IMG/VR virus record: IMGVR_UViG_3300020205_002210
Coordinates: 32,001 to 96,000 of that record
Length of the DNA stretch: 64,000 bases
Source of the DNA: a virus
Strand: one strand, 5' to 3'
The position numbers and the translations under genes were made by a program. Shown in pieces: positions 1 to 64,000 of this stretch; within the stretch, counting starts at the first letter, position 1; each line of letters starts with the position of its first letter. The notes below the pieces were generated by a model. That model was not told where the DNA came from and did not search any database. It worked only from the letters and a program-made list of their open reading frames with translations.

Positions 1-516
1 GTTATTGAAGAGTTAAAACAAAATATTAATAAAGCTGATAATGAAACAATCCAAAACTTAAAAGTTAAGGTTGCGGAAAGTGAATTGAATGTATCCAATT
101 TAACCAATCAACTCACAGAGCTTAACAACAAATATAGAGACTATGATAGTGTAAGGAATCAGGCAACGCATGTCGATACCTTTAAGTCAGAATTGATTAG
201 AGCCAGAGAAGAAACGAATAAAACTCGCGGAGAACTGGAAGTAAAAATCAATTCTTTGATAAGTGAGAATAATGGTAAAATTGAAGCATTAAATGGTCAA
301 CATGAAAAGAATATTAGTTTACTGATACAAAAGCATGAAACTGAAAAGAGTGTATTCAACTCAAAGGTTGAAGAACTTGTTTCAAAAATTGAATACTTAC
401 AACTACCTCCTGCCAAAAGAAAAAAAATTGATGAGCTAAATAAAGAAGCAACACCAACCGTACTCACGGATTTGGTCGGTGTTGATGGCGTAATCAAAGA
501 TGGTGGAACGTTCTAA
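1..516 (+). CDS. Coiled-coil protein, 5' partial (frame open from base 1), ends in DGGTF
   Basis: Frame 1 is open from position 1 (VIEELKQNINK...) into the listed ORF; Glu/Lys/Leu heptad composition. Confidence 0.75.
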   Translation, partial: VIEELKQNINKADNETIQNLKVKVAESELNVSNLTNQLTELNNKYRDYDSVRNQATHVDTFKSELIRAREETNKTRGELEVKINSLISENNGKIEALNGQHEKNISLLIQKHETEKSVFNSKVEELVSKIEYLQLPPAKRKKIDELNKEATPTVLTDLVGVDGVIKDGGTF

Positions 517-520
517 GTAA

Positions 521-952
521 ATGTCAAACACAGCAATCCAGTTAAAAAAATCAGGCATAACAGGAAACACACCAAGTTCTTTATCGTTTGGTGAGGTTGC
601 ACTTAACTATGCCGATGGAAAGCTGTTTTATAAAAATGGACTTGGTGGTACATCATTCATCACCAACCAATTTTCTTTTGATACAATCAATGCTAACAAC
701 AGTTTGGTGTTGGCATCTGGTTATTCAGACACACTTTCGTTGGTTGCTGGTAATAATATTACCATCAGCACCAATACGACAACAAAAACAATCACATTCA
801 ATGCAACCTCAGGTGGCGATGTTGCGCCAGCATTTGAAAAGGCTAATGCGGCTTATATTCATGCCAATGCGGCTTTTGCAAAGGCAAACACGGGTACAAC
901 ATTATTGGATGTAGACTCTCAGATTGTTGCTTTCACTATCGCATTTAGTTGA
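521..952 (+). CDS. Short fibre/anchor protein with N-terminal IQLKKS...GEVALNYADGKLFYK motif (Mtd_N/hyaluronidase-fibre-like)
   Basis: Recognisable phage fibre N-terminal motif; ANAAF units; hydrophobic C-terminus IVAFTIAFS. Confidence 0.65.
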   Translation: MSNTAIQLKKSGITGNTPSSLSFGEVALNYADGKLFYKNGLGGTSFITNQFSFDTINANNSLVLASGYSDTLSLVAGNNITISTNTTTKTITFNATSGGDVAPAFEKANAAYIHANAAFAKANTGTTLLDVDSQIVAFTIAFS

Positions 953-955
953 CAC

Positions 956-963
956 GATAAATA
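956..963 (+). promoter_or_regulatory. T4-type late promoter variant
   Basis: GATAAATA in the intergenic gap before 984. Confidence 0.5.
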
Positions 964-983
964 TACAATATCAGGAAATTTAA

Positions 984-1310
984 ATGGCAAATGTTTTTAA
1001 AAATCAACTTCAAGCTGCGGTAGGCACATCACCCGTAACAATATATACGGCAGGTGCCGGTGTTTCCACGACTGTCATTGGTATGACTATCGCAAACATA
1101 TTGAATGTACCTATAACAGCAAATGTTATTGTAACTTCTTCATCTTCAGATTACTATATGGTTAAGATGGCAACTATCGATCCGGGAAGTTCACTAATCA
1201 CAATTGGTGGTGAACAAAAGCTTGTTCTGGAAGCCACAGATTCACTTAAAGTATCTACAAGCAACGCATCGGCAGCTGATGTAATTCTAAGTCTGTTGGA
1301 AATAACGTAA
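984..1310 (+). CDS. Small virion adaptor-like protein (paralog 1)
   Basis: 108 aa, beta-rich; shares the I..AN / I.PG.S / L...D.L.V pattern with 5431, 7894 and 10035; SD caggaa. Confidence 0.7.
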   Translation: MANVFKNQLQAAVGTSPVTIYTAGAGVSTTVIGMTIANILNVPITANVIVTSSSSDYYMVKMATIDPGSSLITIGGEQKLVLEATDSLKVSTSNASAADVILSLLEIT

Positions 1311-1311
1311 C

Positions 1312-4300
1312 ATGAAGTTCTCCTATATCGGCAACCAGGAAAACAAAGATGTAAGAATAGCGGGTTCGTATGCGAACTCTGCATTCTCACACGCTAATGC
1401 TGCTTTCCTTGCGGCCAACACTAGTGGTGGTGGTTCAGTAAGTGTTGGAACAATAGCAATAACTGTTGACAACTTTACATCAAACGGTAATACGACCACA
1501 TACACATTAAGTACAACACCAACAGCTGAGCAATATGTAACAGTTGGTGTTGATGGTTTAACTCAATTTCGTAATACATACAACACTTCCGGCAACATAA
1601 TAACATTTGATTCCGTATTCGAAAACGGAGCAAACATAGAAGTCACAACAATAACATCAGCTATTGCTGTAGAGACTTCTGCGAATACAACAAATGCGGC
1701 CTTTGCAGTTGCAAATAGTGCTGCACAATATGCTAATGCGGCTTTCGTACAAGCCAATGCTGCATTTGCAGTTGCTAATTCTGGTTCAGGTGCAGCATCA
1801 GCTGGGTTATATGCTAATGCGGCTTTCATTCAAGCGAACACAGCCATAGATAATGCTGCTAGTGCAAGTCTATATGCTAATGCTGCGTTCTTAGCAGCCA
1901 ATAATGCTGTTGATACTTGGGTTAGAGATGCTGCTAATGCTGCCAGTTCTTATGCAAACTCAGCGTATACACAGGCAAACACTGCAACTACAAATGCAGC
2001 AACAGCAGATAATAAAGCTGTAACATCTGGTTCATATGCTAATGCATCATTCTTACATGCCAATGCTGCCTTTGCTGTTGCTAATTCTGGTTCAGGTGCA
2101 GCGTCAGCTGGATCATACGCTAATGCGGCTTTCATACAAGCCAATAGTGCATATGAATTGGCAAATGCTGTTGCAGGTGGAGGCACACTACTAATTCAAA
2201 CTGACAATTTTACTGCAAACGGAAACACAACTACCTTTGGGTTAAGTGTAGTACCTGTTTCTGAAGCCTATGTAACAGTTGGTTTAAATGGTCTAACTCA
2301 ATTTCGTAATACATATACTATCACCGGTAATATAATAACCTTCGATTCCGTATTTGAAAACGGATCAAACCTGGAAATTACCACAATCTCTGGTGCTGGC
2401 ATTACAGTGTTGGCGTCAGCAAATAATACTAATGCTGCTTTCTTGCAAGCAAATGCGGCCTTCCTTGCGGCTAATAATGCAATAGATACATGGGTTAGAG
2501 GTGCTGCCAATTCAGCTGGTCAATACGCAAACTCAGCTTACACTCAGGCAAATACAGCAACTACTAATGCATCAACAGCCGATGGTAAGGCAGTAACTGC
2601 TGGTTCATATGCTAATGCGGCCTTCTTACAAGCAAACACAGCAACCAATGATGCAGCTAGTGCAAGTTTGTATGCCAATGCTGCGTTCTTAGCAGCCAAT
2701 AATGCTGTTGATACTTGGGTTAGAGATGCTGCTAATGCAGCCGGTTCATATGCCAATTCAGCATATACACAGGCAAACACCGCAACCACTAATGCATCAA
2801 TAGCTGATGGTAAAGCGGTAACATCCGGTGTGTATGCAAATTCGGCTTTCTTACATGCCAATGCTGCCTTTGCTATTGCAAATTCTGGTTCAGGCGCAGC
2901 TTCGGCTGGCACTTATGCGAATGCGGCTTTTATACAAGCCAACAGTTCATATGAATTGGCGAATACTATTGCGAGTGGTGGAACATTATATATTAATGTA
3001 GACAACTTTACATCAAACGGCAATACGACCACATATACTTTAGGTGTGACACCGGTAACCGAATCACATGTAACGGTTGGTGTTGATGGTCTTGTTCAAT
3101 TTCGCAACACATATTCAGTTGTTGGCAACATAATAACATTTGATTCCGTATTTGAAAACGGAGCAAATCTAGAAATTACGACATTATCTGGTACTGGTAT
3201 CACAGTATTAAATTCTGCAAATAATACCAATGCTGCTTTCCTGCAATCTAACGCCGCATTTATACACGCCAACGCGGCCTTCGCTGTTGCCAATTCTGGT
3301 TCAGGCGCAGCGTCAGCTGGTTCATATGCTAATGCGGCTTTCATACAAGCCAATACAGCAATATCAAATGCTGCTAGTGCAAGTCTATATGCTAATGCGG
3401 CTTTCATACAAGCCAATGCGGCCTTCACCGCAGCTAACAATGCAGTAGATACATGGGTTCGTGATGCTGCTAATGCAGCCAGTTCTTATGCAAATTCAGC
3501 TTATACACAGGCCAATACAGCAACAACGAATGCTGCTACAGCTGACAACAAAGCAGTTACATCTGGTTCATATGCTAATGCTGCCTTTTCCCAAGCAAAC
3601 ACTGCAACTACAAATGCAGCTACAGCAGATGATAAGGCAGTTACGGTTGGTTCATATGCTAACTCCGCATTCACTAGAGCCAACAACTCTTTAAACATTA
3701 CCACCGGTGGTACAGTTACTGGTGATATTGTTGTTACTGGTAACTTAACAATTCAAGGTCAACAGACCTATGCAAACACACAAACAGTATTAATTGCAGA
3801 TAATATTATTACTCTTAATGCCGCTATAGATCAAGCTTCGGCGCCGGCGTTTAATGCTGGTATTGAAGTTGACCGAGGTTCTTCTGCAAACACATCTTTA
3901 CTTTGGAACGAATCAACGGACAAATGGGTTGCGACCAATGACGGTACAAATTATTTTAATCTTGCTTCTGATGCTGCCGAATCTTATGCCAACTCCGCAT
4001 ACACTCAAGCGAATACAGCTACGACTAATGCTGCAACAGCTGATGGTAAAGCAGTAACATCTGGTTTGTATGCCAATGCAGCTTTCATTCAAGCAAACAC
4101 AGCCATAGATAATGCTGCTAGTGCAAGTCTATATGCAAATGCAGCATTTTTAAAAGCAAATAATGCTACTGATACATGGGTAAGAGATGCAGCCAATGCT
4201 GCTAGTTCTTACGCAAACTCTGCTTATAGTCAAGCGAATACGGCTACGACAAATGCGGCTACAGCTGACAACAAAGCTGTAACATCTGGAACATATGCTA

Positions 4301-5421
4301 ACTCGGCTTTCTTACATGCTAATGCGGCTTTTGCGGCCGCGAATGCCACTGGAGGTAGTGGAACATTATTAATACAAACCGACAACTTCACATCAAACGG
4401 TAATACAACAACCTACACTTTAGGTATAACACCGGCATCTGAAGCTCATGTAACGGTTGGTGTTGATGGTTTAACACAATTTCGTAATACATATAATATT
4501 GTTGGTAATATAATAACTTTTGATTCCGTGTTTGAGAACGGAGCAAATTTAGAAATTACCACATTGTCTGGTGCTGGCATTACAGTATTGGAATCTGCAA
4601 ACAATACCAACGCAGCATTTATACATGCTAATGCTGCCTTTGCAGTTGCCAATTCTGGTTCAGGTGCAGCATCAGCTGGGTTATATGCCAATGCTGCATT
4701 CTTGCAAGCGAATACGGCAACCACCAATGCTGCTGGAGCAAGTTTGTATGCCAATGCTGCATTCATACAAGCTAATGCAGCATTCACAGCAGCCAATAAT
4801 GCTGTTGATACTTGGGTAAGAGATGCTGCTAATGCTGCCAGTTCTTACGCTAACTCCGCTTTTCTTGCTGCAAATACAGCCGACTCAAAAGCAGTAACAG
4901 CTGGTTCATATGCTAACTCATCATACACACAAGCCAATACCGCTACAACCAATGCATCAATAGCCGATGGTAAGGCAGTAACTGCTGGTTCATATGCTAA
5001 TGCAGCATTTTTGCAAGCCAATGCGGCCTTCACTGCTGCTAATAATTCTACAGACACTTGGGTCCGAGGTGCTGCTAATGCAGCCAGTTCTTACGCGAAC
5101 TCTGCATATACTCAGGCCAATACTGCTACAATAAATGCATTAGCTGCATCCACTTATGCTAACTCGGCATACGCTAAGGCCAACTCAATTTCTTCCGGGA
5201 TTACATTTACAGCCAACTCTGGTGTTCCTGTTTATGCAAATGTTGGTGACCAGTGGTGGTCAACCACCGATGATATACTCTATGAATATATAAATGATGG
5301 TACTTCAAATGTTTGGGTTGATATGTCATCTTCTGCCATAACAAGTACATCTGTTGCTTCATCTTCATCTTCAATAAATAATGCAAGGACTATCATTAAT
5401 GCATATGTCTTTGGATCTTAA
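1312..5421 (+). CDS. Long fibre protein with ANAAF coiled-coil repeats and four FTSNGNTTTYTL beta domains
   Basis: 1369 aa; recurrent YANAAF.QANTA units; N-terminal YIGNQ motif; GDQWW...WVD fibre motif; C-terminus YVFGS. Confidence 0.8.
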   Translation: MKFSYIGNQENKDVRIAGSYANSAFSHANAAFLAANTSGGGSVSVGTIAITVDNFTSNGNTTTYTLSTTPTAEQYVTVGVDGLTQFRNTYNTSGNIITFDSVFENGANIEVTTITSAIAVETSANTTNAAFAVANSAAQYANAAFVQANAAFAVANSGSGAASAGLYANAAFIQANTAIDNAASASLYANAAFLAANNAVDTWVRDAANAASSYANSAYTQANTATTNAATADNKAVTSGSYANASFLHANAAFAVANSGSGAASAGSYANAAFIQANSAYELANAVAGGGTLLIQTDNFTANGNTTTFGLSVVPVSEAYVTVGLNGLTQFRNTYTITGNIITFDSVFENGSNLEITTISGAGITVLASANNTNAAFLQANAAFLAANNAIDTWVRGAANSAGQYANSAYTQANTATTNASTADGKAVTAGSYANAAFLQANTATNDAASASLYANAAFLAANNAVDTWVRDAANAAGSYANSAYTQANTATTNASIADGKAVTSGVYANSAFLHANAAFAIANSGSGAASAGTYANAAFIQANSSYELANTIASGGTLYINVDNFTSNGNTTTYTLGVTPVTESHVTVGVDGLVQFRNTYSVVGNIITFDSVFENGANLEITTLSGTGITVLNSANNTNAAFLQSNAAFIHANAAFAVANSGSGAASAGSYANAAFIQANTAISNAASASLYANAAFIQANAAFTAANNAVDTWVRDAANAASSYANSAYTQANTATTNAATADNKAVTSGSYANAAFSQANTATTNAATADDKAVTVGSYANSAFTRANNSLNITTGGTVTGDIVVTGNLTIQGQQTYANTQTVLIADNIITLNAAIDQASAPAFNAGIEVDRGSSANTSLLWNESTDKWVATNDGTNYFNLASDAAESYANSAYTQANTATTNAATADGKAVTSGLYANAAFIQANTAIDNAASASLYANAAFLKANNATDTWVRDAANAASSYANSAYSQANTATTNAATADNKAVTSGTYANSAFLHANAAFAAANATGGSGTLLIQTDNFTSNGNTTTYTLGITPASEAHVTVGVDGLTQFRNTYNIVGNIITFDSVFENGANLEITTLSGAGITVLESANNTNAAFIHANAAFAVANSGSGAASAGLYANAAFLQANTATTNAAGASLYANAAFIQANAAFTAANNAVDTWVRDAANAASSYANSAFLAANTADSKAVTAGSYANSSYTQANTATTNASIADGKAVTAGSYANAAFLQANAAFTAANNSTDTWVRGAANAASSYANSAYTQANTATINALAASTYANSAYAKANSISSGITFTANSGVPVYANVGDQWWSTTDDILYEYINDGTSNVWVDMSSSAITSTSVASSSSSINNARTIINAYVFGS

Positions 5422-5430
5422 GGAATAAAC

Positions 5431-5787
5431 ATGGCATTAAATCTAGCCAATACAATAACAATAACGGCCAAAACGGCACTGGTTAATGTTACAACTGTTT
5501 CCGCAAATGTACTAAGTAACGCAACAAGTAGTGGACAGATTCACAAAATTAACACTATCATGTTTAATAATTATGGTGTTACGAATATCACTGCAAATCT
5601 TACAATTAATCGCAGCGCTGTTGGTGATTTTTATGTTGCTAGACTCATAACAGTTCCAGCTAGTTCTATTTTAACTGTTATTGCCAAAGACAATGCAATT
5701 TATTTGGAAGAAGGTGACACACTACAAGCACATGGTTCTGCAAATTCATCAATGCATTTGATCGTTGGTCACGAACTACTGAGTTAA
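5431..5787 (+). CDS. Small adaptor-like protein (paralog 2)
   Basis: 118 aa; INTIMFNN, ITVPASS and IYLEEGDTL motifs; SD aggaa. Confidence 0.75.
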   Translation: MALNLANTITITAKTALVNVTTVSANVLSNATSSGQIHKINTIMFNNYGVTNITANLTINRSAVGDFYVARLITVPASSILTVIAKDNAIYLEEGDTLQAHGSANSSMHLIVGHELLS

Positions 5788-5788
5788 C

Positions 5789-6820
5789 ATGAGAACAAGA
5801 TCAAATTATGGTGTAACCGGTTCAGCAGTAACACTTTCCGCAGCAAGCACCGGTGGTTTTTTTGGTTCGGAAGATTTGCGTTTAGGTAGATTGAATAGTG
5901 TTTGGCCAGAAATATTTATTCCTGTTGTGTCGGCGGTAGAGTATCTTGTAGTAGCTGGCGGCGGCGGCGGCGGTGGATGGATAGGCGGCGGAGGCGGGGC
6001 GGGTGGATTTAAAACCGCAACAGGATTTTCAGTAAGTGCTGGAACACCTATAACTATCACGGTTGGTGCCGGCGGCGGCGCGGGCACCGGAGCTCCCGGC
6101 GGACAAGGTAACCCTGGTATAGTGGGAAGCAATTCAGTATTTTCATCTATCACTAGCTTGGGTGGAGGATATGGAGCTTCTGCGATTGGTTCATCCGGTG
6201 GTACCGGTGGCTCAGGCGGCGGCGGGGCCGATTCTGGTAGTTCATCCGTTGCCGGCGGCGGCGGATTAGGAACAGCTGGCCAAGGTAATAACGGCGGCGG
6301 CGGAATCGATGGCTCTGGCGGCGCGGCTGGTGGCGGCGGGGGAGCCGGCGCAGCAGGCTCGATTGCTGTCGCTGCTACTTATCCTTCAGGTGCTAATGGT
6401 GGTATAGGTTTACAATCTTCAATATCAGGAACATCAACATATTATGCCGGCGGCGGAGGAGGAGGTACTTTTTCTGGACCAAGCACTACCGCCGGCAACG
6501 GTGGATCAGGTGGCGGTGGTGGAGGGAGTAGCCGTACAGGTTCATCTGGCGGCACAGGAGGTATCAACGGCGGCCAAAATGGTGGAATTGGTGTAGTTGC
6601 TGGTGCTGGTGGAATTAATTCTGGTGGTGGCGGTGGCGGCGGTAACGGCGCGGGTTCTTTTGTTACTGATAATGGAGGCGCCGGCGGTTCCGGTATAGTA
6701 ATATTGCGTTATCTTGATGCATATGCAGCAGCCACATCAACCACAGGTTCACCAACAATCACAACCGCTGGTGGTTATAGGATATATAAGTTTACTAGTT
6801 CTGGTTCGATAACCTTTTAA
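5789..6820 (+). CDS. Glycine-rich tip/adhesin-like protein
   Basis: VEYLVVAGGGGGG ... GGSGIVILRY ... YKFTSSGSITF; N-terminal WP peptide. Confidence 0.75.
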   Translation: MRTRSNYGVTGSAVTLSAASTGGFFGSEDLRLGRLNSVWPEIFIPVVSAVEYLVVAGGGGGGGWIGGGGGAGGFKTATGFSVSAGTPITITVGAGGGAGTGAPGGQGNPGIVGSNSVFSSITSLGGGYGASAIGSSGGTGGSGGGGADSGSSSVAGGGGLGTAGQGNNGGGGIDGSGGAAGGGGGAGAAGSIAVAATYPSGANGGIGLQSSISGTSTYYAGGGGGGTFSGPSTTAGNGGSGGGGGGSSRTGSSGGTGGINGGQNGGIGVVAGAGGINSGGGGGGGNGAGSFVTDNGGAGGSGIVILRYLDAYAAATSTTGSPTITTAGGYRIYKFTSSGSITF

Positions 6821-6829
6821 GAAAAATAG

Positions 6830-7882
6830 ATGGCTTTTCCAACAACACCAACAAACGGACAAACAGCTTCTGTCAATGGTATTACATACCAATACAGTAC
6901 AACAAAGACTGCGTGGACTGTTGTACCAAATACATTGTTGGTACAAGCTAATGCGGCTTTTATACAAGCAAATGCAGCCTTCACACAGGCTAATACTGCA
7001 ACAAATAATGCTGCTGGAGCAAGCCTTTATGCCAATGCTGCATTCTTGGCAGCCAATAATTCGACAGATACCTGGGTAAGAGGTGCTGCTAATGCTGCCA
7101 GTTCTTATGCTAACTCTGCTTATACGCAGGCAAATACAGCAACCACTAATGCATCGGTGGCCGATGATAAAGCGGTATCTTCTGGAGTTTATGCCAACGC
7201 TGCTTTTATACAAGCTAATACAGGTACAACTAATGCTGCTGGTGCAAGTCTATATGCAAACGCAGCCTTCTTACAAGCCAATACGGCAACCAATAACGCT
7301 GCTGGAGCAAGTTTATATGCTAATGCTTCCTTTCTGCAAGCCAATACTGCTGCGACAAATGCAATAAGTGCTGGGCTATATGCTAATGCAGCATTCTTAG
7401 CAGCTAACAATGCAGTAGATACATGGGTTCGTGATGCTGCTAATGCAGCCAGTTCGTATGCGAACTCAGCATACACGCAGGCAAATACAGCAACAACGAA
7501 TGCTGCTACAGCTGACGGCAAAGCAGTAACATCTGGTTCATATGCAAACTCTGCATTCTTACATGCTAATGCTGCCTTTGAGGCAGCCAACACAGGTGGT
7601 GGTACACCAGTTAGTGTAACGACCAACAAGTTTACTGCGAATGGTTCAACAAGTACATTTAATTTAACTGTAACACCAGATAATGAAAATCTAGTTACTG
7701 CCGTTGTTGATGGTATTGTTCAACTTAGAGATACATATATACTATCAGGCAGCACCATTCAATTCGATTCAACAATTTATGCCAACGCAAATGTTGAAAT
7801 AACCACAATTAGTGGTGGTGGTGGAGGAGGCGGAGGTGCATCTTTTGGTCTAGGTTTAATAACATCTTTAATATTCAGATAA
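6830..7882 (+). CDS. ANAAF-repeat fibre protein
   Basis: N-terminal FPTTPTNGQT fibre motif, ANAAF repeats, one FTANGSTSTF domain, hydrophobic C-terminus LITSLIFR. Confidence 0.75.
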   Translation: MAFPTTPTNGQTASVNGITYQYSTTKTAWTVVPNTLLVQANAAFIQANAAFTQANTATNNAAGASLYANAAFLAANNSTDTWVRGAANAASSYANSAYTQANTATTNASVADDKAVSSGVYANAAFIQANTGTTNAAGASLYANAAFLQANTATNNAAGASLYANASFLQANTAATNAISAGLYANAAFLAANNAVDTWVRDAANAASSYANSAYTQANTATTNAATADGKAVTSGSYANSAFLHANAAFEAANTGGGTPVSVTTNKFTANGSTSTFNLTVTPDNENLVTAVVDGIVQLRDTYILSGSTIQFDSTIYANANVEITTISGGGGGGGGASFGLGLITSLIFR

Positions 7883-7893
7883 ACGGATAAAAA

Positions 7894-8250
7894 ATGGCAA
7901 ATCCAAATTTATACACTGCAACAACGATAACTGCTAATACATTGACTGCAGCATTAACGACAACATCAACCACACAAATATTGGCCGGTTCTGCAAATCA
8001 GGTTAGAAAAATAAATACGATTATCATTGCAAACATTAACGGTGTTAACTCTGCTAGTTGCAACGTAAGTTATTTTGATGGTACTAATGATCGTGCATTT
8101 GCCAGCCAAGTTTCTATTCCAGCAGGCGCATCTGTGGTTTTAATTGATAGAAACAGTGGTTTCTATATCACAGAAGGCCAAGAAATTAGGGGTGGAGCAA
8201 GTTTAAATAGTTATTTGACTGCGCTTGTAAGTTATGAAACACTTGGTTAA
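7894..8250 (+). CDS. Small adaptor-like protein (paralog 3)
   Basis: MANPN start; INTIIIAN, VSIPAGAS and FYITEGQEI motifs. Confidence 0.75.
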   Translation: MANPNLYTATTITANTLTAALTTTSTTQILAGSANQVRKINTIIIANINGVNSASCNVSYFDGTNDRAFASQVSIPAGASVVLIDRNSGFYITEGQEIRGGASLNSYLTALVSYETLG

Positions 8251-8259
8251 AGGTAAAAA

Positions 8260-9411
8260 ATGCCTAGAATAAATGGCGGAATTATTGGTAAATCAAATAG
8301 ACCCGAATTTTATAAATCTGGAGGCATCTGGACATTATCGGATGTTGAGTTATCAAGACGCATTGGACAGTGGCCGTTAGCTATTGGTAATATTTCTATT
8401 GGTGTAGCGCAAGGCACATCACCATATATACAAATATATCCATGGACCACCGGTACAGGATTTGGCGCTAAGTATGCGGATCCAGCTACATTACCCACTG
8501 GTGTTGGGAATGGAATAGATTTCAGTCCTAGTGGATCAGATGTTGGTGTTGCTCATACTACTACACCTTTTGTCTCTATATATCCATGGAGTAGTATTGG
8601 ATTTGGTACCAAGTATGCTAACCCAGTTACATTGCCGTCGAGCGCTGGCCAAGGAATAAATTTCAGTCCTAGTGGATCGGATGTTGGTGTTGCTCATACT
8701 ACTACACCTTTTGTGGCTATATATCCGTGGACCACTGGTACAGGATTTGGTACCAAGTATGCTAACCCATCTACATTGCCCGCCAGTCACGGCCAAGGAA
8801 TAAATTTCAGTCCTAGTGGAACAGATGTTGGTGTTGCACATCAGAGTTCACCTTATGTCTCCATATATCCATGGACCACTGGTACAGGATTTGGTACCAA
8901 GTATGCTAACCCAGCTACATTGCCGCCGAACAATGGCAATGCCGTGAATTTCAGTCCTAGTGGAACAGATGTAGGTATTGCCAATTCAACCACGACACCT
9001 TATGTCGGCATATATCCATGGACCACTGGTACAGGATTTGGTACGAGGTATGCTAACCCAGGTACATCACCTGGTGATAGCGTAAATGGAATTAATTTCA
9101 GTCCTAGTGGATTAGATGTGGCTTTGGCCGGCGCCGCAAGCCCATATTTATTTTTATATCCATGGACCACCGGTACAGGATTTGGTACCAAGTATGCTAA
9201 CCCAGCTACACTACCCTCCGGAGCAACCGGATACGATGTATCTTTCAGTCCTTATGGAAATGATATTGCATATGTAAATGGAACAGTAACACCAAGTATA
9301 TCCGTATATCCATGGATTTCGGGTACAGGATTTGGCACCAAGTATGCTAATCCGAACATTGCCACTTCTAGCACAGTGAACTCGGTGTCTTTTGCTGCGC
9401 TTGCAGCTTAA
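8260..9411 (+). CDS. Seven-repeat WD40-like beta-propeller tip protein
   Basis: Seven repeats of about 48 aa (IYPWTTGTGFGTKYANP...FSPSG.D); N-terminal GQWP peptide. Confidence 0.75.
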   Translation: MPRINGGIIGKSNRPEFYKSGGIWTLSDVELSRRIGQWPLAIGNISIGVAQGTSPYIQIYPWTTGTGFGAKYADPATLPTGVGNGIDFSPSGSDVGVAHTTTPFVSIYPWSSIGFGTKYANPVTLPSSAGQGINFSPSGSDVGVAHTTTPFVAIYPWTTGTGFGTKYANPSTLPASHGQGINFSPSGTDVGVAHQSSPYVSIYPWTTGTGFGTKYANPATLPPNNGNAVNFSPSGTDVGIANSTTTPYVGIYPWTTGTGFGTRYANPGTSPGDSVNGINFSPSGLDVALAGAASPYLFLYPWTTGTGFGTKYANPATLPSGATGYDVSFSPYGNDIAYVNGTVTPSISVYPWISGTGFGTKYANPNIATSSTVNSVSFAALAA

Positions 9412-9432
9412 TTATTTAAAAAGGAAAATAAA

Positions 9433-9807
9433 ATGAGTTTTTATACTATTACGGAACAGAAAAAATTTGAAGCAATCGCAGATGCGGTTGTTGGTCGAGA
9501 AGAAGAAATTTTTAGTTACGATATAAATATCACTAACTATGAAACAATGTTGATAACACTACCAGAAGGAGAATGGCCGCAACATCTCGTTCAGTATCAG
9601 AGATCAACACTGGATCAGGTACCCGATGAATACGATCAAACAGTTTCAGACTACCAATACAGAGATAGGATCAAGAGTCTTTTAAAAACCGAAAGACTTG
9701 AAAGAAGTAAATCTTTCAAGGTTTATGAAGCACTTCTATCTCAACTTCCAGAAAACCAGAAAGAATCTTTAATTGCTGCTGCTGTACAAAAAAGATTGTC
9801 ACAGTAA
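9433..9807 (+). CDS. Hypothetical helical protein following the propeller tip
   Basis: 124 aa, strong SD aaggaa, charged helical composition. Confidence 0.7.
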   Translation: MSFYTITEQKKFEAIADAVVGREEEIFSYDINITNYETMLITLPEGEWPQHLVQYQRSTLDQVPDEYDQTVSDYQYRDRIKSLLKTERLERSKSFKVYEALLSQLPENQKESLIAAAVQKRLSQ

Positions 9808-9841
9808 TTTTGATTGACATTCTTAAAAAGAACCACATAAA

Positions 9842-10033
9842 ATGCCGACAAAGCTTTCGCCTTCAAACTTAGATGAAACCCAAAACTTTTCAGCTTTGGT
9901 TCCTTCGGTATTCCAAGCAGCAAACGCAGCCTTCTTACAAGCAAACGCAGCCTTCCTACAAGCTAACACAGGTGGTGGCGGTGGAACCAGTTCAGCTGCA
10001 GCGGCAGGTTACTCATTAATATTCGGGGGATAA
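9842..10033 (+). CDS. 63-aa minimal connector: shared N-terminal peptide, ANAAF units, hydrophobic C-terminus
   Basis: N-terminus matches 11841 and 18830; ends GYSLIFGG one base before the next adaptor. Confidence 0.65.
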   Translation: MPTKLSPSNLDETQNFSALVPSVFQAANAAFLQANAAFLQANTGGGGGTSSAAAAGYSLIFGG

Positions 10034-10034
10034 C

Positions 10035-10406
10035 ATGGCAGCACCAAATTTAATCGGCGCAACAACAATCAATGGTAAAACAACCGGTGCAAACCTAACG
10101 AGCACAGCTGCAACTACAGTGTTGAATAATCCAGCAAGTTCAGGTAAGTGTTTGAAAGTGAACACAGTCAATGCTTGTAACTATGGTGCAGCAGTAGCAA
10201 ATGTAACAATAGGTTATTATACTGGTGCAAATGTGGGTGGAGTACAATTTCAAATTGCGGGAAATATTAGTGTACCTGGAAATAGTACATTAAATGTGAT
10301 TGATAAATCTAGTCAATATTATCTAGAAGAAGGTACTAGTTTAGGAGCCACTGTAGGCACAGCCAATACAATCATTGTAACTTGCAGTTATGAGGATATA
10401 AGTTAA
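10035..10406 (+). CDS. Small adaptor-like protein (paralog 4)
   Basis: MAAPNL start; VNTVNACN, ISVPGNS and YYLEEGTSL motifs. Confidence 0.75.
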   Translation: MAAPNLIGATTINGKTTGANLTSTAATTVLNNPASSGKCLKVNTVNACNYGAAVANVTIGYYTGANVGGVQFQIAGNISVPGNSTLNVIDKSSQYYLEEGTSLGATVGTANTIIVTCSYEDIS

Positions 10407-10407
10407 C

Positions 10408-11397
10408 ATGGTGAAGAGATATCAAAGTGGATTAATATCTGCTAACAATTCACCAACTAATATTTCACAAACATCTGGTTTTTTTAATATTAGTCAGCAA
10501 ATGCAAGCCAAACAAGAGGGATTATGGCCACAAGCAAATAACAAAATAGACTCTTCTAGTGGCACAATTTTTACATCCACTCGACAGGTGGTATCTGGTC
10601 AAGTAATACAATATAAATATCATGCTTTTTTATCCTCTTCCACTTTTGTGACAACCGGTAATGGCGTAGTTGATATATTAGTTGTCGGCGCCGGCGGCGG
10701 TGGTGGCGGAGGTGGCGCCACGAACCAAGGTGGTGATGGCGGTTCCGGCGCCGGCGTTGTAGTAATATCTAATCGATCTATTGCATCAAATACATATACA
10801 ATTACTATTGGCGGCGGCGGATCAGGCGGAGCTCTTAGTGCGTCCGCTGGTGCAAATGGTTCAAATGGTACATTTAGTTCTGTAAGTGGAATTGTTGGAG
10901 CTAACTCAGCTGGCGGATTATTTGGCCGTGGTGGCGGCAATGGTGCGGCTTATCGAGCAGGAAATGGCGCCGGCGGCACCTGGACTGGTACCGCATCAGC
11001 AACTGCGGGTCTAACACCAGGTATTGGATTGGGAGTAGATTTTTTTAACCTAGTTGATTTGGGTGAAAACACACCGGTAAGAAATTTTAGATTTGACACG
11101 GCAAACGGACTCATATACTTTGCAAGCGGCGGCACTAGTACATGGGCATCGACCACCAGCTCCGGTGGATCACCCGGAAGTGCCCGGGGGAATGCTGCGC
11201 TTGGCGGCGGCGCAGGCTGGGTAGTGACACAAACCTTTGGTGATACCGGATTGAATGCAACGAATGATGTACGACTTCTCCGTCAAGCTGCACCAAATAT
11301 GGGTGGCGGTGGAGCTTCTGGATTTCGTGCTAGCGGATCCGCTAGCGATGGAAGTACTGGAGGTAGCGGGTTAGTTGTCATAAGATACAGAATATAA
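10408..11397 (+). CDS. Glycine-rich tip/adhesin-like protein
   Basis: ILVVGAGGGGG ... GGSGLVVIRYRI; N-terminal EGLWP. Confidence 0.75.
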   Translation: MVKRYQSGLISANNSPTNISQTSGFFNISQQMQAKQEGLWPQANNKIDSSSGTIFTSTRQVVSGQVIQYKYHAFLSSSTFVTTGNGVVDILVVGAGGGGGGGGATNQGGDGGSGAGVVVISNRSIASNTYTITIGGGGSGGALSASAGANGSNGTFSSVSGIVGANSAGGLFGRGGGNGAAYRAGNGAGGTWTGTASATAGLTPGIGLGVDFFNLVDLGENTPVRNFRFDTANGLIYFASGGTSTWASTTSSGGSPGSARGNAALGGGAGWVVTQTFGDTGLNATNDVRLLRQAAPNMGGGGASGFRASGSASDGSTGGSGLVVIRYRI

Positions 11398-11431
11398 TTT
11401 ATTTTCAATAACATTTTAAAGGAGAAATATC

Positions 11432-11794
11432 ATGTCACATTTTGCACAAATTGATGAAAACAATATAGTAACTAGAGTACTAGTAATCGAACAAGATGTT
11501 GTCGATACTGGTCTATTTGGAGAACCTAATACTTGGGTTCAAACAAGTTACAACACTTCGGGTGGCATACACCGTTTAGGTGGCACACCACTACGGAAGA
11601 ATTATGCAGGCATAGGTTACACTTATGACTCTGAAAGAGATGCATTTATTCCACCAAAACCATATGCAAGCTGGATTTTGGTTGAAGATACATGCCAATG
11701 GCAAGCACCAGTGCCAATGAATGACGATGGTAAATTTTACCAATGGAATGAAGATACATTGTCTTGGGATGAAATCGTCACTCCAACAGAATAA
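11432..11794 (+). CDS. Conserved phage hypothetical protein (MSHFAQIDENN family), possible fibre assembly partner
   Basis: SD aaggag; KNYAGIGYTYD...DAFIPPKPY.SW...W.APVP motif. Confidence 0.75.
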   Translation: MSHFAQIDENNIVTRVLVIEQDVVDTGLFGEPNTWVQTSYNTSGGIHRLGGTPLRKNYAGIGYTYDSERDAFIPPKPYASWILVEDTCQWQAPVPMNDDGKFYQWNEDTLSWDEIVTPTE

Positions 11795-11800
11795 TAAATA
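11793..11800 (+). promoter_or_regulatory. T4-type late promoter variant
   Basis: AATAAATA before 11841. Confidence 0.5.
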
Positions 11801-11840
11801 CTAGCTTGGGTTCAATAACTTTCTAAAAGAATAAAAAGAC

Positions 11841-14702
11841 ATGTCAACAAATCTTAAACCGGGCAGATTAGATTCTAGTAAAGACTTTTCCGCATTTGTT
11901 CCTTCGGCATTTCAGGCAGCAAATTTAGCATTCTTACAGGCTAATGCTGCATTTACCGTTGCAAATTCCGGTTCAGGTGCGGCTTCATCTGGGTTATATG
12001 CGAATGCGGCTTTTTTACAAGCCAACTCTGCATTCACTAGAGCAAACAACTCGTTAAATATTACTACTGGCGGTACAGTTGCTGGCGATGTTATTATTAC
12101 TGGTAATTTAACTATTCAAGGTGAGCGCACCTACGCAAATACACAAACGGTGTTGATTGCAGATAACATCATTACTGTCAATGCCGCTATAGATCAAGCT
12201 TCTGCACCAGTTTTTAATGCTGGTATTGAAGTTGATCGTGGTTCTTCCGCCAATACAGCTCTGCTTTGGAATGAATCTACTGACAAGTGGACTGTAACGA
12301 ATGATGGCACAAATTATTTTAACCTTGCTTCAGATGCGGCTGAATCATATGCCAACGCAGCATTCTTACAAGCAAATACCGGTGTAACCAATGCGGCAAC
12401 AGCTGACAGCAAAGCAGTAACATCCGGTTCATATGCTAATGCTGCTTTCTTGCAAGCAAACACTGCTGCAACAAATGCAACAAGTGCTGGCTTATATGCC
12501 AACGCTGCGTTCTTGGCAGCCAATAATTCTACAGACACTTGGGTAAGAGGTGCTGCTAACGCAGCCAGTTCTTATGCAAACTCTGCTTATACCCAAGCAA
12601 ATACAGCAACTACTAATGCAGCAACAGCTGATTCTAAAGCAGTAACAGCTGGTTCATATGCAAATTCAGCCTTTGCCGCGGCTAATAGTAGTAATGGCAC
12701 AGTAACTTCAGTGACAGCTGGAACAGGTTTAACCGCAGGTCCTTTTATTACGGCTGGTAATACTCTCATAGTTAATGGGGTTGCTAGCTCTTACCTATCT
12801 GTGTCCGCTCTATCTGACACTCAAGCAATAGCAGTTTATCGTGGCGCATCTGGTTACCTACAAGCCGTTACTCTTAATGTCAGCGGTACAACAATCACAT
12901 CAGGCACTGTACTGACTCTCAATTCCACTAGCACAGTTCACACATCTGTCACTGCACTATCTGCTACTCAGGCTATAGTAACTTATTATGGTGTGAACCA
13001 GTACTTGCAAACCGCTACTCTTAATGTCAGCGGTACAACAATCACAGCAGGCACTATACTGACTGTTAATGCAGTTAGCAGCCAGCACAGCAAAGTTACA
13101 AAATTAACCGCTACTCAGGCGCTGGTGGTTTTTCAAGGCCAATCTCCTTCGGATTACCTAAACACCTGTACACTAAACATCAGTGGAACAACGGTTACAG
13201 CAGGTGCCGTATTGACTGTTAATGCAGTTAGCAGCGCCGAGACCTCACTCACTACACTATCAGCTACTCAGGCGTTAGTAACATACACAGGCGCGTCTGA
13301 ATACCTACAAACCTGTACCCTAAACATCAGTGGAACAACGGTTACAGCAGGCGCCGTGTTGAATATTACATCAGCCGCAACCTACTACGGAGCAGTCACG
13401 GCCTTATCCGCTACTCAGGCTGTGGTATCGTATCGTGGAACATCTAATTATGTAGAAGCTCGTACACTAAACATCAGTGGAACAACGGTTACAGCAGGCG
13501 CAATTCTGGTTGTTAGTGCAGTTGTTAGCGGCTGGCGAGCAATTACAAAAATAACCTCCAGTCAGGCGTTGTTGGCTTATCAGAATTCGGACTTATCTGG
13601 TCGCTTACAAACCGTTATTCTCGATATCAGCGGAACTACAGTCACAGCAGGCAACATTGTTACGGCCAGTGCTGGGAGTGCTTCATACATATCAATCACC
13701 ACACTTACCACCACTCAAGCATTAGTAGTATACTACGGAACAGATGGGTATCTTACAACCGCAACACTACAGTTATCCACCACAATCACAACCAGTGGCA
13801 CAGTTACACTAGCTAATACAGCAGTAACTGCGGGTAGTTACACAAACACCAGTCTGACTGTTGATGCTCAAGGTCGTATTACAGCTGCAGCTAATGGTTC
13901 TGGTAGTGATGCTGCCAGTTCATATGCTAACTCTGCATTCACCGCTGCAAACACTGCTGCAACAAATGCAACAAGTGCTGGCTCATACGCAAATGCAGCA
14001 TTCACCAAGGCTAATACAGGTGGTGGTTCTGGTCTGTTCAACTCTGCAATCAATGTATCAACTGGTTATGCAGTCACAAGTGCTTTGGCAAATGCTGTAG
14101 TGTTTACTGCAAATGCAACAGTTCATTCTATCTATATAACAAACATTGGTGCAGATGTTAATGCTGCAGTAACTATTACTGGTGACTTTACACCAGCAGG
14201 TTCTTCTGCAAATGTTTCATTGTTTAGAAATATTCCAATACCATCTCGTTCTTCTGTAGAGATGTTAAAGAAGCCACAAGTTGTCAGAACAAATGACATT
14301 ATCAAAATGCAATCGTTCTTCAATAGTGTTGCTGCTTCTTCTAATGTACACGCAACTATTGTGTATGAAACTACTGCACTATCTACATTTGATAGATCAG
14401 CTGCATTGGCTGGCACAGGTTACTCCACACTCTATACAGCAACAGGTAGTCCTGCGGTTATTGAGAGTATCAAAGTTGTTAACCAAGATACTGCATTTGG
14501 CAACCACGCAATCAGTATTATCTGGACAAACTCAGGCAACACTATACAAGGTTACATGGCCAAAGAAATTATTTTACCTGCAAACTCTACAATCGAGTTG
14601 TGTGAGGCACCAAAATATCTGTCAACTGGAGATAAACTAGATATCTTTTCATCATTCGCCAACGTAGTATCGGTGTTCGTATCCGCTAAACGCACTTCAT
14701 AA
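11841..14702 (+). CDS. Mosaic fibre: ANAAF repeats, about 47-aa propeller-like repeats, two fused adaptor domains
   Basis: 953 aa; shares a block with the 1312 ORF; TTVTAGAVL...LSATQALV repeats; C-terminal domains follow the adaptor pattern. Confidence 0.75.
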   Translation: MSTNLKPGRLDSSKDFSAFVPSAFQAANLAFLQANAAFTVANSGSGAASSGLYANAAFLQANSAFTRANNSLNITTGGTVAGDVIITGNLTIQGERTYANTQTVLIADNIITVNAAIDQASAPVFNAGIEVDRGSSANTALLWNESTDKWTVTNDGTNYFNLASDAAESYANAAFLQANTGVTNAATADSKAVTSGSYANAAFLQANTAATNATSAGLYANAAFLAANNSTDTWVRGAANAASSYANSAYTQANTATTNAATADSKAVTAGSYANSAFAAANSSNGTVTSVTAGTGLTAGPFITAGNTLIVNGVASSYLSVSALSDTQAIAVYRGASGYLQAVTLNVSGTTITSGTVLTLNSTSTVHTSVTALSATQAIVTYYGVNQYLQTATLNVSGTTITAGTILTVNAVSSQHSKVTKLTATQALVVFQGQSPSDYLNTCTLNISGTTVTAGAVLTVNAVSSAETSLTTLSATQALVTYTGASEYLQTCTLNISGTTVTAGAVLNITSAATYYGAVTALSATQAVVSYRGTSNYVEARTLNISGTTVTAGAILVVSAVVSGWRAITKITSSQALLAYQNSDLSGRLQTVILDISGTTVTAGNIVTASAGSASYISITTLTTTQALVVYYGTDGYLTTATLQLSTTITTSGTVTLANTAVTAGSYTNTSLTVDAQGRITAAANGSGSDAASSYANSAFTAANTAATNATSAGSYANAAFTKANTGGGSGLFNSAINVSTGYAVTSALANAVVFTANATVHSIYITNIGADVNAAVTITGDFTPAGSSANVSLFRNIPIPSRSSVEMLKKPQVVRTNDIIKMQSFFNSVAASSNVHATIVYETTALSTFDRSAALAGTGYSTLYTATGSPAVIESIKVVNQDTAFGNHAISIIWTNSGNTIQGYMAKEIILPANSTIELCEAPKYLSTGDKLDIFSSFANVVSVFVSAKRTS

Positions 14703-14712
14703 GAGAAACACT

Positions 14713-15972
14713 ATGGCAATTAGTGGAATATTGACAAGTCGGAATCATTATAACCAGAGGGTTAGTGGTTTGTGGCCGACAATTTCTACATCTCTTTTTA
14801 TTGTAACACCAGCATCGGCAAGTATCAATGAGAGTTCATCATTAACCTTTAATGTTACTGGAGGAAATATTACCAATGGAACATATTACTGGTCAATTAA
14901 TAATGTAACTACTGCGGCCGGTGATTTTTCAGCCAGTTCAGGTTCATTTACAATTACAAACAATGCTGGTTCATTTACAGTAACTGCGGCCGCTGATGCA
15001 ACAACTGAAGGTAGTGAAACATTTACAGTATCAGTACGAACCGGTAGTGTTAGTGGTACTGTAGTTGCCACAAGTAGTTCGGTAACGATTAATGATACTA
15101 GTTTGACACCTGCTTCAACCAACCAATCGGCCATTTTTGGTAGCAGCACCTATGATGGTGTGAATTTTACCAATTTAGTTTCAAACACTGGAGTCGTTCA
15201 GAATAATGTTGCGGGTGTTGGTACTAATAGGGCTGGTTATGCCGGTTCAAATTACGGTACAGATAAGGCAATTTTTGCGTTTGGTGAATCTACAAATGAA
15301 AGAAAATTAATTTCAAACACCGGCGTTGTAGCATCAGCTGTTTCGGGTATAGGAACGATTCGTTACTACCTCGCGGCCGCTCCATTTGGCGGCGACAAAG
15401 CTATATTTGGTTATGGCATTGGGCCCGGTTCCGTTAGAGTATCATTAACCAACCTAGTATCAAACACTGGCGTTGTTGCTAGTGACGTAAGCGGAGTAGG
15501 AACAATTAGAGGCCAGCTAGCTGCAACAAAATATGGCACAGATAAAGCTATATTTGGATATGGTACTGGGGCTAGCAACTATTCACTAACCAACCTAGTA
15601 TCAAACACTGGCGTTGTTGCTTCTGATACTGCTGGTGTTGGTACTGTTAGATACTGGCTTGCAGCTGTAACCTATGGCACAGATAAAGCTATGTTTGGTT
15701 ATGGACTAGGTGCAGCTAATTATTCACTAACCAACCTAATATCAAATACAGGTGTGGTATCTACTGACACTACGGGTGTTGGTACTGCTAGATGGGGATT
15801 AGGAGGCGCAGGTTATAGTACAGATAAAGGCATATTTGCTTATGGTGCGGCGTCTGCTGGTGTGCCGTTATCAATGAAGAATCTGGTTTCAAACACTGGC
15901 GTTGTTGCTCTTGATGCAGCGGGTGTAGGTACTGCCAAGTCGGTCATTACCGCGGCTTCTTTCGGTTCATAA
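14713..15972 (+). CDS. Tip protein: Ig/Calx-beta-like domain plus six TNLVSNTGVV propeller-like repeats
   Basis: N-terminal GLWP; six KAIFGYG...GVGT repeats. Confidence 0.7.
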   Translation: MAISGILTSRNHYNQRVSGLWPTISTSLFIVTPASASINESSSLTFNVTGGNITNGTYYWSINNVTTAAGDFSASSGSFTITNNAGSFTVTAAADATTEGSETFTVSVRTGSVSGTVVATSSSVTINDTSLTPASTNQSAIFGSSTYDGVNFTNLVSNTGVVQNNVAGVGTNRAGYAGSNYGTDKAIFAFGESTNERKLISNTGVVASAVSGIGTIRYYLAAAPFGGDKAIFGYGIGPGSVRVSLTNLVSNTGVVASDVSGVGTIRGQLAATKYGTDKAIFGYGTGASNYSLTNLVSNTGVVASDTAGVGTVRYWLAAVTYGTDKAMFGYGLGAANYSLTNLISNTGVVSTDTTGVGTARWGLGGAGYSTDKGIFAYGAASAGVPLSMKNLVSNTGVVALDAAGVGTAKSVITAASFGS

Positions 15973-16024
15973 CAATTAACCAACCTAAATATTTTTTTAC
16001 AACAACCTTTTTTATGGATAAATT

Positions 16025-16630
16025 ATGGCATCAAATCTAAACTCTGAATTCAACTATCGTTATCAAGTTATTGGTAGCACACCGTGGGAAAAAATTAAAA
16101 CTCTACAAGGATTCTTAGTCGGTAGAAAACGCGCAGCAGTGCTTGAAGAATGTGCTGAACTTAAATATCAAGCTAAACTAGAAGAGTTGGATCACCTAAG
16201 ATCAATACCGGCAGCAAAGCACCTGATTCTAAATTTGCGTGCTGAAATTTTGGAATTAGAATCACACTTAGATGACCAAAAACATGCATTCGAACTTAAT
16301 CGTAAAGAGATTAAAATATTGGAAAAGTTAATGTCAGAACTTTATATGGAAGTTGAACCAACAAGACTTAAACATGAAGACGGTACACTTTATACAGACG
16401 ATGAGATGTTTGAGGAAAATGCTAACTATGAATTTACAGTAACTGTTGGTCGTGAGATTCAGGCAGAAATTATTGCCAATGGTAGACCAAGTCCTGCTAA
16501 ATTATTAAATGCAATGAGTAATCCGCAAACATTAGAGTCACTTAAATTAGTTGGGCTTATTCCAAAAGAAGCAGCCTTATTGATGCAAAATGATGTTGTT
16601 GGATTAATTGGTAACGATACAACCGAGTAA
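16025..16630 (+). CDS. Hypothetical coiled-coil protein
   Basis: 201 aa with phage-like codon usage, between tip genes. Confidence 0.7.
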   Translation: MASNLNSEFNYRYQVIGSTPWEKIKTLQGFLVGRKRAAVLEECAELKYQAKLEELDHLRSIPAAKHLILNLRAEILELESHLDDQKHAFELNRKEIKILEKLMSELYMEVEPTRLKHEDGTLYTDDEMFEENANYEFTVTVGREIQAEIIANGRPSPAKLLNAMSNPQTLESLKLVGLIPKEAALLMQNDVVGLIGNDTTE

Positions 16631-16637
16631 AACAAAA

Positions 16638-17621
16638 ATGGGTATTTTAGACGATATTTTTTCGTTGCGTAGTATGAATGACCTGAGAGCAGATGGGTTG
16701 TGGCCGACTAGTGTTACTCCGCCTCCAGCACCACCATCATCAGTAGAATATCTTGTAGTTGCTGGAGGCGGAGCAGGTTCTAAGTCAAATGCAGGCGGCG
16801 GCGCAGGCGGGTATAGAACTGCTAGCGGATTTGCTGTTTCTTCAGGTAGTGCATTGACAGTGACCGTAGGTGCCGGTGGCGCAGCATCGACTACTGCTGG
16901 TCAGGGTGCAGTTAATAACGCTTTGTACGGTACTCCTTCGGTATTTTCTTCAATTACATCGAATGCTGGCGGGGGTGGTTTAGCTACTGACGAGTATGGA
17001 TATGGGTATGTGGATCCACCGAGTCTTCAGTCAGTAGCCACCGGTTCGGGCGGTGGATCAGCTGGCAACACTCGTAGATTCGGTGCAAATGGTACAGCCG
17101 GCCAAGGCAATGCTGGTGGAAGATCATCCGAAAATAACGGCTTTGGTTCCTATGGCGGGGGCGGGGGCGGTGCCGGAGCTGTTGGTGGTGGTGCAATTCA
17201 AGGTGCAAGCGGATCAACAATTACCCCTGGTGCCGGAGGCGCCGGTGGTGTAGGCCTATCCTCTAGTATAAGTGGCACAGCAACATATTATGCTGGTGGC
17301 GGCGGCGGCGCGTCTTCCGCAGGGGTACGTGGTGTAGGTGGCACTGGCGGTGGCGGCAGTGGTGAACAAACAAATACTTATGGATCTAGTTACGGCGGTC
17401 CAGGTGTATTTTATTCTCCTGTAGCGGGTACAACTAATACAGGCGGCGGAGGCGGCGGCGGTCATACAGTTGATGGTCAAGCTGGCGGGTCCGGTATAGT
17501 AATTATTCGTTATGCAGATACATCCGCAGCAGCAACATCAACTACAGGTTCACCAACAGTCACGGTAGCAGGTGGTTATAGAGTGTATAAATTTACATCT
17601 TCTGGTTCAATAACATTCTAA
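16638..17621 (+). CDS. Glycine-rich tip protein (probable ATG 16638)
   Basis: DGLWPTSV; VEYLVVAGGG; C-terminus nearly identical to the 5789 ORF. Confidence 0.75.
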   Translation: MGILDDIFSLRSMNDLRADGLWPTSVTPPPAPPSSVEYLVVAGGGAGSKSNAGGGAGGYRTASGFAVSSGSALTVTVGAGGAASTTAGQGAVNNALYGTPSVFSSITSNAGGGGLATDEYGYGYVDPPSLQSVATGSGGGSAGNTRRFGANGTAGQGNAGGRSSENNGFGSYGGGGGGAGAVGGGAIQGASGSTITPGAGGAGGVGLSSSISGTATYYAGGGGGASSAGVRGVGGTGGGGSGEQTNTYGSSYGGPGVFYSPVAGTTNTGGGGGGGHTVDGQAGGSGIVIIRYADTSAAATSTTGSPTVTVAGGYRVYKFTSSGSITF

Positions 17622-17632
17622 AATAATAAAAA

Positions 17633-18577
17633 ATGGCAGATACAAATATTACAGGGCCACTTTGGGGTTACGAGTATCGAAGCAGAAGACTTGCTGGCTT
17701 GTGGCCGACTAGTGTTTATGTGGCTGCAGTTGCAAATATTAGGGCTATATTTGGTTTTGGATTTAGTACTGTTAAGGTATCAATAACCAACCTAGTATCA
17801 AACACTGGTGTAGTTGCTACAGACACTGCTGGTGTTGGTACTGTTAAATCGCAGTTAGCAGCTGCTGGTTATGGTACAGATAAAGCTATCTTTGGATATG
17901 GACTTAATGCAGGTGATTCCGATATATCAATAACCAACCTAGTATCAAACACTGGTGTAGTTGCTACCGATACTGCTGGTGTTGGTACTGCTAGAAGTAA
18001 TTTAGCTGCTGCTGGGTATGGCACAGATAAGGCTATATTTGGATATGGAAGTGGTCCAACTGCTATAACCAACAAAGTATCAAACACTGGTGTAGTTGCA
18101 ACTAATACCACTGGTGTTGGTACTGAGAGGTTTCATCTGGCAGCAGCTGGGTATGGCACCGATAAAGCAATATTTGGATATGGAGCTGCAGCAGGATTTG
18201 TATTAGTATCATTAACAAACCTAGTATCAAATACTGGAGTGGTAGCAACTGACACCACTGGTGTTGGTACTGTTAGGCGACTTCTAGCAGCCGCAGGATA
18301 TGGTACCGATAAAGCTATATTTGGTTATGGCCTCGGTCCAGTATCAATGACCAACCTAGTATCAAATACTGGAGTGGTAGCAACTGACACCACTGGTGTT
18401 GGTACTGCTAGATCCTCATTGGCAGCTGCTGGTTATAGCACAGATAAGGCTATATTTGGATATGGAGGAGACGCATCAATGACCAACCTAGTATCAAACA
18501 CTGGTGTAGTTGCTACAGACACTGCTGGTGTTGGTACTGCTAGAAGTAATTTAGCTGCTGCGTCCTACGGTTCATAA
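17633..18577 (+). CDS. Six-repeat propeller-like tip protein, paralog of 14713
   Basis: AGLWPTSV; six KAIFGYG/TNLVSNTGVVATDT repeats. Confidence 0.75.
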   Translation: MADTNITGPLWGYEYRSRRLAGLWPTSVYVAAVANIRAIFGFGFSTVKVSITNLVSNTGVVATDTAGVGTVKSQLAAAGYGTDKAIFGYGLNAGDSDISITNLVSNTGVVATDTAGVGTARSNLAAAGYGTDKAIFGYGSGPTAITNKVSNTGVVATNTTGVGTERFHLAAAGYGTDKAIFGYGAAAGFVLVSLTNLVSNTGVVATDTTGVGTVRRLLAAAGYGTDKAIFGYGLGPVSMTNLVSNTGVVATDTTGVGTARSSLAAAGYSTDKAIFGYGGDASMTNLVSNTGVVATDTAGVGTARSNLAAASYGS

Positions 18578-18605
18578 CAATAAACTAAAATAACAAAGGT
18601 AAAAA

Positions 18606-18821
18606 ATGATAGACTTAGAAAACATGCCTGAACCAACAGCAGAAGAAATTGCTCAAGCAAGAGAAAACGCATTTAATGCTGAACGGCCTGCATCATGGGT
18701 TTGGAATGAAGAAGCAGTATCATATGTTGCACCGATAGCAATACCAACTGATGGTTATCCATACTTGTGGGATGAAGCTACAACTAATTGGGTACCATTC
18801 CCAGATTTTCCTAGAGATTAA
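18606..18821 (+). CDS. Small acidic Trp-rich protein similar to the C-terminal half of the 11432 ORF
   Basis: SWVWNEE...APIAIPTDG..Y.WDE...W pattern. Confidence 0.7.
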   Translation: MIDLENMPEPTAEEIAQARENAFNAERPASWVWNEEAVSYVAPIAIPTDGYPYLWDEATTNWVPFPDFPRD

Positions 18822-18829
18822 AATTCACA

Positions 18830-19567
18830 ATGGCAACAAAAGTACCACCGTTAGCGTTAGATTCGACTAAAGACTTTTCTGCATTAGTCCCTGCGGCGTT
18901 TGCTGCAGCAAATGCGGCCTATGCTCAATCGAATTCAACTGTCACATTAGTCTCTGAAGTTTTCAATAAGGCCAATACAGCTGCTGATGGTGGTTCAAAT
19001 GCAAACGCAGCATTTCTGCAAGCCAATGTTGCAATATCTAATGCTGCTGGTGCAAGTCTGTATGCAAATGCGGCTTTCTTACATGCAAACGCAGCATTCT
19101 TACAAGCTAACACCGGTGGTGCAGATCAATTAGCAAGAGACACGGCAAATGCAGCTTTCATTCAAGCCAATGCAGCATTCATTCAAGCAAATACAGGTGG
19201 TGCAAGTACCGATCAAGTGGCAAGAAATACTGCAAATGCGGCCTTCTTACGAGCCAATACAGATTTCATTTCACTTAGTATGCCAGGTACCATCACCTCG
19301 CCGGTGACTGGAAATGCAAGATATTATCCAACCGATACAATTGTTATAAATACAGTATATGCAAATCTAAGTGAAGCTCCCACAGGTAATTTTACTTTCA
19401 TCATTAAAAAGAATGGTACCAGTATAGGTAACACATTTATATTTTCAAGTGCCGTGATGACACCGAATGCGGTTAATGTTTCATTGACTACAAGTGATTA
19501 TCTGACACTGGATGTTACAGGTGTTAATGGTTCAAACTTAAATGTTAAATTAAAATACAGTTATTAA
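18830..19567 (+). CDS. ANAAF-repeat fibre with C-terminal beta domain
   Basis: Shared LDSTKDFSALVP N-terminus and ANAAF units. Confidence 0.75.
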   Translation: MATKVPPLALDSTKDFSALVPAAFAAANAAYAQSNSTVTLVSEVFNKANTAADGGSNANAAFLQANVAISNAAGASLYANAAFLHANAAFLQANTGGADQLARDTANAAFIQANAAFIQANTGGASTDQVARNTANAAFLRANTDFISLSMPGTITSPVTGNARYYPTDTIVINTVYANLSEAPTGNFTFIIKKNGTSIGNTFIFSSAVMTPNAVNVSLTTSDYLTLDVTGVNGSNLNVKLKYSY

Positions 19568-19580
19568 GGTAATAACAAAA

Positions 19581-19880
19581 ATGAATAAAGAGTTTTTTCA
19601 AACTAAATTTGGTACTAAAGGACATGTATACAAATTCATAGGTACAATTCCAGATGAAATTGTTGATGAAACGCAAAAAAATAGATATGTAACCATACAA
19701 TTTGTAACTGATGTTAATAATTTTCAGTTGGCCACCAATGCGATTTTTATGCCAAATTATGGAAATATAATTTTTGTTTATGGTGATGTTAAATATGAAT
19801 CGGATTTATTTCAATTCATTACCAATTTAACTCCTGATGTGGTTGAACCTGTAGTCGAAGAAACACCCTCTGAAGGATAA
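19581..19880 (+). CDS. Hypothetical protein
   Basis: 99 aa, SD aaggt, tightly packed. Confidence 0.65.
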   Translation: MNKEFFQTKFGTKGHVYKFIGTIPDEIVDETQKNRYVTIQFVTDVNNFQLATNAIFMPNYGNIIFVYGDVKYESDLFQFITNLTPDVVEPVVEETPSEG

Positions 19881-19883
19881 AAA

Positions 19884-20708
19884 ATGTTGATAAGATATAG
19901 AGTAAATAGTGCATGTACAATAGATAACTTTAAGACTGATATTAATAATATCATAGTTGGTAATATTATAACAGTTAACGATCTAAGTGCTGGCGCAGAT
20001 AAAGCAAACAGTATTATGTACGGCACTTACCCAGCGGGTACATATGCAAGAGCAAATAATACAACATTCACATACAGCAAAGATCATAACACTGAAGCTA
20101 AAACACATTATTTTAGATTAAATTTTACTGCAACAGGAATAGATCAATTGACACTTGCGGAAAGTTATACAAGTGGAACAGATACGCTGTTGAATTCTGC
20201 TACTTTTTCCACATCAATATTATTTAATAATCCATATACTACTATTAATCCAGTTGGTTTTGATATTATTGTTTCTGATAAATTATTTAATATTGTTCCA
20301 TCAGGCCAAATGGAAAAAGTTGGTGTATATGACATTGGTCATAATGCTGTATCTAGAGCATATGCTAATACGATGTTAATGGTAACAGGTGATATGGGTG
20401 ATTATGGCAATCCAAAAGCAGGACTTTATACATATATTCCATACACATATTTCTTTGATACTTTAAGTTATGCGAGCGACATGACGGGACAACCTGCAAA
20501 TGCTGTATCTACTATGAGAAAAACTACCGGCAACTCTGTTGCTGTTATTTTTGAATCGGCGTTTACCACGGGTGTGACTGGTGCACCGTCATTAATGTAT
20601 GGAACTTTCAGAATACCAGCATTCACATTTGAAGGTCAACAAATTTATAGAGATGCTTCAAATAATTATAGACTCACTTTCAACGACATTTCTTTTTTGG
20701 TGGATTAA
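19884..20708 (+). CDS. Hypothetical virion-associated protein
   Basis: 274 aa, Thr/Asn/Tyr-rich, in the fibre block. Confidence 0.65.
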   Translation: MLIRYRVNSACTIDNFKTDINNIIVGNIITVNDLSAGADKANSIMYGTYPAGTYARANNTTFTYSKDHNTEAKTHYFRLNFTATGIDQLTLAESYTSGTDTLLNSATFSTSILFNNPYTTINPVGFDIIVSDKLFNIVPSGQMEKVGVYDIGHNAVSRAYANTMLMVTGDMGDYGNPKAGLYTYIPYTYFFDTLSYASDMTGQPANAVSTMRKTTGNSVAVIFESAFTTGVTGAPSLMYGTFRIPAFTFEGQQIYRDASNNYRLTFNDISFLVD

Positions 20709-20711
20709 AAC

Positions 20712-22148
20712 ATGATAGTTACATTTAAAACAACTCCAACAGGTGTAGGCACACTTGACACCGGATATGTAAATTTTTTACGATGCGTTACTGCAATTCT
20801 AACAGCAAACGCAGGCACAACATCTTTAACAGTCAATCCATATACCGCAAACAACACTATTAATACCGGATCAAACTGTATTGTTAGTATTGATAGTAAT
20901 CAAGAGGGTGGTGGTTGGTTAACTAGTTCAGTCCATCATGTTCCATCTAGTGCAAACAATGTGGCAGCTTCAATTCAATCAATAGTATCCACTGCTGCAC
21001 TTACTTATAAAGCAGATTTTTATAAGGCATCAGGTAAAGCAAGTCAACCGTACTACAAATTGTGTTTTCACTCATATAATGATTATAATTCAACCGGTGA
21101 CTGGGGATTTACAGAGGCTGCCGGCACAACACTTCGGCAGACAAGATCTCTAATGAACGTCAATCAAGGTGCAAATATGTTAATCACCTACGGTTCTTCA
21201 ACGACAACGAATTGGACCGACACCACTTTTCCTCCGGCCACAGGAGCAATCAGTACTAAGTGGAACGGTACAAGCCAAACAACATCTTACACGATGAATG
21301 GAGACATGTTTAGCGCACAGCAAAACAACGGACCAGGTTTGGTTTATACAGATACCAGTGTTCAATATACGATGGCTGTTGGTGCCGATTATTGTTTGAT
21401 TTGGGAAAGTAAAGTCGGTGATACATATGCCGGCAGTTATTTCGGGACCACTACTATTGGCAATGGCACCACATACTGGAATAATGCTCGTTATGGAAGT
21501 ATGTATTATATGGGAACAAGAGAAACCCAGCCATGGGAAGACACTCGGATTGATAATCCACCATGGGTTGCGTGGAACATAACAACAAATAATTTTGGCG
21601 CCGGCACAATTAATAATCCATGGGCACCAGATGGTGTCTGTGCCTATATGGCTACTATGAATTCAGCGGGTGCCGTTGCGGCACCGGTGCGTAGATATAC
21701 ACAGAACGCTCGGACAACACCATACTTCAATGGTTCTAACCATAGTTTGACTTCAACCACCAGCTCTGGTGCGGGTAATGTGGACGGTGCCACCAGAACC
21801 GGTATAGATTGTCCTATTTTTACACTTAAAAACTGGGGCAGCCTAACCGCGGCTCAGGCGCTTACATATGGGTGGAATACTAATACCGACAATTTTACAT
21901 ATTTACCTCAAGTTGATCCTACATCGGGCACTTTAGTTCCTGGTGCATATCCCATAGATATCAAAAGTTCAAATAGCTCACAATGGAATGCAGGAGGAAA
22001 ATGCAAAAGCATTTATAAGAGTCTTGGTATGCCATTTGCAACTATGAAAAGTTATTGGCAAGCTCAAAATCAAAATTTTAAAATTGACGGTGTAAATTAT
22101 TTACCTATCGTTATAGCTGAAGACATGTGGTTGATTAGAGTCGTTTAA
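20712..22148 (+). CDS. Hypothetical virion-associated protein
   Basis: 478 aa, Thr/Gly/Trp-rich, in the fibre block. Confidence 0.65.
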   Translation: MIVTFKTTPTGVGTLDTGYVNFLRCVTAILTANAGTTSLTVNPYTANNTINTGSNCIVSIDSNQEGGGWLTSSVHHVPSSANNVAASIQSIVSTAALTYKADFYKASGKASQPYYKLCFHSYNDYNSTGDWGFTEAAGTTLRQTRSLMNVNQGANMLITYGSSTTTNWTDTTFPPATGAISTKWNGTSQTTSYTMNGDMFSAQQNNGPGLVYTDTSVQYTMAVGADYCLIWESKVGDTYAGSYFGTTTIGNGTTYWNNARYGSMYYMGTRETQPWEDTRIDNPPWVAWNITTNNFGAGTINNPWAPDGVCAYMATMNSAGAVAAPVRRYTQNARTTPYFNGSNHSLTSTTSSGAGNVDGATRTGIDCPIFTLKNWGSLTAAQALTYGWNTNTDNFTYLPQVDPTSGTLVPGAYPIDIKSSNSSQWNAGGKCKSIYKSLGMPFATMKSYWQAQNQNFKIDGVNYLPIVIAEDMWLIRVV

Positions 22149-22160
22149 TAATATCTGAGT

Positions 22161-24482
22161 ATGGCAATTAATTTAGAATACTTAGTAATTGCAGGTGGCG
22201 GTGGTGGCGGCGCAACTAACTCCAATAACGGCGGTGGTGGTGGCGGCGCAGGCGGACTATTAACTGGTAATACTGCGCCGGTTTCAGGCGTTTCATATAC
22301 CGTAACAGTTGGTGGAGGAGGCACCGGTGCCACTCAAAGCGTAGTTGGTGTGTCTGGTGCAAATTCATCTATAAGCGGCACATCAGTTAGCATAACTTCA
22401 ATTGGTGGCGGCAGAGGCGGCACCATAAGCACCGCCGGCACCGCTGCAGGAGCAAATGGTGGTTCTGGCGGCGGCGCAGACGGTGAAGGCGGCGCCAATG
22501 TTGGTTTAGGAACTGCGGGACAAGGTAATAACGGCGGCCAAGGCGGACTCGGCACAGGCGGAAATCAAGGTGCAGGCGGTGGCGGTGGCGCCGGTGCAGT
22601 AGGTGCCAATCGATCTTCTGGATCTCCTGGAGCAGGCGGTGGCGGTGTTTCTAGTAGTATAAGCGGTACTGCGGTAGCATATGCTGGCGGTGGCGGTGGT
22701 GGCGTAAGTAATTCAGGTGCAACAACCGGTGCGGCTGGTGGTTCGGGTGGCGGCGGCAAAGGTGGCAATGTTAACGATATCGCATCAGTAGTATCAGGAA
22801 CTACTAACACAGGCGGCGGTGGCGGTGGCGCAGGACATAACTATCCTACAAATACTAACTACGGTGGCGCAGGTGGTAGTGGAGTTGTTATAGTTAGATA
22901 TCTAACTTCCACTGCAACAGGTACAGGTGGAACAATAACCACATCTGGATCATACACAGTACACACCTTTACATCTAGTGGAATACTCACAATAACCGAA
23001 ACACCAGCTACAGCAAACGTTGAGTATTTGGTAGTTGCAGGCGGTGGCGGTAACTATGGCGCCGGCGGCGGCGGTGCTGGTGGTCTATTAACTGCCAACA
23101 ATTTCTCGGTAAATTCTGGGGCATCTATTACTGTGACAGTTGGTGCCGGTGGTGCGGCGACAAGTAATGGCATTGCGTCAGCGTTTGGCACAGTATCTAC
23201 TTATGGTGGCGGCGGTGCCGGTTATGGGCCCAGCGGTGGCGGAGGTGCCGGTGGCGGCAATGGTGGTTCAGGTGGAGGATCATCATATTATGGAAATGCC
23301 GGCGGCAAGGGTGTGTATCCAGGATCCAGTTATGTAAGCGCGACCAGACAAGGATATGACGGCGGTATTGGATATAATGCTGGTGGCAGTACATATAACG
23401 GCGGCGGTGGTGGTGGCGCAGGCGCAGCTGGTAGTAATGGTGCTGTCGGCGGCAGTGTTGGTGGCAATGGAGGTATAGGTGTAGAAAGCTCTATATCCGG
23501 TACAGCCACATACTATGCTGGTGGCGGTGGCGGCGCTGGTGCAACTACTAATGGCACTGGTGGACTTGGCGGCGGTGCTAATGCTAATGGTGGTCCGGCG
23601 CCGAATAATGTAACGCCTGGACTCAGTGGAACAGTTAATACCGGCGGTGGTGCAGGCGGCGCCAATGCTGCTGGCGGCGGTGCAGGTGGATCAGGTATTG
23701 TTATAGTTCGTTATTTAACTAGTGCTGGAACAGGTACAGGTGGAACAATAACCACATCCGGAGCATACACAATACACACCTTTACAAGTAGTGGAACATT
23801 TTCATTAACTGCGGCCGCGGTATCAGCAGCTAATACAACACTTACAGTAACACCAGTTCTTTCAAGCAACACTGCAAATGGACTTTCTATTATTGGTCAA
23901 TCCGTGGTATGTTCTGATGGTACCTGGACAGGTTACACACCAATAGTTTTTACTTATCAATGGAAACGAGAAACAGTTAACATATCAGGTCAAACAAGTA
24001 ATAATTACACACTAACATTAAATGATGCTAATCAAAATTTAATTTGTGCTGTAACGGCTACAAATAATGTTTCAAGTTCCACAGCAAATAGTAATTCATA
24101 TTTCGTTATAGTCAGTGGTGTATCAATTATTAAAAATCAAAAATACATTGTACCGTCACAAAATCTGGAAACATTTGCAACAGCCAATGATACACCTTTG
24201 ACGGAATCACAGTTTCTTTCAATTAATGCTGCATCATCTATAGTAAGAGACTACATTGTACCAACACAAAACTTAGAAACTTTTGCAACAGCCAATGATA
24301 CACCACTACCTGAAGCAAGTTTTGTCACACTTCAAAATTCAGCGAATGTAATCTATAAGACAAACCAATCAATTACTCAAAATCTAGTTGTCTTTACAAC
24401 ACATTCTTATACGGATAACATACCTATCGTAGTGGGTGGTACCACAGTGGTTGGTGCAACAAACCAACAATATTGGCACTAA
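22161..24482 (+). CDS. Tandem double glycine-rich domain, Ig-like domain and C-terminal repeats
   Basis: Two EYLV.AGGG...GGSG.V.VRY units; GTWTG..P..FTYQWKR...CAVTATN Ig-like motif; YIVP.QNLETFATANDTPL twice. Confidence 0.75.
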   Translation: MAINLEYLVIAGGGGGGATNSNNGGGGGGAGGLLTGNTAPVSGVSYTVTVGGGGTGATQSVVGVSGANSSISGTSVSITSIGGGRGGTISTAGTAAGANGGSGGGADGEGGANVGLGTAGQGNNGGQGGLGTGGNQGAGGGGGAGAVGANRSSGSPGAGGGGVSSSISGTAVAYAGGGGGGVSNSGATTGAAGGSGGGGKGGNVNDIASVVSGTTNTGGGGGGAGHNYPTNTNYGGAGGSGVVIVRYLTSTATGTGGTITTSGSYTVHTFTSSGILTITETPATANVEYLVVAGGGGNYGAGGGGAGGLLTANNFSVNSGASITVTVGAGGAATSNGIASAFGTVSTYGGGGAGYGPSGGGGAGGGNGGSGGGSSYYGNAGGKGVYPGSSYVSATRQGYDGGIGYNAGGSTYNGGGGGGAGAAGSNGAVGGSVGGNGGIGVESSISGTATYYAGGGGGAGATTNGTGGLGGGANANGGPAPNNVTPGLSGTVNTGGGAGGANAAGGGAGGSGIVIVRYLTSAGTGTGGTITTSGAYTIHTFTSSGTFSLTAAAVSAANTTLTVTPVLSSNTANGLSIIGQSVVCSDGTWTGYTPIVFTYQWKRETVNISGQTSNNYTLTLNDANQNLICAVTATNNVSSSTANSNSYFVIVSGVSIIKNQKYIVPSQNLETFATANDTPLTESQFLSINAASSIVRDYIVPTQNLETFATANDTPLPEASFVTLQNSANVIYKTNQSITQNLVVFTTHSYTDNIPIVVGGTTVVGATNQQYWH

Positions 24483-24504
24483 TATAGATTGCGTTCCGGA
24501 GAAA

Positions 24505-24512
24505 GATAAATA
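24505..24512 (+). promoter_or_regulatory. T4-type late promoter variant before gp13
   Basis: GATAAATA. Confidence 0.55.
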
Positions 24513-24531
24513 CCCCATATAGGGGGACACA

Positions 24532-25308
24532 ATGGCAGAACCAATCACATCCAGAACAGCTTTCAAAGAGTATTGCCTAAGAAGGCTGGGATTCCCAGTC
24601 ATTGAAATAAATGTTGATGACGATCAAGTAGAAGACAGAATTGATGATGCTTTACAATATTGGCAAGATTATCACTTTGACGGTTTACAAAAAGTCTATT
24701 ACATCAAAAAAATTGATGCAACCGATATTGCAAACAAGTATTTAAATTTAACAGAAGCCAGAGACTCTTCAAATAATGTATTGCAGATTGCTGGTATAAC
24801 CCGCATCTTTCCTATCTCCGATTCGTTATCTTCTGTTAACATGTTCGACTTGAGATACCAACTCAGATTAAATGAACTGTATGACTTCACCTCAGCGTCC
24901 TACATAAACTATACACTGACGCAACAACACTTGCGTTCACTGGAACTTATGTTTGTAGGTGAAGTTCCAATTCGTTTCCAGAGACATATGCAACGACTAT
25001 ATATTGATTGGGCTTGGGGAAAATCACAAGCACCACTTGGTACAACAGTCATAGCAGAATGTTATGCTGCAATTGATCCTGATGTATACAATATGGTATG
25101 GAATGACCGTTGGTTAAAAGAATATGCAACGGCACTTATCAAACGATCTTGGGGAAATAACCTTAAAAAGTTTGAAGGTATACAGTTACCTGGCGGCGTC
25201 AAACTCAATGGTGATAAGATTTACACCGAAGCTAAAGATGAGATTGATGCCTTACATGCAGAAATTGGTGACAAATATGGTGCACCACTAGAAATGTTTA
25301 TTAATTAA
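24532..25308 (+). CDS. gp13: Neck protein
   Basis: YCLRRLGFPVIEINV...QLPGGV.LNG motifs and T4 synteny. Confidence 0.92.
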   Translation: MAEPITSRTAFKEYCLRRLGFPVIEINVDDDQVEDRIDDALQYWQDYHFDGLQKVYYIKKIDATDIANKYLNLTEARDSSNNVLQIAGITRIFPISDSLSSVNMFDLRYQLRLNELYDFTSASYINYTLTQQHLRSLELMFVGEVPIRFQRHMQRLYIDWAWGKSQAPLGTTVIAECYAAIDPDVYNMVWNDRWLKEYATALIKRSWGNNLKKFEGIQLPGGVKLNGDKIYTEAKDEIDALHAEIGDKYGAPLEMFIN

Positions 25309-25309
25309 T

Positions 25310-26191
25310 ATGGCAACCAATGTATACTTTAACAACTACAATTCGTATTCTGAACAACGAGTAGTTGAAGATTTGATCGTAGAATCCATTAAGATAATGG
25401 GTTTTGACGCATACTATCTTCCGATTGAGAATGAGGAAGATAGGGACATTCTTTATGGTGAAGACCCAATTAAGAAATTTAGTTCTGCGTTCCCTATCGA
25501 ATTCTATCTTTCCAATTCATTAGAGTATACAGGCGAAAGAGAATTCTTCTCAAAATTTGGGCTTGAGATTAAAAACAATGTCAACATCATATTGTCTAAG
25601 AGGTCATTCTCTCAAAGAGTACCACAAGATAAATTGTCTCGACCTAGAGAAGGTGATTTAATTTATGTGCCGTTCTTAAATGGTACAGGTGAATTGTTCG
25701 AGATTAAATTTACAAATCAAACCAAAGATTTCTTTATGTTAGGCCGTAAGATTCCATATTTCTATGAATTGGAACTAGAGAAGTTTAAATACTCACAAGA
25801 AGTTATTGATACTGGTGTTGAAGACATTGATGATGTAATGATACAATCAAGTTACACAATAGAATTGAACACAGGCGCAGGCACAGGAACATTTGAAGCA
25901 AGAGAGATTGTATTTCAATCGACTGACGGAACTCAGCCTAACTCAAGTGTTGTTGCTATTGTTCAAGAATGGAACACAGTAAATAATGTACTGAAAGTAA
26001 CAAATGTTGCTGGTGAGTTTATGGACAATGTGGTGATTATTGGTGCAACAAGTAATGCAAGACACTATTTGTCATCATATGATCCACTCAAAGACAGTAC
26101 CAGAAACGAAACTTATGATAACCTTTATTTGTTCAATGAAGCAAATAACATTATAGATTTCACAGAAGATAATCCGTTTGGAAAAATATAA
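25310..26191 (+). CDS. gp14: Neck/head-closure protein
   Basis: EQRVVEDLIVESIKIMG, FSKFGLEI and PREGDLIY motifs. Confidence 0.92.
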   Translation: MATNVYFNNYNSYSEQRVVEDLIVESIKIMGFDAYYLPIENEEDRDILYGEDPIKKFSSAFPIEFYLSNSLEYTGEREFFSKFGLEIKNNVNIILSKRSFSQRVPQDKLSRPREGDLIYVPFLNGTGELFEIKFTNQTKDFFMLGRKIPYFYELELEKFKYSQEVIDTGVEDIDDVMIQSSYTIELNTGAGTGTFEAREIVFQSTDGTQPNSSVVAIVQEWNTVNNVLKVTNVAGEFMDNVVIIGATSNARHYLSSYDPLKDSTRNETYDNLYLFNEANNIIDFTEDNPFGKI

Positions 26192-27207
26192 TGTCATCAT
26201 ATAACCGCGTCATAAGAAAATTGGTTGTTGGATTTGGCAACCTATTTGATAACATCACATTGTATAGATTCGACACAGACAATGAGGAAACTGAAAGATT
26301 TATTGTACCGATTGCATATGCATCCAAAGAACGATATGTTATGCGTTTGGAAGATGATGCAAACTTAGATAAGAAAGTACAGATAACTCTACCAAGAATG
26401 TCTTTTGAAATGGCAGGGTTATCTTATGATTCTTCTAGAAAACAAAATACAAACATAAAGAATTTTACCGGAACAGTGCCTGCTGCAATTATATCACAAT
26501 ATAATCCTGTGCCATACAATTTTGATTTTAATTTGTACATATATGTCAGAAACATTGAAGATGGTACACAGATCATCGAACACATTTTACCATACTTTAC
26601 ACCAGACTACACAGTAAAATTAAATTTGATTCCAGAAATGGGCATAGTTAAAGAAGTTCCTGTTATTCTGAATAGCACATCACACGAAATACTTTATGAA
26701 GGTGCTAGAGAAAATGATACCAGAATGATTGTCTGGACATTAAACTTTACAGTCAAAGGTTTCATATTTGGTAAAATGTCTGAGACTGGTGTTATTAACA
26801 GAGCATTTGTTTCTGTTTACAATCAGGTATCAAGAGATGAAACAATCGAGTTCTATATGAACTTGGACTCTGGTTATGGAACATACAAGGTTGGTGAAAA
26901 GGTATATCAAGGATACACCGCAGAAGATGCATCAGCCACTGGCATCGTTGTTCAATTTACAGAAAACATATTACGACTAAAAGACTTAACAGGAGACTTT
27001 GTGTCAGACAAACCCATATATGGTATAAATACCTCAGCAAACTATAAATTCACTTCTTATAACTTGAACCCACTGAAGTTTGTTGAAGTTGACGCAGTTG
27101 GCAGAGTCACTACAGATATTGATAACTTGTCAGTTGATAAGGAAGAGGCTAAGGCTGACAACACATTGAATACTGTTTTGACAATTAACAAAGCCGCAAA
27201 CCAATAA
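26191..27207 (+). CDS. gp15: Tail terminator/sheath stabiliser
   Basis: ITLPRMSFE, PVPYNFDF and QIIEHILPYFTP motifs. Confidence 0.92.
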   Translation: MSSYNRVIRKLVVGFGNLFDNITLYRFDTDNEETERFIVPIAYASKERYVMRLEDDANLDKKVQITLPRMSFEMAGLSYDSSRKQNTNIKNFTGTVPAAIISQYNPVPYNFDFNLYIYVRNIEDGTQIIEHILPYFTPDYTVKLNLIPEMGIVKEVPVILNSTSHEILYEGARENDTRMIVWTLNFTVKGFIFGKMSETGVINRAFVSVYNQVSRDETIEFYMNLDSGYGTYKVGEKVYQGYTAEDASATGIVVQFTENILRLKDLTGDFVSDKPIYGINTSANYKFTSYNLNPLKFVEVDAVGRVTTDIDNLSVDKEEAKADNTLNTVLTINKAANQ

Positions 27208-27222
27208 ACAAGAGAGAACTAA

Positions 27223-29034
27223 ATGGCTAAACAAATTATTAATATTGGTATTAGAGCAAATGATGGTAAAGGTGATTCATTAAGAACCGCCTTTATAAAA
27301 ACAAACTCTAACATTGGTGAGTTGTTTGCAAATGTCGCTAGTAACGCAAACACATCAAACATTTATTTTGACACCAATTTAACATTAGCACAAGGTGCTT
27401 TTGACAGAGCGAACTCAGTATTCTTGGGTGATATTAATTTCCAAGATAATTTGATGTACAGTAATTCAATTGTTGAAATTGGTAACGATCAACACCAACA
27501 TAAAGCTTGGGGTTTATTGTACGGTCAAATAACAGAACAAGCCAATAACACATATGGCAATGGTGTTGCATACGATTCAGCAAATAATATATTAGTTGCA
27601 ACAACAACACAAAATGAAGTTAATGGATTACCACAATCGACAGTTATTAAATACGATCCATTTGGCAACATATACTGGAGAAAATCAGTACCTACAATGA
27701 ATGTTAATAATGTATTGTTGGCCAGTTACGGTGAAGCGGTAACAGTTGATGCAAACAATAATGTGTATCTGCTAACAAACATACCAGAAAACTTCTCAAC
27801 CTTAGTTACAAAATTCAATTATACTGGACAAAATGTTTACAGCACATTGGTTTCAGATGCAGAAGGTTCGACAGATATTACCGTTGATGATGAAGAGTTT
27901 CCATATTTTGTAGGTCAACACAATCTGTTAACAGGTTTAGATATTACTGGTGAATTATATTTCACAAGTTTTAGCGCACAGTCAATGAATGCTCATGTGG
28001 TAGTAGCACTGCCAAACAATCGTGGTGTGTTGGTTGGTTCTGATGGTGGCAAAATACATAAATTCGATACTGAAGGTGTTTATATTTTTTCAAACAACGT
28101 AAACACCGATGGTAGAAAAATTATTGGTTTAGCGTATGACAATTCAAACAATTTTTATGCAGCATCAAACACAGTAATTTATAAATTTAGAGCCAACAAT
28201 CAATTAATTTGGGAAAGACAAATTACTGGTGTGAGTTCACCAAACATAAATTTTATTAAATACGACAACAACTTCCTATATGTCAATGGCGTAACAACCG
28301 ATCCAAACAACCAGCGCGCATTTATAAATTACAAAATTGATGCAAACGGTTCTTTAATTTGGGCAAATGCACTTGAGGTACCTAGTGCCAATCAAACCAT
28401 CAGACTTGGACATAGACAGTTGGATGTTCGCGGAGACTTTTTAGTTGGAATTGGATATGCAAGACCCAACAACAGCACTAAAGATATAAGTGTAACATAT
28501 CAACTACCAACTAGTGGTGCTTTAGCTGGAACATATTTTGGTGCATCCGGAAGTCGATGGAACGGTTTCACATATGTTACTGTACCAGAAGCAAACACAA
28601 CAATAAGTACCACAGTTGGTACTGGCAATACAACAGTAACGATTGCAGAAAATACTGATTATGCATATACGATGAATCTTGTTAGATATGGCAATCCAAG
28701 TCCAGAAAATGAAGAAGACCTTTATAATTTTAGTCAGAAATGGGACTTCAATGGATTAGGAACAATAGTATTTCCATCTTCGGGTCAGACTACTGGTATG
28801 GACTTGAATGGTAAAACAATTGCAAATGTTGGAGTCATTAATTTTGCTGATGGTACCAGTTCAAATACTTTTGGTAACATTGCAGCAAGTCCTCCAGCAA
28901 CAGCTAGAGGTGTGACAGGAGATAGAAGGGGTAACATAAGAGCGAACAGCACATACTTATATTACTGTTCAAATAATTATGATGGTACAGCTAATGTTTG
29001 GAAGAGAATTGCTTGGAGCAATGACACTTGGTAA
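27223..29034 (+). CDS. Structural protein with gp9/gp10-like N-terminus and propeller-like body
   Basis: MAKQIINIG..ANDGKGDSLRTAF.K.N.N motif; C-terminal YLYYC...VWKRIAW. Confidence 0.65.
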   Translation: MAKQIINIGIRANDGKGDSLRTAFIKTNSNIGELFANVASNANTSNIYFDTNLTLAQGAFDRANSVFLGDINFQDNLMYSNSIVEIGNDQHQHKAWGLLYGQITEQANNTYGNGVAYDSANNILVATTTQNEVNGLPQSTVIKYDPFGNIYWRKSVPTMNVNNVLLASYGEAVTVDANNNVYLLTNIPENFSTLVTKFNYTGQNVYSTLVSDAEGSTDITVDDEEFPYFVGQHNLLTGLDITGELYFTSFSAQSMNAHVVVALPNNRGVLVGSDGGKIHKFDTEGVYIFSNNVNTDGRKIIGLAYDNSNNFYAASNTVIYKFRANNQLIWERQITGVSSPNINFIKYDNNFLYVNGVTTDPNNQRAFINYKIDANGSLIWANALEVPSANQTIRLGHRQLDVRGDFLVGIGYARPNNSTKDISVTYQLPTSGALAGTYFGASGSRWNGFTYVTVPEANTTISTTVGTGNTTVTIAENTDYAYTMNLVRYGNPSPENEEDLYNFSQKWDFNGLGTIVFPSSGQTTGMDLNGKTIANVGVINFADGTSSNTFGNIAASPPATARGVTGDRRGNIRANSTYLYYCSNNYDGTANVWKRIAWSNDTW

Positions 29035-29048
29035 AAATGGAAAATAAA

Positions 29049-29462
29049 ATGAATAATTTTGATAAAAATATGGAAAACATTTTTGATGTGGTGTCTGTAA
29101 AAGAGACTGAAAAATCTTTGGATGTTAAATTAAAAACCACGGATGAACCTGATCTGAAGGCTGATCTTGCAGATGCTTATAGGCAATCTAAAGACAATTT
29201 GCAAGATATGATAGACCAAGGCAAAGAAGCCATGGAAGATATATTACAGATTGCAAGGGCAGGACAACACCCAAGAGCTTTTGAGGTGTATGGTACATTG
29301 TTAAAAAATACAGTTGAAGCCAATGATCGCTTATTGAAAATGCAAAAAGAAATGCGAGACATGGATGGCAAAAGAGGTGACGGCAATACCAAAATAGATA
29401 AAGCTATTTTTGTTGGTTCTACCGCAGAGTTGAATAAACTCTTAAAAGGTAAACAAGAATGA
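29049..29462 (+). CDS. gp16: Terminase small subunit (start uncertain, 29028-29049)
   Basis: HPRAFEV and AIFVGSTAEL.KLLK motifs; overlaps the gp17 start. Confidence 0.9.
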   Translation: MNNFDKNMENIFDVVSVKETEKSLDVKLKTTDEPDLKADLADAYRQSKDNLQDMIDQGKEAMEDILQIARAGQHPRAFEVYGTLLKNTVEANDRLLKMQKEMRDMDGKRGDGNTKIDKAIFVGSTAELNKLLKGKQE

Positions 29463-31150
29463 ATCCCGATTTAAAATTCGGTGAGGCGTATAGAGATAAT
29501 CCGTTACTTAAAAAAGCAGGCGTTCAGGTAGAATACACACAAGAACAAATTGATGAATACATTAAGTGTTCTAAAGACCCCATATATTTTGCAAAAAAAT
29601 ATGTAAAGATTGTCAACGTTGATGAAGGTCTTATTAATTTTAGTATGTGGCCGTTTCAAGAGGAGATGTTGCATTTATTTGCAAACAACAGGTTTGTTAT
29701 AACCAAATGTCCTCGCCAAGTTGGTAAGACAACCACCACGATTGCTTATATGTTGTGGGCAACCATATTCACTGATACACAGAACTGTGCAGTCCTGGCC
29801 AATAAAGGTTCTTTAGCCAGAGACATTCTTTCTAAGTACCAGTTAGCATATGAGAACCTACCAATGTGGTTGCAACAAGGTGTGGTTACTTGGAATAAAG
29901 GTAATGTTGAACTAGAAAATGGATCAAAGATCATTGCTGCATCAACATCAAGTTCTGCTATCCGAGGAGGTTCTTTCAACATCGTATTCTTGGATGAATT
30001 TGCATTCGTTCCAAACAATATCGCAGAAGAATTCTTTAACTCTGTATATCCTGTAATATCATCCGGAAAAAAGACAAAAATTATAATTGTTTCTACACCA
30101 AATGGTATGAATCTATTCTACAAATTGTGGATGGATTCAATCAACAAGAAAAACAATTATATAAATTTCGAAATTCATTGGTCAATGGTACCTGGTCGTG
30201 ATGAAAGGTGGAAAGAAGAAACTATTCGAAACACATCTGAACGACAATTCAAACAAGAGTTTGAGACAGAGTTCTTAGGATCCAGTAACACACTAATTTC
30301 TGGTTACAAATTGCAACAGTTGGTATTTAATGATCCAATTGCAAATCACGATCTATTAAAAATATATGAACATCCAATAAAAGAAGGTATAGATGAATCA
30401 AAAACAGATCACCTATATTGCATGTGTGTGGATGTTTCTGAAGGTAAGAACTTAGACAGTTCAGCTTTCTCTGTAATTGATATATCACAAACACCATATA
30501 AACAAGTTGCAACATATAAGAGTTCATCGATTACGCCGATGCTTTTCCCAACTGTCATATATAATACAGCAAGATATTATAATGATGCATATGTTTTGGT
30601 TGAGATTAACAACAACCCACAAGTAGCAGACTCGTTGCATGTGGATTTTGAATATGAAAACTTGTGGAAAATATTTACAGGCAACAAGAAACCACAACAA
30701 TTGTCAGCAGGCTTTGCCCGTGGCATTCAAATGGGTTTAAAAATGTCACCTCAAGTTAAAGCGATTGGGTGTTCAAACCTAAAAACTTTGATTGAAGGTG
30801 ACAAATTAGTAATTAATGATTTTGATACATACTCCGAACTGACAACTTTTGTACACCAAAAGAACTCGTTTAGTGCGGAAGATGGTGCAAACGATGACAT
30901 GGTTATGTCTCTGGTGATTTTTTCGTGGCTTTCGACACAACAATACTTTAAAGAGATTGTTAACCACGACATTAGAAAACAGATTCAGTTAGAAAATATG
31001 AATCAAATAGATGATGATGTTCTACCCGCTCCTATTATTGAAGATGGTTTAGAACATGATTTCCAAATTATAGATGGTGATTTGTGGGAAGTAGCGGACG
31101 GCAATGAAATTTATTCAAAATTCATACGAAATAGGCTGGAAAGGTTATAA
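29459..31150 (+). CDS. gp17: Terminase large subunit
   Basis: PRQVGKTT Walker A, FLDEFAF Walker B, DDMVMSL nuclease motif; uninterrupted. Confidence 0.97.
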   Translation: MNPDLKFGEAYRDNPLLKKAGVQVEYTQEQIDEYIKCSKDPIYFAKKYVKIVNVDEGLINFSMWPFQEEMLHLFANNRFVITKCPRQVGKTTTTIAYMLWATIFTDTQNCAVLANKGSLARDILSKYQLAYENLPMWLQQGVVTWNKGNVELENGSKIIAASTSSSAIRGGSFNIVFLDEFAFVPNNIAEEFFNSVYPVISSGKKTKIIIVSTPNGMNLFYKLWMDSINKKNNYINFEIHWSMVPGRDERWKEETIRNTSERQFKQEFETEFLGSSNTLISGYKLQQLVFNDPIANHDLLKIYEHPIKEGIDESKTDHLYCMCVDVSEGKNLDSSAFSVIDISQTPYKQVATYKSSSITPMLFPTVIYNTARYYNDAYVLVEINNNPQVADSLHVDFEYENLWKIFTGNKKPQQLSAGFARGIQMGLKMSPQVKAIGCSNLKTLIEGDKLVINDFDTYSELTTFVHQKNSFSAEDGANDDMVMSLVIFSWLSTQQYFKEIVNHDIRKQIQLENMNQIDDDVLPAPIIEDGLEHDFQIIDGDLWEVADGNEIYSKFIRNRLERL

Positions 31151-31161
31151 ATCCGGCCTTT

Positions 31162-31169
31162 CATAAATA
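31162..31169 (+). promoter_or_regulatory. T4-type late promoter before gp18
   Basis: CATAAATA. Confidence 0.6.
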
Positions 31170-31216
31170 CACTTATGGTATTTTGCCAAGAGAACAAATA
31201 ATTCAAGGAGAATAAA

Positions 31217-32908
31217 ATGGCATTTCAAATCTCTCCAGGCGTAAATGTATCTGAAGTTGATGCAACGACTGTTGTACCTTCAGTGCAACAAACTGCTGGT
31301 GCATTTGCTGGAACATTTCAATGGGGTCCAGCGGATAAAGTAAGACAAATAGATAGTGAATTAACTCTCGTTAGTACATTCGGTAAACCAGATGCAGCTT
31401 CTGCAACAGATTTTTTTACTGCTGCAAACTTTCTATCATATGGTAATAATCTGAACATCGTTAGATCGGTCGGAAATCTTGCAAACAATGCAACCGATGG
31501 CAGCGGTGGTACGATTCAAATTAAGAATGAAGATGTTTACGAAACTACATATCTACTCACCAACAATAGCAATAGCTATGGTCCATTTGTGGGAAGATAT
31601 CCAGGACTCTTGGGTAATTCTTTAACTGTTCATGTTTGTGCAAATACAAGCACATTTAGTTCATGGAGTTACAGAAGTTATTTTACATCAGCACCAGGTA
31701 CATCAGAATTTGCCAGTTCAGTAGGCGGCAGCAATGACGAAATGCACATTGTTGTGGTTGATGCAGATGGTCTATTTACTGGATCAGCAGGTGCGATACT
31801 TGAAACTTACGGTTTTGTTTCGGCTGCTTCTGATGCAACAATTAATGGCGTAACAAACTACTACAAACAAGTCATACTTAACAACTCCAAGTATGTGTAC
31901 GCAATGAGTCCAATTGATTATGGTACAACAAATGCAACTTGGGACCGGGCTGCGGCCGGCAGAAGTTTTGCAAGACCAGCCACAAACATTGCAACCAATT
32001 TGTCTACAGGTACTAGTGTTGCACCAACAGATGGCAATATTCAAGTTTCATATGACTTCTTCACAAACAAAGAATCTATTGATATCTCACTTGTATTAAC
32101 TAGTGGGCACAGTGTTACAGTTCAACAATATGTAATTGATAATATTGCAGTTGGTCGTGCCGATTGCGTTGCTTTCATTTCTCCAAGATATTCTGATGTT
32201 GTCAACCAGTCTGGTTCAGAAACAACAAATATTGCTGGTTGGTTAGCTGCATTGGCAAGAAGTTCATCTTATGTTATGGCAGACTCTGGTTGGAAATACC
32301 AATTCGACAAGTACCACAATACATATCGTTGGATTCCATTGAATGGTGACATTGCTGGCTTATGTGTATACACAGACAGCGTTAGAGATCCATGGTTCTC
32401 TCCAGCAGGTTTCAACCGTGGTGCAATTAAGAATGCCGTTAAGTTGGCTTGGAATCCAAGTAAATCTTTCCGTGATACAATGTATGCTGCAGGTGTTAAT
32501 CCAGTAGTGTCCTTCCCAGGTCAGGGTACTGTATTGTTTGGCGACAAGACTCTGTTAGCTAAACCATCAGCATTCGACCGTATCAATGTTCGCAGATTGT
32601 TCATTACATTAGAAAAATCAATTGCACAAGCTGCAAAGTTTTCAATGTTTGAATTAAATGACGAATTCACAAGAGCACAATTCATTGCCTTAGTAGCACC
32701 ATTCTTACGCGATGTTCAAGGTCGCCGTGGTATTACAGACTTTAGAGTTGTTTGCGATTCCACAAATAACACACAACAAGTTGTTGATAGCAACCAGTTT
32801 GTCGGCGATATCTACATTAAGCCTGCGCGGTCAGTTAACTACATTCAGTTGAACTTTGTTGCTGTGGGTACTGGAGTTGACTTCGTGACCATCGTTGGTG
32901 CAGCTTAA
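31217..32908 (+). CDS. gp18: Tail sheath protein
   Basis: SPGVNVSEVD, WFSPAGFNRG and FDRINVRRLF motifs. Confidence 0.97.
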   Translation: MAFQISPGVNVSEVDATTVVPSVQQTAGAFAGTFQWGPADKVRQIDSELTLVSTFGKPDAASATDFFTAANFLSYGNNLNIVRSVGNLANNATDGSGGTIQIKNEDVYETTYLLTNNSNSYGPFVGRYPGLLGNSLTVHVCANTSTFSSWSYRSYFTSAPGTSEFASSVGGSNDEMHIVVVDADGLFTGSAGAILETYGFVSAASDATINGVTNYYKQVILNNSKYVYAMSPIDYGTTNATWDRAAAGRSFARPATNIATNLSTGTSVAPTDGNIQVSYDFFTNKESIDISLVLTSGHSVTVQQYVIDNIAVGRADCVAFISPRYSDVVNQSGSETTNIAGWLAALARSSSYVMADSGWKYQFDKYHNTYRWIPLNGDIAGLCVYTDSVRDPWFSPAGFNRGAIKNAVKLAWNPSKSFRDTMYAAGVNPVVSFPGQGTVLFGDKTLLAKPSAFDRINVRRLFITLEKSIAQAAKFSMFELNDEFTRAQFIALVAPFLRDVQGRRGITDFRVVCDSTNNTQQVVDSNQFVGDIYIKPARSVNYIQLNFVAVGTGVDFVTIVGAA

Positions 32909-32935
32909 TAAATAAAACGATAACAGGAGAAAATA

Positions 32936-33478
32936 ATGGCATTTAATGTAGCAGAATTTAGAGCAAATATGATTGGTGACGGTGCTCGTCCTAATCTATT
33001 CTCTGTCTCTTTAATATTCCCATCACTCGTTCAAAACGCTACAGCTGCTGGCCAGAAGATAACATTCATGGCTAAGACAGCTCAACTACCAGGTTCCACA
33101 ATCGGCACTGTACCAATTTACTACTTCGGTCGTGAAATGAAATTTGCTGGCAACAGAACCTTTGCAGATTGGACATTAACAATTATTAATGATGAAGATT
33201 TTACCATCAGAAATTCTTTAGAGAATTGGATGAATTCAATCAACAGTCATTCCGGTAATGTTAGAGCACCAGGTGCAAGTAATGCAAACGGTTATGCCGT
33301 TGATGCTAATGTAATTCAATACGGAAAAACTGGCAATGAACTGAAGAAGTATAAATTTGTTGGTGTGTTTCCACTCGATTTGTCACCTATTGACCTCGAT
33401 TGGGGTTCAAATGACACAATTGAAGAATATACTGCCTCATTTGCTTACCAGTTCTGGGAAACAAATACAACGACTTGA
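32936..33478 (+). CDS. gp19: Tail tube protein
   Basis: GARPNLF, GNRTFADWTLTIINDEDF and IEEY...FAYQFW motifs. Confidence 0.96.
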   Translation: MAFNVAEFRANMIGDGARPNLFSVSLIFPSLVQNATAAGQKITFMAKTAQLPGSTIGTVPIYYFGREMKFAGNRTFADWTLTIINDEDFTIRNSLENWMNSINSHSGNVRAPGASNANGYAVDANVIQYGKTGNELKKYKFVGVFPLDLSPIDLDWGSNDTIEEYTASFAYQFWETNTTT

Positions 33479-33485
33479 TATGTAC

Positions 33486-33515
33486 GGAGGGCCTAGTGCC
33501 CTCCATGTTTTTTTT
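33486..33515 (+). terminator. Intrinsic terminator after gp19
   Basis: GGAGGGC/GCCCTCC stem and T tract. Confidence 0.75.
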
Positions 33516-33537
33516 GATTTTATAATTACACACAAAT

Positions 33538-35277
33538 ATGGCAAACACAAATAAATTTTCGCTTTTCGGTTTCACAATCTCTCGTCAAAAAGACTTAGAG
33601 GATGCGGCCGCGCAACAATCTTTTGCACCTCCGACTTCGGATGATGGTGCATTAACTATTACATCTGCCGCACATTATGGTACATATGTTGATTTAGACG
33701 GTACTGCCAAGAATGAAGTAGAACTCATTTCGCGTTATCGTGAAATGGCTATGCAACCAGAAATCGAATCGGCGATAGATGACATAGTTAATGAAGCTAT
33801 TGTACAAGACGATGATGGCAAAATTACTCAGATCATTTTGGATGATTTAAAACAGAATGAAAAGATCAAGAAAGCTATTAAAGAAGAATTTAATATCATT
33901 CTTAGATTATTAAATTATCAAAATTTAGCACAAGATATTTTTCGCCGTTACTATGTTGACGGCAGAATGTATTTTCATATTATTATTGACCGTGAACAAC
34001 CACAAGATGGTATTAAAGAACTGCGTTATATAGATCCACGCAGATTGAGAAAAGTACGGGAAATTAAAAAACAAAAAGACGAACGAACCGGCGCAGAGAT
34101 TATGCAGCCAGTTAATGAGTACTACATCTATAATGACAAGGTTGTGTCTGGAAGTGCATCCAACTTTGGTCCAGTTGGTGTTCGCATTACCACAGACTCC
34201 ATCATCTCCGTAACCTCAGGCCTCATGGATTCGCGTAGAGCAGTGGTGTTATCTTATCTACACAAAGCAATCAAGCCACTCAATCAGTTACGCATGATTG
34301 AAGATGCAACAGTTATCTATCGTATATCAAGAGCACCAGAACGCAGAATCTTTTACATTGACGTAGGCAATCTACCAAAATTAAAAGCGGAACAATACCT
34401 ACGCGACATTATGATTAAATACAAGAACAAACTTGTATATGACGCAAACACAGGTGAAGTGCGAGATGACCGCAAGTTTATGTCCATGATGGAAGACTTT
34501 TGGTTACCAAGGCGTGAAGGTGGCAAAGGTACAGAGATTACAACATTGCCTGGTGGACAAAATCTAGGAGAACTGGAAGATGTTAAATACTTTCAGAAGA
34601 AATTGTATGGTGCATTATGTGTACCAATCTCCAGACTAGAACCGAACCAAGGGTTCTCTCTTGGTCGTACATCAGAAATTACCAGAGATGAATTAAAGTT
34701 CTCTAAGTTTGTTGACAGACTAAGAAGTAAATTCTCAGAAGTTTTTAATCAAGCTCTCCGTGTGCAGTGTGTGTTAAAAGGCATTTGCACCGATGAAGAG
34801 TGGGAAACATTTAAAGAAGATATTCACTACGATTATATTAAAGACAACAACTTCTCTGAGATGAAAGAAGCTGAACTAATGTCACAAAGATTGACATTGT
34901 TGTCTTCAGTTGATCCATACACTGGTAGATATTTCTCACAGAGATGGATTCAACAGAATGTATTGAGATTGTCCGATGATGAGATACTCGAAATGGACGA
35001 ACAAATCAATAAAGAAAAAGAAGAAGGCCTTGGATTACCAGTTTCTGTTACAAATGATGTTGCACAACAACAAATGTTAGGACAGGTACAAACAGACCAA
35101 ATGGTACAACAGAGTAAATTAATGCCACAAGATGGTGGTGCACCTGCACCAAGTTCTTCTGGTGGTTCTTCAAGTAGTTCATCTAAACCAAAACCAAAAA
35201 GTACTGGTGATTCAAAGTCAACAAAAGGTGATTTGAGTTTGGAAAGTACTTTCACTAAGCTAAAACGCATTTTATAA
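33538..35277 (+). CDS. gp20: Portal protein
   Basis: IYRISRAPERRIFYIDVGNLP and MEDFWLPRREGGKGTEI motifs. Confidence 0.97.
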   Translation: MANTNKFSLFGFTISRQKDLEDAAAQQSFAPPTSDDGALTITSAAHYGTYVDLDGTAKNEVELISRYREMAMQPEIESAIDDIVNEAIVQDDDGKITQIILDDLKQNEKIKKAIKEEFNIILRLLNYQNLAQDIFRRYYVDGRMYFHIIIDREQPQDGIKELRYIDPRRLRKVREIKKQKDERTGAEIMQPVNEYYIYNDKVVSGSASNFGPVGVRITTDSIISVTSGLMDSRRAVVLSYLHKAIKPLNQLRMIEDATVIYRISRAPERRIFYIDVGNLPKLKAEQYLRDIMIKYKNKLVYDANTGEVRDDRKFMSMMEDFWLPRREGGKGTEITTLPGGQNLGELEDVKYFQKKLYGALCVPISRLEPNQGFSLGRTSEITRDELKFSKFVDRLRSKFSEVFNQALRVQCVLKGICTDEEWETFKEDIHYDYIKDNNFSEMKEAELMSQRLTLLSSVDPYTGRYFSQRWIQQNVLRLSDDEILEMDEQINKEKEEGLGLPVSVTNDVAQQQMLGQVQTDQMVQQSKLMPQDGGAPAPSSSGGSSSSSSKPKPKSTGDSKSTKGDLSLESTFTKLKRIL

Positions 35278-35290
35278 TTAGGAGATAAAA

Positions 35291-35467
35291 ATGGAAACAA
35301 CAAGATCAATTGTCGATTACGCAGAAACTGATGACGCATCCGGACTACGCGATGCATTGTATGCTGCAATTTCGGATAGAGTTATGTCTCACATTGAGAA
35401 CCACAAAGTTGAAGTTGCAAAAAGCTTAATGAATGTTCCTCAAGAAGCTTCCACAGAAGCCGAATAA
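35291..35467 (+). CDS. 58-aa acidic protein, prohead core (gp67-like by position)
   Basis: Read by hand (METTRSIVDYAETDD...); SD aggag; between gp20 and gp21. Confidence 0.7.
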   Translation: METTRSIVDYAETDDASGLRDALYAAISDRVMSHIENHKVEVAKSLMNVPQEASTEAE

Positions 35468-35473
35468 TTTTGG

Positions 35474-35481
35474 TATAAATA
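35474..35481 (+). promoter_or_regulatory. T4 late promoter
   Basis: TATAAATA; gp55 is present in the window. Confidence 0.75.
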
Positions 35482-35508
35482 TTATCCAAACAATAACAGG
35501 GATTAAAA

Positions 35509-36030
35509 ATGGCAAACGCATTTACATATCAAGTCATTAAAGACACAACAGAACATACCGTTATTAAATTAACAGGTAAATTCGATGGTACTGGTCAAGA
35601 AGACAATAACAGAAGAATTACAGCAAACACATTGAGTGGTGCAATGGACACATCGAAAGCTAATTTGCTTTCATCGGCCGCAAACACCGGTTCTCTATCG
35701 TTTTATGGTTTATCTGTGAATCGTTTATGGTACTCAGGTCCTAATAATGCAGATGTTAATTTATTTTGGCACGCTGATACTACCGCATCAATATTCTTAC
35801 TGAATAGTAACTGTGAATTTGATGGTCAAAGTAATTGGGTAACAATACCAAACAACACAAAAGGAACAGCAGGTTCCAAAGGTGATATAGGTATTCAAAC
35901 TAGAGGCATGGTTGCGAACAATTCATATACATTAATATTAGAACTGCGAAAAGATAATGAACATTATCAACGCGGTCATTTGACAGATCCTGCTGCATTT
36001 AATTATGGTTCTTACTCCCTTCGACCATGA
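35509..36030 (+). CDS. Conserved hypothetical protein of the T4-like head module
   Basis: 173 aa, downstream of a TATAAATA late promoter. Confidence 0.75.
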   Translation: MANAFTYQVIKDTTEHTVIKLTGKFDGTGQEDNNRRITANTLSGAMDTSKANLLSSAANTGSLSFYGLSVNRLWYSGPNNADVNLFWHADTTASIFLLNSNCEFDGQSNWVTIPNNTKGTAGSKGDIGIQTRGMVANNSYTLILELRKDNEHYQRGHLTDPAAFNYGSYSLRP

Positions 36031-36038
36031 GGATCAAA

Positions 36039-36683
36039 ATGAAACTTATTAAAGAGATCACCGAGTCAGTAAACTATCTCGTAGAAGAGACTGACGGAAA
36101 AAAAGTATTGTTCATCGAAGGACCATTTTTGGTCGCCGAAAGAACAAACAAAAACGGCCGCATGTACAAAGAAGAAACTATGTCCAAAGAGGTTGGCCGT
36201 TATACTGAAGAATATATAAATAAAAATCGTGCCTTTGGTGAACTGGGACATCCAGATACCCCATCTATTAATCTTGACCGTGTATCACATTTAATTGTTG
36301 GTCTGCGGAAAGAAGATAATACTTGGATAGGCAAAGCAAAAATTCTTGAAACACCAATGGGCAACATTGCAAAAAGCCTTATCGAGGGTGGAGCACAATT
36401 AGGCGTGTCTTCTCGCGGTATGGGTTCTTTGAAGACTGTCAATGGTATCAACATAGTTCAAGATGACTTTCATTTAGCCACAGCGGCTGATATAGTAGCA
36501 GACCCTTCTGCGCCGGGTGCTTTTGTACAAGGTATTATGGAAGGTAAAGAGTGGATGATGGTTGAAGGAATATGGACTGAAGTTCATTATGAGGAAGCTC
36601 GTAGAGAAATCAAACAAGCTACCCCAAAACAGATCGAACAAGTCAGTTTAAAAATATTCGAAAATTTCATCAAAAAACTTTAA
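36039..36683 (+). CDS. gp21: Prohead protease
   Basis: GELGHP, LGVSSRGMGSL and DIVADPSAP motifs; ATG 36039 with SD gagga. Confidence 0.95.
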   Translation: MKLIKEITESVNYLVEETDGKKVLFIEGPFLVAERTNKNGRMYKEETMSKEVGRYTEEYINKNRAFGELGHPDTPSINLDRVSHLIVGLRKEDNTWIGKAKILETPMGNIAKSLIEGGAQLGVSSRGMGSLKTVNGINIVQDDFHLATAADIVADPSAPGAFVQGIMEGKEWMMVEGIWTEVHYEEARREIKQATPKQIEQVSLKIFENFIKKL

Positions 36684-36684
36684 T

Positions 36685-36692
36685 TATAAATA
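36685..36692 (+). promoter_or_regulatory. T4 late promoter before gp22
   Basis: TATAAATA. Confidence 0.75.
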
Positions 36693-36721
36693 TCCAATAT
36701 AAAATCAAGGAGATTCTCAAA

Positions 36722-37981
36722 ATGGGAAAATACAATCTATCAGACGCTGCTAAAGCAATTTTGACAGAAGGCGCAAAGGAAAGCTTTGACGCTAATCTAT
36801 CTTCTAAGCGTAGTGGCCAGGACGGCGCAACAAAATTACCAACATCTGTTGCTTATGGCATGAAAGATGTGGGTGAAGTTGCAGACGTTGTTGACAAACA
36901 AGATGATGTAAAGCCAGACTACACAAAAGGCACACCAACTGCAACACCTCCAGGTCCTACACCGCCAATCGGTTCAGAGCCAGGTTCTAAGTTGAGTGGT
37001 CCTGCTGATTCGGAAGGTTCTGAACACAAAGCCGTTCAAGCTGCTGCAACTGACTATTCGGCCATTCGTGACCGTATCAAAGCCAGATTAGCAACTCAGA
37101 CTATGCAAAGTAATCCTGGTGCAACTGCACCTTATGTTCCAGAAGAAGTTACTGAATCTGATCCAGTTATTTCAGAAGAAGAACATGAAGACAAAAAAGA
37201 AGACAAAGCACTCATCATGAAGATGATGAAGAAACAGAAAATGAAGGAAGAAATGGATTCCGATGTGAATGCATTGCTTTCTGGTGAAAACCTTTCTGAA
37301 GAATTCAAACAAAAAGCTACCACAATTTTCGAAGCTGCTGTTATTGCACGATCACAATCCGTAGTGGAAGAAGTCGAACAAGCAATGTACGAGGAATTCG
37401 AAGTTGCTGTAGAAGAAATCAAAGAAGATTTGGCTGTTAAACTTGATGACTACATCAGTTACATGGCTGAAGAGTGGTTCAAAGAGAACCAACTAGCAAT
37501 TGAAAAAGGTCTGCGTTCAGAAATCGTTGAAGATTTCATTCGCGGATTAAAAGGATTGTTCGAAGAACACTACATTGACATTCCAGAAGAAAAAGTTGAT
37601 GTTGTTGAACAATTGACAAACAGAGTTGAAGAACTGGAAGACTCATTAAACGAACAGATCAAAACTGCCGTTGCAATGAAAAAGACTATCAGTGAACACA
37701 AAAAGAATGAGGCTATACATGCAGTATGTGAGGGCCTGACGCAGACGCAAGTAGAAAAATTTAAATCACTCGCAGAGGGTGTTGACTTTACTACTGAAGA
37801 AGAATTCGGAAGCAAAATGGACACATTGGTTGAATCATATTTTCAATCGACCGTTAAATCCGCAGACAAATCTGTATTGAACGAAGAAGTGCTTGTGGAA
37901 GACGAAGCCAAGCCAGCGCGAAATGTTGATCCAACAATAGCGCAATATGCACAAACTATCTCAAAAACATTGGCTAAATAA
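36722..37981 (+). CDS. gp22: Prohead scaffold/core protein
   Basis: LSEEFKQKATTIFEAAV and FEEHYIDIPEEKVDVV motifs; acidic coiled coil. Confidence 0.93.
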   Translation: MGKYNLSDAAKAILTEGAKESFDANLSSKRSGQDGATKLPTSVAYGMKDVGEVADVVDKQDDVKPDYTKGTPTATPPGPTPPIGSEPGSKLSGPADSEGSEHKAVQAAATDYSAIRDRIKARLATQTMQSNPGATAPYVPEEVTESDPVISEEEHEDKKEDKALIMKMMKKQKMKEEMDSDVNALLSGENLSEEFKQKATTIFEAAVIARSQSVVEEVEQAMYEEFEVAVEEIKEDLAVKLDDYISYMAEEWFKENQLAIEKGLRSEIVEDFIRGLKGLFEEHYIDIPEEKVDVVEQLTNRVEELEDSLNEQIKTAVAMKKTISEHKKNEAIHAVCEGLTQTQVEKFKSLAEGVDFTTEEEFGSKMDTLVESYFQSTVKSADKSVLNEEVLVEDEAKPARNVDPTIAQYAQTISKTLAK

Positions 37982-38022
37982 ATAAAGTTTACCAATAATA
38001 GAAACTCACAAGGAGAATACTA

Positions 38023-39357
38023 ATGTTTCTAACAGAAGAACTACAAAAAAAATGGCAACCAGTTCTGGAGCACCCAGAATTAGAAGCGATTAGAGATCCA
38101 TACAAAAAGGCTGTTACAGCTTTAGTGTTGGAAAACCAACAACAAGCTATGTCACAAGACGCACAGGCACTGAATGAGACTACTTATTCAGCAACACCTG
38201 GTAATGCAACTGGTGCTAGCATTCAGAACTACGATCCAATCTTAATCAGTTTGGTTCGCCGTGCTTTACCTAACCTAATTGCATATGATGTTGCTGGCGT
38301 TCAGCCAATGACAGGACCTACTGGTCTGATCTTTGCAATGCGCGCTAAGTACAATACACAAGGTGGTACAGAAGCTTTCTTCAACGAAGCAAATACACTG
38401 TTCACTGGTGCTGGTTCGTCTGCTAACCCATACGGTTTCCGCGGCAATAACGCAACCGACATTGTTACAAACACTGGTGCAGACTTGGTTGCTAACAGTT
38501 TCACAACTGGTATCGGCATGCCAACAAGCCGTGCTGAAGGTCTTGGTGCTGATGACTCTACAGGTATGTTCAATCAAATGGCTTTCTCTATCGAGAAAGT
38601 TACTGTGACTGCTCAATCCCGTGCGTTGAAAGCTGAATACTCTCTAGAACTTGCACAAGACTTGAAAGCTGTTCACGGTCTTGATGCTGAAACAGAATTG
38701 TCAAACATTCTGTCTACAGAGATTCTTGCTGAAATCAACCGTGAAGTTATCCGTACAATCTATACTTGTGCCGTTGCCGGTGCTCAGTATGGTACGACAA
38801 CTGCTGGTTCATTCGACTTAGACACTGACTCTAACGGTCGTTGGTCTGTTGAACGTTTCAAAGGTCTGATTTTCCAAATCGAACGCGATGCAAACGTTAT
38901 TGCTAAGCAAACTCGTCGTGGTAAAGGCAACGTGATGATCGTATCATCCGATGTTGCTTCCGCTATGGCAATGGCTGGTGTTCTTTCTTATACACCTGCA
39001 CTGTCTGCTGACTTGCAAGTTGATGACACTGGTAACACCTTTGCTGGTTTGTTACACGGTCGTATCAAAGTGTACATTGACCCATATTTTGGTGGATATA
39101 CTTCCAACCAAGAATTGGTTACAATTGGTTACAAAGGTACTTCACCTTATGATGCTGGTATTTTCTACTGCCCATATGTTCCATTACAAATGGTTCGTGC
39201 AGTTGACCAATACACATTCCAACCTAAAATTGGTTTCAAGACTCGTTACGGCATGGTTGCAAACCCATTCGCAACAGGTGCTTCAGCAAGTAACGGTGCA
39301 TTGAATGCTCGTAGCAATGTGTACTATCGTATTTTCCAAGTCAAAAACTTGATGTAA
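38023..39357 (+). CDS. gp23: Major capsid protein
   Basis: GVQPMTGPTGLIFAMR, RALKAEYSLELAQDLKA and FQPKIGFKTRYG motifs. Confidence 0.98.
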   Translation: MFLTEELQKKWQPVLEHPELEAIRDPYKKAVTALVLENQQQAMSQDAQALNETTYSATPGNATGASIQNYDPILISLVRRALPNLIAYDVAGVQPMTGPTGLIFAMRAKYNTQGGTEAFFNEANTLFTGAGSSANPYGFRGNNATDIVTNTGADLVANSFTTGIGMPTSRAEGLGADDSTGMFNQMAFSIEKVTVTAQSRALKAEYSLELAQDLKAVHGLDAETELSNILSTEILAEINREVIRTIYTCAVAGAQYGTTTAGSFDLDTDSNGRWSVERFKGLIFQIERDANVIAKQTRRGKGNVMIVSSDVASAMAMAGVLSYTPALSADLQVDDTGNTFAGLLHGRIKVYIDPYFGGYTSNQELVTIGYKGTSPYDAGIFYCPYVPLQMVRAVDQYTFQPKIGFKTRYGMVANPFATGASASNGALNARSNVYYRIFQVKNLM

Positions 39358-39397
39358 TCTACGAAAACAGAGTCACCGTAAAGAGTGACAAGTTTAG

Positions 39398-39423
39398 AAG
39401 GACCTTTCGGGGTCCTTTTTTTT
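39398..39423 (+). terminator. Intrinsic terminator after gp23
   Basis: AAGGACCT-TTCG-GGGTCCTT and T tract. Confidence 0.85.
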
Positions 39424-39452
39424 GGCTCCTAAATAATACATAAGGAGAAATC

Positions 39453-39965
39453 ATGACTGTAATTACTAGAAGTCCAGAGAATACCAACTTACTTCAACCC
39501 ACAAAATTTTTACTGACATTCAGCAGAATTGCTACAACACAGTATTTTTGTCAAACAGTAAATTTGCCTGGCGTTTCTTTGGGAGAAGTTGTTAGAGTGA
39601 CTCCATTCTTAGACATGTATTCTCCTGGTACAAAATTAACCTATGAACCATTAGAGATGGAATTCATGGTTGATGAAGAACTGTTATCATGGAAGAATCT
39701 ATATGATTGGTTTACTTCTATGGCCGACCCGGACGGTTTTGAGAAGAGAGATGTTAGTAGAGAACTGCAAAGCATCAAATACTTCTCTGACGCCACCCTG
39801 ACAGTGCTGAGTGCATTGAATAATCCAATATTGAGAATTCAATATACTAATGTTTTTCCATTGAGTATCAGTGATATAGGGTTTGACACCACAAGGTCCG
39901 CAGACACCATAATAACCGCTAAAGCAACATTTAGGTATCAATCATACAAATACTTGACAGCTTGA
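39453..39965 (+). CDS. gp3: Tail completion protein
   Basis: NLLQPTKF, YFCQTVNLPGVSLG and FPLSIS motifs. Confidence 0.85.
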   Translation: MTVITRSPENTNLLQPTKFLLTFSRIATTQYFCQTVNLPGVSLGEVVRVTPFLDMYSPGTKLTYEPLEMEFMVDEELLSWKNLYDWFTSMADPDGFEKRDVSRELQSIKYFSDATLTVLSALNNPILRIQYTNVFPLSISDIGFDTTRSADTIITAKATFRYQSYKYLTA

Positions 39966-39982
39966 CAGTATTATGATATAAT
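39954..39982 (+). promoter_or_regulatory. Sigma70 promoter for uvsY-uvsW
   Basis: TTGACA-17-TATAAT. Confidence 0.8.
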
Positions 39983-40047
39983 GTTTTGAATGAATAGGAA
40001 TGATGTAAGTCATTGATCTTAAACAATATTTTGTTATTTTTGAATAT

Positions 40048-40482
40048 ATGGAAACACTTGAACAAGTACTAAAAATGTGGGAATCGGATACGGTCATAGA
40101 CCAAACCGAACCTAGTAAAGAATTATTAAAGATACCTGTATACCACAGTAAGTATCTTAGTATTCTAACCAAACACCGAATTGCGTCCAAAAGAGCACAC
40201 TTTGATTATCTGCGTATGCGTAAGATCAAATGGGAATACTTTACTGGTAAATTATCGCAAGAAGAACTTGGTGAATATGGATGGGAACCATTTCAGTTTG
40301 CACTGAAATCCGATATCAACACATATCTGGAATCCGACAAAGACCTTATTAAGTTATTGGAAAAGAAGATTTACCATGAAGAGGTAGTATCAATTCTGGA
40401 ATCTATTATGTCTGAATTGAAATCTAGAACATTTCAGTTGCGTGACTTCATTAGTTGGGAGAAATTCGTTGGCGGACAATGA
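40048..40482 (+). CDS. uvsY: Recombination mediator
   Basis: IP.YHSKYL and KWEYFTGK motifs; precedes uvsW. Confidence 0.9.
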   Translation: METLEQVLKMWESDTVIDQTEPSKELLKIPVYHSKYLSILTKHRIASKRAHFDYLRMRKIKWEYFTGKLSQEELGEYGWEPFQFALKSDINTYLESDKDLIKLLEKKIYHEEVVSILESIMSELKSRTFQLRDFISWEKFVGGQ

Positions 40483-41965
40483 CCAATTAATAGTCACAAA
40501 AAAGGATGAAGTCTTTGCAAAGATAACATGTGAGAAACATGTTGCAAGGGAATTATCGGAGTACTTTACCTTTTTTGTACCAGGACACCAATTTGTTCCT
40601 GCATTTAGAAACAGAATCTGGGACGGTAAGATTAGATTATTCAATCTGACAACCAGTCAACTGTATCTTGGCCTACTTCCGCATCTCAAAGAATTTTGTG
40701 ATGAACGAGAATACAAATTTGTATATGATGGGCACGAAGATGAATACTCTGTTTATCATGCTAAAAAGTACTTTGAAACTTTAAACCTACATTCTCAAGG
40801 TAAAGCAATTGATGTGCGAGAACACCAACAAACAGCTTTCATTGAATCTATGCAAAAGCGTAGAGCTTTGTTACTCTCACCAACCGCCTCAGGTAAATCA
40901 CTAATCATCTATTTGTTGTTTAGACAACTCTTAGACTATCAAAATTTAAAAGGTTTGATTATTGTTCCAACAACATCTTTGGTAGAACAATTGTACTCAG
41001 ACTTTGCAGACTACTCATCACATAACAATTTTGTGGTTGAAGACACTGTACACCGTGTTTATCAAGGTAAAGATAAAGCCACGGACAAAAAACTAACTAT
41101 CAGTACATGGCAGTCATTGTATAAAATGCCTCCAGAATTCTTTCATCAATACGATTATGTGATTGGTGATGAAGCCCATTTGTTTAAGGCACAATCTTTA
41201 ACATCTATCTTAACATCTTGCATCAATGCAAAATATAGAATTGGTTTAACTGGTACATTAGATGGCACAGCAACACACAAACTTGTTTTGGAAGGATTGT
41301 TTGGGCAAGTTAAGAAAGTTATTTCAACCAAAGAATTAATTGACAATAAACAACTCTCCGACTTCAACATTAAATGTCTGGTGTTAAAACATCCAGTTGA
41401 GTTATGTACACAATTAAAAGACTGTACTTACCAAGAAGAGATTCAGTTTTTAATTAGTAACACTGATAGAAATAGATTCATTCGTAATCTTGTTATTTCA
41501 TTGAACACAAACACTTTGGTTCTCTATCAGATGGTAGAGAAACACGGCCAAATATTGTTTGACATTATCAAAGAAAAATCAACAGATAGAAAAGTATTCT
41601 TTGTGCATGGTGGTGTTGATACTGATGAACGCGAATCTATTCGTAAGATAATGGAAACAGAAAGCAATGCTATTGTGGTTGCAAGCTTTGGTACCTTCAG
41701 TACTGGTATTAACATTAGAAACTTACACAACATCGTCTTTGCAAGTCCTAGTAAATCTAGAGTTAGAAACTTACAAAGTATTGGCCGAGGTTTGCGACAG
41801 AGTGAAGGCAAAGAAATGGCTACACTCTTTGATATTGCAGACGATCTTAGAATAAAAAAACACACAAACTTCACACTACAACATTTCGTGGAAAGAATTA
41901 AGATATATAATGAAGAGAAGTTTACTTTTAAAATCTACAATATAGGACTCAAAAATGGCAGCTAA
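40469..41965 (+). CDS. uvsW: SF2 helicase (probable TTG start 40469)
   Basis: SPTASGKS, IGDEAH and LQSIGRGLR motifs. Confidence 0.95.
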   Translation: MADNDQLIVTKKDEVFAKITCEKHVARELSEYFTFFVPGHQFVPAFRNRIWDGKIRLFNLTTSQLYLGLLPHLKEFCDEREYKFVYDGHEDEYSVYHAKKYFETLNLHSQGKAIDVREHQQTAFIESMQKRRALLLSPTASGKSLIIYLLFRQLLDYQNLKGLIIVPTTSLVEQLYSDFADYSSHNNFVVEDTVHRVYQGKDKATDKKLTISTWQSLYKMPPEFFHQYDYVIGDEAHLFKAQSLTSILTSCINAKYRIGLTGTLDGTATHKLVLEGLFGQVKKVISTKELIDNKQLSDFNIKCLVLKHPVELCTQLKDCTYQEEIQFLISNTDRNRFIRNLVISLNTNTLVLYQMVEKHGQILFDIIKEKSTDRKVFFVHGGVDTDERESIRKIMETESNAIVVASFGTFSTGINIRNLHNIVFASPSKSRVRNLQSIGRGLRQSEGKEMATLFDIADDLRIKKHTNFTLQHFVERIKIYNEEKFTFKIYNIGLKNGS

Positions 41966-42305
41966 AATAGTAAGATTTAATGATGGATTAGATGTGATCT
42001 GTGAATTCACAACAGTTTCCAAAAACCTTTCGGTACTTGAAAACCCTATGGTATTTGAGATCCGTGGAGTAAACTTGCAATTGCAACCGTGGTTACCGGT
42101 TGCCGTCATACAACAAGATTTTGTCGAGGTAAGTAACGACAGCGTGCTTTGCACGATGGATCCAACTGAGGATTTTGAAGAGTACTATAAGAGTACAGTT
42201 CTAAAATTACAGGAAGAAATGAAGAAGGGAGAAGAAGTACTTCTTACGGAGGAAGTCTTAACAGCTTTTGAAGAGAAAGCTTTTAATAAATCCTTAATGC
42301 ATTAA
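41955..42305 (+). CDS. Conserved T4-like hypothetical protein between uvsW and gp55
   Basis: 116 aa; LENPM...LQPWLP pattern. Confidence 0.7.
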   Translation: MAAKIVRFNDGLDVICEFTTVSKNLSVLENPMVFEIRGVNLQLQPWLPVAVIQQDFVEVSNDSVLCTMDPTEDFEEYYKSTVLKLQEEMKKGEEVLLTEEVLTAFEEKAFNKSLMH

Positions 42306-42388
42306 TATTTAATAAACATCATAGGGGGACACCGAGGACTATAACACTAGTCAAGCCCCTTGTCAACAACTTTTTATGGTACACTTGA

Positions 42389-42934
42389 ATGACTAAACAA
42401 AAACATTACATTAATAACCTAGATTTCCTAAAAGCTCTAGAAGATTATAAGGCCGCCTGCGTTGAGGCCGCCAAACAAAACCAACCTAAACCGATTATAC
42501 CAAATTATATCGGTGAATGTTTTATGAAAATTGCCGAAGGATTGTCTCACAAACCAAACTTCATCAATTACACTTACCGAGATGAAATGGTATCCGATGG
42601 TATTGAAAACTGTTTGATGTATTTCGAAAACTTTGATCCGGCAAAATCAAAGAATCCATTCGCATACTTTACACAAGTCATCTATTTCGCATTCTTACGA
42701 AGAATCCAAAAAGAAAAGAAACAACTGTATGTCAAGTATAAAGCAACAGAGTTGTATGGCATATTGGATGAGTTTGAGATGTTGGAGTCTGAAGATGGTT
42801 CAACCAAACAGTTCGATCTATATGACAACATTGCCGAATTTATTGAAACCTATGAGATAACAAAGAAGGCAAAGAAAGCCGAAAAAGATGCGGCAAAGAA
42901 ACCAAAAGGGCTTGAAAAATTTATTGAGGAGTGA
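42389..42934 (+). CDS. gp55: Late transcription sigma factor
   Basis: HYINN..F, F.NYTYRDEMVSDGIENC and NPFAYFTQ motifs. Confidence 0.95.
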   Translation: MTKQKHYINNLDFLKALEDYKAACVEAAKQNQPKPIIPNYIGECFMKIAEGLSHKPNFINYTYRDEMVSDGIENCLMYFENFDPAKSKNPFAYFTQVIYFAFLRRIQKEKKQLYVKYKATELYGILDEFEMLESEDGSTKQFDLYDNIAEFIETYEITKKAKKAEKDAAKKPKGLEKFIEE

Positions 42935-42938
42935 TATA

Positions 42939-43376
42939 ATGAGAAAAATTGGATTTAATTGTAGTACACTCGATTTGTTCCATGCTGGTCATGTTACGAT
43001 GTTGAAAATTGAAAAACAACACTGTGACCATCTAATCGTGGCACTACAATCCGACCCAACAATTGATAGGCCAGAGACCAAAAATAAACCAGTACAATCT
43101 TTGTACGAAAGGTTTGTTCAGATTTCAGCTTGTCGTTATGTTGACGAGGTTTTGGTATATGAAACCGAAGAAGATTTGGAAAACATTTTTAAAACGCAAA
43201 CTATACACATCAGATTTTTAGGTGATGAGTACAAGTCTAAACCATTTACCGGCAAACAATATTGCCTAGACAATGGCATTGAGTTGTTCTTCCATGATAG
43301 ACAACATCCGTATAGTAGTTCTCGATTGAGACAACGTGTATATGAAGCTGAGAAAAAGAGATTAGATATTAAATGA
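42939..43376 (+). CDS. HXGH cytidylyltransferase (glycerol-3-phosphate cytidylyltransferase-like)
   Basis: DLFHAGH, YVDEVLVY and YSSSRLR motifs; probable ATG 42939. Confidence 0.85.
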   Translation: MRKIGFNCSTLDLFHAGHVTMLKIEKQHCDHLIVALQSDPTIDRPETKNKPVQSLYERFVQISACRYVDEVLVYETEEDLENIFKTQTIHIRFLGDEYKSKPFTGKQYCLDNGIELFFHDRQHPYSSSRLRQRVYEAEKKRLDIK

Positions 43377-44452
43377 AAATTGCAATTATTACCGATCAAC
43401 ATTTTGGTGCAAGAAATGATTCGATTCATTTTTTGGATTTCTATGAAAAGTTTTATAAAGAAACATTCTTTCCAACCTTGTTGAAAGAAGGTATTAAAAC
43501 TGTATTGATTCTGGGTGACACCTTTGATCGCAGAAAATATGTAAATTTCTTTTCATTGAAACGTGCCAAACAAATGTTCTTTGATCCTTTGTATGAGATG
43601 GGTATTGAAGTTTATATGTTGGCAGGAAACCACGATACATATTTTAAGAATACCAATGATGTTAATTCAGCCGACTTGTTGCTCGGAGAATATGACAATA
43701 TCAATGTGATTGATTCACCACAAACAATTCATTTAGACTATGCAAACACAACATCAGATGTTTGTATGATGCCATGGATATGCACTGAGAACTATGAGAA
43801 CTCTATGCAAGAGTTGAAGAACACCTCAGCAACCATTTGTATGGGTCATTTTGAGATTGCCGGATTTGCAATGCACCGTGGCATGCCTTCTGAAGGTGGA
43901 CTTGATCGTAAAATTTTTGATAAATTTGAACTTACATTCAGCGGACACTATCACCATAAATCTTCTTCTGGTGATATACATTACTTGGGTAACCCGTATG
44001 AACTTACTTGGCAAGATCACAATGATGACAGAGGTTTTCATCTGTTTGATTTGGATACAAAAACACTTGAGTTTATTAAAAATCCAAATAATATGTTCCA
44101 TAAAATTGTTTATGATGATGTGTCAGAATCCATTTCAGACATTGACAAGAAAGACTTGGCAATATACAACAACTCATATGTCAAAGTGGTAGTGGTTAAT
44201 AAAACAAACCCATATCTGTTTGACAAATTTATGAATAACTTGTATAATGTCAATCCAATAGATATTACTATTGTTGAAGACTTTTCGGAATTACTTGATG
44301 ATGTGGAAGATACAGTCGATCAAGCCGAAGACACAATAACAATATTGAACAAATATGTTGATGGTATTACCGAACAGAGTATCGATAACAACGAATTGAA
44401 AAAATTATTGAAAGAACTCTACGTAGAGGCACTGAACACAGAACAAGCATGA
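43373..44452 (+). CDS. gp47: Mre11-like recombination nuclease
   Basis: TDQHFG, LGDTFD, GNHD and FSGHYH motifs. Confidence 0.95.
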   Translation: MKIAIITDQHFGARNDSIHFLDFYEKFYKETFFPTLLKEGIKTVLILGDTFDRRKYVNFFSLKRAKQMFFDPLYEMGIEVYMLAGNHDTYFKNTNDVNSADLLLGEYDNINVIDSPQTIHLDYANTTSDVCMMPWICTENYENSMQELKNTSATICMGHFEIAGFAMHRGMPSEGGLDRKIFDKFELTFSGHYHHKSSSGDIHYLGNPYELTWQDHNDDRGFHLFDLDTKTLEFIKNPNNMFHKIVYDDVSESISDIDKKDLAIYNNSYVKVVVVNKTNPYLFDKFMNNLYNVNPIDITIVEDFSELLDDVEDTVDQAEDTITILNKYVDGITEQSIDNNELKKLLKELYVEALNTEQA

Positions 44453-46170
44453 TATTATTTCAGAAAATAAAATGGAAAAACTTTCTTTCCACGGGAGCTG
44501 CGTTTACCGAAATTGATTTTACCAAGTCTACCAACACATTGATTGTTGGGCACAATGGTGCAGGAAAGTCCACCATTTTGGATGCATTGTGTTTTGGTCT
44601 ATTTGGTAAACCCTTTCGTAAAATAAACAAACCACAACTATTGAATTCTGTAAATGCCAGAGATGCAATTGTACAAATTGAATTCAATATCGGTCAGAAG
44701 AAGTACAAGGTCATACGTGGTATCAAACCTAACTTGTTTGAGATTTATGTCAATGATGTTCTATTAAATCAAGACGCAGCATCACGGGACTACCAAGAGG
44801 TTTTAGAGAATCAAATACTTAAACTCAACTACAAGTCATTCACACAGGTTGTGATACTTGGTTCAGCCTCATTTGTTCCTTTCATGCAACTGTCGGCATC
44901 TGATCGTAGAGCAATCATTGAAGACTTATTGGACATTCAAATATTCTCCTCTATGAATGTTGTTCTAAAAGATAAAATGTCCGTTATAAAAGATGGTTTG
45001 ACAAAAATCAAGTACGACATAAAGTTGACAGAAGAGAAAATTAATATACAAAAAGAGACAATTGAAGATAATCGAAAACACAACAGTGACGAGATTCAGA
45101 AACGGCAAACGGAGATCGGCAAATCTAAAGAACAGGTAGATAACTTAAACAAACAAATCAAGTTAATATTGAAACATGTTGCAGTACTGACTTCAAAAGT
45201 CGGTGATAATAAGACTAAGTTGGAAAAGAAATCTAAAGGTTTGTTTCAGATACAAGGTAAGATTGAAACCAATATTAAAAAGAACCAAAAAGACATTGAG
45301 TTCTATGAGAACAACCACGATTGTCCCACATGTAAACAGGCCATCACAACTGAATGGAAACAATCTCAATTAACCGAGAAACTTAATAAAATAGAGACAC
45401 AGAAAAAAGGTTTTGTGGAAATCGAATCTGAACTGAAAAGTGTTAATGATGAGATGAAAGTTATTTCTGGTATACTCACACACATAAGTGAACACAACAC
45501 CGAGGTTGCGAAACACAATTCAACCGTTTCTGCAATCAATGGTTATGTCGCCAAGTTGATTACCGAAATTGAAGAGTTGTCCGTTAAGGTTGATGTGTCT
45601 GAAGATGGCAATGAAAAATTAACGAACCTGAAAACAGAGTTGGCCAAACACACAGAAGAATATGAGAGTTTGATTCAATCAAAACACTACAATGAATTTG
45701 CAGCAACTTTGTTGAAAGATGGTGGCATCAAAACCAAAATCATCAAACAATATTTGCCAGTGATGAACAAGTTAATTAACAAGTATCTCTCTGCAATGGA
45801 CTTTTTTGTTAACTTCAACATCAATGAAAATTTTGAAGAAACAATTAAGAGTAGACATAGAGATGAATTTTCTTATGCCAATTTCTCAGAGGGTGAGAAG
45901 ATGCGTATTGACTTGGCTCTACTGTTTACATGGCGACAAATTGCCAAGATGAAAAACTCAACGAATACAAATTTGTTAATACTTGATGAAGTATTTGATT
46001 CCAGCCTCGATATGGTCGGCACTGAAGAATTCCTAAAGTTGATACAAGAAATGGGTACAGACACAAATGTGTTTGTTATCTCACACAAGGGTGACCAACT
46101 GTTTGACAAGTTCAGGTCAGTTATCCGTTTTCAAAAGAAAAACAATTTTTCAAGGATCGTAAAACAATGA
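44449..46170 (+). CDS. gp46: Rad50-like recombination ATPase
   Basis: GHNGAGKS, CPTC hook, FSEGEK and LDEVFD motifs. Confidence 0.96.
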   Translation: MILFQKIKWKNFLSTGAAFTEIDFTKSTNTLIVGHNGAGKSTILDALCFGLFGKPFRKINKPQLLNSVNARDAIVQIEFNIGQKKYKVIRGIKPNLFEIYVNDVLLNQDAASRDYQEVLENQILKLNYKSFTQVVILGSASFVPFMQLSASDRRAIIEDLLDIQIFSSMNVVLKDKMSVIKDGLTKIKYDIKLTEEKINIQKETIEDNRKHNSDEIQKRQTEIGKSKEQVDNLNKQIKLILKHVAVLTSKVGDNKTKLEKKSKGLFQIQGKIETNIKKNQKDIEFYENNHDCPTCKQAITTEWKQSQLTEKLNKIETQKKGFVEIESELKSVNDEMKVISGILTHISEHNTEVAKHNSTVSAINGYVAKLITEIEELSVKVDVSEDGNEKLTNLKTELAKHTEEYESLIQSKHYNEFAATLLKDGGIKTKIIKQYLPVMNKLINKYLSAMDFFVNFNINENFEETIKSRHRDEFSYANFSEGEKMRIDLALLFTWRQIAKMKNSTNTNLLILDEVFDSSLDMVGTEEFLKLIQEMGTDTNVFVISHKGDQLFDKFRSVIRFQKKNNFSRIVKQ

Positions 46171-46778
46171 ACACTACCGATGATATAATTTTATATGATA
46201 CCGCTGCGGTATCAAAAGTTGAACCTTCTGAACCATCAATAAAAACTTATGAGTTGGTGCCAGTACAATCATCTTCATTGTATAAGGTTATGCCAGAATT
46301 TGATTTCGCATCACCGCCAATTAATCCAATTGAATTGGCATCCTCTCTAGTAGAAACTTGCCGTAAATATAATGGACTCGGTTTGTCTTCCAATCAATGT
46401 GGGCTTTTGCACCGTGTATTTGTGATGGGTACTGGTGATGAATATGTGGCATATTTTAATCCTAAATTAATTTCCACAGAAGATGAAGTACACATGGAAG
46501 AAGGTTGTCTGTCGGTACCATATCTAATGTTAAACATCACTCGACCAAAAAAGATAACGGTAGAATACCAAGACTACAATGGCACAAATCGCAAGGCAAC
46601 TTTTGAAGGTATGACTGCAAGATGTTTCTTACATGAGCTTGACCACATGAACGGAATAATGTATACTGATAAAGTGAAACCTCTTGCATTACAGTTTGGC
46701 ATTAAAAAGATGCAAAAGATGTACCAAAAGATTTCTAAACAAATGCGAATGATTAAACAGATGAAAACTAAAAAATAA
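46167..46778 (+). CDS. def: Peptide deformylase
   Basis: GLGLSSNQCG, EGCLS and HELDH motifs. Confidence 0.92.
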   Translation: MNTTDDIILYDTAAVSKVEPSEPSIKTYELVPVQSSSLYKVMPEFDFASPPINPIELASSLVETCRKYNGLGLSSNQCGLLHRVFVMGTGDEYVAYFNPKLISTEDEVHMEEGCLSVPYLMLNITRPKKITVEYQDYNGTNRKATFEGMTARCFLHELDHMNGIMYTDKVKPLALQFGIKKMQKMYQKISKQMRMIKQMKTKK

Positions 46779-48043
46779 TGGCCACACCTATAGATTATGT
46801 TGATGCTCAGTGGGACAAATGGCAAACACTTAATGATCCTACACGATTCGATCATATAGACACCGAGCAACTGAAAGAAACTTTGGTGAAAGACCTCACA
46901 TATGCATCCAAGATGGATGTGCGTGAGTATACCTTGTATCAGAAGTGGTTAGAAGTACATGAGAAATATCCCACCAGGACAATCACCACTTTGTTTGGTG
47001 ATGATGTTCAATTGGTAGATGTTACACAAAAGAACCTTGTTGATAAGGTTAAAAAGAATTTCTGGATGCCAGAAGGTCCAGATGATTATGAAAAGTTAAA
47101 ACCTAAATTGGTTCTCTCAAACGGACCTTTGGCCGAGACTTGGAATACAGTAAGAACATTTTCATCCACAATGAAGAATAATTCAAATATTGGTCGTAAT
47201 CTATTCTACACCGTGGTCGATGAGAATAGTGATAAGTATCTTGGAGTTATCTGTATATCATCCGACTTCTTGGATTTAACTCCAAGAGATACTGCAATTG
47301 GATGGCCAAGAGATGTTAAGACACAACAAGGTATGATTAATCATACTGCAATTGGATCCACAATCGTTCCATTACAACCATTAGGTTTTAATTACATGGG
47401 CGGTAAATTGTTGGCACTACTATGTCTTGCTGATACTGTTCAGAAAGATTGGAAAAGACAATACGATGATGTTCTCGTTGGAGTTACTACCACATCTCTT
47501 TATGGTAACACCAAAGCAAACGGTCTTTCTCAGTATGATGGACTTGAACATTGGAACAAGATGGGATTTTCTAGTGGTTCGGTTGCATTCGAACCTTCCA
47601 GAAAAACCAGAGCATTGATTTATGATTGGGTTAAAGAGAACTATCCACGAAAATATTTCGAATGGTGGGAAGCCAAGAATCCAAAAGGTCTGCCGCTTAA
47701 ACGCGACCACAAAAACCGTACATTAAATTTTGCATATGGTAAGTTAAGTATTCCAAAAGAACTTATCCGCACCGAACATCAGAGGGGCATATACTTCTCT
47801 CCTCTGTATAACAACACCAATGAGTATCTAAGGAAAGAAATTGGTGATGTTGATCTGGTAAAATCATTTGATACCAGTGAAGAAACTTTGGCAAACATTT
47901 GGAAACAAAAATATGCCAAAGGTCGTATATCAATGTTGAAGAAAAAGAACACTGTCTCCTATGAGAACTTGTTTTATGATGACTTGATTTACCTTTCTTG
48001 GGAAGAAACCAAGAACAAATATCTACCACAAGTTGGCAGATAA
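46778..48043 (+). CDS. DUF4338/DruA-like protein (GNAT-related fold, possible nucleic-acid modification)
   Basis: GRNLFY.V, GFNYMGGKLLALL, TTTSLYG...SQY motifs recalled from DUF4338. Confidence 0.55.
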   Translation: MATPIDYVDAQWDKWQTLNDPTRFDHIDTEQLKETLVKDLTYASKMDVREYTLYQKWLEVHEKYPTRTITTLFGDDVQLVDVTQKNLVDKVKKNFWMPEGPDDYEKLKPKLVLSNGPLAETWNTVRTFSSTMKNNSNIGRNLFYTVVDENSDKYLGVICISSDFLDLTPRDTAIGWPRDVKTQQGMINHTAIGSTIVPLQPLGFNYMGGKLLALLCLADTVQKDWKRQYDDVLVGVTTTSLYGNTKANGLSQYDGLEHWNKMGFSSGSVAFEPSRKTRALIYDWVKENYPRKYFEWWEAKNPKGLPLKRDHKNRTLNFAYGKLSIPKELIRTEHQRGIYFSPLYNNTNEYLRKEIGDVDLVKSFDTSEETLANIWKQKYAKGRISMLKKKNTVSYENLFYDDLIYLSWEETKNKYLPQVGR

Positions 48044-48064
48044 AAACATATACCACAAAATGTG

Positions 48065-48093
48065 TTGACAAATGCACTACATAATGTTATGAT
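48065..48093 (+). promoter_or_regulatory. Sigma70 promoter for the HTH gene
   Basis: TTGACA-17-TATGAT with extended TGn. Confidence 0.75.
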
Positions 48094-48146
48094 GTGACTA
48101 CTTGCTGATTGCAAGGTTTTTTTAAATTTATTATTAGGAGTTCAAT

Positions 48147-48419
48147 ATGAACAACAAACTATCCGCTAAGGCGAAAATTCTCAACTTTCTGACCAAAACT
48201 ACTGGTTATAACACACTGTCCGTTGCACAAGCTCGTGCTCGTTTTGGTATCCAAAATGTTGCGGCTCGTATTGACGAACTTCGTAAAGAAGGAAATGTCA
48301 TTTACACAAACACCAAGACTCGCGCTGATGGCAGCAAAGTCTCTGTGTATCGCGTAGGTACACCAACCAAAGCTATGGTTCGTGCAGCTATCAAATCTGG
48401 TTACAGCTTCACAGCTTAA
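48147..48419 (+). CDS. Small winged-HTH-like DNA-binding protein
   Basis: ARARFGIQNVAARIDELRKEG helix-turn-helix pattern; has its own promoter and terminator. Confidence 0.65.
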   Translation: MNNKLSAKAKILNFLTKTTGYNTLSVAQARARFGIQNVAARIDELRKEGNVIYTNTKTRADGSKVSVYRVGTPTKAMVRAAIKSGYSFTA

Positions 48420-48433
48420 TTTTAGGTTATGCG

Positions 48434-48466
48434 GGGAGACCACATTAGTGGTTCTCCCTTTTTTTT
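48434..48466 (+). terminator. Intrinsic terminator after the HTH gene
   Basis: GGGAGACCAC-ATTA-GTGGTTCTCCC and T tract. Confidence 0.85.
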
Positions 48467-48481
48467 ATTTTTGGAGAGATA

Positions 48482-49300
48482 ATGGAAATTTCAATTAAAA
48501 AAGAAGAGCTTCAAAAGAAAAGTATTTTTGTTGCAACACCAATGTATGGTGGTATGAATCATGGGCTTTATGCAAAAGCTTGTTTAGATTTACAAGCGCT
48601 GTGTATGCAGTATGGTGTGAAAGTGAAATTCTCATTTCTTTTCAATGAATCCTTAATTACTCGCGCTCGTAATTATTTGGTCGATGAGTTTTTGAATCGT
48701 TCCGATTGTACACACCTGTTGTTCATCGATTCGGATATTCACTTCAACCCGCAAGACATTATTGCACTTCTAGCCTTAGACAAAGATGTTGTAGGCGGAC
48801 CTTATCCTAAAAAGGCCATCAAATGGAAATCTGTGAAGAAAGCCATTGAAAAGAATCCTGACATTGATATAGAGTCATTGGAAAAAGTTACTGGTGACTA
48901 TGTGTTTAATCCAGTAAAAGGCACCGACAAGTTTAGTGTTTCTGATCCACTAGAAGTTTTGGAAATTGGAACCGGTTTGATGATGGTTAATCGTACTGTG
49001 TTTGCAAAATTTGCAGACGCTTATCCGCAACTGCGTTACAAACCAGACCATGTTGGCCAAGCACACTTTGATGGTTCGCGTTACATTCATGCATACTTTG
49101 ATACTATTATTGATAGTGTAGACAGTGCAACTGGTGGTGGTTCAGACCGGTATCTTTCAGAAGATTACATGTTCTGCCAACTCTGGCGTAAACTTGGTGG
49201 TTCAATTTGGTTGTGTCCTTGGATGCGAGCTGACCATATTGGCACATATCACTTCAAAGGCGATATGCCGGCTGTTGCGAATTTTGTCGGAGAAATGTAA
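48482..49300 (+). CDS. GT-A fold glycosyltransferase-like protein
   Basis: SLITRARN, LLFIDSDI (DXD) and LSEDY.FC motifs. Confidence 0.7.
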   Translation: MEISIKKEELQKKSIFVATPMYGGMNHGLYAKACLDLQALCMQYGVKVKFSFLFNESLITRARNYLVDEFLNRSDCTHLLFIDSDIHFNPQDIIALLALDKDVVGGPYPKKAIKWKSVKKAIEKNPDIDIESLEKVTGDYVFNPVKGTDKFSVSDPLEVLEIGTGLMMVNRTVFAKFADAYPQLRYKPDHVGQAHFDGSRYIHAYFDTIIDSVDSATGGGSDRYLSEDYMFCQLWRKLGGSIWLCPWMRADHIGTYHFKGDMPAVANFVGEM

Positions 49301-49959
49301 TGATTGTTGGATTACTTGGATTTATAGGTTCAGGTAAAGGCACTGCTGGTGACATTCTTAAAGACCTTGGTTTCACTCCTGTGAGTTTTGCCAAAGGTGT
49401 TAAGGATGTCGCTGCTGAAATGTTTGGATGGCCAAGACACCTACTTGAGGGTGACACTGAGGCGTCCCGTATCTGGCGTGAACAACCGGATGTTTTTTGG
49501 TCCAAAGAGTTTGGTAAAGACTTTTCTCCAAGACTAGCATTGCAGTTGATGGGCACAGAAGTTGGTCGTGATATTTTTCACCAAAACTTTTGGGTCATAA
49601 AAATGAAAAAATATTTTCTTAGTAATCCAAATCAAAACTTTGTGATTACCGATGTTAGGTTCCAGAATGAAATTGATTTTGTACATAGCCATCGGGGCAT
49701 ACTAATTGAAATTCAAAGAGGTATTAAACCACATTGGTATAGCATTGCAGCTTCTGCAAACCGAGGAGACTATAAAGCAATTCGACACATGGAAGAAGCA
49801 GGAATACATCCTTCTGAGTGGAGTTGGATTGGCGGACAAATTGACCATGTGATTACAAATGATGGTTCGTTGGACGAATTGAAAAATAACATAATGAAAT
49901 GCTTGACACGATCTTACGGATCAAGTACAATAAGTGAAATGACAGAAGGAGTATCGTAA
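49300..49959 (+). CDS. gp1: Deoxynucleoside monophosphate kinase
   Basis: GFIGSGKGT, PRLALQLMGTEVGR and ITDVRFQNE motifs. Confidence 0.9.
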   Translation: MIVGLLGFIGSGKGTAGDILKDLGFTPVSFAKGVKDVAAEMFGWPRHLLEGDTEASRIWREQPDVFWSKEFGKDFSPRLALQLMGTEVGRDIFHQNFWVIKMKKYFLSNPNQNFVITDVRFQNEIDFVHSHRGILIEIQRGIKPHWYSIAASANRGDYKAIRHMEEAGIHPSEWSWIGGQIDHVITNDGSLDELKNNIMKCLTRSYGSSTISEMTEGVS

Positions 49960-50636
49960 TGAAACTATCGAATGAGACCTTGACGGTCCTTAAAAACTTT
50001 GCCAATATCAATCCCGGTATTGAATTTAAATCAGGCAATAAACTGACAACCATTTCGGCAACGAAAACTGTTTTGGCCAAAGCGGGAATCAAAGATGACT
50101 TCCCACAAGATTTTTGTATCTATGACTTGAATCAGTTCCTATCCGTACAGTCTCTGTATAAAGATGGTGAAATTGAGTTTGATAATGAACATGTTATCTT
50201 TAAGTTGGGTCGAAAGAAACTTAATTATCGTAAGACAGCAAAAAGTATGATTGTAACACCACCTGATAAAGAGTTGAATCTTCCGTCAGTTGATGTTGAA
50301 TTCACACTCAAAGAAGAAGAGTTGTCTTCTGTACTGAAGACTGCCAGTATTCTACAATCACCACACATCTCAATTCTTTCAGATGGTGAAAAGATTTATA
50401 TCAATACCTGTGACGCAAAAGATAACTCTGCTCACATTGATTCTACACAAATTGCTGATGGCAATGGTAAGAAATTCAAGGCTTTGTTTTTGACTGAAAA
50501 CTTTAAAATGATTTCAGGTACATATCAAGTGCAAATTTCATCTAAGGGACTATCTTACTTTAAGAACACTAAAGAAGACATGCAATATTGGATTGCTATC
50601 GAAGCTAAAGAATCTGACCTATCTTTTGGAGAATAA
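49959..50636 (+). CDS. gp45: Sliding clamp
   Basis: MKLSNETL.VLKNFA.IN and IYDLNQFL motifs. Confidence 0.93.
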   Translation: MKLSNETLTVLKNFANINPGIEFKSGNKLTTISATKTVLAKAGIKDDFPQDFCIYDLNQFLSVQSLYKDGEIEFDNEHVIFKLGRKKLNYRKTAKSMIVTPPDKELNLPSVDVEFTLKEEELSSVLKTASILQSPHISILSDGEKIYINTCDAKDNSAHIDSTQIADGNGKKFKALFLTENFKMISGTYQVQISSKGLSYFKNTKEDMQYWIAIEAKESDLSFGE

Positions 50637-50637
50637 T

Positions 50638-50916
50638 ATGACAACAGTGAGTACACTATTTGGTTCTTTTGATAATGACACTTTGAAGAAACTCAAGGGT
50701 TATGTTGATGAGGCCGTTTTACACATGCGCCGGAATCAAGCCAATAATGAAGCAATCAAAGATATCATTGATGCTGCTAATGATGAGTTGAAGGTTCCAA
50801 AGAAGATTCTGAAACGCATGGCTAAGGTGCAATTCAAACAGAACTTCCAAACAGAAGTTGCTGAATACAAAGAGTTCGAAACTTTGTTTGAGAGTATGAA
50901 CGGCATCAAGCCCTGA
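50638..50916 (+). CDS. dsDNA-binding protein, T4 DsbA/GapR-like
   Basis: 92-aa helical protein; IKDII...EL.VPKK.L..MAK...KQNF pattern. Confidence 0.55.
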   Translation: MTTVSTLFGSFDNDTLKKLKGYVDEAVLHMRRNQANNEAIKDIIDAANDELKVPKKILKRMAKVQFKQNFQTEVAEYKEFETLFESMNGIKP

Positions 50917-50989
50917 CATACCTTATGTGCATTATAAGAGTGTTTAAGTCACTTAATGCACAATTTATTATATATTATGGAGAATTTGA

Positions 50990-51925
50990 ATGTCAGAACA
51001 CATCTTGTGGGTGGAGAAGTATCGTCCTAAAACCATTGAAGATTGTATTCTTCCCGATGGTATCAAGGCAACATTTCAGGAATATGTAAACCGCAAAGAG
51101 ATTCCTAATCTGTTGTTGTCCGGTTCTGCCGGTGTTGGTAAGACAACAATTGCAAAAGCCCTCTGTGAAGAGGTTGGTTGTGATTATATTATGATTAACG
51201 GTTCAGATGAATCGGGTATCGATGTTCTACGGAACAAAATCAAAAACTATGCGTCCTCTATGTCCTTATCTGGCGGCCGCAAAGTTGTTATCATTGACGA
51301 AGCAGATTATCTAAATCCAAATTCAACTCAACCTGCGATGCGTGGTGCCATTGAGGAGTTTGCTTCCAACTGTTCATTCATCTTCACTTGCAATTTTAAG
51401 AACAGGATCATTGATCCCATTCATTCTCGTTGCACTGTTGTAGACTTTAAGATCAATGGTAGTAGAGCCAAGATGGCTGCACAATTCTTTAAGCGAGTTG
51501 AATGGATTCTGAAACAAGAAGGTGTGGATTATGACAAAGAGGTTGTGGCCGCTGTTATAACGAAACACTTTCCAGACAATCGCCGTATCTTAAATGAATT
51601 GCAACGGTATTCTGTGAGTGGAACAATTGACAAAGGCATCTTGGCTTCAGTTTCTGAAATTCAGATGACAGAATTGGTTAAGTCACTTAAAGGTAAAGAT
51701 TTCGCATCTTGCCGTAAATGGGTTACCAATAACTTAGACAATGACACCACACGCATCTTTCGAAATGTTTATGATGCATTATATGAGCAACTGAAACCTA
51801 ATTCCGTTCCACAACTGGTTCTGATTTTGGCAAAGTATCAATATCAAGCTGCTTTTGTGGCCGACCATGAAATCAACCTCATTGCATGTTTGACTGAAAT
51901 TATGGTCGAATGTGAATTCAAATGA
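50990..51925 (+). CDS. gp44: Clamp loader large subunit
   Basis: WVEKYRP, GSAGVGKTT, IIDEAD and HSRC motifs. Confidence 0.96.
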   Translation: MSEHILWVEKYRPKTIEDCILPDGIKATFQEYVNRKEIPNLLLSGSAGVGKTTIAKALCEEVGCDYIMINGSDESGIDVLRNKIKNYASSMSLSGGRKVVIIDEADYLNPNSTQPAMRGAIEEFASNCSFIFTCNFKNRIIDPIHSRCTVVDFKINGSRAKMAAQFFKRVEWILKQEGVDYDKEVVAAVITKHFPDNRRILNELQRYSVSGTIDKGILASVSEIQMTELVKSLKGKDFASCRKWVTNNLDNDTTRIFRNVYDALYEQLKPNSVPQLVLILAKYQYQAAFVADHEINLIACLTEIMVECEFK

Positions 51926-52311
51926 GTCCGTTTGACTATGCCGACTACATCCTCAGAAAAAAAGTACCTGAAGGTGAGTTGGATTTCAAAGATTATGCAC
52001 CCTTCCTAATCAACAGGTCATTGTCCCACCACTTAGACTGTGTTCTCTATGTAAATGAGTTGAACATGTGGCCAAGTATTGACAAAGACATGCAATACCA
52101 CTATCTTCTAAATAGTATCAGGCCTATGAAACGAAAGTTCGTTCCATGGCAAAAGGCCGATTCTGATAAGAATATTGAGTGTGTGAAAATCTATTATGGG
52201 TATTCTAACGCCAAAGCTAAAGAAGCTCTCCGTATTCTTACTGATGAACAAATCGCTGTTATAAAAACAAAAATAGATACAGGCGGAGTGAAGAATAATG
52301 ATAGAAATTAA
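51922..52311 (+). CDS. gp62: Clamp loader small subunit
   Basis: YAPFLINRSLS and YYGYSNAKAKEALRIL motifs. Confidence 0.9.
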   Translation: MSPFDYADYILRKKVPEGELDFKDYAPFLINRSLSHHLDCVLYVNELNMWPSIDKDMQYHYLLNSIRPMKRKFVPWQKADSDKNIECVKIYYGYSNAKAKEALRILTDEQIAVIKTKIDTGGVKNNDRN

Positions 52312-52708
52312 AGACTTGGTTGAGGTGACATTGGCAGAAAAGGATGATTTTCTTAAAGTTAGAGAAACATTAACCCGTATCGGCGTTGCATCAAAGAAAG
52401 ATAAAACACTGTACCAATCTTGTCACATACTCCATAAGCGTGGACAATATTACATTGTACACTTCAAAGAGTTGTTTGCATTAGATGGTAAACCTACCGA
52501 TATTAGTGAAAACGATTTGTCTCGTAGGAATGCCATTGTTAATCTATTGGAAGATTGGGGTCTATTAACCATTGTTGATAAGAAACAAACGGAGACACCA
52601 GAACCCATATTCTTATCACAGGTTAAAATCATTTCACACAAAGAGAAGTCGGAGTGGCAATTAACACCAAAATATAATATTGGTAAAAAACCACAAACTC
52701 CACAGTAA
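52298..52708 (+). CDS. regA: Translational repressor
   Basis: DDFLKVRETLTRIG, LYQSCHILHKRG and HFKELFALDG motifs. Confidence 0.95.
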   Translation: MIEIKDLVEVTLAEKDDFLKVRETLTRIGVASKKDKTLYQSCHILHKRGQYYIVHFKELFALDGKPTDISENDLSRRNAIVNLLEDWGLLTIVDKKQTETPEPIFLSQVKIISHKEKSEWQLTPKYNIGKKPQTPQ

Positions 52709-52712
52709 ACTG

Positions 52713-52720
52713 TATAAATA
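52713..52720 (+). promoter_or_regulatory. T4 late promoter before the structured leader and hsp20
   Basis: TATAAATA. Confidence 0.75.
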
Positions 52721-52723
52721 AAA

Positions 52724-52940
52724 GTGTTCTTAGTCCCTCGGGATGGGAACTACCATGCCTCTGAAGGGTAGTAAAATAACCAGAGGCACCAATTTGCCCA
52801 CCTTAGGGCCGTTTAGATGTTTCGGTAAAAAGCGTCCGTGTAATTACACCCTCAACACGAAAGTTTGAGCCAGTATAAGGTAAGCTGGAAATACCGTCAT
52901 GCCTTCGGGGTGACAAATTTTAACTCGCTTAATAGGAGAA
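52724..52940 (+). ncRNA. Candidate structured leader RNA upstream of the 52944 ORF and hsp20
   Basis: Stems TGCCTCTG/CAGAGGCA, CTCAA-CAC-GAAA-GT-TTGAG and GTCA-TGCC-TTCG-GGG-TGAC after a TATAAATA promoter. Confidence 0.55.
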
Positions 52941-52943
52941 ATT

Positions 52944-53168
52944 ATGTTAAATAATATTAACACCGCCATCGACACGTTCCAAAGTGTCAAAAGTAAATTC
53001 GTTGAAACCTGCGTTGATAACGAAGAACTTAAAAAACCACTCAATGCGTTCATCACAGCACAGACCACTTTTGCAAAGACTGTAGCTAAATCTCACAATG
53101 ACTTCTTCACTTCATTGGCTATGGCAGCATATGCCTTTGATGCGAAAAAAGCCTTTGCTAAGAAATAA
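52944..53168 (+). CDS. Small helical protein (weak phasin-like appearance)
   Basis: 74 aa, SD aggag, amphipathic helix. Confidence 0.6.
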   Translation: MLNNINTAIDTFQSVKSKFVETCVDNEELKKPLNAFITAQTTFAKTVAKSHNDFFTSLAMAAYAFDAKKAFAKK

Positions 53169-53179
53169 GGAGAACACAT

Positions 53180-53626
53180 ATGACTACTTTTCCCTCTATA
53201 ATGGATTTCCATAAATTCGATCCGTTCGCAGTAGGTTTTACTGATGTATTCAAAGACTTACAAGAAATGTCCAAGACTGTCCAAAAAGCAGTTTCTTATC
53301 CACCATATAATATCAGACAGATTAAAGAAAACAAATTTGTCATTGAGATGGCTGTGGCTGGTTTTGCAAAATCCGACATTGAAGTTACACTAGAAGGTAA
53401 CAAACTGATTGTGAAAGGTCTCTCACAAGACACAGAAGCACCAGAATCCTTCATCTACAAGGGTATTGCTAACCGAAATTTCACCCGTGAATTCAAACTC
53501 AATGATAAAATTGAAATTGAAAATGCTGAAATGGCCAATGGAATGTTAAGAATCTGGTTGGAAAACATTGTCAAAGCTCAAGACGCAATCAAAAAAATTG
53601 CAGTTAAGGAGAAAGCAGACAAATGA
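53180..53626 (+). CDS. hsp20: Small heat-shock protein
   Basis: YPPYNI, EMAVAGF, KGIANRNFTREF and NGMLRI motifs. Confidence 0.93.
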   Translation: MTTFPSIMDFHKFDPFAVGFTDVFKDLQEMSKTVQKAVSYPPYNIRQIKENKFVIEMAVAGFAKSDIEVTLEGNKLIVKGLSQDTEAPESFIYKGIANRNFTREFKLNDKIEIENAEMANGMLRIWLENIVKAQDAIKKIAVKEKADK

Positions 53627-53727
53627 AACCACTCTTAAAATTTCTATTGAATATTGTTGAAGGTATTCAGGAAGCTCGAGCTCTAAAGGCTGAATTGTTT
53701 GTCAAGAACCACTTCAGAGGTTCTTAA
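53623..53727 (+). CDS. 34-aa hypothetical protein
   Basis: ATGA overlap with the hsp20 stop; MKPLLKFLLNIVEGIQEARA... Confidence 0.5.
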   Translation: MKPLLKFLLNIVEGIQEARALKAELFVKNHFRGS

Positions 53728-53728
53728 A

Positions 53729-53806
53729 ATGTTAAATTGGTGGCCCGCCTCAGATGAGGAATGGGACCGGTTAAACTATCCGGACAAATATTTACCAACT
53801 AAGTGA
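53729..53806 (+). CDS. 25-aa hypothetical peptide MLNWWPASDEEWDRLNYPDKYLPTK
   Basis: Starts 1 nt after the previous stop and ends just before a terminator. Confidence 0.45.
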   Translation: MLNWWPASDEEWDRLNYPDKYLPTK

Positions 53807-53807
53807 T

Positions 53808-53845
53808 AAAAGGGGCTTGACAGGCCCCTTTTTTTCATGTATAAT
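53808..53845 (+). terminator. Terminator whose loop is the -35 box of a sigma70 promoter
   Basis: GGGGC-TTGACA-G-GCCCC-T run; TTGACA (53817) -17- TATAAT (53840). Confidence 0.75.
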
Positions 53846-53854
53846 TTATTCATT

Positions 53855-54055
53855 ATGTCAAAAAAACAATTTAAACCATTTAACCAACTCAAAAAAGTTC
53901 GGTCTAAATTTAATCCAACGGATATTTTCTACACAGATTCTTCTTGGGAAACCAAAGAAGTTGATGGTGTGGTGTTCATCTACGTCATTAAAAATATTGG
54001 CATTAGGGAAACACCAAAGCTGATGCGAAAAGAATCTTTAGAAGTTGTTCGTTGA
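53855..54055 (+). CDS. Small basic hypothetical protein
   Basis: ATG 53855 just downstream of a consensus sigma70 promoter. Confidence 0.6.
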   Translation: MSKKQFKPFNQLKKVRSKFNPTDIFYTDSSWETKEVDGVVFIYVIKNIGIRETPKLMRKESLEVVR

Positions 54056-54060
54056 TTAAT

Positions 54061-54138
54061 GGGCCTCTAGCTCATGTTGGTTAGAGCAGTGGACTCATAA
54101 TCCATTGGTGCCGTGTTCGACTCACGGGGGGCCCACCA
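54061..54138 (+). tRNA. tRNA with CAT anticodon, Ile2 (lysidine)-type
   Basis: GGGCCTC acceptor, GACT-CAT-AATC arm resembling enterobacterial ileX; encoded CCA. Confidence 0.85.
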
Positions 54139-54157
54139 TCTTTATAATAGGAATATA

Positions 54158-54598
54158 ATGAAAACTAAATTCTTGGAGGCATACATGAAGGTTGCCGAAA
54201 GTTTTTCTGGACTTTCATCAGCCAAAAGACTACAAGTCGGCGCAATTGTTGTCAAAGAAGACCGTATCATCTCTATTGGTTACAATGGAATGCCTTCAGG
54301 TTGGGACAATGAATGTGAAGAATTGGTCCATCGGATTGCCGAAGAACCAATATTGAAAACTAAACCAGAAGTTCTCCATGCGGAAACAAATGCTATTGCA
54401 AAACTGGCAAAAAGTTCGGAGTCTGGTAATAATGCTAGCATTTTTATAACACATGCTCCATGTCTCGACTGTGCAAAATTAATTTACCAGTCTGGCATCA
54501 ATTCGGTATATTACCGAAATGCATATAGAAATGAAGATGGTGTTAAATTCTTGCATAAAGCCGGCATAAGAGTAGCAAAGATTGAAACCGCTAAATAG
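54158..54598 (+). CDS. cd: dCMP deaminase
   Basis: IGYNG, HAETNAI and PCLDCAK zinc motifs. Confidence 0.92.
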   Translation: MKTKFLEAYMKVAESFSGLSSAKRLQVGAIVVKEDRIISIGYNGMPSGWDNECEELVHRIAEEPILKTKPEVLHAETNAIAKLAKSSESGNNASIFITHAPCLDCAKLIYQSGINSVYYRNAYRNEDGVKFLHKAGIRVAKIETAK

Positions 54599-54634
54599 AT
54601 AAGGTGTAACAATACTAACTTTGGGGGAGGTACT

Positions 54635-55150
54635 ATGCAGGTTAACATAATTAATTGTCCTGATGTAGATTTTAAACCTTTCGTACAGAGGGCCACTCAG
54701 TTTTTTGCCAAAGAACTTATTACAAATTCACGCATAAGAAACAATTGCCATGTTGAAATACGCTTTGATAACAAGTTAACTGAGTATGGTTATGCAAGTA
54801 TTGTTGATTATAATTCAAGAAAAAAGCCAAGAAACTTCTTAATAGAAATTCACTCTAAGTTAGGTTCCAGAAGAATACTCAGTACATTATCACATGAGAT
54901 GGTACACATCAAACAGTATATTGAAGGCGAAACAAACGACCAATTAACCACATGGCGTGGTAAAAAGATTAATCCGGACGAAGTGGACTATTGGATTCAA
55001 CCTTGGGAAATTGATGCATACGGAAGAGAAACTGGTTTGTTGACAAAGTTTGCAATCTCAGAAAATCTTTGGGAAATATTTACGGATTTTGTTAATCCAG
55101 CAGGTCCAATCCGTACACATCCTATAGCGTGGAAAAATAATTTAAAATAA
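54635..55150 (+). CDS. HEXXH zinc metallopeptidase-like protein (SprT-like)
   Basis: TLSHEMVH.KQY ... PWEIDAY motif. Confidence 0.7.
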   Translation: MQVNIINCPDVDFKPFVQRATQFFAKELITNSRIRNNCHVEIRFDNKLTEYGYASIVDYNSRKKPRNFLIEIHSKLGSRRILSTLSHEMVHIKQYIEGETNDQLTTWRGKKINPDEVDYWIQPWEIDAYGRETGLLTKFAISENLWEIFTDFVNPAGPIRTHPIAWKNNLK

Positions 55151-55164
55151 ATTTGAAAAACCGC

Positions 55165-55193
55165 TTGCCAAGGCTAAAAGTTTACTATATAAT
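55165..55193 (+). promoter_or_regulatory. Sigma70 promoter of the leader unit
   Basis: TTGCCA-17-TATAAT. Confidence 0.75.
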
Positions 55194-55226
55194 ACAAACA
55201 TCGTTAAGAAATTTAGAAAGAACAAA

Positions 55227-55340
55227 GTGTCCCTCATATCCTTTAAACCCTCATCGTTGCAGACGGAGTATCACACAAGTATTAATTGTGGTGATGCGTT
55301 ATGGCGCGCCGGGTTTTGTGTACAAGGATTGGACGAATAA
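55227..55340 (+). CDS. 37-aa putative attenuator leader peptide (GTG start)
   Basis: MSLISFKPSSLQTEYHTSINCGDALWRAGFCVQGLDE; purine-rich AGAAAG 6 nt upstream; contains all 20 amino acids. Confidence 0.6.
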   Translation: MSLISFKPSSLQTEYHTSINCGDALWRAGFCVQGLDE

Positions 55341-55373
55341 AAGTTCAAGTAAAAGATTCTTAACACAAGACCC
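55311..55373 (+). promoter_or_regulatory. Antiterminator helix
   Basis: GGGTTTTGTGT (55311-55321) pairs over 11 bp (one G-U) with ACACAAGACCC (55363-55373), overlapping the terminator 5' arm. Confidence 0.65.
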
Positions 55374-55399
55374 TGTTCTAACAAACAGGGTTTTTTTTT
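55370..55399 (+). terminator. Intrinsic terminator/attenuator
   Basis: ACCCTGTT-loop-AACAGGGT followed by a T run. Confidence 0.85.
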
Positions 55400-55441
55400 G
55401 CCTTTAAATTTTAATGTGTTGCAAGTAAACAACACACTGTA

Positions 55442-55470
55442 TTGACAAACCATCGAGTTCGTTGTATAAT
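55442..55470 (+). promoter_or_regulatory. Consensus sigma70 promoter for the tRNA array
   Basis: TTGACA-17-TATAAT. Confidence 0.85.
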
Positions 55471-55505
55471 ACAGACTGTTCATTAAAAATTTGTTGTAGT
55501 TTTTC

Positions 55506-55579
55506 TCGGGGATTGTGTAGTGGTAGCACAGCAGACTTTGACTCTGTTAGTGAAGGTTCGATTCCTTCTTCCCGTACCA
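55506..55579 (+). tRNA. tRNA-Gln(TTG)
   Basis: GCAGA-CT-TTG-AC-TCTGT arm, GGTTCGATTCC, CCA. Confidence 0.9.
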
Positions 55580-55640
55580 TATAAAAACACACTGCCGAGC
55601 GGTCAAATTGCGTAAGCAGATGAGTAGTGTGTTTCTATAT
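55579..55640 (+). repeat. Spacer hairpin, copy 1
   Basis: 17-bp stem with one mismatch: ATATAAAAACACACTGC / GTAGTGTGTTTCTATAT. Confidence 0.7.
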
Positions 55641-55732
55641 GGAAGATGATGCAGCGGGGTTGGTCCTGCGACTGGCCTTGAAAACCAGGTTCTCTTAATC
55701 GGGATGGGGTTCGACTCCTCCGTCTTCCACCA
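55641..55732 (+). tRNA. tRNA-Ser(TGA)
   Basis: CTGGC-CT-TGA-AA-ACCAG arm, long variable arm, CCA. Confidence 0.88.
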
Positions 55733-55735
55733 AGT

Positions 55736-55807
55736 TTCTCGGTCAGTACAGTGGGATGTGCAGGTAGACAATACACGGACAAGGTTCGAATCCAAACTGA
55801 GAATTCA
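55736..55807 (+). ncRNA. Degenerate tRNA-like element
   Basis: 7-bp TTCTCGG/CTGAGAA stem and GGTTCGAATCC T-loop; no valid anticodon arm; ends TTCA. Confidence 0.45.
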
Positions 55808-55825
55808 ATATTGTTGGGAGTTAAC

Positions 55826-56002
55826 ATGCAAGAAAATTTAATTTATCGTTTAAGAAAGCGTGCTGAAATTCGCAGACAGATTCCTACAAGAAAATCGGTG
55901 CAAGAAAATACACCGGATAGAATTGCAGATTTACTAGAAGAAGCTGCGAATAGGATTGAAGAATTGGAGAGTGGGCAGGATGGTAATGCAGCTGATTGCT
56001 AA
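55826..56002 (+). CDS. 58-aa hypothetical protein overlapping tRNA-Ser(GCT)
   Basis: SD gggag, ATG 55826; DLLEEAANRIEELE helix. Confidence 0.65.
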   Translation: MQENLIYRLRKRAEIRRQIPTRKSVQENTPDRIADLLEEAANRIEELESGQDGNAADC

Positions 56003-56055
56003 TCAGTAGGCCGTAGAAATGCGGCCACAGGGTTCGACTCCCTGACTCTCCACCA
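55966..56055 (+). tRNA. tRNA-Ser(GCT)
   Basis: GCTGA-TT-GCT-AA-TCAGT arm, long variable arm, CCA. Confidence 0.88.
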
Positions 56056-56061
56056 AAATAT

Positions 56062-56153
56062 ACCAGCGAGACTTGGGAGTCAGAGAGGTCTTATAAGCCT
56101 TTTAGCGCCAGATTAGCGTTCTTGAGAGAGTTCGATCCTCTCCGTTGGTACCA
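56062..56153 (+). tRNA. Non-canonical tRNA with TAT anticodon and long variable arm
   Basis: ACCAGCG/CGTTGGT acceptor, CT-TAT-AA loop, very short D arm, CCA. Confidence 0.6.
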
Positions 56154-56170
56154 AATTTTAGAAGTTATAT

Positions 56171-56246
56171 GTGCGTGTGACCCGAACGGTTAGGGAGCGG
56201 ATTGCAAATCCGTATTATGCAGGTTCGATCCCTGTCACGCACTCCA
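56171..56246 (+). tRNA. tRNA-Cys(GCA)
   Basis: GCGGA-TT-GCA-AA-TCCGT arm, U73, CCA. Confidence 0.9.
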
Positions 56247-56253
56247 GAGACAA

Positions 56254-56329
56254 GCACCATTCGTCTAACGGTTAGGACGCTGCCCTTTCAAGGCGGAAAC
56301 GAGGAGTTCGATTCTCCCATGGTGTACCA
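56254..56329 (+). tRNA. tRNA-Glu(TTC)
   Basis: CTGCC-CT-TTC-AA-GGCGG arm, CCA. Confidence 0.9.
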
Positions 56330-56380
56330 AATTATTTTAAGGAGATAGTATGAAGAAAAGTATCAAGACTCGAAAACGAC

Positions 56381-56454
56381 AGGGGTGAAACTTTAAGGTG
56401 AAGTAACTGGCTTTTAACCAGTAAAACTCGGATCGTTCCCGAGCACCCCTACCA
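56381..56454 (+). tRNA. tRNA-Lys(TTT)
   Basis: ACTGG-CT-TTT-AA-CCAGT arm; ATCGTTC T-loop; CCA. Confidence 0.85.
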
Positions 56455-56529
56455 TAGATAAACACATTGGGATTAAATTCTGGTCACCCCAGCGCATAAG
56501 AGGTTGCGTACAGTGTGTTTTTCTATGGT
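56451..56529 (+). repeat. Spacer hairpin, copy 2
   Basis: 19-bp stem with one mismatch: ACCATAGATAAACACATTG / CAGTGTGTTTTTCTATGGT. Confidence 0.7.
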
Positions 56530-56580
56530 GAAACTATTCAGGTTCAATGGTCACACGCCCTTGCTTGAAATAGAAGTTGC

Positions 56581-56691
56581 CATATTAAAGTATATTTCAG
56601 GTTGGGTTAGATTCGCGGTCTAACTATTTGGGATAAAAAGTCGGCGTAATTGCAGGATAATAATCTAAGATACGGAATATACTTTAATATG
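56581..56691 (+). ncRNA. Long-stem structured spacer RNA
   Basis: Perfect 16-bp inverted repeat CATATTAAAGTATATT / AATATACTTTAATATG enclosing a GTTAGA/TCTAAC hairpin. Confidence 0.6.
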
Positions 56692-56696
56692 TAAAC

Positions 56697-56782
56697 GGAG
56701 ATGTGGCAGAGTGGTTGATTGCACCAGACTGTAAATCTGGCCCCTAAAAAGCGCGGTGGTTCAAATCCATCCGTCTCCACCA
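56697..56782 (+). tRNA. tRNA-Tyr(GTA)
   Basis: CCAGA-CT-GTA-AA-TCTGG arm, long variable arm, CCA. Confidence 0.9.
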
Positions 56783-56865
56783 AAACAAGAGTACAGGCTC
56801 TTTATAAATCCTGTCTTTGTGTGGAACCGAGCAATGCTCCTGCTTGTATAAGTATCGGTTCAATT

Positions 56866-56939
56866 GGGGGATTAGTATAATGGGATTACGGCAGCTTTGC
56901 AAGCTGTTTACGGGAGTTCGATCCTCCCATCCTCCACCA
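56866..56939 (+). tRNA. tRNA-Ala(TGC)
   Basis: G3-U70 pair, TGC anticodon, CCA. Confidence 0.92.
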
Positions 56940-56947
56940 TAGTTTTA

Positions 56948-57022
56948 GGTTTCAAAGTGTTCATGGACGCACGTAGGCTTGTCACGCCTAAAGAAGGGGA
57001 TCGTTACCCCTTGAGACCGCCA
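56948..57022 (+). tRNA. tRNA-Asp(GTC)
   Basis: TAGGC-TT-GTC-AC-GCCTA arm; ATCGTTA T-loop; GCCA end. Confidence 0.88.
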
Positions 57023-57027
57023 AGTTT

Positions 57028-57118
57028 GGATGTAATAGTTGGTACGAGTGGGCATAAATTGCTTGTCCATGACATGTTTCGAGCATGAAGGTTGGTTCGA
57101 TTCCAACAGCATCCACCA
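57028..57118 (+). ncRNA. tRNA-like RNA with no canonical anticodon arm
   Basis: GGATGT/GCATCC acceptor, GTTGG-TTCGATT-CCAAC T arm, ACCA end. Confidence 0.6.
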
Positions 57119-57126
57119 AGTTTTAT

Positions 57127-57205
57127 TCCGCAGAACCCGAGCAAGGTGCATGGGCGTGACTGTTAATCACTGGTTAGTAGAGTTCGATTCTCTAATGCGG
57201 AGCCA
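57127..57205 (+). tRNA. tRNA-Asn(GTT)
   Basis: GTGA-CT-GTT-AA-TCAC arm, GCCA end. Confidence 0.88.
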
Positions 57206-57212
57206 AGTTTTT

Positions 57213-57286
57213 CTCTGATTGGTGAAATGGTATCATCCGTGCTTTGGGAGCATGTGGCGCAAGTTCGATTCTTGCATCGGAGACCA
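57213..57286 (+). tRNA. tRNA-Pro(TGG)
   Basis: CGTGC-TT-TGG-GA-GCATG arm, CCA. Confidence 0.9.
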
Positions 57287-57298
57287 AAAAATGTAAAT

Positions 57299-57383
57299 GC
57301 TCTGATGGTGGAATAGGTAGACACAAGAGACTTAAAATCTCTCGCCTTCGGGTGTGCCGGTTCGATTCCGGCTCGGAGCACCA
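57299..57383 (+). tRNA. tRNA-Leu(TAA)
   Basis: AGAGA-CT-TAA-AA-TCTCT arm, long variable arm, CCA. Confidence 0.92.
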
Positions 57384-57388
57384 AGTTA

Positions 57389-57463
57389 AGTTCTATGACG
57401 TAGACGGATGCGTACCGGCTTCATAAGCCGAGGAGATTGGATCGTTACCAATTAGAACTACCA
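57389..57463 (+). tRNA. tRNA-Met(CAT), elongator-type
   Basis: CGGC-TT-CAT-AA-GCCG arm; A1-U72; ATCGTTA T-loop; CCA. Confidence 0.82.
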
Positions 57464-57469
57464 GATTAT

Positions 57470-57544
57470 GGGTCTTTAGTAAAATGAATATTACACTGGG
57501 CTACGAACCCGGAAGTGGGAGTTTGATTCTCTCAAGACCCTCCA
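57470..57544 (+). tRNA. tRNA-Arg(ACG)
   Basis: CTGGG-CT-ACG-AA-CCCGG arm, CCA. Confidence 0.85.
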
Positions 57545-57547
57545 AGA

Positions 57548-57744
57548 CGTTCCGCTTTGTTAGCGGATACTGTGACCCGCAGGATGAGAAGTGAGGTGAC
57601 TCTCACGGGTGGTAGTCTTTAAACCGAAAGGCCGCTAGCAATGCGATAACGGTCCCTGTCGGGAAGCGGGTGGAAGGTGTGTGAGATTTGCGGAGAAATC
57701 CAAGAGATGATGCACTATAATTACCGCCGAGGGATGCAGAGCAT
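57548..57744 (+). ncRNA. About 200-nt GC-rich multi-stem RNA of unknown family
   Basis: Nested stems and GNRA loops; no SD-led ORF; flanked by tRNAs. Confidence 0.6.
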
Positions 57745-57746
57745 AT

Positions 57747-57820
57747 ACCCATATAGCTCAAAGGTAGAGCACTGGCTTGATAAGCCATAGACGAAGGATC
57801 GTTACCTTCTGTGGGTACCA
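57747..57820 (+). tRNA. tRNA-Ile(GAT)
   Basis: TGGC-TT-GAT-AA-GCCA arm; ATCGTTA T-loop; CCA. Confidence 0.88.
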
Positions 57821-57828
57821 GATTTTAT

Positions 57829-57905
57829 TACGGTGTAGTTCCAATTGGCAGAACGATGGTCTCCAAAATCATATGTTGTGGGTTCGAATCCCTCCGCCGT
57901 AGCCA
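57829..57905 (+). tRNA. tRNA-Trp(CCA)
   Basis: ATGGT-CT-CCA-AA-ATCAT arm, GCCA end. Confidence 0.88.
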
Positions 57906-57926
57906 GTTTTTAAAAAGGTGAATAAT

Positions 57927-58418
57927 ATGAAAAAGTTCGATGTAAATGAAGTTAAGTCCTTCCTTGCAAAACAAGGACCAAACACCAAAGTCTACCTTGG
58001 TGCCGATTCTGAACGCATCAGAATAAACGGAGTTTGGTATGCAGACTATGCTCTTGCAGTCGTTGTTCATATTAATGGCCAAAATGGTTGTAAAATTTTT
58101 GGATATGTTCAACGTGAATTGGACTATGACCATAAAAAAAGTAAACCTGCAATGCGATTGATGACAGAAGTATATAAAGTTTCAGAGTTGTTCCAAGAAA
58201 TGCAGGATGTTCTGGAAGATTTTCATGTTGAAGTTCATTTAGACTTGAACAAGGATGATGTACACGGAAGTTCTTGTGTGGTACAACAAGCAATTGGTTA
58301 TATCAAAGGTACATGTAACATGACACCAATGGTTAAACCAGATGCGCCTGCAGCAAGTTTCTGTGCTGATAGATTGAAAAGAATCTTAGCTGAACAAGAA
58401 ACTTCAATTGTTCAGTAA
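57927..58418 (+). CDS. RNase H-like protein (YkuK/DUF458-type)
   Basis: VYLGADS, RLMTEV, EVHLDLN and KPDAPAASFCADR motifs. Confidence 0.7.
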   Translation: MKKFDVNEVKSFLAKQGPNTKVYLGADSERIRINGVWYADYALAVVVHINGQNGCKIFGYVQRELDYDHKKSKPAMRLMTEVYKVSELFQEMQDVLEDFHVEVHLDLNKDDVHGSSCVVQQAIGYIKGTCNMTPMVKPDAPAASFCADRLKRILAEQETSIVQ

Positions 58419-58421
58419 TAT

Positions 58422-58497
58422 GTTGTCGTTAGTGTAATGGTTAGCACCAGAGATTGTGAATCTCTTAGCATGGGTTCGAATCCCATACGTCAACCCA
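58422..58497 (+). tRNA. tRNA-His(GTG)
   Basis: G-1:C73 pair; GAGA-TT-GTG-AA-TCTC arm; CCA. Confidence 0.9.
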
Positions 58498-58504
58498 AAA
58501 TAAT

Positions 58505-58578
58505 GCCTCGGTAGTTTAATGGTAGAACGGCATCCTTACACGGTGCATACGGGAGTTCGATTCTCCAACGAGGTACCA
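58505..58578 (+). tRNA. tRNA-Val(TAC)
   Basis: GCATC-CT-TAC-AC-GGTGC arm, CCA. Confidence 0.9.
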
Positions 58579-58583
58579 AATAT

Positions 58584-58659
58584 GCAACCTTAGCTGATGT
58601 GGTCATAGCGGCGGTCTGAAGAGCCGTTGAAGTAGGTTCGATTCCTACAGGTTGCACCA
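58584..58659 (+). tRNA. tRNA-Phe(GAA)
   Basis: GCGGT-CT-GAA-GA-GCCGT arm, CCA. Confidence 0.9.
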
Positions 58660-58663
58660 GATT

Positions 58664-58741
58664 GCCCCCGTGGACAAATTGGCAAAGTCATCTCTCTCAA
58701 AAGGAGAAATTCTCTCGGTTCGACTCCGAGCGGGGGTACCA
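58664..58741 (+). tRNA. tRNA-Leu(CAA), short variable loop
   Basis: TCTCT-CT-CAA-AA-GGAGA arm, CCA. Confidence 0.85.
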
Positions 58742-58800
58742 TGTAGAATCCTTGTGCTTGCCTTGTAATGTAATTTGTGTTATATTATAGTTTAAATAAT

Positions 58801-58877
58801 GCCCCGGTGACGGAATTGGTATACGTGTTGGTCTTAGAAACCAAATTTTAGGAGTTCGAGTCTCCTCTGGGGCACCA
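58801..58877 (+). tRNA. tRNA-Leu(TAG), short variable loop
   Basis: TTGGT-CT-TAG-AA-ACCAA arm, CCA. Confidence 0.88.
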
Positions 58878-58882
58878 GTTAT

Positions 58883-58957
58883 CCGGCCTTAGTATAATGG
58901 ATAATACAGCGGTCTTCTACACCGTGAATATGGGTTCGATTCCTGTAGGCCGGACCA
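58883..58957 (+). tRNA. tRNA-Arg(TCT)
   Basis: GCGGT-CT-TCT-AC-ACCGT arm, CCA. Confidence 0.88.
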
Positions 58958-58992
58958 AGTTGTAATGTGATAGTTATTTAAAGAAAGTAAAT

Positions 58993-59160
58993 ATGAAACC
59001 GACAAAAACATTTAATCTCAGCAAACGCACCAAAACAATGATGACATTGATGCCGTTCAAAGATCAAGAAACTCGTAATGCTTTTAAACGTATGATGATT
59101 GATGCTCAGCTTTGCAGTGAGATTGTTCCAAAGAATTCAAAAGAAAAGAATTCTGATTAA
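58993..59160 (+). CDS. 55-aa hypothetical protein (MKPTKTFNLSKRTK...)
   Basis: Read by hand; SD agaaag; fills the spacer exactly up to tRNA-Gly. Confidence 0.65.
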   Translation: MKPTKTFNLSKRTKTMMTLMPFKDQETRNAFKRMMIDAQLCSEIVPKNSKEKNSD

Positions 59161-59161
59161 T

Positions 59162-59236
59162 GCGGGTATGGTGCTAGTGGTAACACATGACCTTGCCAAG
59201 GTTAAGTTGAGAGTTCGATTCTCTCTACCCGCTCCA
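59162..59236 (+). tRNA. tRNA-Gly(GCC)
   Basis: TGACC-TT-GCC-AA-GGTTA arm, U73, CCA. Confidence 0.92.
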
Positions 59237-59286
59237 GTTAACACGGCCTTTGCCTCTAAATTTTTTTACGCAAAGGTTCTTTTTTT

Positions 59287-59361
59287 GCCCCTTTATCCTT
59301 AATGGTAGAGGTCCGGTTTTGTAGTCCGGGTGCGTGAGTTCGATTCTTGCAAGGGGCACCA
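59287..59361 (+). tRNA. tRNA-Thr(TGT)
   Basis: CCGG.-TT-TGT-AG-.CCGG arm, CCA. Confidence 0.87.
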
Positions 59362-59384
59362 ATTGGTATATTTTAAGAAAAGTA

Positions 59385-59413
59385 TTGACTACAACAAATT
59401 TTTAATGTATACT
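59385..59413 (+). promoter_or_regulatory. Sigma70 promoter inside the tRNA array
   Basis: TTGACT-17-TATACT. Confidence 0.65.
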
Positions 59414-59433
59414 TGATGCATATATAGTATTAT

Positions 59434-59507
59434 GCGGGATTCGTAAAATGGTATTACCTTAGATTTCCAATCTAAAGTCAACAGTTCGATTCTGTTATCC
59501 CGCTCCA
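59434..59507 (+). tRNA. tRNA-Gly(TCC)
   Basis: TTAGA-TT-TCC-AA-TCTAA arm, U73, CCA. Confidence 0.92.
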
Positions 59508-59525
59508 AATAATAAAGAACAAAAT

Positions 59526-60077
59526 ATGCACAACTCAGCAATTAGAATTGGCGAATTATTTTTTGATACTTATTCAGAAAATTTTACAAAAGACGAAAAT
59601 GTAAAACCAATTACACTTGAAGTCGGTTGTGGACCAAATGAAGTTCTAAAAAACAAAGCCATCAAAATGGGTTTTGATTATCACGGTGTAGATCAAGTAC
59701 ATACAGATAATCCGGATGACATATATAGATTACCATTTGAAGATGCTTCTGTTGATGTTGTGGTATCTTCAAGTTGTTTTGAACATGATTGTTTTTTTTG
59801 GTTAACTTTTTTGGAGATTATGAGAGTGCTTAAACCAAAAGGTTTATTCTATCTTAATGCACCAAGTAAAGGTGGTTTTCATCAACATCCAATTGATTGT
59901 TTTAGATTTTATCCCGATGCAGGATTTGCACTAGAAAAATGGGGTAAAAAGAATCGTATGGATGTAAAGATGTTACAATCCAATACAGATACAACTGAAT
60001 CATGGAATGATTATGTTGCAATATTTTTACGCGATAGTAAATTTGAAAGTGAATTTACAAAGAGGATGAGTATTTAA
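59526..60077 (+). CDS. Class I SAM-dependent methyltransferase
   Basis: LEVGCG, LPFEDASVDVVVSSSCFEH and LKPKG motifs. Confidence 0.85.
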   Translation: MHNSAIRIGELFFDTYSENFTKDENVKPITLEVGCGPNEVLKNKAIKMGFDYHGVDQVHTDNPDDIYRLPFEDASVDVVVSSSCFEHDCFFWLTFLEIMRVLKPKGLFYLNAPSKGGFHQHPIDCFRFYPDAGFALEKWGKKNRMDVKMLQSNTDTTESWNDYVAIFLRDSKFESEFTKRMSI

Positions 60078-60083
60078 GTTTTT

Positions 60084-60148
60084 GCGGTCGTTTATAACAA
60101 TTGTGGGGTCCACCTACAATCTTGGTGAGAATCCGAGTGACCGCTCCA
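60084..60148 (+). ncRNA. 65-nt mini tRNA-like RNA (acceptor, one hairpin, T-like arm, CCA)
   Basis: GCGGTCG/TGACCGC stem, CTTGG-TGAGAAT-CCGAG arm, TCCA end. Confidence 0.6.
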
Positions 60149-60162
60149 TTTTTGAGGACATT

Positions 60163-60408
60163 ATGATTATTAAGCCACTACACGATAAGGTTTTGATTGA
60201 ACGATTAGATTCAATTAAAGAGACTGCTTCTGGAATTATCCTCAAACATTCTGAAGAACCGGATCGAGCCAAAGTGATAGAGATTGGACCTGAAGTTACT
60301 GAGGTTCAAGTTGGTGATGTTGTACAACCCGATTGGGGTAAAGCCACCAAAGTACAAGATTACTTCATAATTAAAATTGAAGACATTGCATACATTTACG
60401 AAAAATAA
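60163..60408 (+). CDS. groES: GroES co-chaperonin
   Basis: IKPLHDKVLI...TASGIIL...V.VGD motifs; ATG 60163 with SD gagga. Confidence 0.85.
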   Translation: MIIKPLHDKVLIERLDSIKETASGIILKHSEEPDRAKVIEIGPEVTEVQVGDVVQPDWGKATKVQDYFIIKIEDIAYIYEK

Positions 60409-60410
60409 AT

Positions 60411-60590
60411 ATGTCTGATGGTGGTAAAGGTTCAACTCCGAGACCGTTTAGTGTTTCGCAGAAAACATACGCGGATAACTACAACGCAATTTTTAGGAAG
60501 AAAACTCCACAAGAATTAGATGACGCAAAGGCCGAAGATGAAGCCTTTGAAAGTCTCAAATCAGATTCTATATCTGATGGTAAGAAATAG
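60411..60590 (+). CDS. 59-aa conserved phage hypothetical protein (GGKGS.PRP)
   Basis: Read by hand: MSDGGKGSTPRPFSV...; stop overlaps the next tRNA by 2 nt. Confidence 0.65.
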   Translation: MSDGGKGSTPRPFSVSQKTYADNYNAIFRKKTPQELDDAKAEDEAFESLKSDSISDGKK

Positions 60591-60661
60591 CGGATTGGTG
60601 AAATGGTATCACAGTGGGCTCATAATCCTCAGTTCCGGTTCGACTCCGAGGTCCGCAACCA
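60589..60661 (+). tRNA. Initiator-type tRNA-Met(CAT)
   Basis: 1:72 mismatch, GGG-CT-CAT-AA-TCC anticodon stem, ACCA end. Confidence 0.78.
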
Positions 60662-60662
60662 A

Positions 60663-61304
60663 TTAAAGTTGTAACAGCATTTCAGCTTCAGGTATTCTGG
60701 TGCGAGTATTCTTACTCCCCAGAATCACCACAATTTTCTGTTTGTACATCATTACGATGCAACCACCAGACATATTAATAAAACCCGTTTTACTTATAGT
60801 CAAATCATATTTGCCAACCAATGAGTTGGTGTTACCACTTAATGTCTGGCTAGATTTTACTATTTCTGGATATTGACTCGCAGCTTTTACTATTTCAATA
60901 AGTTCTTTTGCGGTACTGACATTGAACATGGACAGACCAGTTGGATCTAAAAATCTAGTATTTTTTAGCCCCATTAATTTAACTTTCCAGTTCATATCGT
61001 TTATACATCGACTCCTGCCACCAGGATAAGATTTGCATAGTAGGTCTGCTGAGGTGTTGTCTGATGATACAAGAGTTCGTTGGATCAGGTCCTGGTGACT
61101 TTTTGTTATTACATTTTTCTTTGCATCCAAAAAAGTCATCACGGTTATCAGTTTTGTGATGGAAGCTATAGATCGAATGGTAGACATATTCTCACCATCA
61201 ATTATTTTACCTTCATCATACACTAACCAAGATTTTGCTGTAATGGTTGTAGCATAACAAGAAAATGCCAGCATCAAGCTGACGAAAGCCAATATTTTAC
61301 GCAT
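60663..61304 (-). CDS. Peptidase S11 (D-Ala-D-Ala carboxy/endopeptidase, PBP-like) with signal peptide
   Basis: SITK (SxxK), SDN and KTG triad; N-terminal MRKILAFVSLMLAFSCYA. Confidence 0.88.
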   Translation of the reverse strand: MRKILAFVSLMLAFSCYATTITAKSWLVYDEGKIIDGENMSTIRSIASITKLITVMTFLDAKKNVITKSHQDLIQRTLVSSDNTSADLLCKSYPGGRSRCINDMNWKVKLMGLKNTRFLDPTGLSMFNVSTAKELIEIVKAASQYPEIVKSSQTLSGNTNSLVGKYDLTISKTGFINMSGGCIVMMYKQKIVVILGSKNTRTRIPEAEMLLQL

Positions 61305-61329
61305 GTTTCTGATCCTGTAACCTAACACT

Positions 61330-61818
61330 TTACTTAGGTGCGTATTTAATCAGAGTATTAATTATAAGTGTTACTGTGGGTACCATTGTTGCTATAGACG
61401 ATATAAAAATCAATAGATTGTCTATTAAGCCTTGGTGTTTTTTTGCTTTGGCCTGAAGTTCTTTAGATTCTTGAGCGGCTCGTTCCTTGTACATGCGAAC
61501 CCGTTCTTTCATCATTTCATCCCAAACATCTTTATTGCCAGACCAGATTAACATTTCTTTTAGGTCTTTTTCAGCTTCACGCAAAGCTTTACTTTGCATA
61601 GCAATCTGTAAAGATTTGGACCTAATTTGTCCATTTGTCATTCCTTTAATTTCACCTAAACAATGAGCTGTGTGTATCTTGTCACTGTTCTCAAAGAATG
61701 ATGCAAATTGTACATATAAACCTTTAATGTCCTTACCCATAGCGACAGCTTGTTTGATGCCACCTATGGCTCGTTGAGCTGTTAAGAAGGCTAGCTCTAT
61801 GGATGCAGGATCGATCAT
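61330..61818 (-). CDS. Hypothetical protein with C-terminal hydrophobic segment
   Basis: 162 aa, helical; LLIFISSIATMVPTVTLII. Confidence 0.7.
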   Translation of the reverse strand: MIDPASIELAFLTAQRAIGGIKQAVAMGKDIKGLYVQFASFFENSDKIHTAHCLGEIKGMTNGQIRSKSLQIAMQSKALREAEKDLKEMLIWSGNKDVWDEMMKERVRMYKERAAQESKELQAKAKKHQGLIDNLLIFISSIATMVPTVTLIINTLIKYAPK

Positions 61819-61967
61819 TTTTTAGTTTCTTTTTTCCACTCCAAACAAACAACTTTTCGATCATATACATCACCGGTCCAAGACCACCTAACACACTTCA
61901 TTTCTTCTGAGTAAGAATATGTTGTCAGCGCAATTAATATTAATGTTGCCGACAACACATACTTCAT
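61815..61967 (-). CDS. 50-aa secreted-type peptide with a Cys pair
   Basis: MKYVLSATLILIALTTYSYS...KCVRWSWTGDVYDRKVVCLEW; ATGA overlaps at both ends. Confidence 0.65.
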   Translation of the reverse strand: MKYVLSATLILIALTTYSYSEEMKCVRWSWTGDVYDRKVVCLEWKKETKK

Positions 61968-62581
61968 TTTGAAAGAGGATTATCGAGAGCTTTTTGTAAT
62001 TTTGTGTCCATGTCTTTATTGGTTTTATCCAATTTGATTTCTAAATCGCGTTTTACTTTATCCATATCCGAACGAACACGCTCAATATCATCTCTAGTTT
62101 TATCCATGCTTGCGCGAACATCTATACTAGTTTTGTCCAGGCTCGCACGAACATCTGTACGGATAGATTTCATTTCAGTTTCTGTTTCCCGTTGAGATGA
62201 TTTTACTGAACGTTCTATTTGTTCCGCAACACCTTCAATTCTACGCACATCACTTTTTAAATCGTTTTTGATATCTCTAGTATAATCTGTTGACTTCTGT
62301 GAATTTTCTTCAACAACGGCCAACCTCTTATCAAACACGGATAAGTCCGGTGCAACATATTCAGCAATACGTTTTTTCATGCCTTGGTAGTCTTTGTAGA
62401 CTTCAAAAGCACCGTAGAGTCCGCCTAGTGTTGATGAAACTAATGTGAATGCAACCATCAATTTAGCCGGAGTAAATTCATATCCACCAATACTGATGAC
62501 TGTATCTTTACTAGCATATTTTTTTGCAGTTGCTTCTAGTTCGTCTATTTTTGCATTTACGTTTTTAATTTCTTCTGCCAT
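61964..62581 (-). CDS. Membrane-anchored coiled-coil protein
   Basis: Hydrophobic LMVAFTLVSSTLGGLYG followed by heptads. Confidence 0.75.
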   Translation of the reverse strand: MAEEIKNVNAKIDELEATAKKYASKDTVISIGGYEFTPAKLMVAFTLVSSTLGGLYGAFEVYKDYQGMKKRIAEYVAPDLSVFDKRLAVVEENSQKSTDYTRDIKNDLKSDVRRIEGVAEQIERSVKSSQRETETEMKSIRTDVRASLDKTSIDVRASMDKTRDDIERVRSDMDKVKRDLEIKLDKTNKDMDTKLQKALDNPLSK

Positions 62582-62582
62582 T

Positions 62583-64000
62583 TTATTTTCCTAAGTTGTA
62601 TTGAGAATTAATCATTTCCTGATGTTTATTATCCGAACCACCAAACATTCTTGAAGTAACACGATTATCAACATTGACTTGATTGCCATAAACAGAATAT
62701 GGTTTATATCCTATTGCGTCTTGTATAAATGTTTTTCCATAAGAGTCGAAACCGGGAGTAAATCCCATTGCTTGTATAACAAGATTCTGTACTTGCACTT
62801 GAGCTTCCATTGATGTGGCCTGACCCATCTCATTAGCTTGATTCATACCTTTTTCAACGGCAGCAGCTCTGGCTTGAGCTTGGCGTTTTTCAGCCAATGC
62901 TTGTCGATTTGTCACGGGTGCATCTTTTTTTGGACCATCACCTGACGATTGTTGTGAATTACCTGTCGAAGCAACACTATCAGGTTTATCAGATTTGGCT
63001 TCGGCTTCCGGTTTACTATCAGCCTTTGGTTCTTCTTTTTTTGTTTCTTGTTGAGCCACGGCCATAGGTGCTGCCGGCGCAGGTGCCGGACTCAATTGAA
63101 CCACCGCAGCCGGAGAATTGTTAGATGCGCTTGGTGGTGCAGCTGCAATTGCTTTATCAACATTTGTATCACCTGTAGCGGAAACGGCAGTCGAAACACT
63201 ACCGTCACTGCCAATAGTTGTGGTAGCAACATTTGTCGGTTGTATTGTGTTTGTTGGAGTTGGTCCGGAAGACACTGGTGCATTAATTATATTTTTCAAA
63301 GCATAGGCCGCAGCGTAACCAGTACACGTATTACTATAGAGTGGATCAAGAGAACATTGTTGATTCAAATAGGCTGCATCATAACCAGGACAATCTGTTG
63401 CATATAATGCACTGATACTGCATTGTTGAGCTTTATATGCTGCATTGTATCCTGAACATGTGGTAGAATATAGTGGATTGAGTGAACACTGTTGATTCAA
63501 ATATGCTGTTGCGTAACCAATACAATTCACATCATATAATGGATTAAGAGAACATTGTTGCGTAAAATAAGCTGTAGCATAACCGGTACAAGTATTCGAG
63601 TAAAGTGGATTAATTGAACATTGTTGTTGTGTGTATGCGGCTTCATATCCAGAACACGATGTTGAATACAACGGATTAGATGAACACTGTTGTATTAAAT
63701 ATGCAGCAGCATAACCAGGACAAGTTTGTGAATACAATGGATTCGATGTGCATGGATCAATAACAATATCCGGTGTTTGTCCCGTAGTCATCTGTGTTAA
63801 TCCAGGAATAGTGTAGTTTTGATTCAGGCCACCCTGTTGTATTACTGCAAACTCACCTTTTGATGCATCACCTATAATGCCAATTGCCGGTGTGTTCATT
63901 GTTATCAATGCACCGGTCCAACGCATATCAATACCACCAGTACTATCAATCTTCAATTCAAAACTAGTTTTATTTTGTGGTACACCAAGGCGTTCAACAT
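62583..64000 (-). CDS. Cys-repeat protein, 5' partial
   Basis: Frame open to the window edge; seven 22-aa QQCS.NPLY...C.GY..AY repeats. Confidence 0.8.
   Translation of the reverse strand, partial: VERLGVPQNKTSFELKIDSTGGIDMRWTGALITMNTPAIGIIGDASKGEFAVIQQGGLNQNYTIPGLTQMTTGQTPDIVIDPCTSNPLYSQTCPGYAAAYLIQQCSSNPLYSTSCSGYEAAYTQQQCSINPLYSNTCTGYATAYFTQQCSLNPLYDVNCIGYATAYLNQQCSLNPLYSTTCSGYNAAYKAQQCSISALYATDCPGYDAAYLNQQCSLDPLYSNTCTGYAAAYALKNIINAPVSSGPTPTNTIQPTNVATTTIGSDGSVSTAVSATGDTNVDKAIAAAPPSASNNSPAAVVQLSPAPAPAAPMAVAQQETKKEEPKADSKPEAEAKSDKPDSVASTGNSQQSSGDGPKKDAPVTNRQALAEKRQAQARAAAVEKGMNQANEMGQATSMEAQVQVQNLVIQAMGFTPGFDSYGKTFIQDAIGYKPYSVYGNQVNVDNRVTSRMFGGSDNKHQEMINSQYNLGK

Follow-up and report, generated by a model that had tools for sequence, protein, structure and literature searches.

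What is the role of a short open reading frame (ORF) that encodes all 20 amino acids, is followed by an intrinsic terminator and lies directly in front of the complete tRNA set of a phage? We addressed this question in the window, i.e. the whole stretch of 64,000 nucleotides analysed here, and in relatives of the locus in a family of uncultured freshwater T4-like phages. The explanation that we consider best, and hold to be reasonably probable, is a transcription attenuator of the ribosome-mediated (leader-peptide) type, which precedes the tRNA set and by which all amino acids are sampled. With such a device, as judged from the sequences, slow decoding at any amino acid would probably lead the phage to raise its tRNA transcription.

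Anatomy of the leader locus

The elements listed in an earlier note on this DNA, namely P1, a 37-codon GTG ORF with 20 amino acids, a terminator, an 11-bp pairing and P2, were all recovered at their positions. The locus is organized as follows (window coordinates).

55165..55193, + strand: promoter P1, TTGCCA-17-TATAAT, 11 of 12 matches, conserved in relatives; predicted transcript start near 55200
55200..55226, + strand: 5' UTR with a purine-rich Shine-Dalgarno-like AGAAAG at 55215-55220, 6 nt 5' of the GTG
55227..55340, + strand: leader ORF, 37 codons, GTG start, TAA stop, all 20 amino acids
55268..55297, + strand: conserved internal hairpin GUAUCRC...GYGAUAC, codons 15-24; candidate RNA polymerase pause hairpin
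55311..55321, + strand: segment 2, GGGTTTTGTGT, antiterminator 5' half, codons Gly-Phe-Cys-Val
55363..55373, + strand: segment 3, ACACAAGACCC, antiterminator 3' half, overlapping the base of the terminator 5' arm
55367..55399, + strand: intrinsic terminator, 11-bp stem, 6-nt loop and T9 tract (stem-loop 55367-55394)
55415..55436, no strand assigned: inverted repeat TGTGTTG-N8-CAACACA, 5 nt upstream of the P2 -35 hexamer
55442..55470, + strand: promoter P2, TTGACA-17-TATAAT, 12 of 12 matches, present in most relatives
55506..59507, + strand: tRNA array of 24 ARAGORN genes, the first being tRNA-Gln(UUG) at 55506; others lie at 54061 and 60589

In the window, segments 2 and 3 form a duplex of 10 Watson-Crick pairs and 1 G-U pair (-20.4 kcal/mol, z -3.6), and the end of segment 2 lies 19 nt from the last base of the stop codon. 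The whole leader RNA is structured (MFE -53.2 kcal/mol, z -3.1). Segment 3 is non-coding and yet invariant in the close group of relatives. Two copies of ACACAAG, at 55273 and 55363, had been proposed to compete for the same segment. Both are there, but the copy at 55273 lies within the conserved internal hairpin, as its position does in relatives, and was rejected as a competitor because it is not kept in them.

The leader reading frame is conserved in related phages

The leader ORF, with a length of 31-44 codons, has kept its frame in over 60 contigs of related phages. The frame was kept in 56 of 80 loci reached via the neighbouring gene, as well as in further loci, and insertions and deletions within the ORF come in multiples of 3. 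Both the start codons and the 5' ends turn over, the ORF beginning either with GTG, ATG or TTG combined with Shine-Dalgarno-like motifs, or with a leaderless ATG. Roughly half of the variants have an ATG positioned 6 nt after the -10 hexamer TATAAT, resulting in a leaderless mRNA; where a 5' UTR is present, relatives have GGAGA, AGGAAG or GAGAAAG at a spacing equal to that of the AGAAAG in the window. One candidate for loss of the ORF, a 24-nt deletion of the start codon leaving a non-coding RNA, was rejected, as all-frame translation shows an ATG at the transcript 5' end. Judged by these features, the family has the short leader ORF with conserved frame and translation start signal expected of an attenuator, and the ORF is presumably translated.

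A loose DNA pattern scan of IMG/VR returned mostly chance matches, with the element present in 10 of 118 loci. Neither blastn against GenBank phages nor tblastn of the peptide against 50,697 GenBank phage records gave a match. A profile search with four diverse peptides against Pfam-A and PHROGs yielded chance-level matches alone (E 0.07-0.19), and within 55165-55400 no Rfam 15 family, T-box or other, matched at E<=1.

Amino-acid coverage is maintained among diverging leader peptides

For a 37-mer of phage amino-acid composition, the probability of containing all 20 amino acids is 9e-4 in the case of the window, and among open-frame nucleotide shuffles of the window ORF it is 7e-3. Furthermore, 2 of the 871 ORFs of 25-45 amino acids in the 121-kb genome reach 20 amino acids. 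With P of about 0.001-0.007 and two such cases among the short ORFs, the window ORF taken alone is thus not beyond chance.

The evidence comes from the family. Among 42 distinct peptides, 26 contain 20 amino acids, 13 contain 19, one contains 18 and two contain 17. Coverage of 19-20 amino acids in 39 of the 42 bears out the expectation, raised by the earlier note, that a short ORF of this kind would keep full coverage despite divergence. Column shuffles of the 42 peptides gave a mean of 17.9 amino acids per peptide and a maximum of 18.4, the observed mean being reached in 0 of 2000 shuffles, and only 3.4 peptides with all 20 were expected from these shuffles compared to the 26 observed. Shuffling within clusters of close relatives resulted in 612.6 +/- 2.4 versus the observed 624 of 640 (0/5000). 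An independent search of 1.84 billion proteins provided 14 cluster representatives with a similar distribution (20 amino acids in 10, 19 in 3 and 18 in 1). Compared with composition-matched open-frame shuffles, the per-sequence probability of all 20 amino acids ranged from 4e-4 to 2.6e-2.

Rare residues relocate between members: L047 carries His5 and Arg16 where L044 carries Arg5 and His16, and the position of Cys differs among the groups of L058, L028 and the window. Variable sites are distributed over the three codon positions as 65/64/89, and variable codons comprise 93 with amino-acid changes versus 28 with synonymous changes only. This weak constraint on the peptide sequence argues that what is selected is the frame and the composition, not a folded product. 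Tandem or clustered regulatory codons were not found in any leader; 18-20 amino acids occur about once each. At the lower end, the leaders of L064, L030, L060 and L037 contain 16-18 amino acids only. A correspondence between the amino acid missing from a leader and the tRNA missing from its array was considered and dropped, as it did not fit in the single usable case, L129, whose leader is without Val while its array has a tRNA-Val.

Leader codon usage

According to the earlier note, 17 of the 36 post-start codons of the window leader end in G or C. Our recount agrees, and the corresponding GC3, 0.47, is above the value for 100 genes of this genome (0.28, P=0.01). The window leader is further enriched in rare codons (CCC, GGG, ACG, CTC, TCG, GCG and CGC; mean ln w -0.66 vs -0.36, P=0.001) and diverse in its codons (32 distinct of 36, P=0.026). 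Family-wide, the dominant leader codons are GAG, CAG, GCG, CGC and CCC/CCG, which account for 4-26% of synonymous use in genes. Some of these atypical codon choices fall within conserved RNA helices, where structure rather than decoding may be behind them.

The antiterminator co-evolves with the terminator arm

All 48 nucleotide-distinct members have, 26-37 nt 3' of the stop codon, a hairpin (-8 to -14 kcal/mol) with a U tract. Its stem sequence turns over among relatives while the hairpin is retained. Each of these 48 also has an antiterminator, in which the terminal 60 nt of the ORF pair with the 5' flank of the terminator and with its 5' arm (-12 to -23 kcal/mol, z -1.6 to -7). It takes up 4-10 nt of that arm and exceeds the terminator hairpin in stability. 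Column-wise covariation on MAFFT alignment A1 was uninformative, the terminator hairpin itself scoring 23% paired cells; the weak column counts result from the alignment being out of register. Per-sequence duplex energies and a comparison of cognate with non-cognate pairs were used in its place. Cognate antiterminator duplexes had a mean of -18.8 kcal/mol versus -14.5 kcal/mol for non-cognate ones (0/20,000 permutations). The spacers within the helix vary in length together on both strands (GGG-UUUU-GUG/CAC-AAGA-CCC, GGG-UAU-GUG/CAC-AAA-CCC and GGG-UA-GUG/CAC-AA-CCC), the RNAalifold consensus structure is the antiterminator helix, and the distant members L056, L076, L030, L064 and L200 form the same pairing with z of -3 to -5. 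The antiterminator thus co-evolves with the terminator arm, in line with the helix covariation that had been put forward as a check, and the two structures are predicted to be mutually exclusive, with compensatory change in support. Compensatory changes are likewise seen in the upper stem of the internal hairpin, e.g. between L038 and L040.

Measured with flanking nucleotides included, the pairing stops 0-9 nt short of the ORF end in most members, as in trp, and 11 nt short of it in the window, 16 nt in L019 and 25 nt in L066. For a modelled window transcript cut at 55378, the antiterminator forms with a probability of 0.97-0.99, and with a probability of 0 when the ribosome A site is on codons 25-36, so that a ribosome near the stop codon is predicted to mask the antiterminator 5' half. 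Equilibrium folding of the complete leader gave the terminator with a probability of 0.98 without ribosome and of 0.72-0.84 with a ribosome on codons 1-10. Switch behaviour was seen in the truncated co-transcriptional model and not in equilibrium folding with a ribosome mask. Since the terminator is predicted at equilibrium whatever the ribosome position, the switch would have to be kinetic.

Of the his/trp-type geometry claimed in the earlier note, the mutually exclusive helices hold, while the full set of 1:2, 2:3 and 3:4 pairings is not supported. The 5' region of the ORF pairs only weakly with segment 2 across the family (mean z -0.97), which lends no support to a segment 1:2 anti-antiterminator, and the classical 1:2 helix (AAACCC with GGGTTT) was rejected as unsupported family-wide. 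Without a supported segment that sequesters segment 2, an untranslated leader might default to read-through. A more fitting description is a three-element switch, consisting of the ORF 3' segment, the terminator 5' arm and the 3' arm, together with a conserved internal hairpin.

The leader is constantly linked to tRNA arrays

Every member has a tRNA array 11-139 nt downstream, and arrays that are fully contained comprise 24-29 tRNAs for 19-20 amino acids. It had been cautioned that P2 can drive the array by itself. A strong P2 able to do so is indeed present in most members including the window, but at least seven lineages (L047, L044, L031, L139, L030, L056 and L200) have no counterpart of it, and these answer the caveat.

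Proposed mechanism

We propose that host sigma-70 RNA polymerase initiates at P1 and that a ribosome translates the leader of 31-44 codons, in many relatives directly from the 5' AUG. If decoding is fast, the ribosome would reach the ORF end and cover or sterically block the G-rich segment 2, leaving segment 3 free, so that the terminator hairpin forms, with termination at the U tract. With a ribosome delayed anywhere within the first 25-30 codons, segment 2 would pair with segment 3, the base of the terminator could not form, and polymerase would continue into tRNA-Gln and the remaining array. Within these codons 18-20 amino acids are represented, frequently by rare codons that are read by wobble, and the leader could thereby serve as a one-of-each test of the aminoacyl-tRNA pool, responding to a lack of amino acids as well as to tRNAs that are cleaved or scarce. 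Where relatives have no P2, this switch would control the array most proximally; in the window, its contribution would be P1-driven transcription on top of that from P2.

The claim of the earlier note that a stall at any amino acid would free the antiterminator is supported by the broad coverage, but would not extend to every residue. Val and Gly are often confined to segment 2, and a ribosome stalled at Trp, Arg or Val of the window leader, which are in or near this segment, would cover it. Internal Met is missing from most leaders, leaving elongator Met usually unsampled. A stronger version of the proposal, to which we give an even chance, is that the leader of about 30 codons is a decoding gauge in which selection keeps one of each amino acid, often in the hardest-to-read codon of its box, such that any single tRNA shortage or cleavage, or amino-acid starvation, would cause a stall and bring forth a complete replacement tRNA set.

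If true, attenuation would here be used as a general gauge of decoding capacity that governs tRNA supply, and the phage would encode a homeostat of the whole tRNA pool, possibly countering host tRNA-targeting defences. Such an attenuator would account for the timing and dosing of large phage tRNA arrays, provide a concrete and testable link between phage tRNAs and host defences based on tRNA depletion or cleavage, and represent a rare mode of selection, acting on the amino-acid composition of a peptide and not on its sequence. At about 200 nt, the family is compact, and its many natural variants, leaderless and P2-less ones among them, make it suitable for reporter and coupled in vitro work. 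Hundreds of members exist in IMG/VR and metagenomes.

Alternative explanations

The ORF could be a stand-alone small-protein gene whose peptide of 31-44 amino acids, with the core E-Y-R-T ... D ... S-W, is the product and merely lies beside the tRNA array. The conserved frame, the core motif (Tyr15 and Trp26 are invariant among 23 diverse members) and a unit with its own promoter and terminator, followed by P2 in most members, would agree with this. Yet the sequence is nearly free outside the core (93 amino-acid-changing versus 28 synonymous-only codons), the core itself is conserved at synonymous sites too, inside an RNA hairpin, and the peptide has no match to a Pfam or PHROG family. A small protein would further leave unexplained the coverage maintained by residue relocation, the co-evolution of the ORF 3' end with the terminator arm and the position of the tRNAs directly behind the terminator in P2-less lineages; we regard this explanation as quite improbable. 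Hardly better are the prospects of a trans-acting small RNA, possibly of dual function, in which the terminated transcript of about 200 nt is the product, with other RNAs or proteins targeted by its hairpins or by its conserved single-stranded ACACAAGACCC region, and the ORF is secondary. RNA structure of the observed stability (MFE -53.2 kcal/mol, z -3.1), the invariant non-coding segment and the conserved internal hairpin fit such a role, and terminated attenuator RNAs and leader peptides acting in trans have a precedent: rnTrpL and peTrpL of Sinorhizobium, the attenuator RNA and its leader peptide, are reported to do so (PMC7968998, PMC7298713). A non-coding RNA, on the other hand, would keep neither the frame through indels and start turnover nor the amino-acid coverage, no Rfam family matches at E<=1, and the invariance of segment 3 is accounted for by its pairing with segment 2. 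A small-RNA role would be compatible with attenuation as an added function.

More closely related to our proposal is an attenuator that responds to global translation only, that is to the supply of ribosomes, to initiation or to the coupling with RNA polymerase, as under host shut-off or antibiotic-type stalling, with coverage as a side effect of a balanced, structured sequence. Members with 16-18 amino acids (L064, L030) have the same architecture, a balanced GC content (0.41-0.48) raises amino-acid diversity to shuffle means of 15.3-17.3, and ORFs overlapping tRNA genes also attain 19-20 amino acids. We nevertheless consider this unlikely: all 20 amino acids occur in 0.04-2.6% of composition-matched shuffles, column shuffles that keep composition never attain the observed coverage, and the relocation of His and Cys is hard to account for without selection on completeness. 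An attenuator sampling all amino acids remains the reading that we prefer.

Comparison with known regulatory systems

Leader-peptide attenuation is known to sense one to about three amino acids and to control biosynthetic or synthetase genes. We know of no multivalent attenuator leader that senses more than about three. Like the trpL, hisL, leuL and pheL leaders and the multivalent thrL and ilvGMEDA leaders, the phage element combines a short ORF, an intrinsic terminator and an exclusive antiterminator that uses the terminator 5' arm; the antiterminator 5' half lies at the ORF end, where a ribosome at the stop codon would mask it, and a stall is expected to result in read-through. Unlike these leaders of amino-acid operons, it has no runs of a single codon, 18-20 amino acids occurring about once each, and no evident 1:2 anti-antiterminator, a separate conserved hairpin being located within the ORF. 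It precedes tRNAs and not biosynthetic enzymes, is phage-borne, and in many members gives leaderless mRNAs. The absence of regulatory-codon runs is the feature that separates the phage leader from known attenuators. A literature search found no published description of leader-peptide control of tRNA genes and no account of an all-amino-acid attenuator in phages, in agreement with the earlier note.

The trn operon of Anabaena sp. PCC 7120 (L-array, 23-26 tRNA genes) is similar in being a supernumerary, near-complete tRNA array that is induced under translational stress, its transcription rising when translation elongation is impaired (PMC8421152). Its control acts at the promoter, where the repressor TrcR binds direct repeats (PMC8421152, PMC10272220), in contrast to the candidate leader attenuation of the phage family, and neither attenuation nor leader peptide is a term used in these two papers. 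T-box riboswitches also sense tRNA charging by a choice between terminator and antiterminator, but bind one specific uncharged tRNA directly and without translation, and no T-box match was found here in Rfam. In leaders of the ermC type and that of Listeria hflXr, a stall in a short upstream ORF remodels the downstream RNA and turns genes on. Such leaders are described as general sensors of ribosome trouble (PMC6310831). They differ from the phage element in responding to drug-bound ribosomes at particular peptide motifs and not to the supply of each aminoacyl-tRNA, and tRNA genes are not among their targets.

Inverted repeat upstream of P2

All relatives with P2 carry the inverted repeat upstream of it, with invariant arm sequence and variable spacer. 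From its sequence and position, the repeat at 55415..55436 is possibly a site for a protein that controls P2.

The leader locus and its genomic setting

The window belongs to an IMG/VR viral contig of 121 kb (38.5% GC; 72% complete according to CheckV) and carries 26 tRNA genes identified by ARAGORN. The element preceding the tRNA array comprises the following features:

55165-55193: P1, near-consensus sigma-70 promoter
55227-55340: leader ORF, GTG start, 37 codons, peptide with all 20 amino acids
55367-55399: canonical intrinsic terminator
55442-55470: P2, consensus promoter
55506 (start): tRNA-Gln, head of the tRNA array

The 3' part of the ORF (55311-55321, segment 2) is complementary to 55363-55373 (segment 3), and this candidate antiterminator pairing takes in the first bases of the terminator 5' arm. 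Both promoters, the ORF, the terminator, the pairing and the presence of 20 amino acids were re-derived, and the description of the locus in the earlier note proved correct in every detail. Genes for an Hsp20 protein and a dCMP deaminase adjoin the element, as does one for a 171-aa protein that belongs to no Pfam family and has relatives in T4-like phages. Upstream of the dCMP deaminase gene lies a second unit (53808-53845 and 54061-54138), in which a terminator and a promoter of consensus sequence (TTGACA-17-TATAAT) are followed by an ORF of 72 aa matching no Pfam family and then by a lone tRNA-Met. An Rfam tRNA-Sec-like match at 55641-55728 (33 bits, below the gathering score), not called by ARAGORN, probably represents the array's tRNA-Ser(UGA).

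Taken singly, the window ORF is hardly more than expected by chance. The probability of containing all 20 amino acids is 9e-4 for a 37-mer with the amino-acid composition of the phage and 7e-3 when the nucleotides of the ORF are shuffled with the frame kept open; of the genome's 871 ORFs with 25-45 aa, two reach 20 amino acids, the other one overlapping a tRNA gene. The case depends on comparison with relatives.

Conservation of the leader reading frame in related phages

Eighty IMG/VR loci were collected via the neighbouring 171-aa gene, and an HMM built from the peptides was run over all stop-to-stop frames without a composition filter. The leader ORF was detected in 56 of these 80 loci, in 7 more by a DNA pattern scan, and in 4 more distant versions recognised by position. 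Searching 1.84 billion representative proteins with a profile yielded 14 clusters with the leader peptide, including one (L200) with a different gene order, in which the element lies behind regA, Hsp20 and two tRNAs; a tRNA-Sec-like sequence directly follows its terminator. The element was absent from cultured phages in GenBank and matched no family in Rfam, Pfam or PHROG.

Comparison among the relatives indicates that the leader reading frame is under selection. Indels in the ORF come in multiples of three; relative to the downstream RNA elements, the position of the stop codon is constant. A 24-nt deletion destroying the ORF in many relatives was considered and ruled out, as translation shows the frame to be kept everywhere. 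The start varies between GTG, ATG and TTG, in some members after a Shine-Dalgarno-like purine run (AGAAAG, AGGAAG, GGAGA). In about half of the variants (e.g. L003:3540-3570, L038, L058, L066) an ATG lies exactly 6 nt past TATAAT and would coincide with the predicted +1, giving a leaderless mRNA; the remaining variants have a 5' UTR of 19-35 nt with Shine-Dalgarno-like motifs.

Amino-acid completeness is maintained while the peptide varies

Among 42 distinct peptides of 31-44 aa, 26 contain 20 amino acids, 13 contain 19, one contains 18 and two contain 17; two distant members have 16 and 17 kinds. Several peptides of only 31 residues contain all 20 (exact probability 1e-4). Phylogenetic structure is not fully removed from the shuffling statistics, in which 2000 shuffles within alignment columns gave on average 17.9 distinct residues (at most 18.4) and 3.4 complete peptides versus the 26 observed, and shuffles only within clusters of close relatives gave 612.6 +/- 2.4 versus the observed 624 of 640 (0 of 5000 as high). 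Shuffling lowers coverage because the place of the single His, Cys or Arg differs between lineages: His5/Arg16 in L047 corresponds to Arg5/His16 in L044, and the window group has its Cys after EYRT, the L028 and L058 groups before it. Of 14 independent cluster representatives, 10 contain 20 amino acids, three 19 and one 18.

Variable sites are distributed over the codon positions as 65/64/89; of the variable codons, 93 alter the amino acid and 28 differ synonymously only, a pattern that is not that of a folded or binding peptide. The comparison thus argues that amino-acid completeness is selected and the peptide sequence mostly is not. The core GAG TAT CGC ACA ... TCA TGG is conserved at synonymous sites too; an RNA hairpin, whose upper part varies with compensation, has its stem in the first part of this core. 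Tyr15 (55269-55271) and Trp26 (55302-55304) are invariant in 23 diverse members. The Tyr15 codon belongs to the internal hairpin stem; the invariance of the Trp in TCATGG has no such explanation, and the nascent peptide may play a part within the ribosome.

Incomplete leaders occur with promoter, pairing and terminator intact, namely in L060, L037 and L030 (17 kinds) and L064 (16). The L129 leader is incomplete too: it lacks Val, although the array of L129 contains tRNA-Val.

The window leader uses 32 different codons at 36 positions (P=0.026), is enriched in rare codons (P=0.001) and has a fraction of G/C-ending codons of 0.47 versus 0.28 (P=0.01). GAG, CAG, GCG, CGC, CCC/CCG, GGG and CTC dominate the leaders across the family and are minor in the phage's genes; for many of them, wobble decoding by the phage's single U34 tRNAs is the sole option. 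Such codons would render the leader sensitive to tRNA supply, a point that is only suggestive, since several sit in conserved helices. The stretch upstream of segment 2 contains nearly all of the amino-acid diversity (on average 18.8 kinds in 29 codons), and Val and Gly are often provided solely by segment 2.

The predicted antiterminator co-evolves with the terminator

For each of the 48 members that differ in nucleotide sequence, the 60 nt at the 3' end of the ORF were paired with the terminator's 5' flank and 5' arm. The best duplex reached -12 to -23 kcal/mol (z -1.6 to -7); it covers 4-10 nt of the arm and exceeds the terminator hairpin (-8 to -14 kcal/mol) in strength. Spacer lengths co-vary on both strands (GGG-UUUU-GUG/CAC-AAGA-CCC, GGG-UAU-GUG/CAC-AAA-CCC, GGG-UA-GUG/CAC-AA-CCC), and the ORF mirrors changes in the terminator arm (GAGGG/CCCUC, GGAGG/CCUC, CUGGG/CCCAG). 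Exchanging terminator flanks between variants, so that each ORF end faces a non-cognate partner, cost 4.3 kcal/mol on average, and none of 20,000 permutations equalled the cognate set. For the window's subgroup the RNAalifold consensus is the antiterminator helix, its sole variable pair changing from U-G to U-A or C-G.

The pairing segment ends 0-9 nt before the ORF end in most members and the terminator stem begins 26-37 nt past the stop codon; therefore a ribosome at the stop codon would cover segment 2 and leave the terminator uncovered, the arrangement known from trp. When the window transcript was cut at 55378, the antiterminator had a probability of 0.97-0.99 except with the modelled ribosome A site on codons 25-36. 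In the complete RNA at equilibrium the terminator was preferred whatever the ribosome position, so any switch must be kinetic, like known attenuators. A search across the family found no consistent helix sequestering segment 2 in untranslated RNA, so that a switch of three parts, accompanied by a conserved internal hairpin that is plausibly a pause site, is the best description of the element.

In the window's subgroup, the 5' UTR sequence GUUAAGAA (55203-55210) is perfectly complementary to UUCUUAAC (55357-55364), just before segment 3. In the predicted fold this pairing closes the whole terminated RNA into one domain; leaderless relatives lack it.

Linkage to the tRNA array and the second promoter

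Every member has a tRNA gene 11-139 nt downstream of the element. Among the 46 HMM-detected members whose downstream sequence is long enough, L139 has tRNA-Pro at this place and all others have tRNA-Gln(UUG); in L030 and L200 a tRNA-Ser-type gene follows instead. Where sequence suffices, the arrays comprise 24-29 tRNAs for 19-20 amino acids.

P2 is present in most members, and the main caveat of the earlier note was that it can drive the array independently. This is answered for at least part of the family: no second promoter is recognisable in L047, L044, L031, L139, L030, L056 and L200, where the tRNA begins 11-56 nt past the U tract, and array transcription from this side must therefore cross the terminator. 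Nearly all P2-bearing relatives carry an inverted repeat, TGTTG(T)-N4-8-(A)CAACA, 3-8 nt upstream of the P2 -35 hexamer (20 nt in L127), at 55415-55436 in the window and at the equivalent position in L003, L028, L058 and others. With sequence-invariant arms and a variable spacer, it resembles a site at which a dimeric protein would bind and control P2, more than it does an RNA hairpin, and P2 may accordingly be under regulation as well.

Interpretation and relation to known systems

The most economical reading, which we hold to be rather probable, is a leader-peptide attenuator whose leader would sample all amino acids and whose output would be the phage tRNA set. The comparison with related phages, which is the check that the earlier note proposed and in which coverage is kept and the helices co-evolve, lends support to this interpretation. 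A stand-alone peptide gene, a trans-acting sRNA or a purely global translation sensor would each explain part of the data, but none accounts at once for the weakly constrained sequence, the preserved completeness, the co-evolution of the antiterminator and the invariable association with a tRNA array. Alongside attenuation, the terminated RNA or the peptide may also act in trans, by analogy with rnTrpL/peTrpL, reportedly a precedent for such a role.

By its sequence features the element would represent a known type of regulator, the attenuator, in a new form and with a predicted function. It resembles the trp, his and ilv attenuators in mechanism and shares four of their defining features, but lacks the runs of one codon on which their specificity is based, and its target genes differ. 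Control of tRNA genes by a leader peptide did not turn up in our full-text literature search. The closest system in print is the array of tRNA genes in Anabaena, which is induced by translational stress and is controlled at the promoter, where the repressor TrcR acts (PMC8421152, PMC10272220).
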